From Podarcis muralis (Eukaryota), in the NCBI RefSeq assembly GCF_964188315.1, contig NC_135661.1, positions 51,026,001 through 51,090,000 on the forward strand: a DNA stretch of 64,000 bases. Direction: 5' to 3'. The stretch's first letter is position 1. The number at the start of each line of letters is the position of its first letter. Positions 1 through 64,000 of this stretch are shown piece after piece. The position numbers were made by a program, and so were the translations under genes. The notes under the pieces were generated by a model. It ran no database searches and was not told the DNA's origin. It saw nothing but the letters and a program-made list of their open reading frames with translations.

Positions 1-630
1 ACCGTGCTTTCAACACGTATCCCCAGGCATCAAGGTGTGCAACTGCTTCAAAAAGTAATCAAGAAGTAAATCTTCCTGCAAGGCTTTCAAAGTTGACCTC
101 AAGGGTCTAGCCATAAGCCCAGAGTATCAGAAATACCAAGCCTGAACAACCAAGTTTAATAAACCTGATCTATCGGGTGTTTTTGTGATTGTATAGTATA
201 TAGAGAAGGGAGCACGACCTCAGGATAATTTTCCTGTAGCCCATCTTGAAAGCTATTCAGCTTTGGCAAGTTAGAGGCAACCTACAAAATGAGATAAGGA
301 AGGGCTGTCACACCCCTTTGAGCTTTTAGGGTGAGCGAGAAATCAGAAGCCAGCCGGCCAAGAAGACATATACCAAAGTGGTAAATGGAACAGATAAGAA
401 TGTAAAAACCTGAGAAGGTAAGAACAAAGGCCTGTTTAGGTTTCGCATCTTGCTTCTCACCCATGCCAGCGAGAAGGCCAAAGGCAAGGCACAAGCACAA
501 TGTGTGGGCCTCCACTTTAGACAAAGCCCCTTTTGGAGAGATTTTGAACAGACATGAAGGACGACTTCTATAAAGTAGCCCAAAGATAATTCGGTAGCTC
601 CCGAAACTTCAGACCAATTTCAGAAGGTAC

Positions 631-825
631 AAGAACATAAGAAGAACTCTGCAGGATCAGGCCAGTGGCCTCTTCTCACAGCAGCCAACCAGAGGCCTGT
701 GAGAAGCCCCTGAGGAGGACCTGAGCACAAGAGCCCTCTCCCCTCCTGAGGTTTCCAGCACCTGGTATTCAGAAGCATGCTGTTTCTGAGCAGGGGCAGA
801 GCACAGCCATCAGGGTTAGTAGTCT
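631..825 (-). mobile_element. CR1-type LINE 3' end fragment
   Basis: Begins AAGAACATAAGAAGA...GGATCAGGCCAGTGGCC...CAGCCAACCAGAGGCCTGTGAGAAGCC, the reverse complement of a squamate CR1 3' terminus as I recall it. A plus-strand relative lies at about 6300-6525. Confidence 0.6.
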
Positions 826-880
826 TTGGAGCGGTTAAGAGCCGAAGAGCGTCTTATGTTTGAGGATGGGAAAGGAAAAA

Positions 881-960
881 ATATAGATAAACTGGAAATA
901 TAGATAATATAGATAAAACTATATTGATAATATAGATAAAACTATATAGATAAAACTATC
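881..960. repeat. Degenerate AT-rich minisatellite, unit about ATATAGATAAAACT
   Basis: About five imperfect tandem copies of ATATAGATAA(AACT) are directly visible. Confidence 0.6.
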
Positions 961-2953
961 ACAGATAGAGTATCTATCACAAAGCATTGTTTTGTACTCA
1001 TTTCTCTCTGGTGAGGGAGGGGGAAGAACCAAAGAGAACAAGAAAGAAAATAAGAGCCTGGCTAGTTCAGAACGTAAAAAGAAACCTCCTGGATCAGACC
1101 AAAAGGCCTGATCTAGCCCAGTTTCCTGTGTCCCGCAGTGACCAATCAGAAGCAATAGCATTCTTCCCTTATGAAGCCTAAGAACTGCTATTCAGACAAA
1201 GGCTTGACTGAATAGCGTGACTATGACTATAGCTACTTTTTAATATTATTATTTAAAGGGAGATTTTTAAACAACGCCTTCAAGCTTAACACAGTTTAAG
1301 AACTGGTATTAGTAATGTAGTTCCAACGCCTGCAATTTATCAAATACAACCATCAAAATTGTAATATTTACACACAGCAAACAAAATGCACTGGGCTTGG
1401 ATGCATAAAATAAAGAAGAGAAATATTTGTAGTGGACAGTGCAACATAACATAAAGGACTTCCAGATCAAAACTTATAAAGCTACAACAACTGGATTTTG
1501 GCTCTGTTCCAATAGCTAACAAACTTTTTTTTTAAAAAAAAAGTCATTTGTTTAAGAAAGAAAAACTTAAGTTCATTTTCTTCTTTGGCAGGGAAAAATG
1601 GCTGAAGCACTTTTTACGTTGACAAAGCAAAATATAAGGTTTGTACATGATACATAAATACAAACCCCTGCTCACCTGTGAAGCTTATAGCATAGCCTTG
1701 GGCAAATCACTGTCTCCCAGGACAACTTACTTCATAGCATTGTTGTGAGGATATGTAAGTAATTTAAACATTGGAGAGCTGCTGCCAGTCAGTGTAGGGA
1801 AGAGCTTTCCCAACTGTTTGTCGTGACACGCTAGTGTGTCAGCTGCAATGTGTAGGTGTGTTGGGTGAACGCTCCCCGTGCTTCTCCCAGGGCTAGAAAG
1901 GGGTTGGTTTAGCCTCCCTTTTGCTAGTAAAATTGAATTACTGTATTGCAAAATTATGCATGTCTAAAAAGTGTGTCACCAACACGAAAAGTTTGGAAAG
2001 GTCTGGTGTAGGGAATACTGAGCTAAATGGATCAAATGTCTGCCTCCGTATAAGGCAGCTATTTCTAACCTTTGAAAGCCTGGAACAATATAAAAATTAG
2101 TACTTACCTGGGAAATCTGACTTGTGCACCTGCTGTTATCCGTCAATTCACAACTGTGGGGGGGAAACATGAATGGCATTTTTAAAAAATCAAAATTCTG
2201 TCTGCTGAACTTTGTTTTTAAAAGTTACTGCAGTTTGTGATTGTGTGTATATGCTTACTATTGCAAGGACAAGAAGTCAGAATTCAATTAAAAACCTACA
2301 AAATCAGAATGTTTAAAGAAAAATTGGACATTGATAAAAACAGGTCCCACTTTATAGAACTTGGACTTTGGTAAAACTATGTAAGTTTAAAATCAAATGG
2401 ATATTTTCAGGAAACGCACAAGGCTTGAAGCCAGTAGAGGAAGGAAAGAAATAATGTTTGTTTGATTGTGTATACATGCATGTGCGTATGTATGTGTGAG
2501 AAAACTATTTGGTACTCCAACAACTGGATAATTTTTTATATATAATAGTTTTTGCAACACAATATTGGATACATAGAACATCAAGTTAACATTCCAGCAT
2601 AGGTTTCTACATTCCCTGGGTGTCATCTTTCTGAAGCAATTATTTCTTGGAAAGATGCAATGGCGATTGGTGATTTTTTTATTGCTATTATTTATTAAAT
2701 TTGTATACTGCCCTTCATCTGAAGATCACAGGGTAGTGAAAAGCAAGAAAAGCTTACTGTACTGTGTTATACTGCACTCACTGACAGGATAAAGGTGCAA
2801 AAGGCACACAGAGATGCAATTATTGACCATACCATTGTTAATTTGTTATAATATAAAGAGAGGCCATAGCTCACTGGTAGAGCACAAGCATTGCATGCAA
2901 AAGATCCCACACAACTTCGATAGCTGTCCCTGGCCAAGGCCCTAGTAGATAGT

Positions 2954-3317
2954 GTCAGGTGGTGCGGTGGCCTAAACCACTGAGCCTAGGGCTTGCCGAT
3001 CGGAAGGTCAGAGGTTCGAATCCCTGCGACGGGGTGAGCTCCCGTTGCTCGGTCCCTGCTCCTGCCAACCTAGCAGTTCGAAAGCACGTCAAAGTGCAAG
3101 TAGATAAATAGGTACCGCACCGGTGGGAAGGTAAACGGTGTTTCTGTGCGCTGCTCTGGTTTTGCCAGAAGCAGCATAGTCATGATGGCCACATGACCCG
3201 GAAAAACTGTCTGCGGACAAACGTTAGCTCCCTCGGCCAGTAAAGCAAGATGACTGCCACAACCCCAGAGTCGTCCGCGACTGGACTTAACTGTCAGGGG
3301 TCCTTTACCTTTACCTT
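2954..3317 (+). mobile_element. Sauria SINE (Squam1), near full length
   Basis: tRNA-like head with B box GGTTCGAATCC, body GCCAACCTAGCAGTTCGAAAGCAC...GTGCAAGTAGATAAATAGGTACC, and an (ACCTTT)n tail. Confidence 0.9.
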
Positions 3318-3321
3318 TTTA

Positions 3322-3490
3322 AGACTCGGGAGACCCAGTTTCAAATCCTCTCTTGGCCATAGAGTTAATTGGGTGACCCTGGGCCAGTCTCTCTCGCAGC
3401 CAAACATACTTCTCAGGATTGTTGTGAGGATAAAATTAAGCTGGAGACTCTGCGTATTGTCCTGAGCTGCTCAAGAGAAAGGCAAAATAA
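3322..3490 (+). mobile_element. CORE/MIR-like SINE
   Basis: Contains TTCAAATCC...TGGGTGACCCTGGGCCAGTC...GTTGTGAGGATAAAAT. Related copies occur near 8860-9010, 25505-25670 and 55860-56050. Confidence 0.6.
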
Positions 3491-3516
3491 ACTAGTAATG
3501 AAATAAATTTGGGAAA

Positions 3517-3700
3517 GGGGCCATAGCTCAGTGGTAGCATGTCTGCTTTGGATGAAAAACGTCTCAGGTTCAATCCCTGGCATCTTCAGGTAGGGCTGGG
3601 AGAAACTCCACATGGAACCCTAGACAGCCACTGCCAGTCAGTGTAGACAATACAGGTCTAGACGAATGAACAAGTTGATATGATATAAGGCAGCTTTCTG
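3517..3700 (+). mobile_element. Squam3-type tRNA-derived SINE
   Basis: GGGGCCATAGCTCAGTGGTAG head, GGTTCAATCCCTGGCATC B box, GCCAGTCAGTGTAGACAATAC body and ATAAGGCAGCTT tail. Confidence 0.8.
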
Positions 3701-3775
3701 TCTGAGACCCCTGAGATCAACCAGGCCAGAACAGACAATACTGAGCTAGAAGATATTTAGCCTTTGACAAGTGAA

Positions 3776-3943
3776 GGGTTATAGCTCAGTGGTAGGGCAT
3801 CTACATTGCAAGCAGACGTTTGCAGGTTCAGTCCCTGGCATCTCCTGGGAATGTGTCATGTCTGAAACCCTGGAGAGCCTCTGCCCAGTACTCTGAGCCA
3901 CATGGACCACTGGCCTGACTCAGTATAAGGCAGCTTCCTATAT
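3776..3943 (+). mobile_element. Squam3-type tRNA-derived SINE
   Basis: ATAGCTCAGTGGTAG head, GGTTCAGTCCCTGGCATCTCC, and CTGACTCAGTATAAGGCAGCTTCCTAT tail. Confidence 0.8.
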
Positions 3944-6299
3944 TCAGATAATTAGTGGTGTATCAGAGCAAGTATTATTTGCATTGCATCTACACATGTG
4001 CAGTGGCTGCATCGCCCTCCCCTCATCATACAAAGCAAAGGGGGGGACAACAGCTGCATATACACACATATACACACACACAAAGCTTCGTCCCCAGATG
4101 TCTGTTTGCACTCTGCTACTGAGCTATTATGCCAGTGCCTTGCTCTAACCATTCTCTCTTTCCACAGTCAAATCATTCTGCACCACTGAGTTCGCAGAAG
4201 AAAATGAACAAGACTGTTCTGTCAAACTTCAAGAGATGATTTATTTATATTGATCACAAAGCAGCATTATCTCGGCTCAATACATTTAACCTCAGGATAT
4301 TAAGGAGCCCCCACAGAAATGGCATTTCTCTTCTTCCTCAGGAGGGAGCGCTGTTCAATAAATAGTAGGCTGCCAGGGTTTTTTTTACTCTCTTACAGAA
4401 TGAATGGAACAGCTTTATGTCCCCTAAGGAGACCTAACCGTCTACTCTCACTATATAGGTTTGACAAAATGGGCTAATAGTGAACTCCTTCTCCGAATCA
4501 GGTTCTTTAAGTGGCATAAGTGACACCACAAACACACACACACACACATACAGAGGAGATATCAGGCACCTTGGAGGAACCTCAGAGTTTGCAGAAATAC
4601 AGAAACCCCTCAGACTTATATAACCCAAAAAAAATTTTTAAAAACTGCATGCCTCAGACAGTGACACGGGTATTACAGAAAATTTTGTATTGACAATTTT
4701 TCAGTCTTCATCAGAAAATTTTCTGTTGTCCTACAGGGTGATCTAATGTAGCATGCTTATTTTATTTGTATTTAGTTAACGAAGCTTTGAAACTGCCGAG
4801 ATTGCATTGTATATATTCACAATTGCCATGCATTAATCATTACTAACGAAATTATGAAATGGAAAAACTTCCACAGGAAAAGGAAGTACTGGAAGAATTT
4901 GTACTCCATGTCACTGGTGTCAGCCTTACATAGTACCATATTGTGATATTTCACTGTGCAGCACAATTGTTACTTAGCCAGCAGTGTTACAGCTGCAGCC
5001 AAGCTTTCACCACAGAAACAAGAAAGGCAGATTAAAAATGGATAGTTAGATGTGAAAAATCTACACTTTAAAGATGGGAAGTGTGAAAAAAGCCTCTGAG
5101 GGATTGCAGAAAGCCTAACATGGCTTGGGTGAACAGGTTTTCATAGCAACTGTTTGCTAACTAGCAAGAGTTTTCATCATCTTTTTAAAGGAAGATGGGA
5201 TCATTTCTCACTGAAAATGGCATAAATGTAGGAAAGCTTCCGCCAAGCCTGATTTAACTTCCAGTCCTGGCGTGATTAATATGCACCATTATATTTCTCT
5301 CTCTAAAAGCAGGCTGTGAGTTGGTTTCTATTTAAATGCACATAGAAGCTATTTACAACCCACAGGACAACAACAAAGTCTATATACGAATGACCACAAG
5401 GTGGTGCCATGGCCAAGAAAAGCAAGCATAACTATTAAGAGGCTTTTCTAGTAACCACCACTATAAAATTCATTCATTCAAAGAGTGCTTCTATTCCATT
5501 TGTAGAATTCAGCTGCCGGAAAGCTCGGAATGACCCAAATTTATACATAGGCTAGTTTTTGTTCAATATACAAGGTTTAGCCACACCATAAGCTACTTTA
5601 AGATCCCAACGTTTTTCACATAAACTACAGTTTCAGAAGCCAGTCATACTGTAGAATGTGGTGCACAAAGTGTTGTTGTTGTTGTTGATTTGATTTCTTA
5701 GCCATCCTTCACAATAAGGCCCCAGGGTGGATTATAGCAATATTACAAATTACAGTCAAGAGAACTGGGTGGGTCCTAAAAATACATAGCTCAGGCACTA
5801 AAGGCGAGGGTAAAGTAATGTATCTTCAACATACAATCGAAACTATATAGTGTAAGTGCAAGACACATCTCTGTGGTGAGCTAATTCCACAACTTAAGGG
5901 CTGGCACAGAGAATGCCCTCTCCCACCAAAGCCTGCTTATAGTATATAAAATCATAAAATAGTCAATAAAAGAACAATAGAAGGTAGAAGTACAAATCCA
6001 GCATAGCTACCCATTTCCCAACACAATATGACAAGGGAGGGGAGAGCTTTATTAGGACAACACTACAATGCAGTGAGCAAGCCTAGTTTGAGATTTTTTG
6101 CTGTTCCTAATATTGTTTTTAATCACAGTTTTAGTGAGCACATACTAGCATACGGACACATCATAAATCTAATCCATTTTCAAAGTATACAGAAAAATAC
6201 ATAAATGTAAGAATGAAAGGACTGAAAATACATCTTCGCACAGCATACAGTATTGTTTTTTTAAGACTGGGTTTTATAGAAGCACAGCACACAGTTAAA

Positions 6300-6525
6300 A
6301 CTATGGAATTCACTCCCACAAGTAGTGACGACCATCAACATGGGTAGCAAATTCATGTTGAATAAGGCTACCTACGGCTGGGTTCCATCACCGCTGTCAA
6401 AGGATCTCCATTCAGATCCTGCTTCCAAGCTTCCCACAGGCATCTGGTTTGCCACTGAGAGAAAATGATGTTATGCTATATACAGGCCATTGGCCTGATC
6501 CAGCAGGCTCTTCTTATTCTCTTAA
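6300..6525 (+). mobile_element. CR1-type LINE 3' end fragment
   Basis: Ends GCTTCCCACAGGCATCTGGTT...GGCCATTGGCCTGATCCAGCAGGCTCTTCTTATTCTCTTA, the reverse-complement relative of 631-825. Confidence 0.55.
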
Positions 6526-6905
6526 ACAGCAAAAAATAAAAATAAAAATCCTGATTTGCTATTACAACTAAAGTACTGAAATTCCAGAAATATTACTACC
6601 TTATAGGCAGAGCAATCCAAACTCCCCATTCCGCTGGGCTGGAGGAAATATGAATGGCATAAATGTGTCCCTCCACTCCATTAATTTCAATGGATCTACG
6701 CTGAATATGAATTGGTCAGATACAACTCAACATATATTGCATAAATACATTACATAATTTCCCCATGATATAATACAATAGATATAAACGAGCAGTCAAC
6801 AGAATTCAACATCCTTGCCATTCTTATTCTTCCTCCTCTCTCACATTTTCGCTCAAAGTCACACAAACACCCGCTTACTGAAGACCCCGCTTCACACCTA
6901 CCTAC

Positions 6906-7030
6906 CTAAGTTCTGCAAAACTCCCTGCACGCCTGGAACAGACGGAAATTCAAAGAAAGGGCAAAACCCGGATGTAAGCTTCGTTCAGACCCGGAAGTTG
7001 TTGTTTCTTGACCGCTTCCGTCACACGGAA
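6906..7030 (-). other. CMC2: Probable non-coding exon 1 of CMC2; coding exons lie left of the window
   Basis: Minus-strand donor CTTAG|GTAGGT at 6906/6905 on the left side of the CpG island, with no ATG in the exon. Identity rests only on the head-to-head CMC2/CENPN arrangement known in human; I found no CMC2 coding exon in 1-6900. Confidence 0.5.
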
Positions 7031-7239
7031 ACCCCGCCTCTTCTCCCGCTGCAGCTGATAGTACACATACCAACGCTGGCACAATCGGAACAGGAGACGA
7101 GGAACGCTAGGGGGCTTCTGTTGACTATCGCGCCTTCGAGCTCTGCGCAGCCGCCAGCGCGGCGCGTGGCACCGCTAGGGCGGTGATTGGCTTTGGAGGA
7201 CGAGAAGGCGGCAGCTGATTGGCTGGTTCAAAGCTGAGG

Positions 7240-7338
7240 GGACGGTTTGGCGGCCGCGGCGGGAGGGCTTCGTAAGCCGAAAAAGAAGATGGCAAAGAGG
7301 CGGCGGCTGGAAGCCGGAGATGGGAAGGACGGGGCCGA
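7240..7338 (+). other. CENPN: Probable CENPN exon 1 (5' start approximate)
   Basis: Donor CGA|GTAAGT at 7338/7339 in the CpG island, with an alternative GAG|GTAACA at 7374. Contains AAGATGG at 7289. Confidence 0.6.
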
Positions 7339-7429
7339 GTAAGTTCGACTTGAGGGTGGGGGAGCGCCGCTGAGGTAACAGGGGCAGCCCCTTTCCCTCA
7401 GAAGAAAGCGAGCCGGGGAAACGGTACGT

Positions 7430-7580
7430 TGTAAATCAGTCAGTTTATTTTTATCCGGCTCTTCCTCCGAGGAGCTCAGAACGGCCGTTAACATAGTGGG
7501 ATCCCCATTTCGTCCTGGCGACAACCCTGTGAGGTAGGATAGGGCCGGGAGAGGAAGTCGCAGCCAGTGAGAACCCGAGT
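7430..7580 (-). mobile_element. CORE/MIR-like SINE inside the CpG island
   Basis: TTTATCC...CTTCCTCCGAGGAGCTCA...ACAACCCTGTGAGGTAGG is the reverse complement of the family at 3322. Confidence 0.5.
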
Positions 7581-7729
7581 CATGGCCTTTGGGCCTGGGG
7601 TGCCGGATGTCGAGCCCTCCTGGTGTTTGAGACTGCAGCTCCCATCAGCCCCAGCCAGCAGGGATAAAGGGCATAGGAGCCCCGCCCCGTAGTCCCCAAA
7701 GTAATGTCAGCGAGTGGGTTGGAGTGTGG

Positions 7730-8300
7730 GAGAATGTTGCTGCTCATTGATGAGGATATAATAGATCTGGGGGGATCCCTCCCCAAACTCTAGGAATAAT
7801 TAAGTATTAGGAGTTTGATTAAATGGGATGTGGATTAAGACAACAACTTCACAGCTGTGCCAGGCAGGGAATTCCTGGGCTGGCTTATGCAAACCAACCT
7901 GGTGGAGCTACGGCTATCAAGGGTACAATAGAGTCGGTTAACAAGGCAACGAAACTTCCCTCTTGCCCCCAGGTGTGAACTGAGACTGGGGTTTTGGGAG
8001 GTTGCCAGGGTAACAGCTGGGTGGGAGCTAGGTGAAGAAGGATAAAAGAGCTGAGATCCATCATTTGGAGTGTGCTGGCTGCAGGCTACTTATGCTGCTA
8101 CCTTTTGGAATGACTATGGTGTAAAATCTGGACTTCCTCCATTCAGACTGAAGGTGTAAATAGGTGAATAAACCATATTTCTTAAAACATGACATTCTCC
8201 GCCATGTCTTCTATTCCTCATAGGGAAACAGAACCCATGTGTATGCCTAGGACCCCATGGGCTCTTGCCACCAAGATGCTCGGAAATGCTCTGTTATTTT
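7730..8300 (+). mobile_element. Possible solo LTR (boundaries uncertain)
   Basis: TATA-like GGATAAAAG at 8040 followed about 125 bp later by AATAAA at 8167, an LTR-like layout. TG...CA ends and a TSD were not established. Confidence 0.4.
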
Positions 8301-8325
8301 GCATACTTCAAGCATTTTTATATTC

Positions 8326-8695
8326 AATAATAATAATAATAATAATTTATTATTTATACCCCGCCCATCTGGCTGGGCCTCCCCAGCCACTCTGGGCGGC
8401 TTCCATAAAAACCACAAATACAGTAAAATATCACACGTTAAAAACTTCCCAGCCTTAAGATGTCTTCTGAATGTCAGGTAGTTGTTTATCGCTTTGACAT
8501 CTGCTGGAAGGGCGTTCCACAGGGTGGGCGCCACTACCGAGAAGGCCCTCTGCCTGGTTCCCTGTAGCTTTGCTTCTCGCAATGAGGGAACCGCCAGAAG
8601 GCCCTCGGCGCTGGACCTCAGCGTCCGGGCAGAATGATAGGGGTGGAGACGCTCCTTCAGGTATACTGGACCGAGGCCGTTTATAGACCACTTGA
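8326..8695 (-). mobile_element. L2-clade LINE 3' fragment with (AAT)n tail
   Basis: Minus-strand translation LQGTRQRAFSVVAPTLWNALP matches the L2 ORF2 C-terminal motif RAFSxxAPxLWNxLP. An (AAT)n tail occupies 8326-8346. Confidence 0.85.
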
Positions 8696-9689
8696 TTGTA
8701 AAAACAAAATACGCTCTTAAGTGGCTTACAAAAATAAATCTTCCAACAACTCTCAGAAGAAAATAGGGTCCAGTGTACGCTTATGTTGCACTGCTCTCAC
8801 AAGAGTAAAAGCCAGTATAAAGTGGCACAGTGCCAGACTAAAATCAGGTATCTGATAGTCCCAGATTCACATCCTCATTCATCCACAGAGCTCACGGAGA
8901 GTAACCATGCACCAGTCACTTCCTTTCTCAGCCTGGTCTACCTCACAGAGGTTGTGAGGATAAAATGAGAGGAACATGTATTTGGAGGAATGGCAAGATA
9001 AAAATAGAATGTGGATGTAATTGAACTACAGCTTGCATCATCCCTGACTATTGGCGGTGCTGACTAGGGTTGATGAGAGATGGAGTCCAATAGGATCTGG
9101 AAGGTACCACACTGATTACCCCTGTTGTAATAGTGTGTCCTGTACTGGCTTCTGAAGCAGGCTGATGTAGCCAAAACACAGGAGAAAATAAGTATTTAAT
9201 ATCTACTTGTTGTGGATAGGATGATTGATTCACAGTAGGTTCTACTTTGTAGTATGACTAGACCTTAATATCTCAAGTGGTGAGGATCTAAATTTGTTGT
9301 GATTATCCTGAATTTTGGGAATATGTAGCTATACCACAGAGGTTTCTCGACCTATACTTTTGCCAACATAATTTTGTAAATATTAATATCCTACCCTCTT
9401 AATTATATTTTCAAAACTCCTAAGCCTCTAAAACTTTAGCTCATCTCTTGTTTGGAAGGTGTTTCAACCCTGTAATTATTTTAGGGTTGTGGCTGGGGTT
9501 TTGAAGCTTTGTGATACCATTTTAAGATGAAGCCAGACTTGTAACAGGATTCCAAATGTGGCTGCAGCAAATACTTATAGTAGCATTTCAATTATTGCCA
9601 TTTATTTTGAATCCCTTTCCTACTAATTCTTAATATTGGATTTGCCTTTTTCACAGCTGCTGTATCCTGTCTATCTTAAGTGTGTAATG

Positions 9690-9825
9690 CAGGCATCTCC
9701 AGCCTACAGCCCTCCAGATGTTTTGGCCTACAACTGCCATGATCCTTGGCTAACAGGACCAGCGGTCAGGGATGATGGGAATTGTAGTCCAAAACATCTG
9801 GAGGGCCGAAGGTTGGGGGTGCCTG
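9690..9825. mobile_element. hAT-type palindromic MITE
   Basis: Inverted ends CAGGCATC...GTGCCTG and a perfect 8-bp TSD GTGTAATG at 9682-9689 and 9826-9833. Ends about 40 bp upstream of the CENPN exon 2 acceptor. Confidence 0.9.
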
Positions 9826-9877
9826 GTGTAATGTATCTGAATATTTAATCTCTATTTTATTTTGAAGGGTCTTCATT

Positions 9878-12800
9878 ATGGATGAGAGAGTAGCTGAATA
9901 CATTAGAAGAACTGTGCTGCGAATCCCACGTTCCGAAATGGGGAAAATGCTGGCCACATGGGGGTTTCTGTCTGAAACTCAGCTTCAGTCTTTAAACATC
10001 CATCAGCTAAAGGAAAACGTGTCCCAAGAAGTAGTTCGGCTATGTGAGGTGAGAACAGTATTGGAAGGATCATTGTGAAATTTGTACAAATGTCAGTGTT
10101 TTTTCTGCATAAAATAAAAAACATGCTTACTGGGAAACAGTACTGTACTATTTAAGTACTATGACTGTACTATTGGTGGTCTGTGTTTTAAAACTACTTT
10201 TAATAGGAGTTGGTTTCTTAATACTGAAATCTTTCTCAAGTGCCTTTAATAGAGGACCCACCAGAGCTTTGGTGATGTCTTCACCCAAATAAGAGGATGA
10301 GGCAGTGATGTGAGCACATTGGAGTATGTGTGATGGAAAAGTAGTGGTCTTTGCAGTGAGAGAATTTTGAATGCACATTTGGGGAGCACATTTTTCTTAC
10401 ATTTATACCCCATCTTTTTTCTGTCACTATTATTCCTTGCATGGGCAATGATGTAGAACAGGCTTCCTCAAAATCAGCCCTCCAGTTGTTTTTGGCCTGC
10501 AACTCCCATGATCCCTAGCTAGCAGGACCAGTGGTCAGGGATGATGGGAATTGTAGTCTCAAAACATCTGAAGGGCCTAGTTTGAGGAAGCCTGATGTAG
10601 AAAATAGCACTGGCTTTGGCCTTTGGGGTGTATATCTTCTTGTTCCAGTTCTGAGAACTGGAGCATACTGTATCTTCTTGCTCCAGTGCTAGAGTATAGC
10701 AGGGCAATGTGATGGAGCTCCTTTTAGCACCTAATCCAGAAATCTGAGCGCTGTGTAACTGGAACCCTGGGGACAGGGCCACAAACCCCTGCCACTGACA
10801 GTCTGTTACAAATTGTACATGTTGTGTGGGAAATGTGACCTTGGAGCAATTGTGGTGAGGCTCAGGGATACTTTGGCTGTAGATACATTTTGATTTGTAT
10901 AATGATTCTGCAGAATTTTAACAAAATCCATGACTGTTGTAGCCCTTGTTCATCTGTGATGGAGTGCCCCCAGTTTCTTGTCAATGAAGCAACTAATGAA
11001 TAACTAATAGATTTTACAGGTTCAGAGCTTAATAATGAAACAATATTATTTTAATACAAATGCAGTTTTTAACCAGATCTGGACATAGGAGTAAGCCATG
11101 AACCATGGTTTACTGTGAATGAGTAGCATGCTGGTGCACACAGCTCTTTCACATCCACCCCCTCCTCCATGCTTGGAGAAAACAAATCAGGGCATAGACT
11201 TGGTTTTATGTGGGAACGAATGCTCACACATTTGCTTACCTGTTTAGAGAAAACAAACCACTAATGCTGGTTCGCAAGTAATACAAGGTCACTGTTCTAC
11301 TTTGTTTTCTCCTAACATGACATGGAGGGGAGGGGGCTGGTGTGAAGCATGCACCAGTATATTTGGAAAAAACTGTGGCTTGCCATTGTATGCAATTTGG
11401 GCCTATATAATATCGTCTAACTTTTTTGATTAGTTGTTCTTATTGTCTTGAAGGAAAACCATGCAACTATCCAGCATGCAGCAGATCTAGACATAATTTG
11501 TAAGTGAAGTGTTTTCTTATATTTTGTTGTTGTTGTGATTAGTTTCTGTTTTGGTATAAATCAGTTAGATTTTGGTTAAGCACTCAGCACTTCCTTTTGA
11601 TTAGATTAATATTTGTCTTGTCGAAAAAATAAATCATTTAACTTTTAGGTAATACAAGGTAGTTGATCACTCCCCTTTCCTCTTAATTTGATGGTATTGT
11701 TTTCATTACACAGTGATACTAGGCCCAGCTATCCATGTACCATCTTCAGAAGGCAAGAGTCCTCTCCAACCCAGTAATTGTGTTTAGCCAGTACTGTAAT
11801 CGTATTCCCCAATGAACATTCCCAAAGCAAAGAAGTTTCTACTAGACTAAGATTTCATTTCTTTGCAGTATACATAGCTTGAATTACATTTAGAGCCAGA
11901 TAAGGAAATAGGATGCTCTTTTCAACTTCATCCTCTGTTTATTTACAAGTGTCACTGTTTAATTTGGCTTACTGCCACAAGTGTTTATAGGATTACAGTA
12001 CTATTAAATGGTATTTGCATAACTCACTAAATACAAGCTTGAATATTTGTCAGAATCTGAAGGTTTGAATTCCATTGTGATCTGAAATCAGTAGTATTTG
12101 GTAAACATTTACATTGCAGCTATTTATAGTTTACATTGTGAAATGTTAAAATGTAACTACAGTACCCCAGATCATGCATTGATTTCTAGTTTGCTTCAAT
12201 TTTTGAAAAGTAAATGGAGGTTGAAATAATCTATATCCAATGTCAAGTTAAGGAACCATAATTTCTCCTCCTCTCATAATTTGGAATAAATGTTTGGGTA
12301 AATATTTGATCTTTATTGTATTCACATTTCTTGTAAGCTGCTTTATGGTAGAAATAACAATAAGAAGAAATAACTCAACTAGTCACTTGCAGGTTGGATT
12401 TGGCTCCAGAAGAAATTTTAGGCACAAATGGCCCTATGCAAATATAATCAGAATGATATTAAAATTTGCTGACAATTATACTTGTTAGGGAAGTAAATTT
12501 TGGCTGCATGAAGGGATGAGGAAAGTGGGAGTATCTGTGTACAGTATTGTTTAGTAAGCCAAAATGTATGACTTAAGAGTTATCTGCAAATGTGGCCAAT
12601 GAGAATAGTATGTATCTGCACTATTTGGAAATCTGTTTATATCTTACCATTTGAAAACACATGTCCTATTTCTGTGAAGCTCTTAATTGTTGGGTGGAAC
12701 CAGTTTTATTATATGGAAACTGATCATCCATGAAAAGGGTTGGGTTGGATTGTTCTAATCTCCAGAATGTGTAATAGATATCAGTTCCCAAGCATACAGA

Positions 12801-15800
12801 ACTTAGCCATCCTTTCTGTAACAAAGAGCAAAACTGTTGACTAATCAGCAAAATGAAATATGAAATTCCTGTATTGTGTAGGGAGGAGTTGCTAGCTTAT
12901 AACAATTATGGATTCTTGTGTTAATAAGCAATGCTGTTTATTGTCAAATATTTTTCCTCAGACAACTACACATACAGGGACAAAAAGCTTTGGACTGTTT
13001 ACCAAATGACAAAAGAAGGTGGTAAGTGTTTATAATTATCAAAAGCATTATATAAATAAGTGAAGTGCCCAGTTATCTGTTATAGTCTTATTTTGCTTAT
13101 CCTAACTTTAAAGTGGATTATGTCAGCTATCTTTTAAAATTTGCTGGAAACCTCTAAAATTTTGCTGTTTTTCTTGCAGACCTTTGACTGTTTAGCAGAG
13201 CTCAAAGGGTTGGGTTTTTCTTAATGCTACTTAAAGACCAAGATATACTTCTTCCTTCCATAATAAAACATTTCCCCCAGGAAATGAACAGAGCAATCTA
13301 ACTGGGATGTGTGTATGTATGGATCCACCACCATATCCTAAGCCTCACCAACTCATGCCAGCCAGGGTGGCAGATTAGTTTTCATTACACCAGCTCTAGA
13401 CTTGCTTTGAGGAAAGAGCAACTTTATTATGCCCTTTCCAGAACTATTGTCTACAGCAGCCATTCCATCCTATAGGAGAAGGTACTGCGGGATCTTTCCA
13501 TAAACTCTGCTGGAAGATCAGAAACTTTGGTCCCTTCTCTCCTTGAATTCCTGTAATTCCAGGTGATCATTATAAGAACTGAGAAACAGTGACTAAATTT
13601 TATTTCTCTCCCAACCCTTTTTCATTTTGTATTTCATATTTTTTATTGCATTCCTGAGGGCAGGGATATGAGACCGTCTCAGAAAAGTTTTTTAACTAAA
13701 GAGCAGGATTTTAAAATTATTAATAATAAATAAATAATTTGGTATTTTGCATGATTGAACTAAAATAATGCAAGTTATGTTTGGAATGAAGCTTATTTTA
13801 AAATGTTTTATTTTATTGGCAGGTGATGAATATGACATTTTTGACTTGGCAGATTTTAAAAAGAAATTTAAAAGAAGTCTTCAGTCAGCTTTGAAAAATG
13901 TGAGCATAAACAATGCTAATATTTTGGGTTCTCTTAAATGTTTTGTTATCCTGTTGTATAAAAATAATGTAAATTTATAGTAATTTGAAACTAAATGGAG
14001 AAATGTCTACCATCTATCCAATTTAGCAGTGATCCTTGGGTTTGTTTTTTTTTTAAAAAAATGCAGTATTTAGTATCATATTGGAAGGTAATTAGGTGTG
14101 CTTCATATCTCATAACTTCTTTGTATACATTGTAGAAACCATTGTGTTAAAGTAGTTCATGATGTGTTTGCTGCCTCTTGTAACACACATATAAGAAACA
14201 ACTATGTCTATACTTCTTGGCCTTTAAATATAGGGTTCTCAGTACTTTGAGTGCCCACTTCTGCCAGCTAGACTGCAATATATATTTTTCCTTTATCTTT
14301 ACTTCAGGTAACTATCAGCTTTAAAGAGTTTGAAGACAATGCAATTTGGATTCGCATTGCATGGGGAACACAGTATACAAAGCCCAACCAATACAAGCCA
14401 TCCTATGTAGCTTACATTTCACAGACTCCTTATGTGTTCATATCCAGCTCTAGAAATAAGAACTGCAAACCGTTACTTTTGCAGGTAAATACATTATGTC
14501 TGGTAAAGATTTGTTTTTCTGTCATCTTCAAGGTAATTTCTAAACTTAGATTTAGTAAGAGTGAATGAACAAGCAACTGGAAATTACTGCTCAGTTGCAT
14601 GATATCCTACAGAGGTGTATACTCTGAAATTCAATATCAAATTCCAATTCTAAAACAGAAATAATGGAACAACTCTTTCAACTCCAACTAAACTAGCACC
14701 TTCATTTTTAATTAAAGGCCCTGCTGATTGCCGCCAGTTACAATGACATCCATGAAATGGACCTCCGAAGCCATTGTTTAGACTCGCTTAAAGATATTTT
14801 ACTTAAGCGATGTAGCCAGGTGAGTTATTTAAGTATACTATTCTAAGTCAATGGGGGGGGGGGCTGCTTCTAAAATTCTCAGGAGGTAAGGAAATTTTCT
14901 CCTTCAAAGAGATTGCTTATAGTGCTACAGAGCTGTACAGTCTTACAATCAGGAAGAGATAATAAAGGCCAGAATTAGTTTCCCTCCTGCTTTTAGAGCC
15001 GTTATTGAGTTTTTATCATTTCTGTCTGTTATCACTTAATCTCAAAATATGCCATTGAACTGCTTTGCATTACATGCTAAGCTGAACCTTGCTAAGTCAC
15101 TTTGCTCCTCCCCTGTCCTTTTTGCTATTGTGCTAAGCCAAGGTTTGGCTTGATGTGCTGTCTGAACTGCAGCTTGTGGTTAAGATCTCTGTTCACTAAT
15201 CATGAGCTGTAGCCAAGGTTTGTTCTTGGCTACATTTCGTGGTTATTGAAGAGAGAGTTGAGCCAAGGGTCCTTCACTGAGCACTGGCAAGAAGGAAAAA
15301 TAGTCTAATGTTCAAAGCAGAGGTTGTGGTTTGTTTTCCTCTAAACAAACCACAACAAGAAGTCAGCATTTTTAATATAAATCAGATTGCAGTTTTGTGA
15401 TGGTTTGTTTCGTCATAAACTAGAAGGAGGAGCAAAACAGCCCTGATGGAGTCATTAAGCATAATATATAGTTAACAGTTTCTCATGGCATGCAAACTGG
15501 GTCTTAAGTCAATGAACTTGGAATATTGGTTGTATACAAAGTCCTACTTGGAGTAGACCTATTGAAATTGATGGACCTAATTTAGTCATGCCCATTCACT
15601 TCAGTGGGTCTTCTCTAAGTAGGACAAGCATTGAATGCAATGCAGTTTCATACAACCACTCATTAGAGGCAAAAATACACTAACAATGTTCTATCACTAT
15701 TCTATCTCTCCATGGACCCCCCTCCTCCAGAAATTTCAAACTCATCACCCACAACCTCAACAAGAACGAAATTGCATTCTGCAAAGAGGTATCCATAATA

Positions 15801-18800
15801 TCTTGGTTTAAAACTCTATATAGCAAAACAGTATATTTAAATATTAAGAAGTCTGGCCATTGTAAGGAGGTCCATGTTTACCACATGACTATCTGTTTTG
15901 GGGTGCCCTTATCCCCTATGTGTGTGTGCACAGGAAGTGGTTCAGCAAGTTGTGCACTAATTGGAGAGGTTTATCAATCTTCTAAAATATTTAAATAAAT
16001 ATTCAGAAACTTAAATAGTGGCTAATATTTGTCTTGCATGCATTTAACTCACAGCTGGAAGTTCATAGCTTTCTCTGGTGTTGATATGTTCACTTTTAGT
16101 ATGTTTGTTATAGAGTAAATGAATGGGGGGGGGCACTGCAGCACAATTCATATAGTACTTCAAGCACACAACAGTGGACTGCGTGTGTATGTCTTACTCT
16201 GTTGCATCATGACCTTTACATCTTTGGAATTCTGTTCAGTTCTGAATGCCACTTTGAAAAGGATAACATTTTACATGAAATTTTATATGGTTCTGTACTT
16301 TCAGTGGATCCAAATATAGTTAAGGAAGATAAACTTAAAAAGGAAAGAACTGAAAGAATTAATGAGGAAGCCTTTGGTGATGGTCCTCAGCCAAAACTAG
16401 AGTTTGCACAATACAAGGTAAAATTATATTTAATGCATATTATATAATTTTAATGCACAAATATACATTTATTATGTATATGTATTCTATAAAATTTATT
16501 TTTGCACAAAACAATACTTAGGGCTGAAGTGTCAGTTAACTACTTAGATTAATTGAATAAGACTATTTGATCAACTGAAAAAGGTGCCATTAATCAGATT
16601 AAAAAGAAATACGGGAATATATGAAACTGTATGGTAGGCACCATCTCAGGGGAGGTACTCCCCTGTGTAAGATGCACAAACAAGTTCAGTTTTTATTCTG
16701 TTTATTCTATTACAACTTCAATCCCATTTGTTTACTCAGAAGTAAGTTCCTATGTTCAATTAGAGTTGTTTGTGGCCTAAAATTCATATTATTGACTAAG
16801 TTTTCTATTTCTGTAGCAGCCCTGCAATTTTTATAAGATAGGTTAACTGTTAGCGTGCAGATTTCATTGTACTAACTGAAAGAGTATTGATTTGTTCCTC
16901 AGTGTTGCATGAGTCCATTCTTATACTGTATAGACTGCTTGAAATACAGTCTAAAACCCTGGGCTTAAATGGCTTACTTTTCTTAAATGAACTATTTTAC
17001 ATACACATGGGCTTTCCAGCCGTGCATGCAGATCATTACCCTGTATACAGAATGGCGATATTCCTTTGATGTTGTAATTGATACATCATGGTCTTGAAAT
17101 GTTAAAGTACTTTTCTCAATTCACAACTACCCCAGAGGGTAGTGTACTGAGACTGAAGTAATTCTTACGCTTTTTAATTGAGCCAATACTGTAGCAATAC
17201 TGAGACAGTAAATTAGAATATGTAGCTTAGTGCAGTGATAAAAATGGAATCAAAATTGCTACGGATGTTTTGGGTTCTTTAAAACTATGAATGAGGCTGT
17301 TTTAGGCATTGTTGCCTATTTGCCACAGGGGGGCACTCTTTGGTTTTTTTTTTAATGCACATCTATTGAACCTGTTTTCTTTAATGTTTTTGTGACAGAA
17401 GGCCCAAGTAAAGTGGTACAATACAGGTAGAATTCCACCAGAGTGATATAGTTCTCCATATGTTGAGCTCAAACTTCACTGATTGGCTCTGTGTGTGTGT
17501 ATACACACACATACTTAAGAAAACATAAGTACTTTGAAAAAAACAGGATTGTAAAATCTGAAAAAGTTGCTGTTCCTGTTTGTAGATTTCTTAAAGAAAA
17601 TGCATAAAGCTCTTTTAAAATGACGTGCGAGAAAGGATAACTGTTGGATTCTGAGAGCAGATAATTAATGGACCACCATGGTATCTTAAACCAGGATCCT
17701 GAGTGTAATAATCTGTTGGCTGAAAATGAAGTGTAGTTTTAGCACTTTGAACTGTAAAAATAATTATCTGCTTATTATAAGCTACAAAGAGCTCTTTTTT
17801 ATAAACCCATTTATTGATTTGACTTACAGCTTGAGACTATGTTCAGAAATGAACAAGAAAATGGTATCTTGAACAATAAAGACCCGTTTAGATGTATGGT
17901 CAAGTTTTCTAGTCCTCATCTTTTAGAGTCACTGAAATCCCTAGCACCTGCCGGTAAGTGTTCCAGTGTCTGAGAATGCACACTCATAGTATTATGTTTT
18001 GTATGCTTATCTGGTGCATAAGGATTCCATAGAAGCAGTAATTCCTGAGTTTCAGTACCACCACTGCCAAACTTATTTTTAATGTTTTAAAACTGGTTTA
18101 GGCTTTAAATGACAGCTGATAATCAGACAACTGGCAAAATATACTCTGTTTCACTTGTCAGTGGAACCTCTACTTACGGACGTAATCAATTCCAGAGGTC
18201 TGTCCATAAGTTGATCAGGGTCGCTGGTAGAAGCGCTGTTGTGTGCAGGTGCATTCAGCAGCAGCCACTTTTGCGCATGCACAAATCGCAGCAAACCCTG
18301 TATTTACTTCCGGGTTTGCCATGGTCGCAACTTGGATCAGGCCCAAGTAGAGGCAGTCATAGGTATAGGTTCTACTGTATTTAAGTGCCAAAAATTGATT
18401 TGAGGAATATTGGCTGTGCCAACATTCCAACATAAGCTAAGATGCAGGCAAATGATTCCATAACATCTTCAGAGCCCTTAAGCACTGCAGCTGAATGTTC
18501 AGACTTCAGTTCCTATTGCTTGACTTGCACAGGGGATTGAGAAACTGAAATGTATCAAACTATGCAAGCAGGAGACATTAGGGGCTGAACTTGACTAATG
18601 GTCCCCTAGTGTGGGGTAGGGAACTATTGGACCAACCCCTATGACATCTAGTAAGTAAGGCAAATTATGAGAGTTGTAATAAGCATGGTTAATTAAGGGT
18701 CATCAGTTCTCCAGTCCTGGTCTAGTGTAACATACAGAGGATTATAGACTATTATAATGATCTAGAATAAAATGCATGTGCATAAACCAAGTGAAGAGCT

Positions 18801-19057
18801 GTATTTAAAAGAAAAGGCTTATGTGACCCTTAAAAGACAGGTCCCACCAACTGTTTTGTTCTTTGGACAGCTGTACTTTCAAGGCAATATGGAACCATAT
18901 GCAAAACTTAGAACTGATTCTAATTTTGTTTTCTTCTATTCTAGGGCTGGCAGATGTTCCCCCTTCACCATTACTTACTTGCATCACCCAAAAAGCCAGG
19001 AACTATTTTAGAATTAATGAGAGAAAAAGTGCACTATCACAAACCCTTGCAAGCTAA
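9878..19057 (+). CDS. CENPN: Centromere protein N; join(9878-10048,11454-11499,12962-13021,13823-13899,14308-14484,14718-14819,15731-15788,16305-16417,17830-17953,18945-19057), 1041 nt, 346 aa
   Basis: All introns are GT-AG and phases join into one frame. Peptides MDERVAEYIRRTVLRIP, AIWIRIAWGTQYTKPNQYKP, FGDGPQPKLEFAQYK, VKFSSPHLLESLKSLAPA and GLADVPPSPLLTCI match vertebrate CENP-N, and exon sizes mirror the human gene as I recall it. Confidence 0.97.
10459..10594. mobile_element. hAT-type palindromic MITE
   Basis: Inverted ends CAGGCTTCCTCAAA...TTTGAGGAAGCCTG and a perfect 8-bp TSD ATGTAGAA. Confidence 0.9.
18159..18377. mobile_element. Tc1/mariner (Tigger-like) MITE
   Basis: Ends CAGTGGAACCTC...GGTTCTACTG followed by TA. 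Confidence 0.7.
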
Positions 19058-19394
19058 TGACATTTTTAGACAAAGGAGTGGATTATTTCTCTTCAGCAAA
19101 ATAAAACAACATGGAATCTATTCCCACAAACTTCTTACAATTCAGTTGGTCATATTACAATATGACATCTTAGCAGGCTGTAGCCTGCTAGCTGGTGTGA
19201 CCTGTTGACCAGAGTCTGTGTGTACTTCCTGGACAATGAGTAGGTGAACTTCTTTAGCAAATAACTGAAGTTAGATGTGATATCAAAGTGCTTGATTGTT
19301 TAACCAAATGAAACTAAAATTCTTATTGATATGATATTAAAATTATAATAAACATGGTGCTTGTAATATTAGTTTTGAAATAGCTGTGTGATTA

Positions 19395-19450
19395 AATAAA
19401 TGAAAGCTTATAACTGCTTGAGTCCAAGTTTTTTCACAAGAGTAAATAAA
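19395..19450 (+). terminator. Candidate CENPN polyadenylation signals
   Basis: AATAAA at 19395-19400 and 19445-19450, about 340-390 nt after the stop codon. Confidence 0.6.
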
Positions 19451-20689
19451 GCTATTACATTTTACTGCCACTTCCCATTTAATACAGTAGTGTGCTTATC
19501 AAAGAACTGGAATTAGTAATGCATTTCCTTGTTCTCTAGTCCAGTGGCTTACACATTCTTGCTGTTTTACCCCCAAATGTAATCATCAGTAGTGATAGTG
19601 ATATGATGTATACAAAACTCAAGCTGTGTACAGTATAATGAGACAAACTCTGAAGCAGCCAGCCCCTCTGAATAACAAAATACCCTGATTCAAAGCACTG
19701 CAAAGTCTGAGCATGTAACTGGCCCCATTATACTGGTAGTATCTCTTTTATATCAAGTATGTGTGCCTCTGTTGAATTACAATCAGATTTCCAAAGAAGG
19801 TTGAGAGACAGCATATTTTAGAGAATCAAAGATTTCTTTACTATAGATGTAAAATCATTATTTTGAATTTTTAAAGGTTAAACACTGACATTAATGAATA
19901 TTTAATCCAACTGCTAACTGTATTCCTTCTTCTTTAATATAAGCCTTTTTTAGATTTTCTTCCTATTCTTATTTAATGTCCAAACCTGTTTTGAAGTTAA
20001 TTCACATGTTCTGGGGTACTCATTTTGACTTGGAAGAAAAACACAATTTTATAGTTCAAATTGGGAAAAATAAATACAGTAAATAGACAAAAGTACAAAG
20101 ATTCATAAAACGTTTAGGGGTATGCGTACCCCTGTGTCCCCCCCAGAAAAAACACTGTGTGTACATATCAATTTGAGTTCATTTAACAGGTAGATTTGGA
20201 ATGTAGAGATCTGTATTCCAGTGTTAATGACATCCATAGCTTCATACATTTGGAAAAATTCATACTTTTTTTTGCGCTTTGTCCCTGTGTAAAATGGGAT
20301 TGAGTTCATCTGAGGATGTACACATTTGCGTCGGCAGGGGTTAATAAACTGAGGATTTGCCCCCTAACATGAAGCCTGCCCGCCCCCCAACATAAATCCT
20401 GGCTACGCCCATGGATGTACACAAGTTGCAAACAAACTTTTGCAAATAACAAAAGAATTTCTACCTATCGGTTCTCAGTTGCGGTCAGGCCTCAGAACCC
20501 AAGATCTTTCATATGCAACTGCTGAATGGGGGGGGGGGGGTAACCACCACCCTGTTTTGTCCACATTCTTATCAATAAGCCATATTCCATTTTACAAATG
20601 GAGAGATAGAAAATGCTGGTCTACTTTTATTTCCAGCCGCGGATAATATCTGGAAGGCACTAGGCGCAAACTGGGTGTGGGACTTGTTT

Positions 20690-21250
20690 CGTAGAACGCG
20701 CGCCCCTCATGAATATGGAAAACGCCAAGTATAAATATGTATGAGCTCCCTGTCAGTCTCTCCGCCGAGTTCCCTTCCACGCTCTTTCTCCCTCTCCTCC
20801 CGCCACCGGAAGTGCCCCGCCGGTCGGCGGATCGGGAACGGCCGAGAGCAACATGGCGGCTACGGCAGCAGCAGCGGCGGCGGCAGGAGGAGCCGCGGCA
20901 GCAGCCGTGTCACGAGCGCCGCCCGCTCGGCGGCCCGGCCTGGGCCTGGGGCTCGGCCGCCCTCCGCGCTCGGCGCCGCGCGGCCCCCGCGAGCGGCCGT
21001 CGAGCCCGTGGGAGCTGGTGAGGCCCTCGGTGACGGAGCTCTCGCGGGCCGTCAGGAGCAACATCCTGTGCACGGTGCCCGGCTGCGGCAAAGTGCTGCC
21101 CAACCCGCCGGCGCTGAGCATGCACCTCAGCAAGGCCCACGGCGTGCAGCAGCAGCAGCAGGTAAGTGGCGGCGGCGGCGCCCTCCCCTCTCCCGCTCTT
21201 CCGGGGACCCAGCGCCTTCCCTCTCCCTCCAGAGGCGCGCCAGAGAGAGG
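20690..21250 (+). promoter_or_regulatory. CpG island, ATMIN promoter and exon 1
   Basis: CpG-rich. ETS/GABP-type CCGGAAGTG at 20806-20814 and a YY1-like AACATGGCGGC overlapping the start codon. Confidence 0.85.
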
Positions 21251-24200
21251 TTTCATTTCAGCCCCACTTTTTAGCATTCGGTTTCTTTATAAGCTTCCCA
21301 GGTACCAATGTACTACTGATGGGTAGCTATCAGAATTCAATTATTTTCATTGATGGCGGCTATCTGAATTCAAATGTTAATGTTAATAATCACTCCCTTC
21401 CAGCATCGGTTTGTTCACAACGTTCCCAAGTATTGGTGGGTAGCTGGCAAAATTCAATTATTAATTATAATATTCAGCCCCTCCTCATATCCCAGGCAAT
21501 AATTATTAACTGTTAGCTATAGACAGTTATTAATAATAATCACAGCAACAAAAGCCCTTTTCCTATTCTACGCACCCCACCCCTTTTGGTTGATTTACCT
21601 CAGTTACTCCTTTCCCCTCCCTCCCTCCCCCAGCGGCATTCTTAATATCTTTTTAATGCTCTGTTGTTGTTGTGAGCCACCTTGAGCTCATTTTCTTTGC
21701 TTGAAAAGTGGTGTGCCAGTACAATGTTAAATCAAACCTCAGAGACTCCCTTTCCCACTCACAGTTACTTCTTAGCTTTATTTAAAGGTTTCAGGCATAT
21801 CTAGCAAAGCTGCCAGGACGCCATACAACCATGATAATAAAATACATTTTTTTAAAAAAGCAAATGTTAGGGAGGGCCCATAGCTAAAGTGATGCACATC
21901 CTTTGCATGCAAAAAGCTCCAGGTTTAGTCTTGGGACAAGATTCAATTTCTGCTAGTTGTGGCAGATGATACTGGGCTGGATGAACCATTTGATCAGATT
22001 TGGTGTGAGGTAGCTTCCTAGTTGCTTATGCAGAAGATTCCTTGTTCAATACTGAGCACCTCCAGTTAAAAGGATCTTATTGGGAAATAATTCTCCTTGA
22101 GACCCAAGAGCTGCGGTCAGTCAGGATAGAAAATACTGAATTAGATAACCATTGGTGTAAGACTGGGAGTAGCCAACATGGTGCCCTCTAGACATTTTGG
22201 ACTACAGCTGCCACCATCAGCCCCAGCCATCATGGCCAGTGATCAGATATTATGGGGGGATCATAGTCCATAACAACTGGTGGCCACCACATTGCCATTC
22301 CTGATCTAAGTCATATGAATGTGGTATATGAAAGTGCCATACTTTGTCCTTTGAGTCAGTATAATGGGCTGTATCCAAGGTTAGTTCTACTCAGAGAAGA
22401 CCCATGGAAACCCAACCCACTGTAACATCATTTCATATGCTTTGAATGTAGAAGGTTTCAGGTTCAATCATCAGTATCTCCAAATGTTGGGAGTATAGTC
22501 AGACTATACTCAGCCTGAAATAAGTTAGTGAGGGTCTTATAGGGGGGAGGCAAAACACTGGGTTTATTGAAATCAAAGTTAGAGAGGTCTCATACACTCA
22601 CAAACACTCTGTGATGGAGTGGGGTTTGTGGTGGAAGCTTTACACTGCAGAGATCTTGCCCCTCCCCAAATGGTTCTGTCCCTCTAATACCTTTTATCCC
22701 TCAATAACTTGATCATCTGAGCCTCTTCGTCTGTTCACTTAGTACTTCCCAAAATTCTCTAGTTCGTAACTTGGTGGATTGGCATCATAATTGCAAGTAA
22801 CTTTGGCATTATCAGGATGTTTTCTGTTCTTCCTGGGGAAGACTGGGTACCAGCTATCCTTGGAATGTTATTTTCCTCTCATGCTTCTGGAATTTCTGTT
22901 AATCATAGGTTAGCCTGTGACTTCCAAGGACTGTGGCTCTTATTGTGGGTTCTTAACTCTGTAGCTTCATGATGATTCTGTAGAGGCAGAATTCTAATGC
23001 TTTGTTTATTTGTGATACTTAGCAGTTCAGCTCAGCTGCCATCCTACTTCCTTTCCTTTAGTAATTTTTCAGCAGAAAGTATCCATTCTAACCATTCATT
23101 CACAGAGTTGCAATACATACCGTAATTGGTAATCATCCACCACACATTCTGCTTGACCTAGAACAATGTGTAACATAAGTACAGTGGTACCTCGGGTTAC
23201 GTACTTAATTCCGTTCTTAACCAGAAACTGTTCTTAACCTGAAGCACCACTTCAGCTAATGGGGCCTCCTGCTGCCGCCGCGCCACCGGAGCACGATTTC
23301 TGTTCTCATCCTGAAGCAAAGTTCTTAACCCGAGGTACTATTTCTGGGTTAGTCTGTAACCTGAAGCGTATGTAACCCGAGGTACCACTGTAAAGGGTTG
23401 TTTGAGTAACAGGGCTGGGGAAGACTTGCCTGTAATATTGGAGAACCACTGATCTTGCTCCCTCATAGTAAGCAGGTTTAGAACCAAAGCCCGAACTAGA
23501 AGTCTCAAGTGACTACATAATTTGAACTGGACCTTCCAGACACTTGCTGCTGCCACCACCTATTTAGCCCCATATGATGATATGTCTTTCTGCAAAAAGG
23601 AGACAAGTAGTGGCACCACTAAACTGTGACCCTCACCATAAGCATCTGACAAATCCCCTCACTATGATCCTCCTGTACACTCTCTCACACAAACATATTT
23701 ACACACTAAAAAGCTTTTTCTGTAAGCAAATATGAGGAGGCGCCTCTTGAAGGGCCAAATTATAAACCCACCCTAAAATCTGTTTCTTAGGCTCTTATAT
23801 AAATGTACTAGGTGCAGGTTAGGGTTTATTCAAACTCTCAGAATCCTTCTAATACTATGACCCACTGATACAAGTTGCAGCTTCATTTGGCCTTGTTGCA
23901 TCCCTTCCTGATTCCTCACTCCAGCCAAACATCCTGCCCGCCAAGCTGTGCTGTTACTAAAATCAGGCAAGAGCATCCCCATTTAAAATATTTAGAAATC
24001 CCTTCCTAAGCTCTGAAACTGTACTTCATCTAAGCTTTCTAGGTTCAATGAACAGTATCCCCTCACCATCTACATTGCTTTATCGCAACCTATGTGCTCT
24101 TTCACTCCACAAATTCACTCTGTACAGTGGTACCTTGGTTCTCAAACTTAATCCATTCCGGAAGTCCGTTCCAAAACCAAAGTGCGCTTTCCCATAGAAA

Positions 24201-27200
24201 GTAATGCAAAATGGATTAATCCATTCCAGACTTTTAAAAACAACCCCTAAAACAGCAATTTAACATGAATTTTACTATCGTAACGATATCATTGATCCAT
24301 AAAATGAAAGCAATAATCAATGTACTGCAGTCACACAACCAATCAATCAGTAGCTGAACTGGGTTCCACACTGTCACAAAATCAAAACAAAAAAGAGCTA
24401 CAAAAATGCAAAATAAATAGCAAAAACAGACAGACCTCAGCATAACACTCAAAACGGAAGTGTGGCACTCAAAACGGAGCATGCTCAGCTTCCGAAAAAA
24501 ATTCGCAAACCAGAACACTTCCTGCTGGGTTTGCAGTGTTTGGGTTCCAAGTTGTTTGAGTACCAAGATGTTGAGAACCAAGGTACCACTGTACTTTTCT
24601 TAAAATCTCTGAGTATGCCCCAGGTAAGGACAACTTCATAACCTTCTCAGACCTAGCCTGAAACCCTAGTAACCTAATCACTGTAGCTATGAAAGGCTCA
24701 CTGTACTTAATTACAGATTCCTTCAGCTGCTCTGTGTATTTCAGGCTAAGCAAGGAAACCTCCTCTCACCAAAGCCAGAATCCCTACCGCTAATCTTTCT
24801 TTTCTCCCGTAACTTTCTCTTCTCTTGTGTTTATCTTGAAAATGAGCTTTGTGCCCGAGCCCATGGTGCTGTTTTCAAAATCCTGGTATTTAAGTGAAGT
24901 ACTCACATCTTTGCTACTGCCTTTATGGTGGGGTTCCTGCTTCTGATCGTACTTTGTTGATAATATTATTTAAGTTTTAATCTCTTTCCAAATTTGAAAT
25001 GTGACCTTTAATGGGAAGTGGCTGGCGGCTTCCTCCAAATCCCTTCCAGAAGTGCTTGATAAAACCTCTGGTGGGAAGCTGTAGCTATTTAGAGCAAAAC
25101 GAGTGTTTATAAAACAGTGTCCTCCATCTTGCAGCCAGATACTTTGTTTGGAAAGTACTGACTTAATTAAGATTTTGAAGTAATGTGACAATAATATTGC
25201 AACCTGTCCTACTTGGACTCTTTGTGATCCCTCCTCATCCCTTTACATATCCCAGGGTGGCATATTGGCTTGTTGGGCTTTTACCTCAGAAATATCTTTT
25301 CAGACTTATTTTTGCTCCAACCAACAAAGAGTTTTCTCAAAATGGTATTCTATATTTTAGTGCCAATATTACAGTAGACAGTTAAGATACCTGATAGTGC
25401 TTTAGAACTATGAGTAAATGGAAATCTGTATACCCTTGTGAGTGAATTTTGAAGTGAGACTTGCATTGTATATGGGGAAACTGAGCTCTGTAAAATAAAC
25501 AGGAAGACTCCAGTCAATGGGTCTGTGAGCCAGTTTTAAGTCACCACTCATTCATGGATCTCACTAGGTCACCTTGAGGCAGTCATTATTGTTCAGCCTA
25601 ACTTACTTCATGTAGTAGTTGTGAAGATAAAATGGATGGGTGGAAGCCTAATATGAAAAATGTAATAAATAAATGCTGGCAGCTTTTTGTTGTTTTTAAA
25701 GATTCTTTTGCTTAAGGTTTGGAAATATTTTTCATTCCTAGGGATTTATATATGCTACCACTGCTGTTTATTAACAGAAGGGTAGGGAGGGCCTGAAGAG
25801 TAGAGAGAGTCTTCCTGCATTCTTCAGGACTGAATCGTTGCATTTCAGGTTTTAGCATCTCTAGGTTGTTCTCTCACACTTTCCCCACTCCTTTTTGAAA
25901 GGGAAGATAAAAAGAAGTTAGAGAAGAGGTTGGGCACCGATGATGAAACTTACATTCCAGCCAGTCTGAGCATGTATCTAATGCAGCTGGTTTGGAACGC
26001 CTTGGATTACGAATGCTTGGGTTCCTTAATGTATAAAGAGAATGCCACACTTTAAAAAGCCTTTAAAAGTTCTGCAGTCCAAATTTTACACCAAGAAAAG
26101 CTGTGTCTTTGTATTAATTGAACCACACCCATATACTTCTGCAATCAAACTATTTTGCAATGTTGGGCACTGAATCCCTGTCCCCAAACTACTGGAATTA
26201 AGCCCTATCTCAAAGCTACTGGAAATCCTACTGATTTCCTTCTGGCTTCTGAGATTTTAGGAGCCATATCCACACATATTTCAAGCAAATCTTTCCAACC
26301 AGAAGTGCCAGAAACTTTGCATTTTTAAACATAATATTATAGGAAATAATATGTTCATTATTCTGTGCTTTTGTCCATGCTTGCTCTGTATCACAGTATG
26401 CTCAAAAACCTGCTCAAGTTCAGCTATGGAGAGACTGGAGCAGTCAGTGGTTCCTTGATCTGGTTCATGGCTCTGACATCACAAGTCATTGGTATAGCAC
26501 TAGTCTCCTTAGCTTCAGTTTGTTTTGAATTTAATATTACACTCTCTTGCGGTGAGATGTTTGGTTCTAAATCGTTTGGTCTAAAAGTTCAGCATAATGT
26601 TTTCTGCAAAATGTTTCTGTTTCCTAAGTGACAGTGATCACTCAATCATATCTTCTTGGTTTAACAAGCCCAGATGTGAATAAGCCTTGTGTCCACACAC
26701 ACCCTTCCCTCCTTCTTGGTGCCCCAAAATTAACCCCAGAATTCTTCATCTACTCTTATTACACTAGCACTAGGAAACTGGTTGTCTCAGGTTTGGAACA
26801 TTTTCAAACCATGGTTTAAAATCCTGGGTGGTTTGGAACATTGTAACTATGTTACTGGGACCTATCATTAATTGAAAATTGCCTTGCTTCTCACAGCGTG
26901 CCAAGGAAAAAAGTGGCAGCATGAGGATAGCATACCCTCCAACATTTCTCTGATGAAAATAGGGACATTCCATTCCATAATGATAATTTTACTATTTATA
27001 CCCCACACATCTTACTGGGTTGCCCCAGCCACTCTGGGCAGCTTCCAACATATATGAAAACATAATGAAACATTAAAAAAACCTTCCCTATACAGTATTG
27101 CCTTCAGACAGCTCAGGGGTTAGATAACTCCATACCCTCTAACATTTCTTCAGTGAAAACAGGAACATCCTAAGGAAAAGCAGGACATTCTGGGATCAAA

Positions 27201-30200
27201 TCAGAAACCAGGATGGCTTCTCTAAATCAGAGCACATGGGATAGAGCACATGAGCAAAAGCCTTGTACATACCTCTGCTTATTTAGCCAGGATTGACCCA
27301 AACTGGGTTAGTGAATAATCAACTACCTATCACATAATCTAGGCAATTAGAGTGAGCTGGGATGTAAACTACCTAAAGTTTTTATTCCATATAGGGAATA
27401 ACTGAAACATGTACAGAAGTTTCAAGTGGAGAATCTCTTCAGTATGCAGGCAGGCAAAATGCTGTATAAAGACAAGCTTTATTTGTATTCCAGATACTTC
27501 TGAACCCCAAACATTAGATACAATTTAAGAATATTCTTCTCCTACAGGATGGAAAAATAAATCCTGCAATAAGGAAAGACTTGAAAACGCCACAGAAATA
27601 CTACTGCTGTCCTATTGAAGGTTGTCCTAGAGGACCAGAAAGGCCTTTTTCACAATTTTCTCTTGTACGACAGGTATGTATTCTAACTACACTATTCAAT
27701 AAATAGAACAATATAATTTATATGGAACATCTTATTCAAGAGCCATGCATCTTTCTGAATTGCAAGATTTCTGTGTAAATGTATACCATTATAAGAGAAG
27801 CTTCATATGAATGTCATTTCATATTGTCAGTTGTCTGTTGTTTATGGGATCAGTGTGTTGGGAAAGAGCTCTCATGGAACTAGGGAGCCTGCAGCATCAT
27901 TGCACAGGTTTTATACATACTACTCTTTTGTTAGAAAATTAAACTTATTAAATGTGCTGAGATATGCCTTCAGTAGCTGAAAATGAAAGGAACAAATTGG
28001 AGGGTAATTTTACTGTAGAGCTCTGACTAGTTAATTCAATTACTCCTTTAACTCTCTGTAATATGCCCTCTTTTCAACAGAAGTACATAACTGTAAAATT
28101 TACAATGGGCCTGTGTAGATTATTGAGAACCTTAACTGCAAACTTCATGCAGGTTGCATGTCAGAGGTCTGGATCTTCTAAGAAATGCATTATCTGATTC
28201 TTAATAACTTTCGAAAGAGTGGAATTGTTAAAATCAGTTGTAGTATTTATTGAGTTGAGGTGCAGCCAGATAGTGCATATGGACTTTCATTCCCATGTTT
28301 TAACCATTTTCAGGAATTCAAGAAAAATCTTGAACCCCCTCTATCAACTCCAGTCAGTCATTTAAAAATGCATGAAAATGCATCAAAAATTATGGAAAAT
28401 TCAGTTGTTGACAGCATGCTTAAAAGTGCCTTGTCTTGCATAGACAAGGCTGGAACTTGAACAGCTTTGTGTCTCAAACATAGTACCACTTTCTTTTGTT
28501 TGGGAAGGACCATCGCTCAGTGACAGAGCACTGGCATCTCCAGGTAGGGCTCAGAAAAAAGCCCAGTCTGAAATCCTGAAGCCGCTGCCAGTCAGTGTAG
28601 ACAATACTGAACTAGATGAACCAGTGCTGTCCAAGGCAGTTTCCTATAACTTACCTAACTTTTGTTTTTATATTTCAGCATTTTATGAAAATGCATGCTG
28701 AAAAGAAGCATAAATGTGATAAATGCAGCAATTCCTATGGCACCATATGGGATCTGAAGCGACATAGTGAGGACTGTGGCAAGTCTTTCCAGTGTACTTG
28801 TGGATGCCCCTATGCTAGCAGGACAGCATTATTGTCTCATATTTATAGGACACAGCATGAGATCCCTGTTGAACATAGGTAAGGGCAACATTTTTCCTTT
28901 GTTAACTGTTTCATATATGTGCACATATATTTGCCTTAAAACATTGGAAGGGGGAGGAGTTCTAACACCATTCTGTGAAGATCACTGCCACTGACAGCTT
29001 CCCTTATCTTACCAACATATTTTTTTTAAGGATAACTGAAGAGGCATGGATTTTTCCAGGCTTTTATACAATCAATTATTATCCAACATGCTGCCACCAG
29101 TAAAAGTGATTCTGTTTGAACTATCTAAGAATTCAGAATGCATTTCCATTCAATGTGGGGAGGCGGGGTGACTACTGCTTTTGAAGTCCTTTATCAAAAT
29201 GCAGTATTATAGACTGTGTGGAATTGCAGTGCAAGTTTTACTTTTAGGTCAGCATTGTTGGCTGCTAAACTGCTGTAAGATTATTCTTTGGTTGAATAGC
29301 CTAGGCACAGAGTTTAACTGTAACTCTGACTTATTTACCCAGCAATGCAGTTTTATGCTTAACATTACCATAATTCAGTGTGTTACTGTTTTGATTTCTC
29401 TAAGTATGCTTTCAAGGCAAACAATTCACATTATTCTAAATTATGTTATAGAAATGGTAAAAGTGGTGGGGTGGGAAAGATTTGGAGGAAATGAAGGAGC
29501 ATGTGCTACAGCTGTACCTAGTCAAAGATTTTGTAATATTTACAGGGATCCACCAAGTAAGAAAAGGAAAATTGAAACCTCTGTATCCAATCAGTTGGTG
29601 GGAGAAAAACTTAAAGGAGCTTCTGCCAGTGTCCAGACCAGATGTACTAGCACTAAAGACTTGGAGACCTCTGAGATGAAGCCAGCAGCTTCCTTTGAAG
29701 ATTCTAGCTGTTCCTATACTACTAAGCAAACACAAACGCAGCCAAAAAATTCACCAAAGTTGCTTCTGCCAAAGCCAAAAGTGGCTTTGGTTAAACTCCC
29801 TGTAATGCAGCTTACTCAATTGCCTATCTTTGTATCAGCACCAGACTCTTCTGTCAAACCCGTTGTAGTTGCCGTTGATGACAAAGGCTCTGTTATGAGT
29901 ACTGTTCACTTAATGCCTCTGCCGGTAGGATTTATGATACCAGGACTGGAGGCTGAAACACTTGCATTTAAAAGCACCTTCCCCCTTTCAAAAACCAAAA
30001 ATGCTGGCAGTGTTGAGCCAGTCAGCACAGGTATCCAGGTCAATTTGGGTAAAGGGGCATCAGATAATACAATCCAAGATCTGGAAACCATATGCTACAA
30101 GAACGGGATTTGTTCAACAAATGTGCAGACGGACTTATCTTATATTTCGCAGAACTTTGTGACATCTGCAGCCTGGACTCCTGATTCATCGGTGTCCTCT

Positions 30201-31364
30201 TGTTCTCAAACAGACCTGACATTCAGCTCTCAGGTTTTGTTGCCAATTAATGTGCAGACACAGACACTGTTACCCAGTTCAAAGTTGACTTCTTCCATAG
30301 CTGCTCAGACAGATGCACTTGCACAGGCTTGCTTTCAGTCATGTGGAATTTCTCGGGAGACTCAGACCAATAGGTCGCAGAAAGATATTGATGGGAGAGT
30401 ACAAATGGACCAGGCTGTAATGTGCAATGACATTTTTGACAGTGTTAGTTCATCATTCAGTGATTCAACCACAGTGGGACTTCCAGGCAGCAACTTAATG
30501 GCTGCAGGCCTGGGTCAAAGTCTGCTACAAAGAGGAAGCTGCAAATCTTTGAGTCCAGACACTAAGTGTGAGCCAGTTATCAGCTTCAGTGCACAAAATA
30601 ATATTCTCCCACAGCAGGTTATGACAGATAATCAGACCCAGACAATGGAGTTACTGAACGATCTTGAAACTATTTTTTCGAATAACACAGCGGGTCAGTC
30701 ATTGGATAACCGTAGTCTTTTGACTGACACTAGCTCGCATGCTGGCACACCCTTGCCTTCTGGCCCTACGCAGAACGCAGGAATTGATTTTGACATTGAG
30801 GATTTCTTCACAGCCTCCAATATCCAGACACAGACAGAAGAGACCCAGCTGAACTCTGAGCCAGTCTTGGAGTTGCTAGATATTGAAACCCAGACAGATT
30901 TATTTTCAGATAATGCCACCCAGTCCTATAGCTGCAGGGGTAATCCCAATTTCTTAGGTTTGGAGATGTTTGACACACAGACCCAGACAGACTTAAATTT
31001 CTTTTTAGACAGCCCCTATTTGCCTTTGGGGAGCATCTTGAAACAGTCTACCTTCTCTATGAGCACAGACTCATCTGATACAGAAACACAGACAGAAGTG
31101 CATTTTCCTGCAAAAAATTCCTCTAACCAAATGGCAGAAAGCAAAGTCCAGCTGAATAGTGCTGAAACACAGACCATGGATAGCTGCTTTGAAACCCTTG
31201 GCAGTTTATTTCTTACTAGCAATGAGACTCAGACTGCTATGGATGACTTTTTGTTGGCTGACTTGGCCTGGAATACAATGGAGTCCCAGTTCAGTTCAGT
31301 CGAAACACAGACTTGTGCAGAATTGTGTTCTCTGTTTCAGGGTCCTGATAAATCAAACCATTGA
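20853..31364 (+). CDS. ATMIN: ATM interactor (ASCIZ), zinc-finger transcription factor; join(20853-21161,27548-27673,28679-28878,29546-31364), 2454 nt, 817 aa
   Basis: GT-AG junctions in frame. Four zinc fingers (CTVPGC..HLSKAH, CPIEGC..HFMKMH, CDKC..HSEDC, CTC..HIYRTQH), DPPSKKRK, KLLLPKPKVALVKLPVMQ, and a C-terminal array of 11 TQT-containing DYNLL1/LC8-type motifs. Confidence 0.98.
21872..22020 (+). mobile_element. Squam3-type SINE, diverged
   Basis: GGCCCATAGCT head, CTTTGCATGCAAAAAGCTCCAGGTT, and GTAGCTTCCTA tail. Confidence 0.6.
22165..22305. mobile_element. Diverged hAT-type palindromic MITE
   Basis: Internal TTTTGGACTACAGCT...CATCAGCCCCAGC...ATAGTCCA is shared with the MITEs at 9690 and 54687. 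A further old copy lies at about 32995-33130. Confidence 0.55.
23182..23390. mobile_element. Tigger-like MITE
   Basis: TIRs CAGTGGTACCTCGGGTTAC...GTAACCCGAGGTACCACTG flanked by TA on both sides. Confidence 0.9.
24125..24591. mobile_element. Tigger-like non-autonomous element, 467 bp
   Basis: TIRs CAGTGGTACCTTGGTTCTCAA...TTGAGAACCAAGGTACCACTG with a TA TSD. Confidence 0.9.
26931..27232. mobile_element. Composite MITE-like element containing an L2 3' fragment
   Basis: Two direct copies of CATACCCTC(C/T)AACATTTCT...GAAAA(T/C)AGG(G/A)ACAT at 26931 and 27131 bracket an L2 3' piece at about 26990-27110. Confidence 0.6.
28506..28650 (+). mobile_element. Squam3-type SINE abutting the ATMIN exon 3 acceptor
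   Basis: GGACCATCGCTCAGTG head, GCCGCTGCCAGTCAGTGTAGACAATACTGA body and AAGGCAGTTTCCTAT tail. Confidence 0.7.
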
Positions 31365-32059
31365 GTGCTGTTCTCAAACTCTCTTTTCTTTGAGGATTAA
31401 TTTATGTGTGGGTAGGAGAAACTGACATTCAAGTCACCTCCACTGAATGTAATTGACCACATATGGTTGGTTTACAAACTGTGTCCTACTATAAGGTACT
31501 TTAACTGTTTTGTGTTTACTAATATGAATCCTGTGTGCATATGTTCACTGCTGTGTGTTTGTGTATGTTTGAACACTTCATAACTGGTAGTAATCTTGTG
31601 TCTGCCCTCTGCTATGCTGAGTTACATTTTTTAAAAAAACTCTTTTAAGTTCCAAACTCATAGCTGTTAGTAATACCTGTCCTCAGATCTTGACTATTAA
31701 CGCAGCAGTCCTGTACTTGGGAAGAAGTCCACTAAACAGAGTGGAGTTCTTGAGTAATCAAACATGGAATTGTGCTGTAGGTGTTTGTTTTTTAATGGAC
31801 CAAAACCTAGTTTTCTTTAAATTCTGGCTCATTCCCCAAATCCTGAAAATGGAGCTCTTCTCTTTTTTCTTCTTGTTTTTGGAGTTCATCGTTGCAATTC
31901 AGCTCTACAGGGGTTACATCATGGTTGTGCCCAAGAATTCCTACAGATTCACGCTTCCGCATGTTGCTGTGACATAGGCTAACAATTTGGCAGGAATGTG
32001 CCCTACATACTTGCAGCAGCTTGTTGCTTGCTAGAAAACCAACCAAAGTACAGAACAAG

Positions 32060-32088
32060 TTTTCTTTCTTTCTTTCTTTCTCTCTCTC

Positions 32089-32127
<39 letters not shown>

Positions 32128-32143
32128 ATCTCTCTCTCTCTCT
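32060..32143. repeat. Compound (TTTC)n(TC)n microsatellite, probably in the ATMIN 3' UTR
   Basis: Directly visible, about 700 bp after the ATMIN stop codon. Confidence 0.9.
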
Positions 32144-35100
32144 GTGTGTCTCATCTGGCTTCTAATCCATATAAATTTAGTAAGACTTCATACTTGCGAC
32201 TGTGGGTAGGTGGACAACTGAATATTGACATCACCATGCTAAGAAAAATGTGCAGCAGTACACTTTGGATTCTGTACAGCTAAGCTATACTCAAACTAGG
32301 ATTACTGAAATTAATCTAATTTAGCCATGTCCATTAATTTTGGTTGGTCTGCTCAGTGTATGACTAATGTTGAATACAACCCAACATGTTTAGCATGGGT
32401 AAATCCTTGTTGATCATGGATTCAGTTTTCTTGAAACAATGTTAGTAGCCTGTAAGACGTTTAGTTTCTGAACAGTCTTACCAAATTCTAGCAGACAGTT
32501 TGGAATTAAGCTCAATGGTTTGCAAAAATCTATATTAAGTAAGGAAAAGAAAGGAAGGCACCAATGCAGAAATGAGAGATATATACACTTGGATATATGT
32601 TATTTAATTCAGTGTATTTTGTGTCAGCAACTCTTCAGAGCTGCTGGTTTTCATTGCCTCTGAAAAGGGATTATTGACTAAAATTTCCAATGTACCTTTT
32701 TTCTTTTTAATCTGTCCTAAGATCTTATGTCAAACAATCACTTTGGAAACATAGCTGCAAGGCAAACTATGAGAAAGCAATGAGTTCCTATCTGCTCAGG
32801 ACAAGATTACTAGGAAGCTCTTCTACCAAGTGATAAAGGAAATTGTTCATCAAAGTAGCAGATGGCATGTGTTCAACTACAGCTTTTACCTGCTGTTGGA
32901 CATAAAGTTCTGTTTGTGATTGAATTCTTTAAATTCATGTTGAGCCCTCAGCTCCTCCAAGAACAACTTATCTTTCAAAGAGCAAAAAAACTTAGGGCTA
33001 GGATGGAGGATCTGTGGCCTTCCAGATGTTCCTGGGCTACAACTGTTATCATCCCTGACAATTGTCCCTACTGGCTGAGGCTGATGGGAGTTGGGAGTTC
33101 AGCAGCATCTGGAGAGCACCATGTTCAGTGGTAGGGCCTGTTGTTGTCTTTGTATAGTGCTGCTAATGGTCTGTCAGCATAGACCCATCACTTCCACACT
33201 GATTTTGTGTCTTACCGTCTCTTACCCAGCATACTCTGTGCAAAGTCTAAAGTGTTAGCAACTGCTCAGTGTTATCTGTTGATGTTCTTCAGAAACTTCT
33301 ATTTCCATTTTTTGTTTATTGAAGAGAATATCCTACACTGGATATTTGCAATCTTCATTAATTGTATGCAGGGTTTATTTCTTCTCTCTCCAAGCATTTA
33401 TTCTGCAGAATTGAGCATCTATTTCCCAATGAGCCTTGGATAAGCATTTGGAAGAAGAACTCTCAACTGGGTCCTGTACGTACATAACACTTTGGTATGC
33501 ACCAGCTGAATGCTTCAGCCAAAGAGTGGCAAACAGCTTCAAGGTTGATGCAGGTTACACACTGTTCTTCAATCAATCTCTAGATTGATGCTGTTTAACA
33601 AGCGATGAAGCTGAAATGATGCAGTTTGGTCAGAGTCCCAGGCAGCAGTGAAGTAATGACATCACTAGGGTGCACTCTTTATGTATCATGCAAGTTGTTT
33701 TGATCTAAGGTCAATTGCCAGTCAGGAGTGGTACTGTTATTCCTCCATGGTCACATGAATTATTTATTATTATTTATTATTTGATTTATTACTTGCCCTT
33801 CCACCATAAGATCCCAGGTTGGTTCACAACAATGTAAAATACATTAAAAAGATAGCACTCCAGAGATTTAACTATACTCTTGTAGGGATGCAACTAAAAA
33901 GTCCCTTATCCCACTGAAGCTTAGTGCTCTCCTAGTGCTTCCAGTGCAAAGCTAGTGTCATCCGGCTTGCTGTGGTGTACAGCTTGGTACTTGCAGTTCA
34001 GAATGTAGTAGCCTAGGTGCACTTTTGATTAAAGTGTCCACGGGCACCTTGAAGTGGGTTTGAATTGTTGATGCGTATCTGTGGTCAGGGTGTTCAGGCA
34101 CTAATATGAGTATGTATATTAAGCTTTTCCACAAGCAAAACAGGCAGCTGTTCTGGGTCCCCCACACCTTAATCAAAGTACCACTAATGCAGTGGAGATC
34201 ATGTTGGTATATAATCGCCTTCTTAAGTTGATGTGATTGTCTTTAAGCAGCTACTTATAGATGTGTAGTGCCAGTGCCAATAGTGCAGATTGACCTTTGG
34301 GCTCTATTCTGTTACTGGTATCTTATCCTACATAGGGTGCTTATGCAATAGCTCGCCTTGAACTGCTGCTGTGACTAAATCAATCCATGGATTTCTGCTT
34401 GTGGGGGAAGAAATGTTCCACACTCCTTGGACTCATAGAAGAAGACTTAAAAGCCATCCAGGAATGGCAGATCTCCTGCATGCCCTACCTTTGGCTATCT
34501 TCTTTCTTTAGTAGGAGATTCCAAGAATATATTTGCTATAAGAGAGAAAATATTGACTCAGCCTAGTCATATTTGCAGAAAAGACCTGGTGTCTGAACAC
34601 CTTTCGCGTTCCTGGCATCCTTTTAAAGGAGATTTTGAGCCTGTCTTCAAAATGAATCTTGTAACATTTTGTTCTTTGTTTCTATTGATTGTTCTCCCCC
34701 CCCCCCCCATTTCATCAGAATGATTGAACCAGAATGTTGCTCAGTTTGCAACTGTCTGCACACAATCCTTGTATTTGATTAATATAAGTTAATTAAAGGG
34801 AGTTTGGTGCATAAGCTACATCTTCTGCCTTTGGTTTTCCAATTCCATAGTATTTTCTAGCGATCGGGGTAACCTAGCTGCTAATGAGGGAGCAGTAAAC
34901 AGATTTGAATTTTTAAAGAATTGGTTTATATACAAGTGTTTAGCATGATTGTCATGACCTAGACACAGAGGGCCCACTTGCATGACACAATAGCTACAGG
35001 AAGGTAAGTTTCTGTCAACGTGAACCAGCTGACCTGAATAGAGGTTGATACCACATATCCTCCTTCTGAGCTGGAGATTATCCCTTGTTAGATCTAAACC

Positions 35101-38100
35101 ACCCAGCCCTCCACAACCTATCAAACTCAGCATGTTGTCAAAAGCAAACTAAGAATGTCCTGCTCAGCTTCTACATATTAATCTTCTACTTCATAGAAGG
35201 TGAAAGATGGTAATATACATACTGATATCTTAGTGTTTGTGTGACTAGCCCTGATTGCTATAGTACTAAGAAACAAGAAATGCCTTTCTCTCAGTCTGAT
35301 GGACACTGATATATACAGGCATGATCTTCCTTACAATCCCAAGTATAATACAGCATGCATGGTGCATATAGTCAGCTGACATTTACATCAGCTCTAACTT
35401 GAGTCCTGTCTTCTATAGGGAAAGACTCATCCTTGAAATTCTTCACTTTTTCTTCAGTTAAGGGTTAAAATTAACTTGAACTACAACCATATTTGTTTTT
35501 CGGCAATGATAATAAGGCAAGTACTACAAGTTACTACCCATCTCAGGCAAGCAACAAGAAACTTTGGCAAGCTGTTCCTCCCAGGGTTTGGTTGCTTCCT
35601 TTCTCATGCCTGCTTCTAGAGGGCTATCTTAGTTGTCTTTTTTGAGCATCTGAAAACAGGGCCTAACACTCACTGTACTGGGTGAGTTGTTTAGTATCAT
35701 TTTAGAAAGTAAAATAACTCGTTCACAATCACTGTACAGTAGCCTTTGCCAACCTGGTGCCTTCCAGATGTTCCCATAAGCCCTAGCCAACACAGCCAGG
35801 TTGGCAAAGGCAGCGTTAGAGGTTACCTGTGGCAGTAGATGCACCCAGGATGCCTGTCATTGTAGCTGGTTCGAGATGGATGAAAGAGTAAAAGAGGATG
35901 AGCATGCAGGAAATAGACAACCACCTCTTGTTTGCAAAGCTTATATTAACTTTTAAAGGAACATTCTTGAATATCATTTTGCACCACGAAATAGCACTAG
36001 TCTGCTTAATGGATATTTCTAAACTTGAAAACAAAAAACCTGAGTTGCAGAGCTTAGTGTGATGTCTTACTCTTGCTGGATCAAAGTATGGTATTTCATT
36101 TCATTATGCTTGCTAATTTTCAAGAAAAATTCTAGGTGTGCATACATACACACACATGCTTCACATCTGGCTGCAGATTGAGATAGCGTACACAGACACT
36201 GGAAATGAAACTCTGTGAGCCTCTGCATGCTTTATGGGGATTTGGGTTTTTGGAGGTTGGGGACTTGTTTCTGACTAAATGTAGGATTGCACTGTGAATA
36301 ATGTGTCTAGGCTGTGTATGGGCTGCAGATGGGAACACGTATGCTTGATTACACCTCAACCCCCCTGCAATTTTTTTTTAAATTCCCTAATACCTAGTTT
36401 TCCATATAGAAAATAAGAGGGAATCCTTTTGTATGGAGGAGTATTCAATAATGTGAGCCCCCACCTGCAGCCTAAGCATGGGTATACCATGTCAGAAGCA
36501 ATACCGTGTCATTGAACAATACCAGTGAACTAAGGGGTTTTGTCCACTGCAAGTTGCCTGAAATGTGAAAAGGAGTCAATACACACAGTTTATCTATTAA
36601 AGGGACAAGGGTTGTATCAGAACCTTGGCATGTAGATGAAAAATCTGAATTACACCGTATTAAATTCCAGCATCGATCATGTATATCATTGAACATTTTC
36701 TGTATCCAATTCTTGCACTTTATGGAGTTTTTGCAAGGAAACAATACAGTGCTGCTGTTTCCTAGCCTCAAGAGAATGACTTCCATTTCATCACTGAGTG
36801 GATAGGGAGCCGATGGGCTGGAGGAATCCTGAATAAAAATGGAACTGTGGCCTGTTACCTTTAAGAGGAGGTTGTCATATGATTAGAGTTTTAATATCTG
36901 GCTGGATATGGGTAAGTGAAAGAAAATCTCATTCTCGTTTGCAGCTGCAATTTTCACTACACCCTCCTTTCTGTCATGTTTAGGGACAGAGTAGTCCTCT
37001 TTTTCTAGGGGTTTCCTCCCTCTCATTTGTGCTCACTTTGTTAAAGATCAAATTTATCTACCACAGTTAAATCTGTTATTCTTTATGGAGCCACAAGCCG
37101 CCTTTTTCTCCTCCGATTCATACGTATTCTCTTCAGGCAGCTAATCAAGATGAAATGCCAAAGAGCACATTAATCTTACACGTGCATGCAATGACAATTT
37201 AGACCAACATGCAAGTGCACAGTTTCCTCTGCTTTCAGACAGTAAAATGGTAGAACTGCCTCTTCTCTGTCCATTAGGTGTTTGCACACACAACTGCATG
37301 CATAGAATTGTAAATACTGTGAGCTTTAAATAAATAAACTCTCTGTCTTGAATAAAACTGTTCAGGCTAAGGGCCTACCTGTATATATAATGAAACACAT
37401 TTATGTCACAAAGATGAACAAATAAATGTCTTTCTGCCTTAACTCACCAGTTCTTTTCCCCTGCCTCTTTTGTTTTACACTAAATGGTTACTTGAACTCT
37501 TTGCCATTTCATTCCTCTATTGAAAAGAAATAGTTAGGTCTAGAAAGTGGATTATACTGTGAAATGGAAACGCAATGTCACACTTTTCACTAGCCCCTGT
37601 CAAATTGCTGTAGTGCAATAGCCTTTGACTGTGTGGATGGAGATAGCATTTCTTTTTTATTCCTTGCCTTAAAACCAAAGTAGTGATAAAGGGTATGGTT
37701 TTGTCCTGATGCAAGGGGTTTGCAAATGATGGGGAGTGACTGCAGGAGATGTAGCCATCCTGGCATTCTTTTCCCAGGGCTATGCAAGCGTGGCTATGGT
37801 TTAATATGGGGTGGCCAACAGTTCTGAATGCAGGGGCTGCATTCCGTGGGGGAAAGGTGGTCAGAGGCCGCATAACGGCAGTAGGCAAGGCTGGAGCCAA
37901 CGGATAGCCCACCCCTTTTTCTTCACAGCTTTTCCCCATTTCATCAACCATTCCTCCTCACATAAGCCAACCCCTTCCATCCTTACACACAACAGACATG
38001 CTTCCATCCTCCATCCAGTCTCAAACACACACATACACAAACCCTCTCATACCAGCTATTCTTCCTCTCTTCCATTCTGTTTTTCTGTTCATTTCTCTGT

Positions 38101-38899
38101 CATTCATATTATTTTATCACTTAGTTGCTATTTTTGCCTCCCTCTCCATCTACTCTACTTTCCCCTCACCTGTGCTATGCCCCTCCACCTCTGCATCCAC
38201 AACCCCATCCATGCACTCAAAAGTAAATGAAAGGCTTGCTGTATACAGGCTCCAAAGCTCCCTCAGCACTTCCTCCTTGTAACTGGGATCCCGTGCTTCA
38301 CCACCTTGATCCTTCCCTGATCACAAGGGGGCCACGATAGGCAGGGATGCTAGCTGCTGTGTCTGGGGCTGACCCCCACATAACTTTTCTGTCTCCAGCA
38401 GCAGCAAGAGCCAATCTGGAGAGTGTAGGGTCTACAAGGGCACTCTGAAGGAGTGCCTTAGCCTCTGTGCCTTCACCACACGTGTACAAATGCCTGCTTG
38501 AAGCTGTTTTGTTCAGTGGGGCTATGGTATTGGGGTGGGCATCAAAAAAAGGTGGAGATCCACATCAAGCTCACATCTGTGTCTTAAGACAGCAAGGAAG
38601 TAATCCCTCTCTTATTCATCCCCCTCCCCCCCCCCAAGACCTTCAAAGCAGCTTCAAATGTTGGAAGGGATGGCAAGGGACTGGTACATTTGCCCACAGG
38701 TGGCAGTCATGTTCTTTGTCAGAGGCATTTGGGGGTAAGAATTTTTTCCAAAAAAAAATAACAATATGACCAAAGAGAACATTTCAAAGACTGACTCCTC
38801 TATGTGTAATTCTGGCTATTTCACCAAACTACTTAATAGTCTACACTAAAATAAAAAGGTCTTTATTTTAGCCTCTTTATTGGCAGCAAAAACAGTAAT

Positions 38900-38946
38900 T
38901 AAAGGTAAAGGTACCCCTGCCCGTACGGGCCAGTCTTGCCAGACTC
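38900..38946 (-). mobile_element. 5'-truncated Sauria SINE, 47 bp
   Basis: TAAAGGTAAAGGTACCCCTGCCCGTACGGGCCAGTCTTGCCAGACTC differs by one base from the 3' end of the copy at 39595. Possible TSD ATTAAA. Confidence 0.85.
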
Positions 38947-39594
38947 ACATTAAAAAGTTCTGCAGACTCCTCTGTGAAGCCTTGGGGTTCATCCACACTT
39001 TTGTTTGTGCCACACCTAGATAGCTCAGGTCCAAGTGGCTTCCCCCTTGCCATGCTCGCGTTCAAGGGGAAACCAGCTCTTTAGCTTGGAACAAATGGCA
39101 ATCTGGGGGAAACCCAAATTGCTGTTTGCTCCGAGTGATGAGGAGTGGGTTTTCACTGGGGGAAAGCAGCAGGACAAGAGGAAGTGTGGATAAGCCCTGT
39201 GTTTCAGAGCGCCATTTATTAAAGGACAAGCACCAAACCCATGAAGGTTCTTAGAGGTCATGTAAAAGGAAAAGGCTACTCATTTTAATGTCCGGTTATC
39301 ATACCTCTTAGAACTAAGCCTCCAAATAATTATAAGATTTTGCTGCCATGCTAAGAGAATAATTATAGTTTGAAGGCTGTACTTGATGTATCCTAACTTA
39401 ATTGGTGATTTTTTTAAAAAAAGTTTGTGGACTATATTTAGCCCATGTTTACTGTAAAGGAAAATTCCACATTATAAGAATATTATTTTTAAAGTCTATA
39501 AAATGCAGTAGGCATTGAGCAGGGAGGGCTTTTTACTCATCAGTAGGAAGGAAGTTCTTCTGCATCTCTGATAGGCACAACTGGCACAACTATA

Positions 39595-39951
39595 AAGGTA
39601 AAGGTACCCCTGCCCGTACGGGCCAGTCTTGACAGACTCTAGGGTTGTGCTCCCATCTCACTCTATAGGCCGGGGGCCAGCGCTGTCCGGAGACACTTCC
39701 GGGTCACGTGGCCAGCGTGACATCGCTGCTCTGGCGAGCCAGAGCCGCACATGGAAACGGCGTTTACCTTCCCGCTAGTAAGCGGTCCCTATTTATCTAC
39801 TTGCACCCGGGGGTGCTTTCGAACTGCTAGGTTGGCAGGCGCTGGGACCGAGCAACGGGAGCGCACCCCGCCGCGGGGATTCGAACCACCGACCTTTTGA
39901 TCGGCAAGCCCTAGGCGCTGAGGCTTTTACCCACAGCGCCACCCGCGTCCC
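39595..39951 (-). mobile_element. Full-length young Sauria SINE
   Basis: Starts GGGACGCGGGTGGCGCTG, has B box GGTTCGAATCC, retains its CpGs and ends in an (ACCTTT)2 tail. Perfect 13-bp TSD TGGCACAACTATA at 39582-39594 and 39952-39964. Confidence 0.95.
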
Positions 39952-40299
39952 TGGCACAACTATACTGCCACACAATTGACCTATGTTTTGGGGTGAGGAG
40001 GGAAATAATTATTCCACTATAAGATTTTTAAAAAACAAACAAACACAAGAGTTGGGGAATAACTCTTCTAACTGAAGAATCACGGATTAATAGATTAGAT
40101 TTTCATAACCAGCCAGAGTTCTAATGCTAAGGCTCCCTATTCTCAGCAAATTAGTTTTAGGGTATAAGCTGACAATCAAAATATCATTGCCCCAGTGTTG
40201 CAAAAAAAGTATTTTGGATTGTGCTTGATTGCAATTCTAATCTGCAACCTTACAGCACTAATATTCAGTGCCCTGTCTACAGTCTTAATATATTGCATT

Positions 40300-40305
40300 T
40301 TTATT
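40300..40305 (-). terminator. Candidate poly(A) signal for the duplicated C16orf46-like exon
   Basis: TTTATT (AATAAA on minus) about 580 nt past the stop at 40887. Confidence 0.35.
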
Positions 40306-40886
40306 TAATAATAATAATATATTGTAACATCAAAATTTGCAATATTTAAAACACAGCAAATTCAATGGTTCCCCCCATAAACCTGTGAAAACTACCTGTA
40401 AATAGGTTTCTTTCTCCCCCATAACCTAAAAGGGGCTACCACTGAAAGGGGCAGTTGGGAAGGCCAGGTGCGCCAACCAAAAACCACCCATGGTGCTTTG
40501 GGGCTCCAGATATTGGGAGAAAGAATGACCACCTTAATATATAGTCATTCTGAATTATAGTAAACTACTAGAACCAAAATAGCCTCAGAAACCAAGAGTA
40601 CCCCTTAAGTCCCAGGTCTTTGGCCTCACTGGTTTGAAATTAGTCACTGCCAATTAATTGAGATGATCAGTCCTGTTGAGTTAAAGCTCCCTCATTATTA
40701 ATGTAATTGCCCTTGCTACTGTCACAATTTTACAAGGGCAGCACAAACCATGCAGGTGTTCGTACTGCATTTAGAATAGCAATAATTGGGAAGGGAAGAT
40801 AGCTTGAATGTAATCTTAATTCAGTGCAAAGGAAAAAGTCAAACAGCTTTGAAGACAAGACAAAATAGCTGAGCACCATGGACAAG

Positions 40887-41585
40887 TCAAAGGGCGATAC
40901 ATGATTTTTGTATTTGCTTTTTCACCGTATTATTCATACCAACTTCTTTTTTTTCACTCTTCTGCTTTACCTTTTTAATTACGTGGCTATAGGAGACTGC
41001 GTCCGTGCTGTCCTCTTCCTCAGTTCTCTTGACTGCCGTTGCTCCATGCTTTGAAGGAGGCTCCAGATGCAAATTGATTACATTGCCTTCGTCTGGTCTG
41101 AAGACCAAAAATGCATTTAAGGTTATGCAGCTCAAGCTGTTAGGAGGATTACCGTGGATGACTCTGGGCAGGCCGATCTCATTATATTTCAGGATGTCAG
41201 GTTCTGTCTGCCGGTGTGAGTACTTGATTTCATATTCCTTTATTGGCAAGCTCCTTTTTTCACCTAGGAATGTTTGGATAGAGTCTAATTTCCCTCTCTT
41301 TCTGTCTCCCTCGGCATGGGCTGTCATCTTTGGGACATAGTTGTATGGTTTGATGCACGAAACTTCAATCTTTTTGTTGCTTGAAACTGGTTCTCCTTCG
41401 GTAAATTTGCCGTCCATTTTTTGTCTCTCTCTTGCCATCTGTGCTACCCAGGCCATGTTTTTCTTATTAGCAGGCACCATATTCTGGTGAGAGATGCTTG
41501 AGACTGTTTTGGTTACTCTTGGTTTCTTGGTCTCTTTTTGGATCTTACAGCATGCGAAAGGAGTAGCTCTCCCCCAGCCTTGTTC
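40887..41585 (-). CDS. Diverged duplicate of the C16orf46 terminal coding exon, 232 codons plus stop; alternative last exon or truncated paralog
   Basis: Pyrimidine-rich acceptor TTCTTTCCTTCCAG|GAA, phase 0, open to TGA at 40887. EQGWGRATPFA, FLGEKRSLPIKEYEI and KQKSEKKEVGMNNTVKKQI correspond to VQGWGKTAPFA, FQGEKRTVPIKEYSI and EQKSEKRIDTMCNAVKEQI of the exon at 45382-46536. Confidence 0.7.
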   Translation of the reverse strand, partial: EQGWGRATPFACCKIQKETKKPRVTKTVSSISHQNMVPANKKNMAWVAQMARERQKMDGKFTEGEPVSSNKKIEVSCIKPYNYVPKMTAHAEGDRKRGKLDSIQTFLGEKRSLPIKEYEIKYSHRQTEPDILKYNEIGLPRVIHGNPPNSLSCITLNAFLVFRPDEGNVINLHLEPPSKHGATAVKRTEEEDSTDAVSYSHVIKKVKQKSEKKEVGMNNTVKKQIQKSCIAL

Positions 41586-44301
41586 CTGGAAGGAAAGAAG
41601 GGAGGGGGAAAGATGGTGCCTTTAAATTCAGAGTCTTGCAGCCACACCAAAAACGTGAATCTTTCACTTTCACAAAAAACACTTAATATAATGAATTTCA
41701 CCAAACCTCTATACAAAACTTGTAGTAAATTTTGGCCAAATTCTGCTTAAACTTTTCAATGTCATGTTAGGTAACTTTTCCATGCTCTCTAGAACTTTCA
41801 TTTGAAAAATGAGAATTTTCCACTAAATGTTATATTGGATATGTCCTGCTGGTGATGATTTATTGAACCAAGTTAGTAATGAAATCCTATAAAAAAAAAC
41901 CAATGTCAGCCCTCTGGGGGCCACTTGCCAAAGTGGCGAAAGTGTAAAAGCAGGTGTAGTCCTTTTTTAAAGGATACATCGGCATGGGAGTCCTGGGAGA
42001 ATCACCAAAAAATATTCTGGTATAACAGAATCACAGTAGGGTGTCCACAGAACTGGTCAAGGTTTTTTTTAATGGATATAAATTCAGGAGGGTCTTGGGG
42101 TGCATTTGCGGGGGGGTGGGGAGGAATCAAATGATTATTTGTATCTAAAGAAGGCTCTATATTTTTAAAGCTAAATGATTATTAAATTCTGCTGTAGTCT
42201 CACATTCTTTGTGATGTACATTATCCATGCTGTTACCCCCTATTTTTCCACATTTGATATAATGGTGATTTTTTAAAAAAAACCTCAAGTGTTTAAAAGA
42301 AAATCAATAGTATGATTTTTTTTAAAAAAACACACCACAATTTTTTAAAAAAGAATGAAATCACAGCTAAATTCCACACTGTTATCATTGACAAAGTCCA
42401 CAGAAGAACTAAGAAAAAAAACTATTGCTATTTTAAAAGCTAGTTAGCAATACACACTTGTGTTAGTATGTAATGCTACACACATTTACTTGTGTATGTA
42501 ATCCTATATACACTTATTTTGGAGCATGCACCATTGAGTATTGGATTGTGGCATCTGTTCTATTTGTGCAGGGCAGAAAAGAAGAGTTAAAACAAAGGGC
42601 ATGACCCAACCAACGCTAAGATACTTTTAAAGTCCCTACTTATTTTCAGTTAGCGTTATGAACATGCTTAAATCTTTCCCACTGAAACCAGTGGAATATG
42701 CAGCCTGGCCCTGGACATACCTACCCAGAAGTGGGCCCCACTGTGTTCAAGGAGGGGAACTGGAGTCCAGCCGTCTCCAGAGGGCCCCAGCCTTCCCCCC
42801 ACACCACACCCTCGCCTAAGTAATACAAAATTCATACTTTGTTCATTGTAATGCCAAATTGCTTTTTGAAGTTTTCCTAACTGCAGCATCAGGAAGCATG
42901 ACTTGTAAGTACTATCAAGCATGGCTTTTCAGCTCACTAACTTGGTTTAGCTGGTAAGTAACAAGATCAATCATTTTAAATTCACTGAAAAGTAGCTGCT
43001 ATTTATTTTGGTTCACTCATCAATGGAATCATTAGAAAAGAAACTTCAAGTTTATTTATGCTCACAAAGAATTAAAATTTATTGACATTTTATTCTGCTT
43101 GTAATTTTGAAAAATGAAAACACATATTAATGGGTCCTTAAATATGACATGTTATTTTCTGTAAAGCCATTATTTCACAAGGTACAAGTCTACATAGGTG
43201 AAGACTGACAACCATTTAACTGTCTGTATTTTGTATGAGAGGTAAAACTTTCATCCACTTGGCCTAACAGGATCACACAGGTAACTGACTCAGCAAGTGG
43301 TTACAGCTATAGCATGGTTAAGCAACCACTTTGTAAACGACTGCTTGTATCCATCCATTATCCAAAACTTTGCTTAAGCCCTGTTTTGTTTTGTTTTAAA
43401 CTGGAGCACAGAATTTCACAATTCTTAGCAGTAAATGTGATGTGCAATGAGGGTAGCAGGAAGCCCTTCAACAATGTTCACTAAAACCAGCATTTCTACA
43501 GAAGTGGTAGTAGGAGCAAGAGGAAGGGTTAAGTCTAGCAGCCAATCCAAGAAAAGGCAATTCAAATAGACAGTTTATAATGGTTCGAGCAATTTTGTCT
43601 CCTATAATGGGGGGGTGAGGAATTCACACCATTTAATTGGTGGTTCACCCCCAAAAATCTTTGCCCCACACTTGTAGAAACAGGTGTGGTTTCTTAAAGA
43701 TATTGCATGTTTGTTACAACATTTCTGTCAGTCACTGTTTTAATCCCTTCTTTGTAGGCACTGATGAATCCTGAAAAAATGGTCATGCTATTGAACACTT
43801 TTGCTTTAAATAATTTCATGCCTGTTTTAAGAACAAGAAAGCAAGCTGCTTGTCAAAAAAGTTCATTTTTTCAACTAGCCTACTGTGTTCTTGCAGGAGG
43901 TTTATGCACATGAATTCCTGGTGAGAGCCCTTGCTCCAAAAGGAAAAGGCCACTCAGCTCTCAGATTTTTTTTGCATAAGAACTCAAAATATTTAGTTCA
44001 AGGACTACGATCAGTTTATGTGCAAACTTGTTTGTTTGAAACTAAAAAGAATTTGGCAAGATTTTATAATAAAACTACTTGAACAAGTTTCTGTACAATT
44101 GATCAAATATAAGTGGATTCCATGAATCATGGGTGAGTGACATTGGGACTCTTGCAATTGGATATCCAGAAATGTCATTACCTTCCTGCTACTCCAAATG
44201 CATCAGATAAGGTGTAGGATAATTATGGCAGATGTTGACAGGAAAATCTCTTGGATTGAAATACTGAGGAACATGCTGTCACTGTGCATACAGAAAAGTA
44301 T

Positions 44302-44307
44302 TTTATT
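44302..44307 (-). terminator. Candidate poly(A) signal of the main C16orf46 transcript
   Basis: TTTATT about 1.08 kb past the stop at 45382. Confidence 0.4.
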
Positions 44308-45381
44308 GAAGCTATCTAGATTATAAAGCAATGTGAGTTACCTAATTTTGCAGAGGGGGACAAGTCCTAGCTAACATAAACAAATCAAGAAGTATATACA
44401 GTCAATTCTACACACACAAATATAACTAAATATTAACTTTGCTTCCTTAGTCTTATCTACACATTGTTTGAACATTAAACATAAAAGAAAACTTTAAAAA
44501 TAAACTTTTTACAACATCTAAAAACAGTTAAGGCTTTGCACAAATTGGAGGGCGCTTGAAAATAGTACATCATTGTGGCAGAGACTACGCAGACAATTTT
44601 TGGTACTTTTCTAGATTCCATATGGTGAAGCACTTGGTCTAGGCCTGTACAACTGTACAACTCATTGAGATAAATATAGCTCATGAGCAACTTAGTCTGG
44701 CCTGACAGATATTTGACAGCCTTCTATTGCCATCCTTGACAGAGAGCAAAAACAGGCATTGTGGCTATGTATGGCTCAATGACTTCCAAATTGTACGGGC
44801 TTAATTTAGGCAAAATCTGATCCCTTGCCCATCTATTCTGAGTTTGGTGCAGTAGTTCAAGTATTCCTTGAGAAGACAAACTACACAGGTCATGGTGCTT
44901 CTGCAGTGGTCCTTCCCAAGCAAAAGGACTAATAAGAACGAAACAGACCAAAGTAGCTTGCATTTACCATACATACAGTGGGGACTGGAAGTACTGAAAC
45001 GCTATGCCCAATTTTCTAAATAAGAACTAGCTAGGTGTACTTTTAAAGACAAAAAGTTTTTGGCAAACTGGGGGCATCATCCAGGCAATGCACATTAAGG
45101 CTCATCTCTGAGAGCCTGAGTCTACACGGCAGACTCTATTAGTTCAACTAAACATATTTAAGGATCTACTGAAACCATTATCATATTGTAAGAGGTAATC
45201 AATTGGTATTTTAATTTTGTACAGAAATGAGTGGCAGTCAACTCTATTCAAAATAGCACCTATGCAAATTAACAAATCTGCCCAGTCTGCTTTACAATGA
45301 CTTTTCAGTATTTTTTCTCATTATACAGAGTGCTCCAAACAAATCCATGAATAGCCCAACAAGAAATTACAATTTAAAAAG

Positions 45382-48300
45382 TCAGGTCAGCCTAAAGGGC
45401 AATGCAGCTATTGCAACACGGCTGACCGTTAAGGAAGGGAATAGTCCAGAAAGCAGAGGGATCTCCTGTGTTTTTGACTCATTTCCTTGTTTGGTTCCAG
45501 TGTGACTCCTGCTTCTGGTGCAAGGGTCTTGCATCTCATTAGCTTTGTTGATTCGCGCTCCTTTTTTATGCAGAAAATGCATGCTGTTGAGATGATTGTG
45601 TCTTCGCAGTGCTATTGAATTAGACATGGTTGCCATTTTTGGATCTGGTGCAAATGCACAATGCCAGTAGCAACGATCTGGGTTTCTTGAGATGAATGAA
45701 GTCTTGGAAAGCCTTGAGTCAAAAGAGGCTATTTCATGCATTTTTATTTGCTCCTTCACTGCATTACACATTGTGTCTATTCTTTTTTCACTCTTTTGCT
45801 CTTTGGTTTTAAAAACCTGACCACAGCAACTTGTCTCGGAAACAGCATGGAATGATTTTTCACTTGCCTGGGAAGTAACAGTCTTGCTTTTCTTTGCTGA
45901 AGGATCCAGGGTGGTTTTGAGAGTTGCATCTTTCAGAGGTGGTAGTACTAATGATGGCTTAACAGTAGCAGTTTCAGTGCCAACATGATTACATATGGGA
46001 GGCTCGTAGCCTTTTGTGTCTTTGTATTTCACAGTTTCTAGAGTTTTGGGTTTTCCTGTAGTCAGTATACTATACTCCTTTATTGGCACTGTTCTCTTTT
46101 CTCCTTGGAAGAGAGGACTCTCTTTCATTAGAAAAAATCTCCTTTCACTTAAAGTAGCTTGAGCATCCTTTAAGGACACTTTTTTCTTTTCTCCTTGGGA
46201 TGTCTGACCAGAATATATTTTGCCATAACAGTTTTCCTTTTTAGAGTCTTCTGTTGCAGAAGAGTCTATGGTTGCACTCTGTAAAAGCAGTGTCTGTTGT
46301 TTTTCTGGAATACGATCTGTGGCAGCACATGTACTTAATTTGAAATCAGTTTTCAATGGTTCTGTACCCTTGGGGTCTTGTTCCAAACTTTTGTCAATAA
46401 CTTGATTCAGATCTAAGCAGTAAAGGCATCCACTGACAGACTGGCATCCACTGACAGACTCACTTGTCTTTGCTTTTCTAGCTTTCTTCTGTAGCTGAAG
46501 ATAAGCAAATGGGGCTGTTTTGCCCCAGCCTTGGACCTGAGAGCAAAATGATGTGAATATAAGTTAGTATTTTAAGCAGCAGAGCAACTAGATTTACTGG
46601 TAATCTCTTGCTAATTTTAACTGTGGACCAATATGCAGGAAAAGCTATTCTCTGCTCAAAAAAAGTGTAATTGAAATGAGGTTCCTAGACCATTTTAAAA
46701 TAATGCCCCATTATCAAGAAAGTCAGATAAGACTGTTGAGCAGACCTTAAATGAGTCATAGTTTGGTACTAAACAAGAAGGTCCAGCACAAGTCAACTCC
46801 TGACTTTTGTTTCATACCAGTCTACTTAAATAACAAAGCTGTGCATATCATATTATGGCTAATATTTAGTCTAAAATGGGAGGACCAAAAGCTATTATTC
46901 ATGTTCTTAATGCTTTCTTTAGAGCTCTTCACTAACACAGCATTCCTACCAATGGGACAGCAGAAGGCAGAGGATTTGAATAACTCAAAGACATTTTACT
47001 GGACACATGGTTTCAAAACAAAAAGGTGGAAAGCGTGGTGCTCTTTTTTATTTGTCCTTTCTAAGTGCTTGTCTTCTAAGTTTTTATTATTTCTTTCCTG
47101 ATGTTTCCAGTAGAAGGAAAATACATATGTCAGTTCCAAGGCTGACATTTATTTATCTCAATTTATTTATTGGGCAGGGGTGGAGTCAGGGATATGGAAA
47201 GGATTTAGATCCAAACCAACCCCTTTCTTTGCTCCAACCAACATTTGAACTTTGACATTGGTAAGACAAATGGCCACAGTGACTTCCATAGTGGCTGGAA
47301 GAGGCCTTATGAGGTTCTCCACCCTCAACTTGGAGATTTGAAACATCCAATGGCCCCCTGGCACACCCTCCCAGGGACCATGGGATTCTAGCCTCAATAC
47401 TGAATTATTTTTTTAAGTAATAGAAAGTATAAAATATCATTTTATAGAAGAAAGGAAGAGACTTGCTTTTTTTAAAATGCAGACAATGGGCTAAAGCAAT
47501 TATCTGTACTTCAGTGCTCCATAGACACACTATACTATACTATACTATACTATACTATACTATACTATACTATACTATACTTCCGTGCACAACTGGAGGT
47601 GCTGTACCTCTAGAAAACACAAGTTGCTTTTCTCCAGAACAGCCCCATTGCCAGTAGTAGGAAGTCAGCTGTGAAGCTTGCATAATCTCACCCTGGCACA
47701 ACAAGTGTTCTGATCAATCCTTTCAGGGTTTTTTTAAAAAATAGTGAATATTATATCTACCATGAAGTTCTCAGAGCACCTTGCAGTAAACTCACAAGTT
47801 CTTTTCAATTCAGTTTTAAGGACAAGTCCTCCTAAGGCAGTGTACCATCATATTTAAACCAATATCCTAAAACCACACCACAATTAATATAAACAACAGA
47901 ATAGAGCACATGAAAGAAATAAAAGCCAGCAACACCATCCCCAAAAAGTTGCACACAACAACCAAAAAAACTCTTTAAGGCCCATTTAAAACTCTGAAGC
48001 AGGAGGCCAATTAAGTTCTTATGGGAGGGAGATCCAAAGATGCAGGACTATCACTGAAAAGGCCCTGTACTTGGTGTCCAGAAATCTGATTGGTCTATCT
48101 GTAAAGACAGTCATAAATAGAAAGAACTTCACCCAAAGCAAAAAAAAGTCTGAATAATCTGTGCCAGGCAAAACACTGAAGCATGGTGGCATTGCTAGCA
48201 TGGAGTCCTATGTACCATACAAAAGCCAAAATAGGTACCATCACAGCAGCCAGGCTGAGCTCTTGTAAGCAAACCCTTAGGTTATGTTAGCTTTGCTTCT

Positions 48301-51300
48301 GGGAACAGTTATGGTTCTGAAAGCTGCCACCTACTAGTCTGTCAGCATAAATGCCTTCCACAGTAACTTCTCCAGTGGTGACTGTTATGAGCCCGAGTTT
48401 GAATACAAGGTGGAAAGCTGGATCATGCACTCCTGACTATGTGAAAGTGTTCTTCAAGGACAGCTTTGCTGTTTGGTCAATAATTCCTGGTCCACTGGAG
48501 TAACGTAAACTATATCCTCATGCCCATGAAAGACAACCATTGCATAGTAGCCTACTGCCACATTCCTGATTATGACAAAACCAGACGACACTATGGCAAA
48601 CTCCTTCAAAGATGATCCAGTCCAATTTTTTGCTCTGAATCAGGATGCATTATCTCCTAACTAGAATCTTAGTTAATAGAACTGAATTTTTATTGTTTTG
48701 AAATTGTTATACTTGCTCTGCTACATCGTAAGCTGCTTTAAAAATGTCTTTTGCCTCGAAAAGTAGGATATAAAACAGGCAAAGGACACCCACAGAAGGG
48801 CCTCTGAAGAGAATCTCAGCATTCAGGCAGCGGTCCTGCAGATATCTGCAACCTGAGCTACACAGCTTTAAAGGTTAACAACAACACTATGAATTGTATT
48901 TGGAAATAGACATCTAACCACTGAATATGTTTATGCACTTGTGTAATGCGTTCCATTCGACCAAACATATTATGGGCTAGTTGTGGCTTCTCAGTAGTCT
49001 TCTAAGGCATCCCCTTCCATCTGAGTCTGGATAGGTCAGTTGATTAGAGCATGATAATGCCAAGGTTGCAGGTTCGATCCCCTTATGGGACAGCTGCATA
49101 TTCCTGCTTTGTAGGGGGTTGGACTAGATGATCCTCAGGGTCCCTTCCAACACTACAATTCTATGATTCTATAAAGACACTGCATTAGCTTAACATAAGA
49201 GAGTCATCAAGAGGAGGGATGAAAACTGGCATAGCAGCTGAAACTGGCAGAAAGTGCTTCATGCAACATCTCACTTGGGCATCCAGATATAAGAACAGAT
49301 CTAAACAAATCTCCAAGCTCTGCATCTAATTCTTCAAGGAAATGCAAAACCACCCAAAATAGACTCAACATATCAGGCTAAATCACTTATAAACCAATTA
49401 TAATCAGTACCTCCATCTTGTCTGGATTGAGCTTCAGTTAGTTAGCATGCATCCAGTTCATGCAACCCAGCCAGATGGACAGGGTATAAATAATAAATTT
49501 ATTATTATTATTATTATTATTATTACTCATTTCATACATCAGTTCAACTTATCCACCACCACTTCTGAATTTTACAAGAAAATGTCAGCAGCATACGGAT
49601 GGCACCTTACTCCAGGATCCCAAAGGACCTCAGGATTTTCAAACAGAAGAGATTCTAAACAGCATAAGAGACAAAATAAATCCCTGCATAATACATTAGT
49701 GATGATCTCTCAGCACCACATTCTGAAAATGGCTCTCCACATGGGAACTGAAGCACAATGTCCCTGGAAATATACACCAGAATAATATCATAACTGATGG
49801 TAACAAAACCTGCTGAGAAATTTAGGAAAAATAGGAGGGTTGCAATCAGGGTTGTGATAATTACCTACTAGATAACTTTTATTCACAAATGAGAAATTAT
49901 CAACCAATAAATGGAACAGTCTGCATGTTAAGAGAAGGTACATATCTGCTTCCTTCAAGGTGGCTTGGGTTGCTCCCTCTCACAAGAAAGCATCACTAGA
50001 CCTTGCTGGTCATTCTCTTCCCCCAACACTTGCAAGGTGTTATAAACTAGGAAATGCAAAGCATGTATATAAGGAAAGGATGGACTCTGGATGAAGCCAC
50101 TGGCAGGATTGCAGCCCTAAAAATAAGTACCATGTGGACATAACCACAGGGCTTCTTAATTAGATACAGAAATCAGGACACAAAGCAGAGCTCAAAAAAA
50201 TGTAGTAAACATGAGCCTAAAAATAGAGTAACAATGGCATGGCAGTAGGAAGAAAAGCTTTGACATTTGCTTCACAATCCAAAATACAAGAAAACTGTAA
50301 AAGTAATTACACAATTAACTGCAGTCATATGAAGACTTACTTGGGCATAAGCCCCAGTAAATGCAGGCTGACTTATTTCCATGCATAGCGCCAGCTGCAC
50401 ATCTTTAAAATGACATATAATGGGAAAGTGTAGACTGTAGAGTACCCTGAGCAAAGAATTAAAGTATTGCTACATATACTAACCTGAACCAAATCACAAA
50501 TACTATCATTATAATAATTTCATCAAAAGCATTGTCTAATTTAAGGATTATCTTTTATGTAAATTTAGGAACCCAACACCACTCACTTTAGTCTGGACAG
50601 GGTGAAATTATTAATACCTATAATTTATTTTTATTAATGCCTTTGTAAATAGATCAACAAGATTCTTGCCATTCCTTAAAGATTAACACATTTATCATGG
50701 CATAGGTTTTTATGGGTTAAAGCTCGGTCTATCTCCCAAATGTTTTTATCACGCTAAATGGACTTAACGTGTCACAAGGGTTTTGTTTTTAAATATTTTC
50801 TTTAAAATAATTTTATCCCACATTTGAGTATATAAACTTTCTAAGCAGCTAAGAAAGTTTAGGAACTACAATACAGAAACAATACAAACCATAAGAATGT
50901 CAACAAACGTACCCAGCAGCAAAGGAAGTGTTAAAACAATTAAAAATTCAGGAGAATGCAGTTGTATCAACCTCATTCTAAAGGCTAAGAGTAGGTGCCA
51001 GTCAATTTGTCCCTGGAGAAAATCTTCCAAAACCAAGATACCACTATCTGATTGCCACCCACTTTCCATCTGAAAGTGGAAGCACCCAAAGCAAGGCCTC
51101 TGATGAATGTCTTAAAAATCAAGCAGGTTCATATAGGAGCAGTCAAGCCTTCAGATACTCTGGTCCAAAGCCATATGAGACTTTATACGTTAAAACCTGT
51201 CACAACCAGTATCTTGGGAAATCCTTGGAATCAAATTAGAAGCCACAGAAAATTGGCAAGCTACATTCCAAGTGGCTTGTTCCAGTCAACAGTTTAGTTG

Positions 51301-51969
51301 CCATATTCTGAAGTAATTGAAGATAACAAATAGTTTCCAAAGGCCTCTCCAAGTCCACTAGAGTAGTCAGACTTGGATTTTCCACAGCATGTATGGACAA
51401 GGCAAAGCTAACTCTGTCTAGGCAGGGCTATAGGTAGTATTGCAACTTAAGGTGAGGGAAGGTGCATGCATCCACAGCTGCAACATTTATATTGAAAAGA
51501 TTCAGCAAGAGAGACCTCTATAACTAAATGGACTTCTGCAACGGTATCACCTGATGGATTTGAAACCAATGATATACTTCTTATACTCATCAGAATGCAC
51601 ATTTGAACACAAGATGCTTCAACTGATACTACATTTGAACCAGCCCCTAGGAGACAAGTGGTGCCCATTTATAAACTACACTATATTATAGAAGATTCTT
51701 TTTAATGGATAATTGGTGACTGAGAGTATAAATGTTCACAACATAAGATTCTTACTCACAGCTTCCTCCCATCCTGTTCCATTAGTACAATCCAAGGACC
51801 TTTCCTCTTGTTCATTTATGCTGTTACTGATGCTTAGAAGGGTGTAAATCTGATTCCTCTCCCGCCTCTCATTTGGGTAGGTGCAGCGCAATTCTGTTTC
51901 CACAATTCTTGTATTTCCAGCGACTCTTTCAGACTCTATTTCATTTTGCTTCTGTTCAGAGGAAGTCAT
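45382..51969 (-). CDS. C16orf46: C16orf46 homolog, uncharacterised; complement(join(45382-46536,51760-51969)), 454 aa
   Basis: A 210-nt first coding exon ends GTGWEEA|GTGAGT and the next begins CAG|VQGWG, reproducing the human TGWEEA/VQGWG junction. LVLPPLK and C-terminal PSLTVSRV also match, as does the position next to ATMIN. Confidence 0.9.
47529..47580. repeat. (ACTAT)n pentanucleotide microsatellite, about 10 perfect units
   Basis: Directly visible in the C16orf46 intron. Confidence 0.95.
49030..49172 (+). mobile_element. tRNA-derived SINE with CR1-type 3' tail
   Basis: B box GGTTCGATCCCC, then GGTTGGACTAGATGATCCTCAGGGTCCCTTCCAAC and an ATTCTATGATTCTAT tail. Confidence 0.8.
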
Positions 51970-53044
51970 TACACTTGCTGACTCTGTAGGTTACACGCGC
52001 TCTGCCTGTGTTTTAAGGATTTTTTTAAAAAAGTAATAATACTGCAGTTAGACAATTTATTTTATAATAGCATGAATGAAACAAATTGGTATGTTTATTT
52101 TTTTACTGACCAGCTATTGCTGGGTGATAACAAGTACTTTTTACCTCTAAAATCCTTTAACAGAATACAAGGACATGCTTTTTTACCCCACCGGACAGGA
52201 GTCCTGCTGACTCAGGAACTACATAGCAGCTCTGCATCACAGCACCCACATTATTTCTAGACTTGTATGATAAAGAAGGGATTGAATAAAATTTTGTTTT
52301 GAGATGGGAGCTATGATGGTAAGCATTCCTTATTCCTATCTCACCCCTTCTAGCCTAGAACAAAGGAGCAGGTATTATTCCTCTCTACCCAGGGCTAATT
52401 TCTCAACTCTGTAGCCAAGCTGAATGATGCCCAGGGAAAATCAATCCTGCCCAGCCTCCACTCCTGAAAAGTATTCTAAATCTAAGTCAGGGGACACTCA
52501 GATTTCTTTTTGGAGCCCTTGGAATTCAACTAGCCAAGAGCCAAATATCCACTCCTTGTTCTCCAAGCCCCAAACCCACAAATTACTCAGTAGTGAAAAC
52601 CAGGTGCCAGATTTAGAGCAAAAGCCTACCACAAGAAGCCACAGCAATAGATAAAGACAAATACTTTATTAAGAGACCACAAGACTAAAATAGAATCCTT
52701 TTCATACTAAAAATTACAATTTAAGAAACAAAAAAACTTTTGGGAATTCAGGTACAGACCAAAAAGAACAGCATTAACTTGCCTCACCCTACCACCAACC
52801 CCGTAGTCACAGATCCCACCAGCAAGCTACATCCAAGTCGTTGCAACACAATCCTTCATTTGAATGGGGCCCCCCAAACTAAGTCAAAGGCTACTTATTA
52901 ATACCAAAAAGCCTGGTTACAAGGCAGATTTTTGCCAATCACAGCCTAGGGCCTAGTTTTCCCAACATTAGATAATGTACATATTGGAAAACTATCCAGC
53001 TGCTGCTACAAAGTTCATTTTTGCACCATTTCTATGACCTTGAA

Positions 53045-53433
53045 CAGGGGTCGGCAAGGCTTACCAGGCATGTGCCGGATCACTCCTGCGGAGATCCTCC
53101 GTGGGCCGGGCCGGTGCAATGCGAGAAATCATGTCTGTGCATGCCTGTGGCACCGGAAATCGCTTCTGCGCATGCCCAGACACCAAAAATCATGCCTGCG
53201 CAGAAGCAATTTTCGGCATCTGGGCATGCGCAGAAGCGATTTCCAGCGCCGCGGACATGCGCAGATGCTATTTCCAGCATCTGTGCATGCGCAGAAGCGA
53301 TTTCTGGAGCCACAGAAGAGAGTCCCCGCACCACGTCGGTTTAGCACAGCGCACAGGGACTCACCAAGCGGGCGGCTCGTGGGCCTGTTAAACAGCCTCT
53401 GTGGGCCACTTCCGGTCCATGGGCCAACCCCTG
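53045..53433. mobile_element. hAT non-autonomous element with internal GCATGCGCAGAAGCGATT repeats
   Basis: TIRs CAGGGGTCGGC and GCCAACCCCTG; TSD ACCTTGAA/ACCTTGAG (7 of 8 match). Confidence 0.85.
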
Positions 53434-53585
53434 ACCTTGAGCAATCCTGTAGCAGGCTCTCCACACTGGTGGCACATTATACTAATTAACTGGGACCCTT
53501 CCCTCAGAAAGACTACACCCAGAAGCCCAAGATGCTTCAAATAGATCAAAGAAATGGGAATTTATTTACAGATATCATCCCTATA

Positions 53586-53834
53586 CAGTGGTACCTCGGA
53601 AGTCAAACGGAATCTGTCCTGAAAGTCCGTTCAACTTCCAAAACGTTCGGAAACCAAGGTGTGGCTTCCGATTGGCTGCAGGAAGCTTCTGCAGCCAATT
53701 GGAAGCCGAGGAAGCCCCTTCAGACATTCAGGTTCCAAAGAACGTTCACAAACCGGAACACTCACTTCCGTGTTTGCGGAGTTGGGAGCCAAAACATTCA
53801 ACTCACAAGGCGTTTGGGATCCAAGCTACGACTG
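53586..53834. mobile_element. Tigger-like MITE
   Basis: CAGTGGTACCTCGG...CCAAGCTACGACTG flanked by TA. Confidence 0.85.
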
Positions 53835-54686
53835 TATTACTTTGTCCCCATCTTCCAAAAAAATCCTGTGGTTTGATGTGGGTGTAAGTTGGGTGTGTGG
53901 ATGTTAATGCTCCAGCCCACTGCCAAGACTGGACCAGCCACACAAACTGGCACAAGTTCCCCGAGTATCGCCCATCAGTTACATGTGCCCCTGAGGAACA
54001 GTAAGGTTGTCCACCCCTGCCTTAGAATGAAAGCAAACATCAGTTCTAAAGTGTGATGGAAACCTGTTTTTTAAAGTCCAGTGAAAAGATTGCATTGCTA
54101 GGCATTTGTCTTCAATGAAGAGAAGAGCATTAAAATTTTCACCACCTTACATAATGCTGGGGTCTGCAAACTATTTTATTAATTTTGGGGATGTTTTGCC
54201 TGGATTGGACAAGGAGCAGGGTCTGAGCATTGGCAGTTCTTATATGAAATGGGTAGCATGTGATGCCCATGAGTTTTTCTTCCATTTCCAAATATACTCT
54301 CAGGCCCCAAAACGTTGAGTACCCTGCAGTATAATGAATTGCTGTCTTCACCCTTAGCTTCACCACTGTCTTTCCCTACTTCCCCCATATGTTCTTCCTT
54401 CCCATAATTTAATACCATTTCTTTTTCTTTTAGAAGACAATTCCTCCCTCAGTTACACTGTTCAGAAAACAAGCTGTCAAGTGTTCTCACAGCAACCATG
54501 CCCATAGCTCAGCCCCTCATTTCAGAACTTGCTGACATGTCCCAGTAACTTGCAGGAGGGTGGATGGCAGTGACTGTGCACGGTCAGGGGCACCCTTGTC
54601 TTAAAGCACCAGTTACCTATGGGAAGACATTGGGGCTGGTCAGGAACACCCTTCTTTTTAAAAATCCCAGTTGTGTATGGCTAGCC

Positions 54687-55238
54687 CAGTGTTTCCCAAA
54701 CTTGGGTCTCCAGCTGTTTTTGGACTACAACTCCCACCATCCCTAGCTAGCAGGAACAGTGGTCAGGGATGACGAGAACTGCAGTTCAAAAACAGCTGGA
54801 GACCCAAGTTTGGGAAACCCCAACCTTTCTCATCCTTAGGTCCACAGATGTACTACAACTCCCCTCATCCTTGCCCACTGGTCTTGCTGGCTAAAAATGA
54901 TGGGTGTTGTAGTCCAACAACATCTGTGGACCCAAGGTTGAGAAAGGTTGGGCTAGACCAGTGTTCCCCAACCTTGGGCCTCCAGCTGTTTTTGGACTAC
55001 AACTCCCATCATCCCAAGCTAGCAGAACCAGTGGTCACGGATGATGGGAATTGTAGTCCAAAAACAGCTGGAGGCCCAAGGTTGGGGAACACTGGGCTAG
55101 ACCACTGTTTCCCAAACTTGGGTCTCCAGCTGTTTCTGAACTACAATCTCCATCATCCGTGACCACTGGTTCTGCTAGCTTGGGATGCTGGGAGTTGTAG
55201 TCCAAACACAGCTGGTGACCCAAGTTTGGGAAACACTC
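54687..55238. mobile_element. Tandem array of four palindromic hAT MITEs
   Basis: Units at about 54687-54820, 54820-54950, 54959-55094 and 55103-55238, bounded by the 8-mers GGCTAGCC, GGCTAGAC, GGCTAGAC and GGCTAGGC. Confidence 0.9.
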
Positions 55239-55249
55239 GGCTAGGCACT

Positions 55250-55820
55250 GGGGCTGAGCAAGAGTTCCAATTACTTTGTGGGAGCGCTCTGCACGCGCTC
55301 AGAGGTCCCCCGCCTCGCCTTGCTTTCCCGAACTGTCCCCGTGGCTTGGCTCCAGTTTCGGCCCGGTTCCCCTCCTCTGGCCCCCTCGGACTCACCCCAT
55401 AATAAGGCCTCCTTTCGGCGTTCCTCGTGCCCCTTCCTCCTCCCCCCGCAAGTCGTGTGACCCGCCTCAGCCTCCTCCTCCGCCTGCCAGTCCCCCACGC
55501 GGGACCCAGAGGGGAACACGGCGACGAGGGCACACCGACGGACGGACCAGGGGGTTGAGCGGCGGCGGCGGCGGCGGCAGCGCTGCTCCGGGAGGTGGGT
55601 GGGGCCTCCGCTGCGCTCACAGTCCCCTCGCCGCCCCGCGCCTCTGTCGCCGTCACCGCCCGCCCCCTCCCGCCTCAAAGCCGTTGCCCCGGGTGACGGG
55701 AGCGGTCGTTGTGAGGGAGGGGAGGAAGGCGCGGCGCGCGGGAGGAAAGGGGGCGGGGCCAAGGGGAGGCGGCGATTGTTTAGGAAGCCGGGCCTGAGGG
55801 CGGGCGGGGCGCGAGGGGTT
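55250..55820 (-). promoter_or_regulatory. CpG island, probable C16orf46 promoter and exon 1
   Basis: CpG-rich, GC box GGGGCGGGGC at 55750, (GGC)6 at about 55560-55578, and minus-strand donor GG|GTGAGT at 55396/55395. Confidence 0.75.
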
Positions 55821-56178
55821 CATTACCAGTATTGTCCCTTGCATTTATCTCCCACTTTTTCCTCCATGGGATTCAAGGTGGGCCACACGGTTCGCTCTCA
55901 TTTAATCCTCACAACAGCCCTGCGAGGTGGGTTGGGCTGGTTACTGGCCCGAACCAAGTCACCCAGCGTGTGATTTCCGTATGGCCGAGTTGGGATTTTG
56001 GACACCAGTCTCCCTGGTGCTAGTCTCACATGAAAACAGACCGTTACACCACGCTGGCTCTCAGCATCAGCATCATCCCATAAGCTCTGCAAGTTGAAAG
56101 CTAGCACATCAAGAAGTGAGCCAAGATAGAACATTAAGATAAAGAGTCCCTCCACCATGATGATCTTGGCCAGATTCT

Positions 56179-56357
56179 CATAGCTGTCAACTTTCAGATT
56201 TGAAAATAGGGATCAGCAGCCTCGAAAATAAGGGATCAGCTGCCTCCCCTGTCCCGGGGACCGTCTACGGGATATCTAACAATCCAGGATAGCAGCGGGA
56301 AACGGCGCTGGAATAAGGGAATTTCCCGCAAAAAAAAAGGGAAGGTTGACAGCTATG
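56179..56357. mobile_element. Young hAT-type MITE, 179 bp
   Basis: TIRs CATAGCTGTCAAC and GTTGACAGCTATG; perfect 8-bp TSD CAGATTCT. Confidence 0.9.
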
Positions 56358-57426
56358 CAGATTCTGCGTGTAACACTACTAGACCAATGGCCCTTCTTGG
56401 TCTAGAGTTGTTGGGAGATGGAGCTTTGCAGCAGCCAGAGGAAAAGGAGAGCTCAGCCATTCCCCTGGCAACTGTTCGCCGCATAAAACTGCCCCTCCCT
56501 GCTCCCCATCAGAAGTCTGAACATGTGCTTCCATCGCAAACACAGAGGGGACAGGCCACACATGCAACAAAATTCAGCTTCAAAAATGTATTGCTACTAG
56601 CAGCGAGGGTCAAGAGAGTCACTCCTTTAGCAATTTTCCGCTATGTCGAGATAATCTGTCACCTGGGAGTAAACATGTCAGTTCAGCTTCCTATGTGGCT
56701 GACTCATACAGTGAGCACCGTGCACTCAGAAGAAAACAGAAAAGTGTGTTACGAGGTGTACGTTTGAACCCGCATCATGTCTATGAAGCCAGCAATAACC
56801 CTACTGAGAGAAATGAAGCCTTTTGCGTGGAATCAGGACATGTGTCTATTTAAAATGCATATATACCTTTCACCCATATACTCGGCTAAGAAGCAGTCAC
56901 ACCAGGAAGTATAAACATATTAGTTTATTACACAGAAACAAAAGACAGTGGGTATATGAGTGTTGCTTTGGACAGCAAGTTTTACAGTTATGTAGGCGGC
57001 CAATATGATTCATAGTCACACACCTTAGTCTCAAAAAGAGTTCCCAGCTATCCAAAAACCTGGAGCGTGAGAAACAGATTCACACTAAAGAGAAATTAAA
57101 GAAATTAAATTAAGAGTCAAAGTGTAACTGATCTTATGAGCAAGTGTAGTGCAAAGTCAAGAATTTGAGATCTGTGCCTTCTGACAGGCCACATTCACAA
57201 CCATACATTTAAAGCAGTGATACAACTTTAAACAGTCATGGCTTCCCACAAATAATTCTGGGAGCTACAGTTTGTTAAGGGTCCTAAGAATTGTTAGGAG
57301 AATCCTATTTCCCACGCACAGCTATGATCCCCAGTGTTTCCTATGGGAAAATAAATAATGAATAATAATTTTATTATTTATACCCCACCCATCTGGCTGG
57401 GTTTCCCCAGCCACTCTGGGCAGCTT

Positions 57427-57670
57427 ATAGAAGAAGAGGAGGAGTTTGGATTTGATTTCCTGCTTTATCACTACCCTATGGAGTCTCAAAGTGGCTAACA
57501 ATCTCTTTTTCCTTACTTTCCCACAACAAACACTCTGTGAGGCAAGCAAGGCTGAGAGACTTCAGAGAAGTGTGACTGGCCCAAGGTCACCCAGCAGCTG
57601 CATGTGGAGGAGCAGGGACTTGAACCCGGTTTACCAGATTACAAGTCGTCTGCTCTTAACCACTACACTG
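57427..57670 (-). mobile_element. tRNA-derived CORE-type SINE
   Basis: A box GTGTAGTGGTTAAGAGC and B box GGTTCAAGTCCC on minus, TGGGTGACCTTGGGCCAGTC core, and a (CTT)n-like tail. Confidence 0.8.
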
Positions 57671-57697
57671 CATATATTGGACTACACTGCATATATA

Positions 57698-57939
57698 CAG
57701 TGGTACCTCGGGTTACATACGCTTCAGGTTACATACGCTTCAGGTTACAGACTCCGCTAACCCAGAAATAGTACCTTGGGTTAAGAACTTTGCTTCAGGA
57801 TGAGAACAGAAATCGTGCTCCGGTGGCGCGGCAGCAGCAGGAGGCCCCATTAGCTAAAGTGGTGCTTCAGGTTAAGAACAGTTTCAGGTTAAGAACGGAC
57901 CTCCAGAACGTATTAAGTTCTTAACCCAAGGTACCACTG
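57698..57939. mobile_element. Tigger-like MITE, same family as 23182 in opposite orientation
   Basis: TIRs CAGTGGTACCTCGGGTTA...TTAACCCAAGGTACCACTG with a TA TSD. Confidence 0.9.
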
Positions 57940-59364
57940 TATATGCATTAGATATAGCATATCTAAAAAATAATAAAAACATCAAGCATTGAAAACCTCC
58001 CGATACAGGGCTGCCTTCAGATGTCTTCTAAAGGTTCTGTAATTCTTTATCTCCTTTACATCTGAAGGGAGGGCATTCCACAGGAAGGGTGCCACTACCG
58101 AAAAGGCCCTCTGCCTGCTTCTCTGTAACTTTGCTTCTTGCAGTGAGGGAACCAGCAGAAGGCCCTTGGAGGAGGACCTCAGCATCTCGGCTGAGCGATG
58201 GGGGTGGAGATGCTCCTTCAGGCATACTGGGCCGAGACCATTTAGAAAAAGCCATGACTGTTTTAAGTCATACTTTAAATGTATGGTGTGAAGTCACCTT
58301 GTGCTCTTCCTCAGAATCCTACACCAGCAAGGAAACAGATCTCTCACCTGTTCCTTTGGTCTGCAGTCAAGCAAAGGTAAGTAGCAAAGGAAGAGTGGTT
58401 GAAGCTGTTGCTTGGGGTTTAAGTATACTTCGATCAAACCTAACTTCTATGGGAAGGGAAGGGGCTTACCTAGTGAGTAACAGAACACCAAAACCTTTGA
58501 ACTGTTGTTTGTACATATCTTCTGGTTTACTACTACCTTCCTGAGACACAAGTTTGAAATGAAGAGGACACAACCTTTAACCTTACAGTTCCTGGATCAT
58601 AAATTTAATCTTAAAAGAGATAATTGTCTGTATGAAATCTGGTTCCTACTTATAGAAGGTTTATGACTAGATATTTCTAGCCTAAGCAAAGTTAGGTTCA
58701 TATTGTTACAAAGTTTAAGGTAAGAATTCACATACCGGTAACTTGTTGCTGTAATAAGAGTCCACAAGCATGTTTTATTTTTATAACAGGTTTGAAAATT
58801 CAGAAAGAAAATTGTCCTTTGAACATCTTACCAAAAATGGAGTGATCTATTCATGATCACAAAACTGGCTTACAATTTAGAAGTGTCTGGTCAATAAAGG
58901 TGCTAAACATGTTTCTGTGACAGAGAGTGACAATCATATATTCCCAGTGCTCAGTCCTTCAGTTTTTAAAATATTTTCTTTTCTGCTATGAACTTTTATG
59001 AACGGTTATGAACAGGTGTGTTCTGCAATAAGGTCATTTCAGTGAACATTAACATGACTGTTATTTACACAGCAGAAAGGGTGTTCCTTGTTTTAATCAA
59101 AGCAGTGTGACATAATCAAAAGTGAAGTGAGACCATTTAAACCTCCTTGGCTCATCTGTAGATTTTTCTTTTTAAAATCCTGCATGTCTGTCTAAGCAGG
59201 AACAAGCCCTAGAGGAAAATGATAACCACCACACTAAGGGCATGAACACATGACTGCAGTGAAAAATCAGAGTGACTCAGGAAACTCTGAAAGAAGTGCC
59301 TTCATATTCCCCTGAGCTAAAGATACGTATTATCAAAACAAAGAATGTATTGTAGTCATTTATT

Positions 59365-59760
59365 ATTTATTTATCATTTTTATAGTATGCCCTTCATCCA
59401 AAGGTTGTAGGGTGGAAATGCATAAAATTAAAACCAGAAGTTAAACAGTAATATTTAAACAAGCCAACATAAATTATGTGTTAAAAAAACAGCAGCAGCA
59501 ATTTTTAAAAATCGAGTCCAGTGTACCTCACCCTTCCCCAAAAGCCTGAGCAAAGAGATGCCTCTTCACCCAACGAAAAAGCAAGAGCAATGTCATGGTG
59601 AGATGCAGTTCAGAAGAGAGGTCCTTCCAGAGGCAGGGAGCCAGTACTAAGAAAGCACACTTAGTCCCCACCCCATGGATCTCACTGGGTGAGGAGATCA
59701 CTACCAGGGCTTCCACTAGAGATATTTGCGCACAGGCAGGGTGATACGTTCTTTAAGAAA
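59365..59760 (-). mobile_element. Older L2 3' fragment
   Basis: Minus-strand translation CAFLVLAPCLWKDL resembles RAFSxxAPxLWNxL, with a TTTATT-rich tail on the left. Similar old pieces occur near 5690-5935 and 47850-48130. Confidence 0.6.
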
Positions 59761-62700
59761 CTCGGGATTTAAGTTTGTCACAACCCTTGAATCCAGCAGC
59801 AATCCAAACACAAGAGTCAGAGGCTGCTGAGGCATCAGATGAGGAAACCAAGTTGAAGGCTCTGACTGGAGGTCAGGAGAGCACTGCACCCAAGGAGGCC
59901 AGATAGGAGCCGTCAGAAGAATATCCAGGACCATCAGAGACACTAGGTGTTGAGGCAAGATTCTGGCAGGCACCTTCCATTCAGCCTGGGGAACCAAATG
60001 GCTCCCACAGTACCTCAGTGCTCCAGCAGGACAGGGTGCTCACAAGGCAGAAGGTGATCGAAGGGTGGAGAAGGGCAGATTAGAGGGCTGGTCCTTTAAG
60101 AATCTGAAGACTCTTAAAGTGGGCAAAAAGGTAGTCTGGAGGCAGAGGCTTAGAAGGCTCCAGTCTGTTCTCGGCTTCTTTCAGAAGTTCAGAACAAGTC
60201 ACCGACTCAGGTCTATCAGTGGTCCTGCAACCTGCCTTGCTCCATGGGAGTGGGTGTCAGAGCAAAACACAACAAATGTAATCTACTGCAGACTGCTTTC
60301 TCTGCTACACTAATGTTTCTTTCACAAAGACACTGTGCTTTCTACCCACCCACCCCGCAAAAAAATTCCATTTTCTACATGAGGGCCCTAGCTCCTTGTG
60401 CCTACACTGCCATTGAAGTTATAAAATCACTACCCTGAAGTCTGAAGTCAAACAGTTCTTGTGATTGTCTTTCAGAAAGGCCATGAAACCCAGCTCTTTC
60501 CCAAAAGTCTCTGACAAAGTGGGCATTTCTGATTCTGCAAGAATGCACCACTTTTGGCTGCTGCCATTTATGTAATTTTAAATTGTGTTTTGTTAATATT
60601 GTGTTATTTTATTGGAAGTAATCTCAAACTTTTTAAAAGAAAGATACAAATGTTCTAAATGTGTGTGTGTGTGTGTCTGTGTCAAATAGTTATACACAGA
60701 GATTACCTTTGCTAAATTATTTCTCCAGCTATAGAGGTTTGGCAACAGTGTATCTGACATTGCTCAAGAATTCTGAGAAACTAAAAAAAACAGTGTAGTT
60801 TTGAAGTCAGTAGTTAAAAGCAATGGTTTAGAAACATTCAGTCCATCATCTTGAATCAAAATGGCATCCAATCATACCCAAACATAGAACAAAATCTGCT
60901 CCTTGATCACAGACATCATCAGGCCAAATTTGGTAATGATGGTTTAAAAGGTGTCCAAATGCATAGAGAACAGATGAATGGAAAAACTACTTTCTGAAAC
61001 AAATAGATACAAGAACTGAGAGAATCTTTGTCACAGAAATTTGGCAACATCCCTTCCCTTCCCGCCCCACCCCCAAAAATACAGAAGGAAAAAAATAATT
61101 ACACTTACTTAGTCCTCTCTCCTTCTATATTTATCCAAATTACAGTGCAAGTAAGGGGGGACTTTATTAACTAATTCTGAAATATTTTATCATGCTTTAA
61201 AAGCTGCTTCTTTTCTACATATATTGTAATTCCTCTTCTGACACAAACACTAACATTAGAGTTTAGTGGTTTACACAAGATAGCAGCTTTGTAAATGATC
61301 TGAAATTCATTAAAAATTGGCCATGTTTCTCAGTGTTTGAATAAGGATAACCAATTGTTTACAAAAACCTAATTAGTTTAATTAGGTATTGTATTGATGT
61401 TTGGCACCTTAGGATGCAAAATCCTTTGCCAGATAATGGATTCCACACTTTCAGCAAGCATGCCTTGCTTAGAATGAGAAGTCCCCAAGGAACACTGCTA
61501 TTTCTGCCAAAGTATGTGGACATAAAAGAGTTTTCAGACAAAAACCGTTGGCTATTCTTTATCTGAGGCTGCATAATTTCACATGAGCTATCACAGGCAT
61601 CTAATAATCCTAAGAGCCTATGCTTTATTTGTACATGGTGTGCAAATTGCTCTCCTGAGCAATTGCTCTCCTGAGCACTGAAAGGATGACCCTTTTTACA
61701 AAAAGTGCAAAGATTTTCCAGATAGCTTCTCCACAAGCAGCTTAAAAACCACCCTATCAGAGAGTTAGCTACCATCACCTGCTGAATAAAGAGCAGTTCA
61801 ACTCTACCATGGTTAAAAGGCCCAAGGTGTGATGTGAGATAATATCGGTTGTACAGACTCCCCTTTGATCAAACCACACAAGCTGTACTTTAAACAAATG
61901 TTTGTTTTATTAACAGAATATATGGAATATCTAGAACATGAAATTGTATTAAACAAAAAAAAAAAAGTTACTTCTCATTTCTAAACTTTCCCTACTGATG
62001 AATATAGCAGACATGGATCAGCCTAAAATCATCAATCTTTCCTTCTTCCCTCCTGGCAGATGACCAGCATAAACTTCAGGCAGTTGAAGACTCTGAACAC
62101 AGGACTCGGTTAACCCTTTGTAGTTTTTTGTGCAATGCCAAAATTTGACACCCCGTACTCCATCCAAAAGCATATTTGTGGCGTTCCCAAGGCTCCACGC
62201 CCAGTGCGACCAAACTGATCGTGCACCCCTAAATCTGCCTCTGATACCTGCATTTAGATCAGGAATGGCAGATAAGAAACCTACTTAGTGATATTTTGGT
62301 TTGTTGTTATTTGCACTAGTATAGAAGATAATATGGAATTCCTTTGTTGTCACGTCTCTTTCGTCCATAATTATTGCTGCTCTAGCCACCTCCAGATTCC
62401 TCTGCCTGAATCCTGTTTAAATTTTTTTTGTTAGATTAAGGGTTCAGGTGGAAACGACAACAATCTTAACTCGGAGAGACATCAAAATGGCAGTGATGCT
62501 TGGTCTTTCCTATGCTTAGTCAAGCACAAGTCGCGTAGCTGCTCCCATGCACTATAATACAGGATTAGTTTCTCCGTTATTTATGCACTATAAATAAATC
62601 CATAAATCTCATTCACAAATCAAAACATGGAGGCTGCATTATATTTAACCGAGGAATATTGAACAGGTGACAAAATTCATTCTGCTCACATTGAACTAGC

Positions 62701-62829
62701 ATTATTTTCCTCCCCTGATCTTCCTTATTAAAACCATAATTAACTTTCTTTCAAGAAAATGGAACCAATCAAGCTCATTCGGCGCCTAATGAGTACCTTT
62801 TGTTCTTGACCGTGACTGAGCAGCTCTGC

Positions 62830-64000
62830 ACTCCCGAGCGCGGCCGATTTATTGAAAAATGCATTACATGGGATTAAACTGGATTTCCTCCTTTTTAAAT
62901 CTACGCTGGCAGATCCGGCGCGCAAGCCAGCTGCATCTCCTCTCCGCCGCGGACTTAGGTTTCCCAGGGAGCCTTTGATTCTGCTATTCCGGTAACAGAC
63001 TGGAGCGGGGAGGGAGGGAGGCTTCTCCGGGGGAATCCCTCCCGCCGCCCCCTCCCTTTGCTTTGGGATCAAGTACTTAAGGACACGGCAGGGGGGTGGT
63101 GAGGGGGAAGAAGAAGAGGAAGGCGCGCGGGTGGCACAATCGTCACAGTTTGCGGGGGGGGCGGGTTGATCGTGAGCCGAGATGACAAGGAGGGAGGCGG
63201 CGGGGGCAGAGGAGCGAGCAGGCGAGGCGGAGATGAAGGGGCGGAGAGCGGAGCGGTGATGAATTGGAAAGATGACACGAGGCCCGGGATGCGTATATTT
63301 TGCTGCGGCGGCGGCGGCTGCATGACTCCACGACGTCAGCAGCAGCCCCGGAGCCGCGGCGCGTCACGGTGGTCTCCCCCTCCATCGTGCCGGGGTCTAC
63401 GGGAGTAGGGCTGCCACCGCCAGACGCGGAGCTCAGCGGGCAACTCACGGTCACAGCAGCGACGTGCGCGCTCGGTTGTTCCCGCGGCCGCGAACGAGAG
63501 GAACGTCTTCCCAGCACCGAGGGAGAAGAGAGGCGCCGCGCCGCGCCGGGCTCCGAGCTGGATCGCGACCCGTCGCGTCTGCAAGCCGGCCAAGGTGAGC
63601 CCCGCAGCCCAGCCCCGAGGTAGCGGGAAAGGTGCCCAGGCGCGCCATGGCGCCGCCGGAGAGCCGGCTGTAGCCGCCGTGAACGGAGGCTCCTGCCCGA
63701 CGGCCCCCTCCGAGGAGAGCGCCCCGCCACTGCCGCCGCCATGGACAAGGCCGGCTCCGTGCACGCGTCGGTGCCCACGCCGCCGCCGCGCCTCTACCTC
63801 CCGCGCAACTTCAGCTGCAGCGCCTGCCTCTACGGCAGCCTAGCCGACCAGTGCAAGGGGGGCTGCAGCCCGGAGCCCGAGCCCGTCGAGGGGCCGCTGT
63901 CGTCGTCGTCTCCGCCGCCCTGCTCCTCGCCGCCGCCGCCCTCCCCGCCGGTGACCCCAGAGGCGGCGGCAGCGGCTGTCGCCCCCCCGAAGCCGCCCCC
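62830..64000 (+). promoter_or_regulatory. CpG island, promoter and 5' exon(s) of an unidentified + strand gene
   Basis: Very CpG-rich, CRE-like GACGTCA at about 63332, and a strong donor AAG|GTGAGC at 63594/63595. Confidence 0.85.
63741..64000 (+). CDS. 5' part of an unidentified protein-coding gene, open to the window edge: MDKAGSVHASVPTPPPRLYLPRNFSCSACLYGSLADQCKGGCSPEPEPVEGPLSSSSPPP...
   Basis: Optimal Kozak context GCCGCCGCCATGG, 86 codons without a stop, strong GC3 bias and a non-repetitive Cys/aromatic segment. Absent from the ORF track because the stop is outside the window. Confidence 0.7.
   Translation, partial: MDKAGSVHASVPTPPPRLYLPRNFSCSACLYGSLADQCKGGCSPEPEPVEGPLSSSSPPPCSSPPPPSPPVTPEAAAAAVAPPKPP

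Follow-up and report, generated by a model that had tools for sequence, protein, structure and literature searches.

A tandem exon duplicate that very probably provides an alternative 3'-terminal coding exon of C16orf46 in Podarcis muralis

The exon designated copy B here is very probably a real alternative 3'-terminal coding exon of C16orf46 in Podarcis muralis, a tandem duplicate of a whole exon that predates the divergence of squamates, turtles and archosaurs. It is found on the minus strand of the window (the whole stretch of 64,000 nucleotides of contig NC_135661.1 that was analysed, in whose coordinates all positions are given), downstream of the main, proximal large coding exon of the same gene, designated copy A. 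An initial annotation had viewed copy B as an old exon duplicate kept as a last exon and spliced from the donor at 51760, and the RNA, the conservation across species and the omega values reported below agree with this.

In the arrangement proposed, one promoter and one first exon would serve both forms of the gene. In the long form, the donor after 51760 would be joined to the acceptor of copy A at 46536, and the transcript would end at a poly(A) cluster near 43.07 kb and encode a protein of 454 aa. In the short form, the same donor would skip copy A and be joined to the acceptor of copy B at 41585, and the transcript would end near 40.0-40.3 kb and encode a protein of 302 aa.

Methods

RNA was aligned to positions 40250-46249 and consisted of three contig sets and one raw stranded read set (X22). 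The acceptor of copy A, at 46536, lies outside this interval. The genomic loci compared were those of Zootoca, Thamnophis, Sceloporus, Eublepharis, Alligator, Natator, Cygnus and Cynocephalus, and Hemicordylus was included as protein only.

Results

The features of the locus are listed in Table 1. The first coding exon (exon 1), which is common to both isoforms, begins with an ATG at 51969, has 70 codons and ends in phase 0 with the donor GCT/GTGAGT after 51760 (throughout, a slash within a sequence marks a splice site or a join). It matches the Pfam family DUF4529 over positions 7-70 (E 6.9e-12, 45.6 bits). Copy A has 384 codons and a stop, ends in ..LFPSLTVSRVAIAALPFRLT and yields the 454-aa isoform. 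Its DUF4529 match scores 98.5 bits, and it is 98% identical to its counterpart in Podarcis lilfordi and one residue off a P. raffonei protein over the 223 aligned residues of the latter.

Table 1. Features of the C16orf46 locus in the window and models of the short isoform in other species
Feature	Position or length	Strand	Basis or remark
Copy B, distal alternative last coding exon of C16orf46 (very probable)	40887..41585	-	ORF, homology, RNA junction, orthologues, omega
Copy B acceptor, long pyrimidine tract and CAG	41586..41612	-	sequence, cross-species conservation, RNA depth
Copy B 3' UTR	40275..40886	-	contig ends, signals; 3' end approximate
Copy A, main (proximal) large coding exon	45382..46536	-	translation, Pfam, RNA coverage
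Copy A 3' UTR, roughly 2.3 kb	43070..45381	-	RNA contigs, sense reads; lower boundary approximate
Possible internal donor in copy A, ACG/GTCAGC, PSLT/VSRV	45421..45429, cut 45427/45426	-	sequence, other species' models
C16orf46 first coding exon (exon 1)	51760..51969	-	sequence, splice context, Pfam, spliced-read ends
Zootoca vivipara, NCBI model isoform X2	301 aa		window exon 91% identical; join ..TGWEEA/EQGWGR..
Thamnophis elegans, NCBI model isoform X3	293 aa		exon-1-to-copy-B short isoform
Anolis sagrei, NCBI model isoform X2	313 aa		exon-1-to-copy-B short isoform

Within copy A, at 46440-46480 on the minus strand, the Podarcis sequence reads SESVSGCQSVSGCLYC where other squamates have SESV.GCLYC. 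The change is an in-frame tandem duplication of 6 codons that is present in the window and in P. lilfordi, and it is probably shared with Zootoca, whose exon has equal length.

Translation of the minus strand from 41585 gives a frame that stays open for 232 codons, up to a TGA at 40889..40887. Directly 5' of this frame, ttccccctcccttctttccttccag forms a strong acceptor, in which a 25-nt pyrimidine-rich tract is followed by CAG. Hence, translation and splice context both agree with the initial description of a 232-codon frame behind a clean polypyrimidine/CAG acceptor. The position of this acceptor is homologous to that of the copy A acceptor, and the first residues encoded are EQGWGRATPFA in copy B versus VQGWGKTAPFA in copy A (at 46536). 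The two copies share 27% identity in a BLASTP alignment (E 6e-11) that runs end to end over the first ~270 residues of copy A, and their comparison revealed the motif pairs GEKRSLPIKEYEI and GEKRTVPIKEYSI, and KQKSEKK..NNTVKKQI and EQKSEKR..CNAVKEQI. Copy B alone matches Pfam PF15032 (DUF4529/C16orf46) with 28.9 bits against a cut-off of 27, covering 72-286 of the 406 profile positions. The kept motifs and the similar start residues, both pointed out in the initial annotation, were thus verified, and the similarity is above chance by BLASTP and by Pfam. The conserved stretch of ~115 residues at the C-terminus of copy A, with the sequence ..LLSGLFPSLTVSRV.., is absent from copy B. Therefore, the copy B isoform is a truncated member of the DUF4529 family and not a full one.

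Copies A and B are neighbours on the same strand of one gene, have equal phase and use homologous splice sites. The sequence confirms the earlier prediction that splicing of the 51760 donor to 41585 is in phase 0 and gives a product of 302 aa that lacks the C-terminal region. It had also been suggested that a shifted-frame FD just past the copy B stop hints at truncation by a frameshift. This is plausible, though minor: the +1 frame across the stop has PFD by eye, and an in-frame stretch similar to PFD is kept in the gecko tail (..VPPFLCP) and in alligator copy B (..ALFDHWLP). A tblastn search (word size 2, E up to 10) found no second copy of exon 1 between copies A and B, from 41.6 to 45.4 kb, which agrees with what had been noted before. 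A candidate third copy of the large exon at 39772..39662, a weak match to copy B (E 0.2), was not reproduced with the copy B profile and was dropped.

The junction that would generate the short form was found in RNA. In run X6, a contig spans 40298-41585 and then continues with 29 nt that are foreign to this stretch, and in run X22, which is from another study, three raw reads break off at 41585, leaving loose ends with a median of 104 nt. The overhangs share a consensus that has a unique match, to 51760-51789, where exon 1 has its final 30 bases, and therefore the predicted 51760 to 41585 junction, which had been proposed as the check on the initial reading, exists in Podarcis RNA. The support is thin, amounting to one contig and three reads from two studies. 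The sense-strand reads of X22 reach a depth of 3-4 as far as 41585 and are absent from 41650 to 43049, and the depth over copy B is about 1.2-4.3 versus 0.6-1.9 over copy A.

Transcripts of the two copies have separate 3' ends. On the copy B side, contigs end at 40298 (X6) and at 40275 (X1), and one X5 contig continues past 40250. Overlapping ATTAAA/AATAAA signals are found at 40309..40300 on the minus strand, and the AATAAA that had been placed at 40300 was located at 40305..40300, where it fits these contig ends. From copy A, contigs and sense-strand reads run without a break into the 3' UTR, from 46249 down to 43078-43169, the loose end at 43169 being an Illumina adapter, and this UTR has its own AATAAA cluster (plus-strand starts 43078 and 43089, also 43002 and 43051). 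The exon-1-to-copy-A join is known from the annotated Podarcis proteins P0011 and P0019, and copy A is transcribed in the RNA runs. Copies A and B each have their own UTR and poly(A) signals. Each thus serves as a terminal exon with a separate poly(A) site, which is the layout of alternative last exons.

Two contigs read through the copy B acceptor without splicing, one from X1 as far as 42062 and one from X5 as far as 41781, and the sequence that they cover over 41586-42062 may represent a retained intron, pre-mRNA or, in unstranded data, antisense signal. Reads in the opposite orientation were also seen in X22 at 40850-41049, 41850-42249 and 42650-43049, with a depth of 0.2-2.6, and could come from an antisense transcript or from imperfect strandedness.

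The RNA also bears on a different reading of the locus, in which the main use of copy B is as an internal or downstream exon in a tandem protein of about 672 aa, made up of exon 1, a cut copy A and copy B, and the exon-1-to-B join is copy A skipping. Gene models in which copy A is joined to copy B are available for P. lilfordi (671 aa), Hemicordylus X2 (661), Sceloporus (654), Anolis carolinensis X2, Natator (622) and Pelodiscus X1 (660), the join being made via PSLT/VSRV (in P0011, P0014, P0020, P0027, P0043 and P0057), and residues 433-655 of the Notechis protein (655 aa) match copy B. In the window, copy A measures 1110 nt up to the possible internal donor and both of its ends are then in phase 0, so that an A-to-B join would be in frame. 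However, no A-to-B joint was found in the three Podarcis contig sets or in the raw reads, in which both sides are covered, and every loose end at 41585 is exon-1 sequence. The straight run of RNA coverage from copy A into its 2.3-kb UTR also argues against this form. Moreover, the internal donor (GTCAGC) is weak, the Val codon in the ..TVSRV.. tail accounts for its GT, this tail is conserved in mammals too, though none showed copy B, and some of the A-to-B gene models may have arisen by ab initio chaining. Hence, we regard this reading as unlikely. The term mutually exclusive, used for the two exons in the initial annotation, fits the four Podarcis runs, which include no A-to-B joint, but not the models from other species that join both copies, and strict mutual exclusivity is therefore not proven, a tandem A+B form being unproven in Podarcis muralis and possible elsewhere.

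Copy B is not confined to Podarcis. It is present with an intact frame and acceptor in all four of the other squamate genomes (Zootoca, Sceloporus, Thamnophis and Eublepharis) and was also found in protein models of Anolis and Hemicordylus. The open frame is 219-239 codons long in these four squamates, 214 in Natator and 294 in Alligator. The acceptor reads ..ccag/G or ..ctag/G in six other species, and in every reptile locus copy B lies 3.3-5.4 kb downstream of the copy A stop. The search across species that had been suggested at the outset therefore recovered orthologues in squamates, turtles and the alligator, and a decayed remnant in the swan. Copy B lies in an orthologous locus, convergent with ATMIN/ASCIZ downstream; an ASCIZ zinc-finger gene is found downstream of C16orf46 on the opposite strand in Zootoca, Thamnophis and Sceloporus.

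Short isoforms that join exon 1 to copy B have already been modelled in the automatic annotation by NCBI of three species (Table 1) under the name "uncharacterized protein C16orf46 homolog isoform X2/X3". They have the same TGWEEA/EQGWG join as the window and the stop context ..QKSCIAL or ..QKSCTAL. Unlike the present analysis, these models carry no comment on the duplicate nature of the exon, its age or the selection acting on it. For the window's own species, no short isoform was found in the protein search, in which the cluster of the Zootoca protein had a single member. Consequently, the earlier description of the exon as hidden applies to P. muralis, for which no such model was found, but not to Zootoca, Thamnophis and Anolis sagrei.

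Selection on the two copies was compared among five squamates using the codon model GY+F3X4. For copy B, omega is 0.388 (lnL -2764.87 vs -2809.03 at omega = 1), so that omega = 1 is rejected by 44 log-likelihood units, with the small caveat that the null also fixed kappa at 2. For copy A, omega is 0.467 and omega = 1 is likewise rejected. Pairwise Nei-Gojobori values among squamates range from 0.14 to 0.53 for copy B and from 0.24 to 0.43 for copy A, with the closest pair, Podarcis and Zootoca, giving 0.53 for copy B from only 17 non-synonymous and 8 synonymous changes. Between Natator and Alligator, omega is 0.51 for copy B and 0.45 for copy A. Hence, purifying selection acts on copy B with about the same strength as on copy A, and the dN/dS analysis that had been called for bears out the earlier argument that neutral decay of copy B was unlikely.

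These values have to be set against the possibility that copy B is a pseudo-exon with no function, in which case a partial duplicate in decay would occasionally be spliced into a transcript with no protein role. The low identity between the copies, the lost C-terminal region, a tail that is frame-labile between lineages, the predicted disorder, the decay in the swan and the early ends in the Dermochelys and Mauremys models could all be understood in this way. However, none of the squamates examined (gecko, lacertids, iguanian and snake) has a disrupted frame or acceptor, an omega of 0.39 represents a constraint that matches the main exon, and the RNA depth of copy B is at least that of copy A in one stranded run. 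In addition, the actual look of neutral decay for copy B can be seen in the swan remnant. We therefore consider a pseudo-exon to be very unlikely. It is scarcely credible that copy B stands alone as a tandem paralogue, with a promoter of its own and a 197-aa ORF that starts at an internal Met at 41480. Despite a separate gene in the Phrynosoma annotation (JD844_000210 beside JD844_000209), the two contigs that reach beyond the acceptor, to 41781 and 42062 on its upstream side, and the presence of a Met at the 41480 position in Phrynosoma and one ENA protein, reads join copy B to exon 1, no copy of exon 1 lies between A and B, the stranded raw reads give no sense coverage over 41650-43049, the 35 codons upstream of the Met are conserved and start exactly at the conserved acceptor, and the Met is absent from this position in Thamnophis and Anolis.

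A maximum likelihood tree of 16 A and 10 B sequences placed all of the B copies in one clade (100/99), within which alligator and turtles are separated from squamates, matching the species tree. Therefore, a single duplication occurred before lepidosaurs split from turtles and archosaurs. The split between squamates and archelosaurs is dated to roughly 280 million years ago. The earlier suggestion of an old exon duplication stands, and its age is extended, as it is not specific to squamates and predates the split between squamates, turtles and crocodilians. An upper bound on the age derived from the tree was rejected, because the mammal outgroup makes the branch between sauropsid A+B and mammals the root. 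Copy B forms an unresolved four-way fork with the A copies of turtles, archosaurs and squamates and, with the root on the mammal branch, an older origin with loss in mammals therefore also fits. In the colugo (Cynocephalus) locus, the one mammal examined, no second copy was found within 10 kb downstream, which fits either an origin after the mammal split or a loss in mammals.

In the alligator, the copy B frame continues into C-terminal homology and, past the stop, the same frame, with further stops, reads ..QLLPPLTVGGITMPMLPFRV. Retention of this decayed C-terminal part shows that the original duplicate comprised the whole exon. In Natator depressus, a C-terminal remnant with stops was found at L004:25483-25806, 5.2 kb downstream of the copy B stop, leaving about 5 kb (with no Ns) between the two parts of the old duplicate, and in the models of Dermochelys and Mauremys copy B is cut short, at about 17 and 36 residues, respectively. 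The C-terminal profile, which recovers copy A strongly in every species, found such remnants only in the alligator and Natator, plus a marginal match in the swan (E 0.029). Downstream of copy B, its sole squamate match was a non-significant one in Thamnophis (E 0.69), and no remnant was detected in the window, Zootoca, Sceloporus or Eublepharis.

The swan (Cygnus atratus) has a decayed copy B at L005:14506-15470, about 2.9 kb downstream of its main exon. Profile matches fall in frames 0 and 1 and the marginal C-terminal match in frame 2, many stops are present, and the remnant starts behind a recognisable acceptor, ..tttcacag/GTAAAAG. Judged by its sequence, this remnant represents neutral decay of copy B, in contrast to the squamate copies.

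The 302-aa and 454-aa proteins have their N-terminal 70 residues in common, and the remainder of the short form is a paralogous middle region. It retains the motifs GEKRxLPIKEYEI, TLNALLVF.P....INLHLEP and KQKS.K...VKKQI, and is without the ~115 C-terminal residues that are the best conserved in the family (..HWHCA..SNSIALR..MHFLH..LLSGLFPSLTVSRV..). Among five squamates, 60 of the 240 aligned columns of copy B are invariant, and these cluster in GKLDS..FLGEKRxLPxKxYEIxYS, TLNAxLVFxP, NxHLEP and the N-terminal W.R.TPF.CC. The first of these motifs is also found in copy A, and mammals have KEKKSLQIKEY. Copy B tails end in ..QKSCIAL in lacertids, ..QKSCTAL in the snake, ..NTKIMYHPLICP in iguanians, where another frame is used, and ..VPPFLCP in the gecko. 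The reading frame of the tail thus differs between lineages, so that the extreme C-terminus of copy B is not constrained. An AlphaFold2 model of the Zootoca short isoform (19-row alignment) was uninformative, with a mean pLDDT of 39, a pTM of 0.12 and one short helix. The copy B region is apparently disordered with short linear motifs, a description that the model fits but does not prove.

The genes on either side of C16orf46 were also considered. The convergent neighbour ATMIN/ASCIZ has its large last exon in a 727-codon ORF at 29181-31364 on the plus strand. This ORF shares 97% identity with its counterpart in Zootoca, 83% in Sceloporus and 67% in Thamnophis, and in these species the gene has ASCIZ zinc-finger Pfam families. 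The Pfam search gave no match for this ORF or for the ORF at 63143-63778. On the other side, 63741-63881 on the plus strand matches the N-terminus of a Sceloporus gene with a CBM_21 domain (PPP1R3-like), with 51% identity over 49 aa (E 1.4e-4). This gene lies divergently upstream of C16orf46 in Sceloporus, and it is also upstream in the alligator, swan and gecko.

One further Podarcis gene model is unusual. P0019, from Podarcis raffonei (293 aa), consists of exon 1 and part of copy A and stops at ..KSKTVTSQ, which corresponds to around 45.7 kb in the window. Its NCBI name is "COX assembly mitochondrial protein 2 homolog isoform X4", and the Anolis isoforms X5 and X3 end similarly. This suggests a merged CMC2-C16orf46 gene model, possibly with use of another splice donor inside copy A.

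Discussion

Copies A and B are a C-terminal case of tandem-duplicated exon substitution, which here takes the form of two alternative last exons. Substitutions of this kind at the C-terminus are a recognised and enriched class in human genes, accounting for 77 of 236 events (PMC9741552, Genome Biol Evol 2022), and tandem-duplicated exon substitutions in human genes have also been catalogued elsewhere (PMC8373072, NAR 2021). As in those cases, the homologous exons of C16orf46 lie side by side on one strand, in the same phase and with homologous acceptors, the copies share an upstream exon, the isoforms differ in the homologous region, and the arrangement is ancient and conserved. However, it differs from the catalogued substitutions in several respects. 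The duplicated unit is very large, at about 1.15 kb or roughly 85% of the coding sequence, the copies are only 27% identical, and about a third of the original exon is gone from copy B, with the result that the swap also truncates the protein. Furthermore, the event is, as sampled, specific to sauropsids and was not found in the one mammal examined, which sets it apart from the human events. The locus also resembles other alternative last exons in having proximal and distal terminal exons with their own poly(A) signals and a single donor that chooses between two acceptors. Though most alternative last exons are unrelated in sequence, copies A and B are paralogues.

There is almost no functional literature on C16orf46: the gene is mentioned in 34 papers, in the title of only one, and of the 15 papers listed none deals with its evolution or with reptiles. 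In the scheme proposed here, the short form would be translated, and the choice between the copies would be a regulated case of splicing-coupled alternative polyadenylation. The functions of the 302-aa and 454-aa proteins may differ, for example if the short form keeps the partners of the N-terminus and the middle motif without the C-terminal role. That C16orf46 is a two-product gene in reptiles, whose short form has been kept for roughly 280 million years with a distinct function of its own, is a tentative proposal, towards which we do not lean. One possibility is that the short form would be a natural antagonist or an adaptor, having the shared N-terminus and GEKRxLPIKEY without the C-terminal module. 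There may also be a third, tandem A+B protein in some lineages.

General principles are unchanged by these findings, as C-terminal swaps of tandem-duplicated exons were already a recognised class. For annotation, the Podarcis gene models should carry the 302-aa isoform, and models that fuse both copies, or that merge C16orf46 with CMC2, deserve a check. For the gene itself, the locus represents a natural experiment in which a duplicate has been kept in squamates, truncated in turtles and the alligator, and left to decay in the swan. The motifs that survive in both copies at 27% identity show which are indispensable in a disordered protein, and the C-terminal module of C16orf46 is shown to be separable from the rest. 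If reptile C16orf46 is indeed a two-product gene, the independent loss in birds, and in mammals either absence or loss, would signal that the role of C16orf46 changed in a lineage-specific way.
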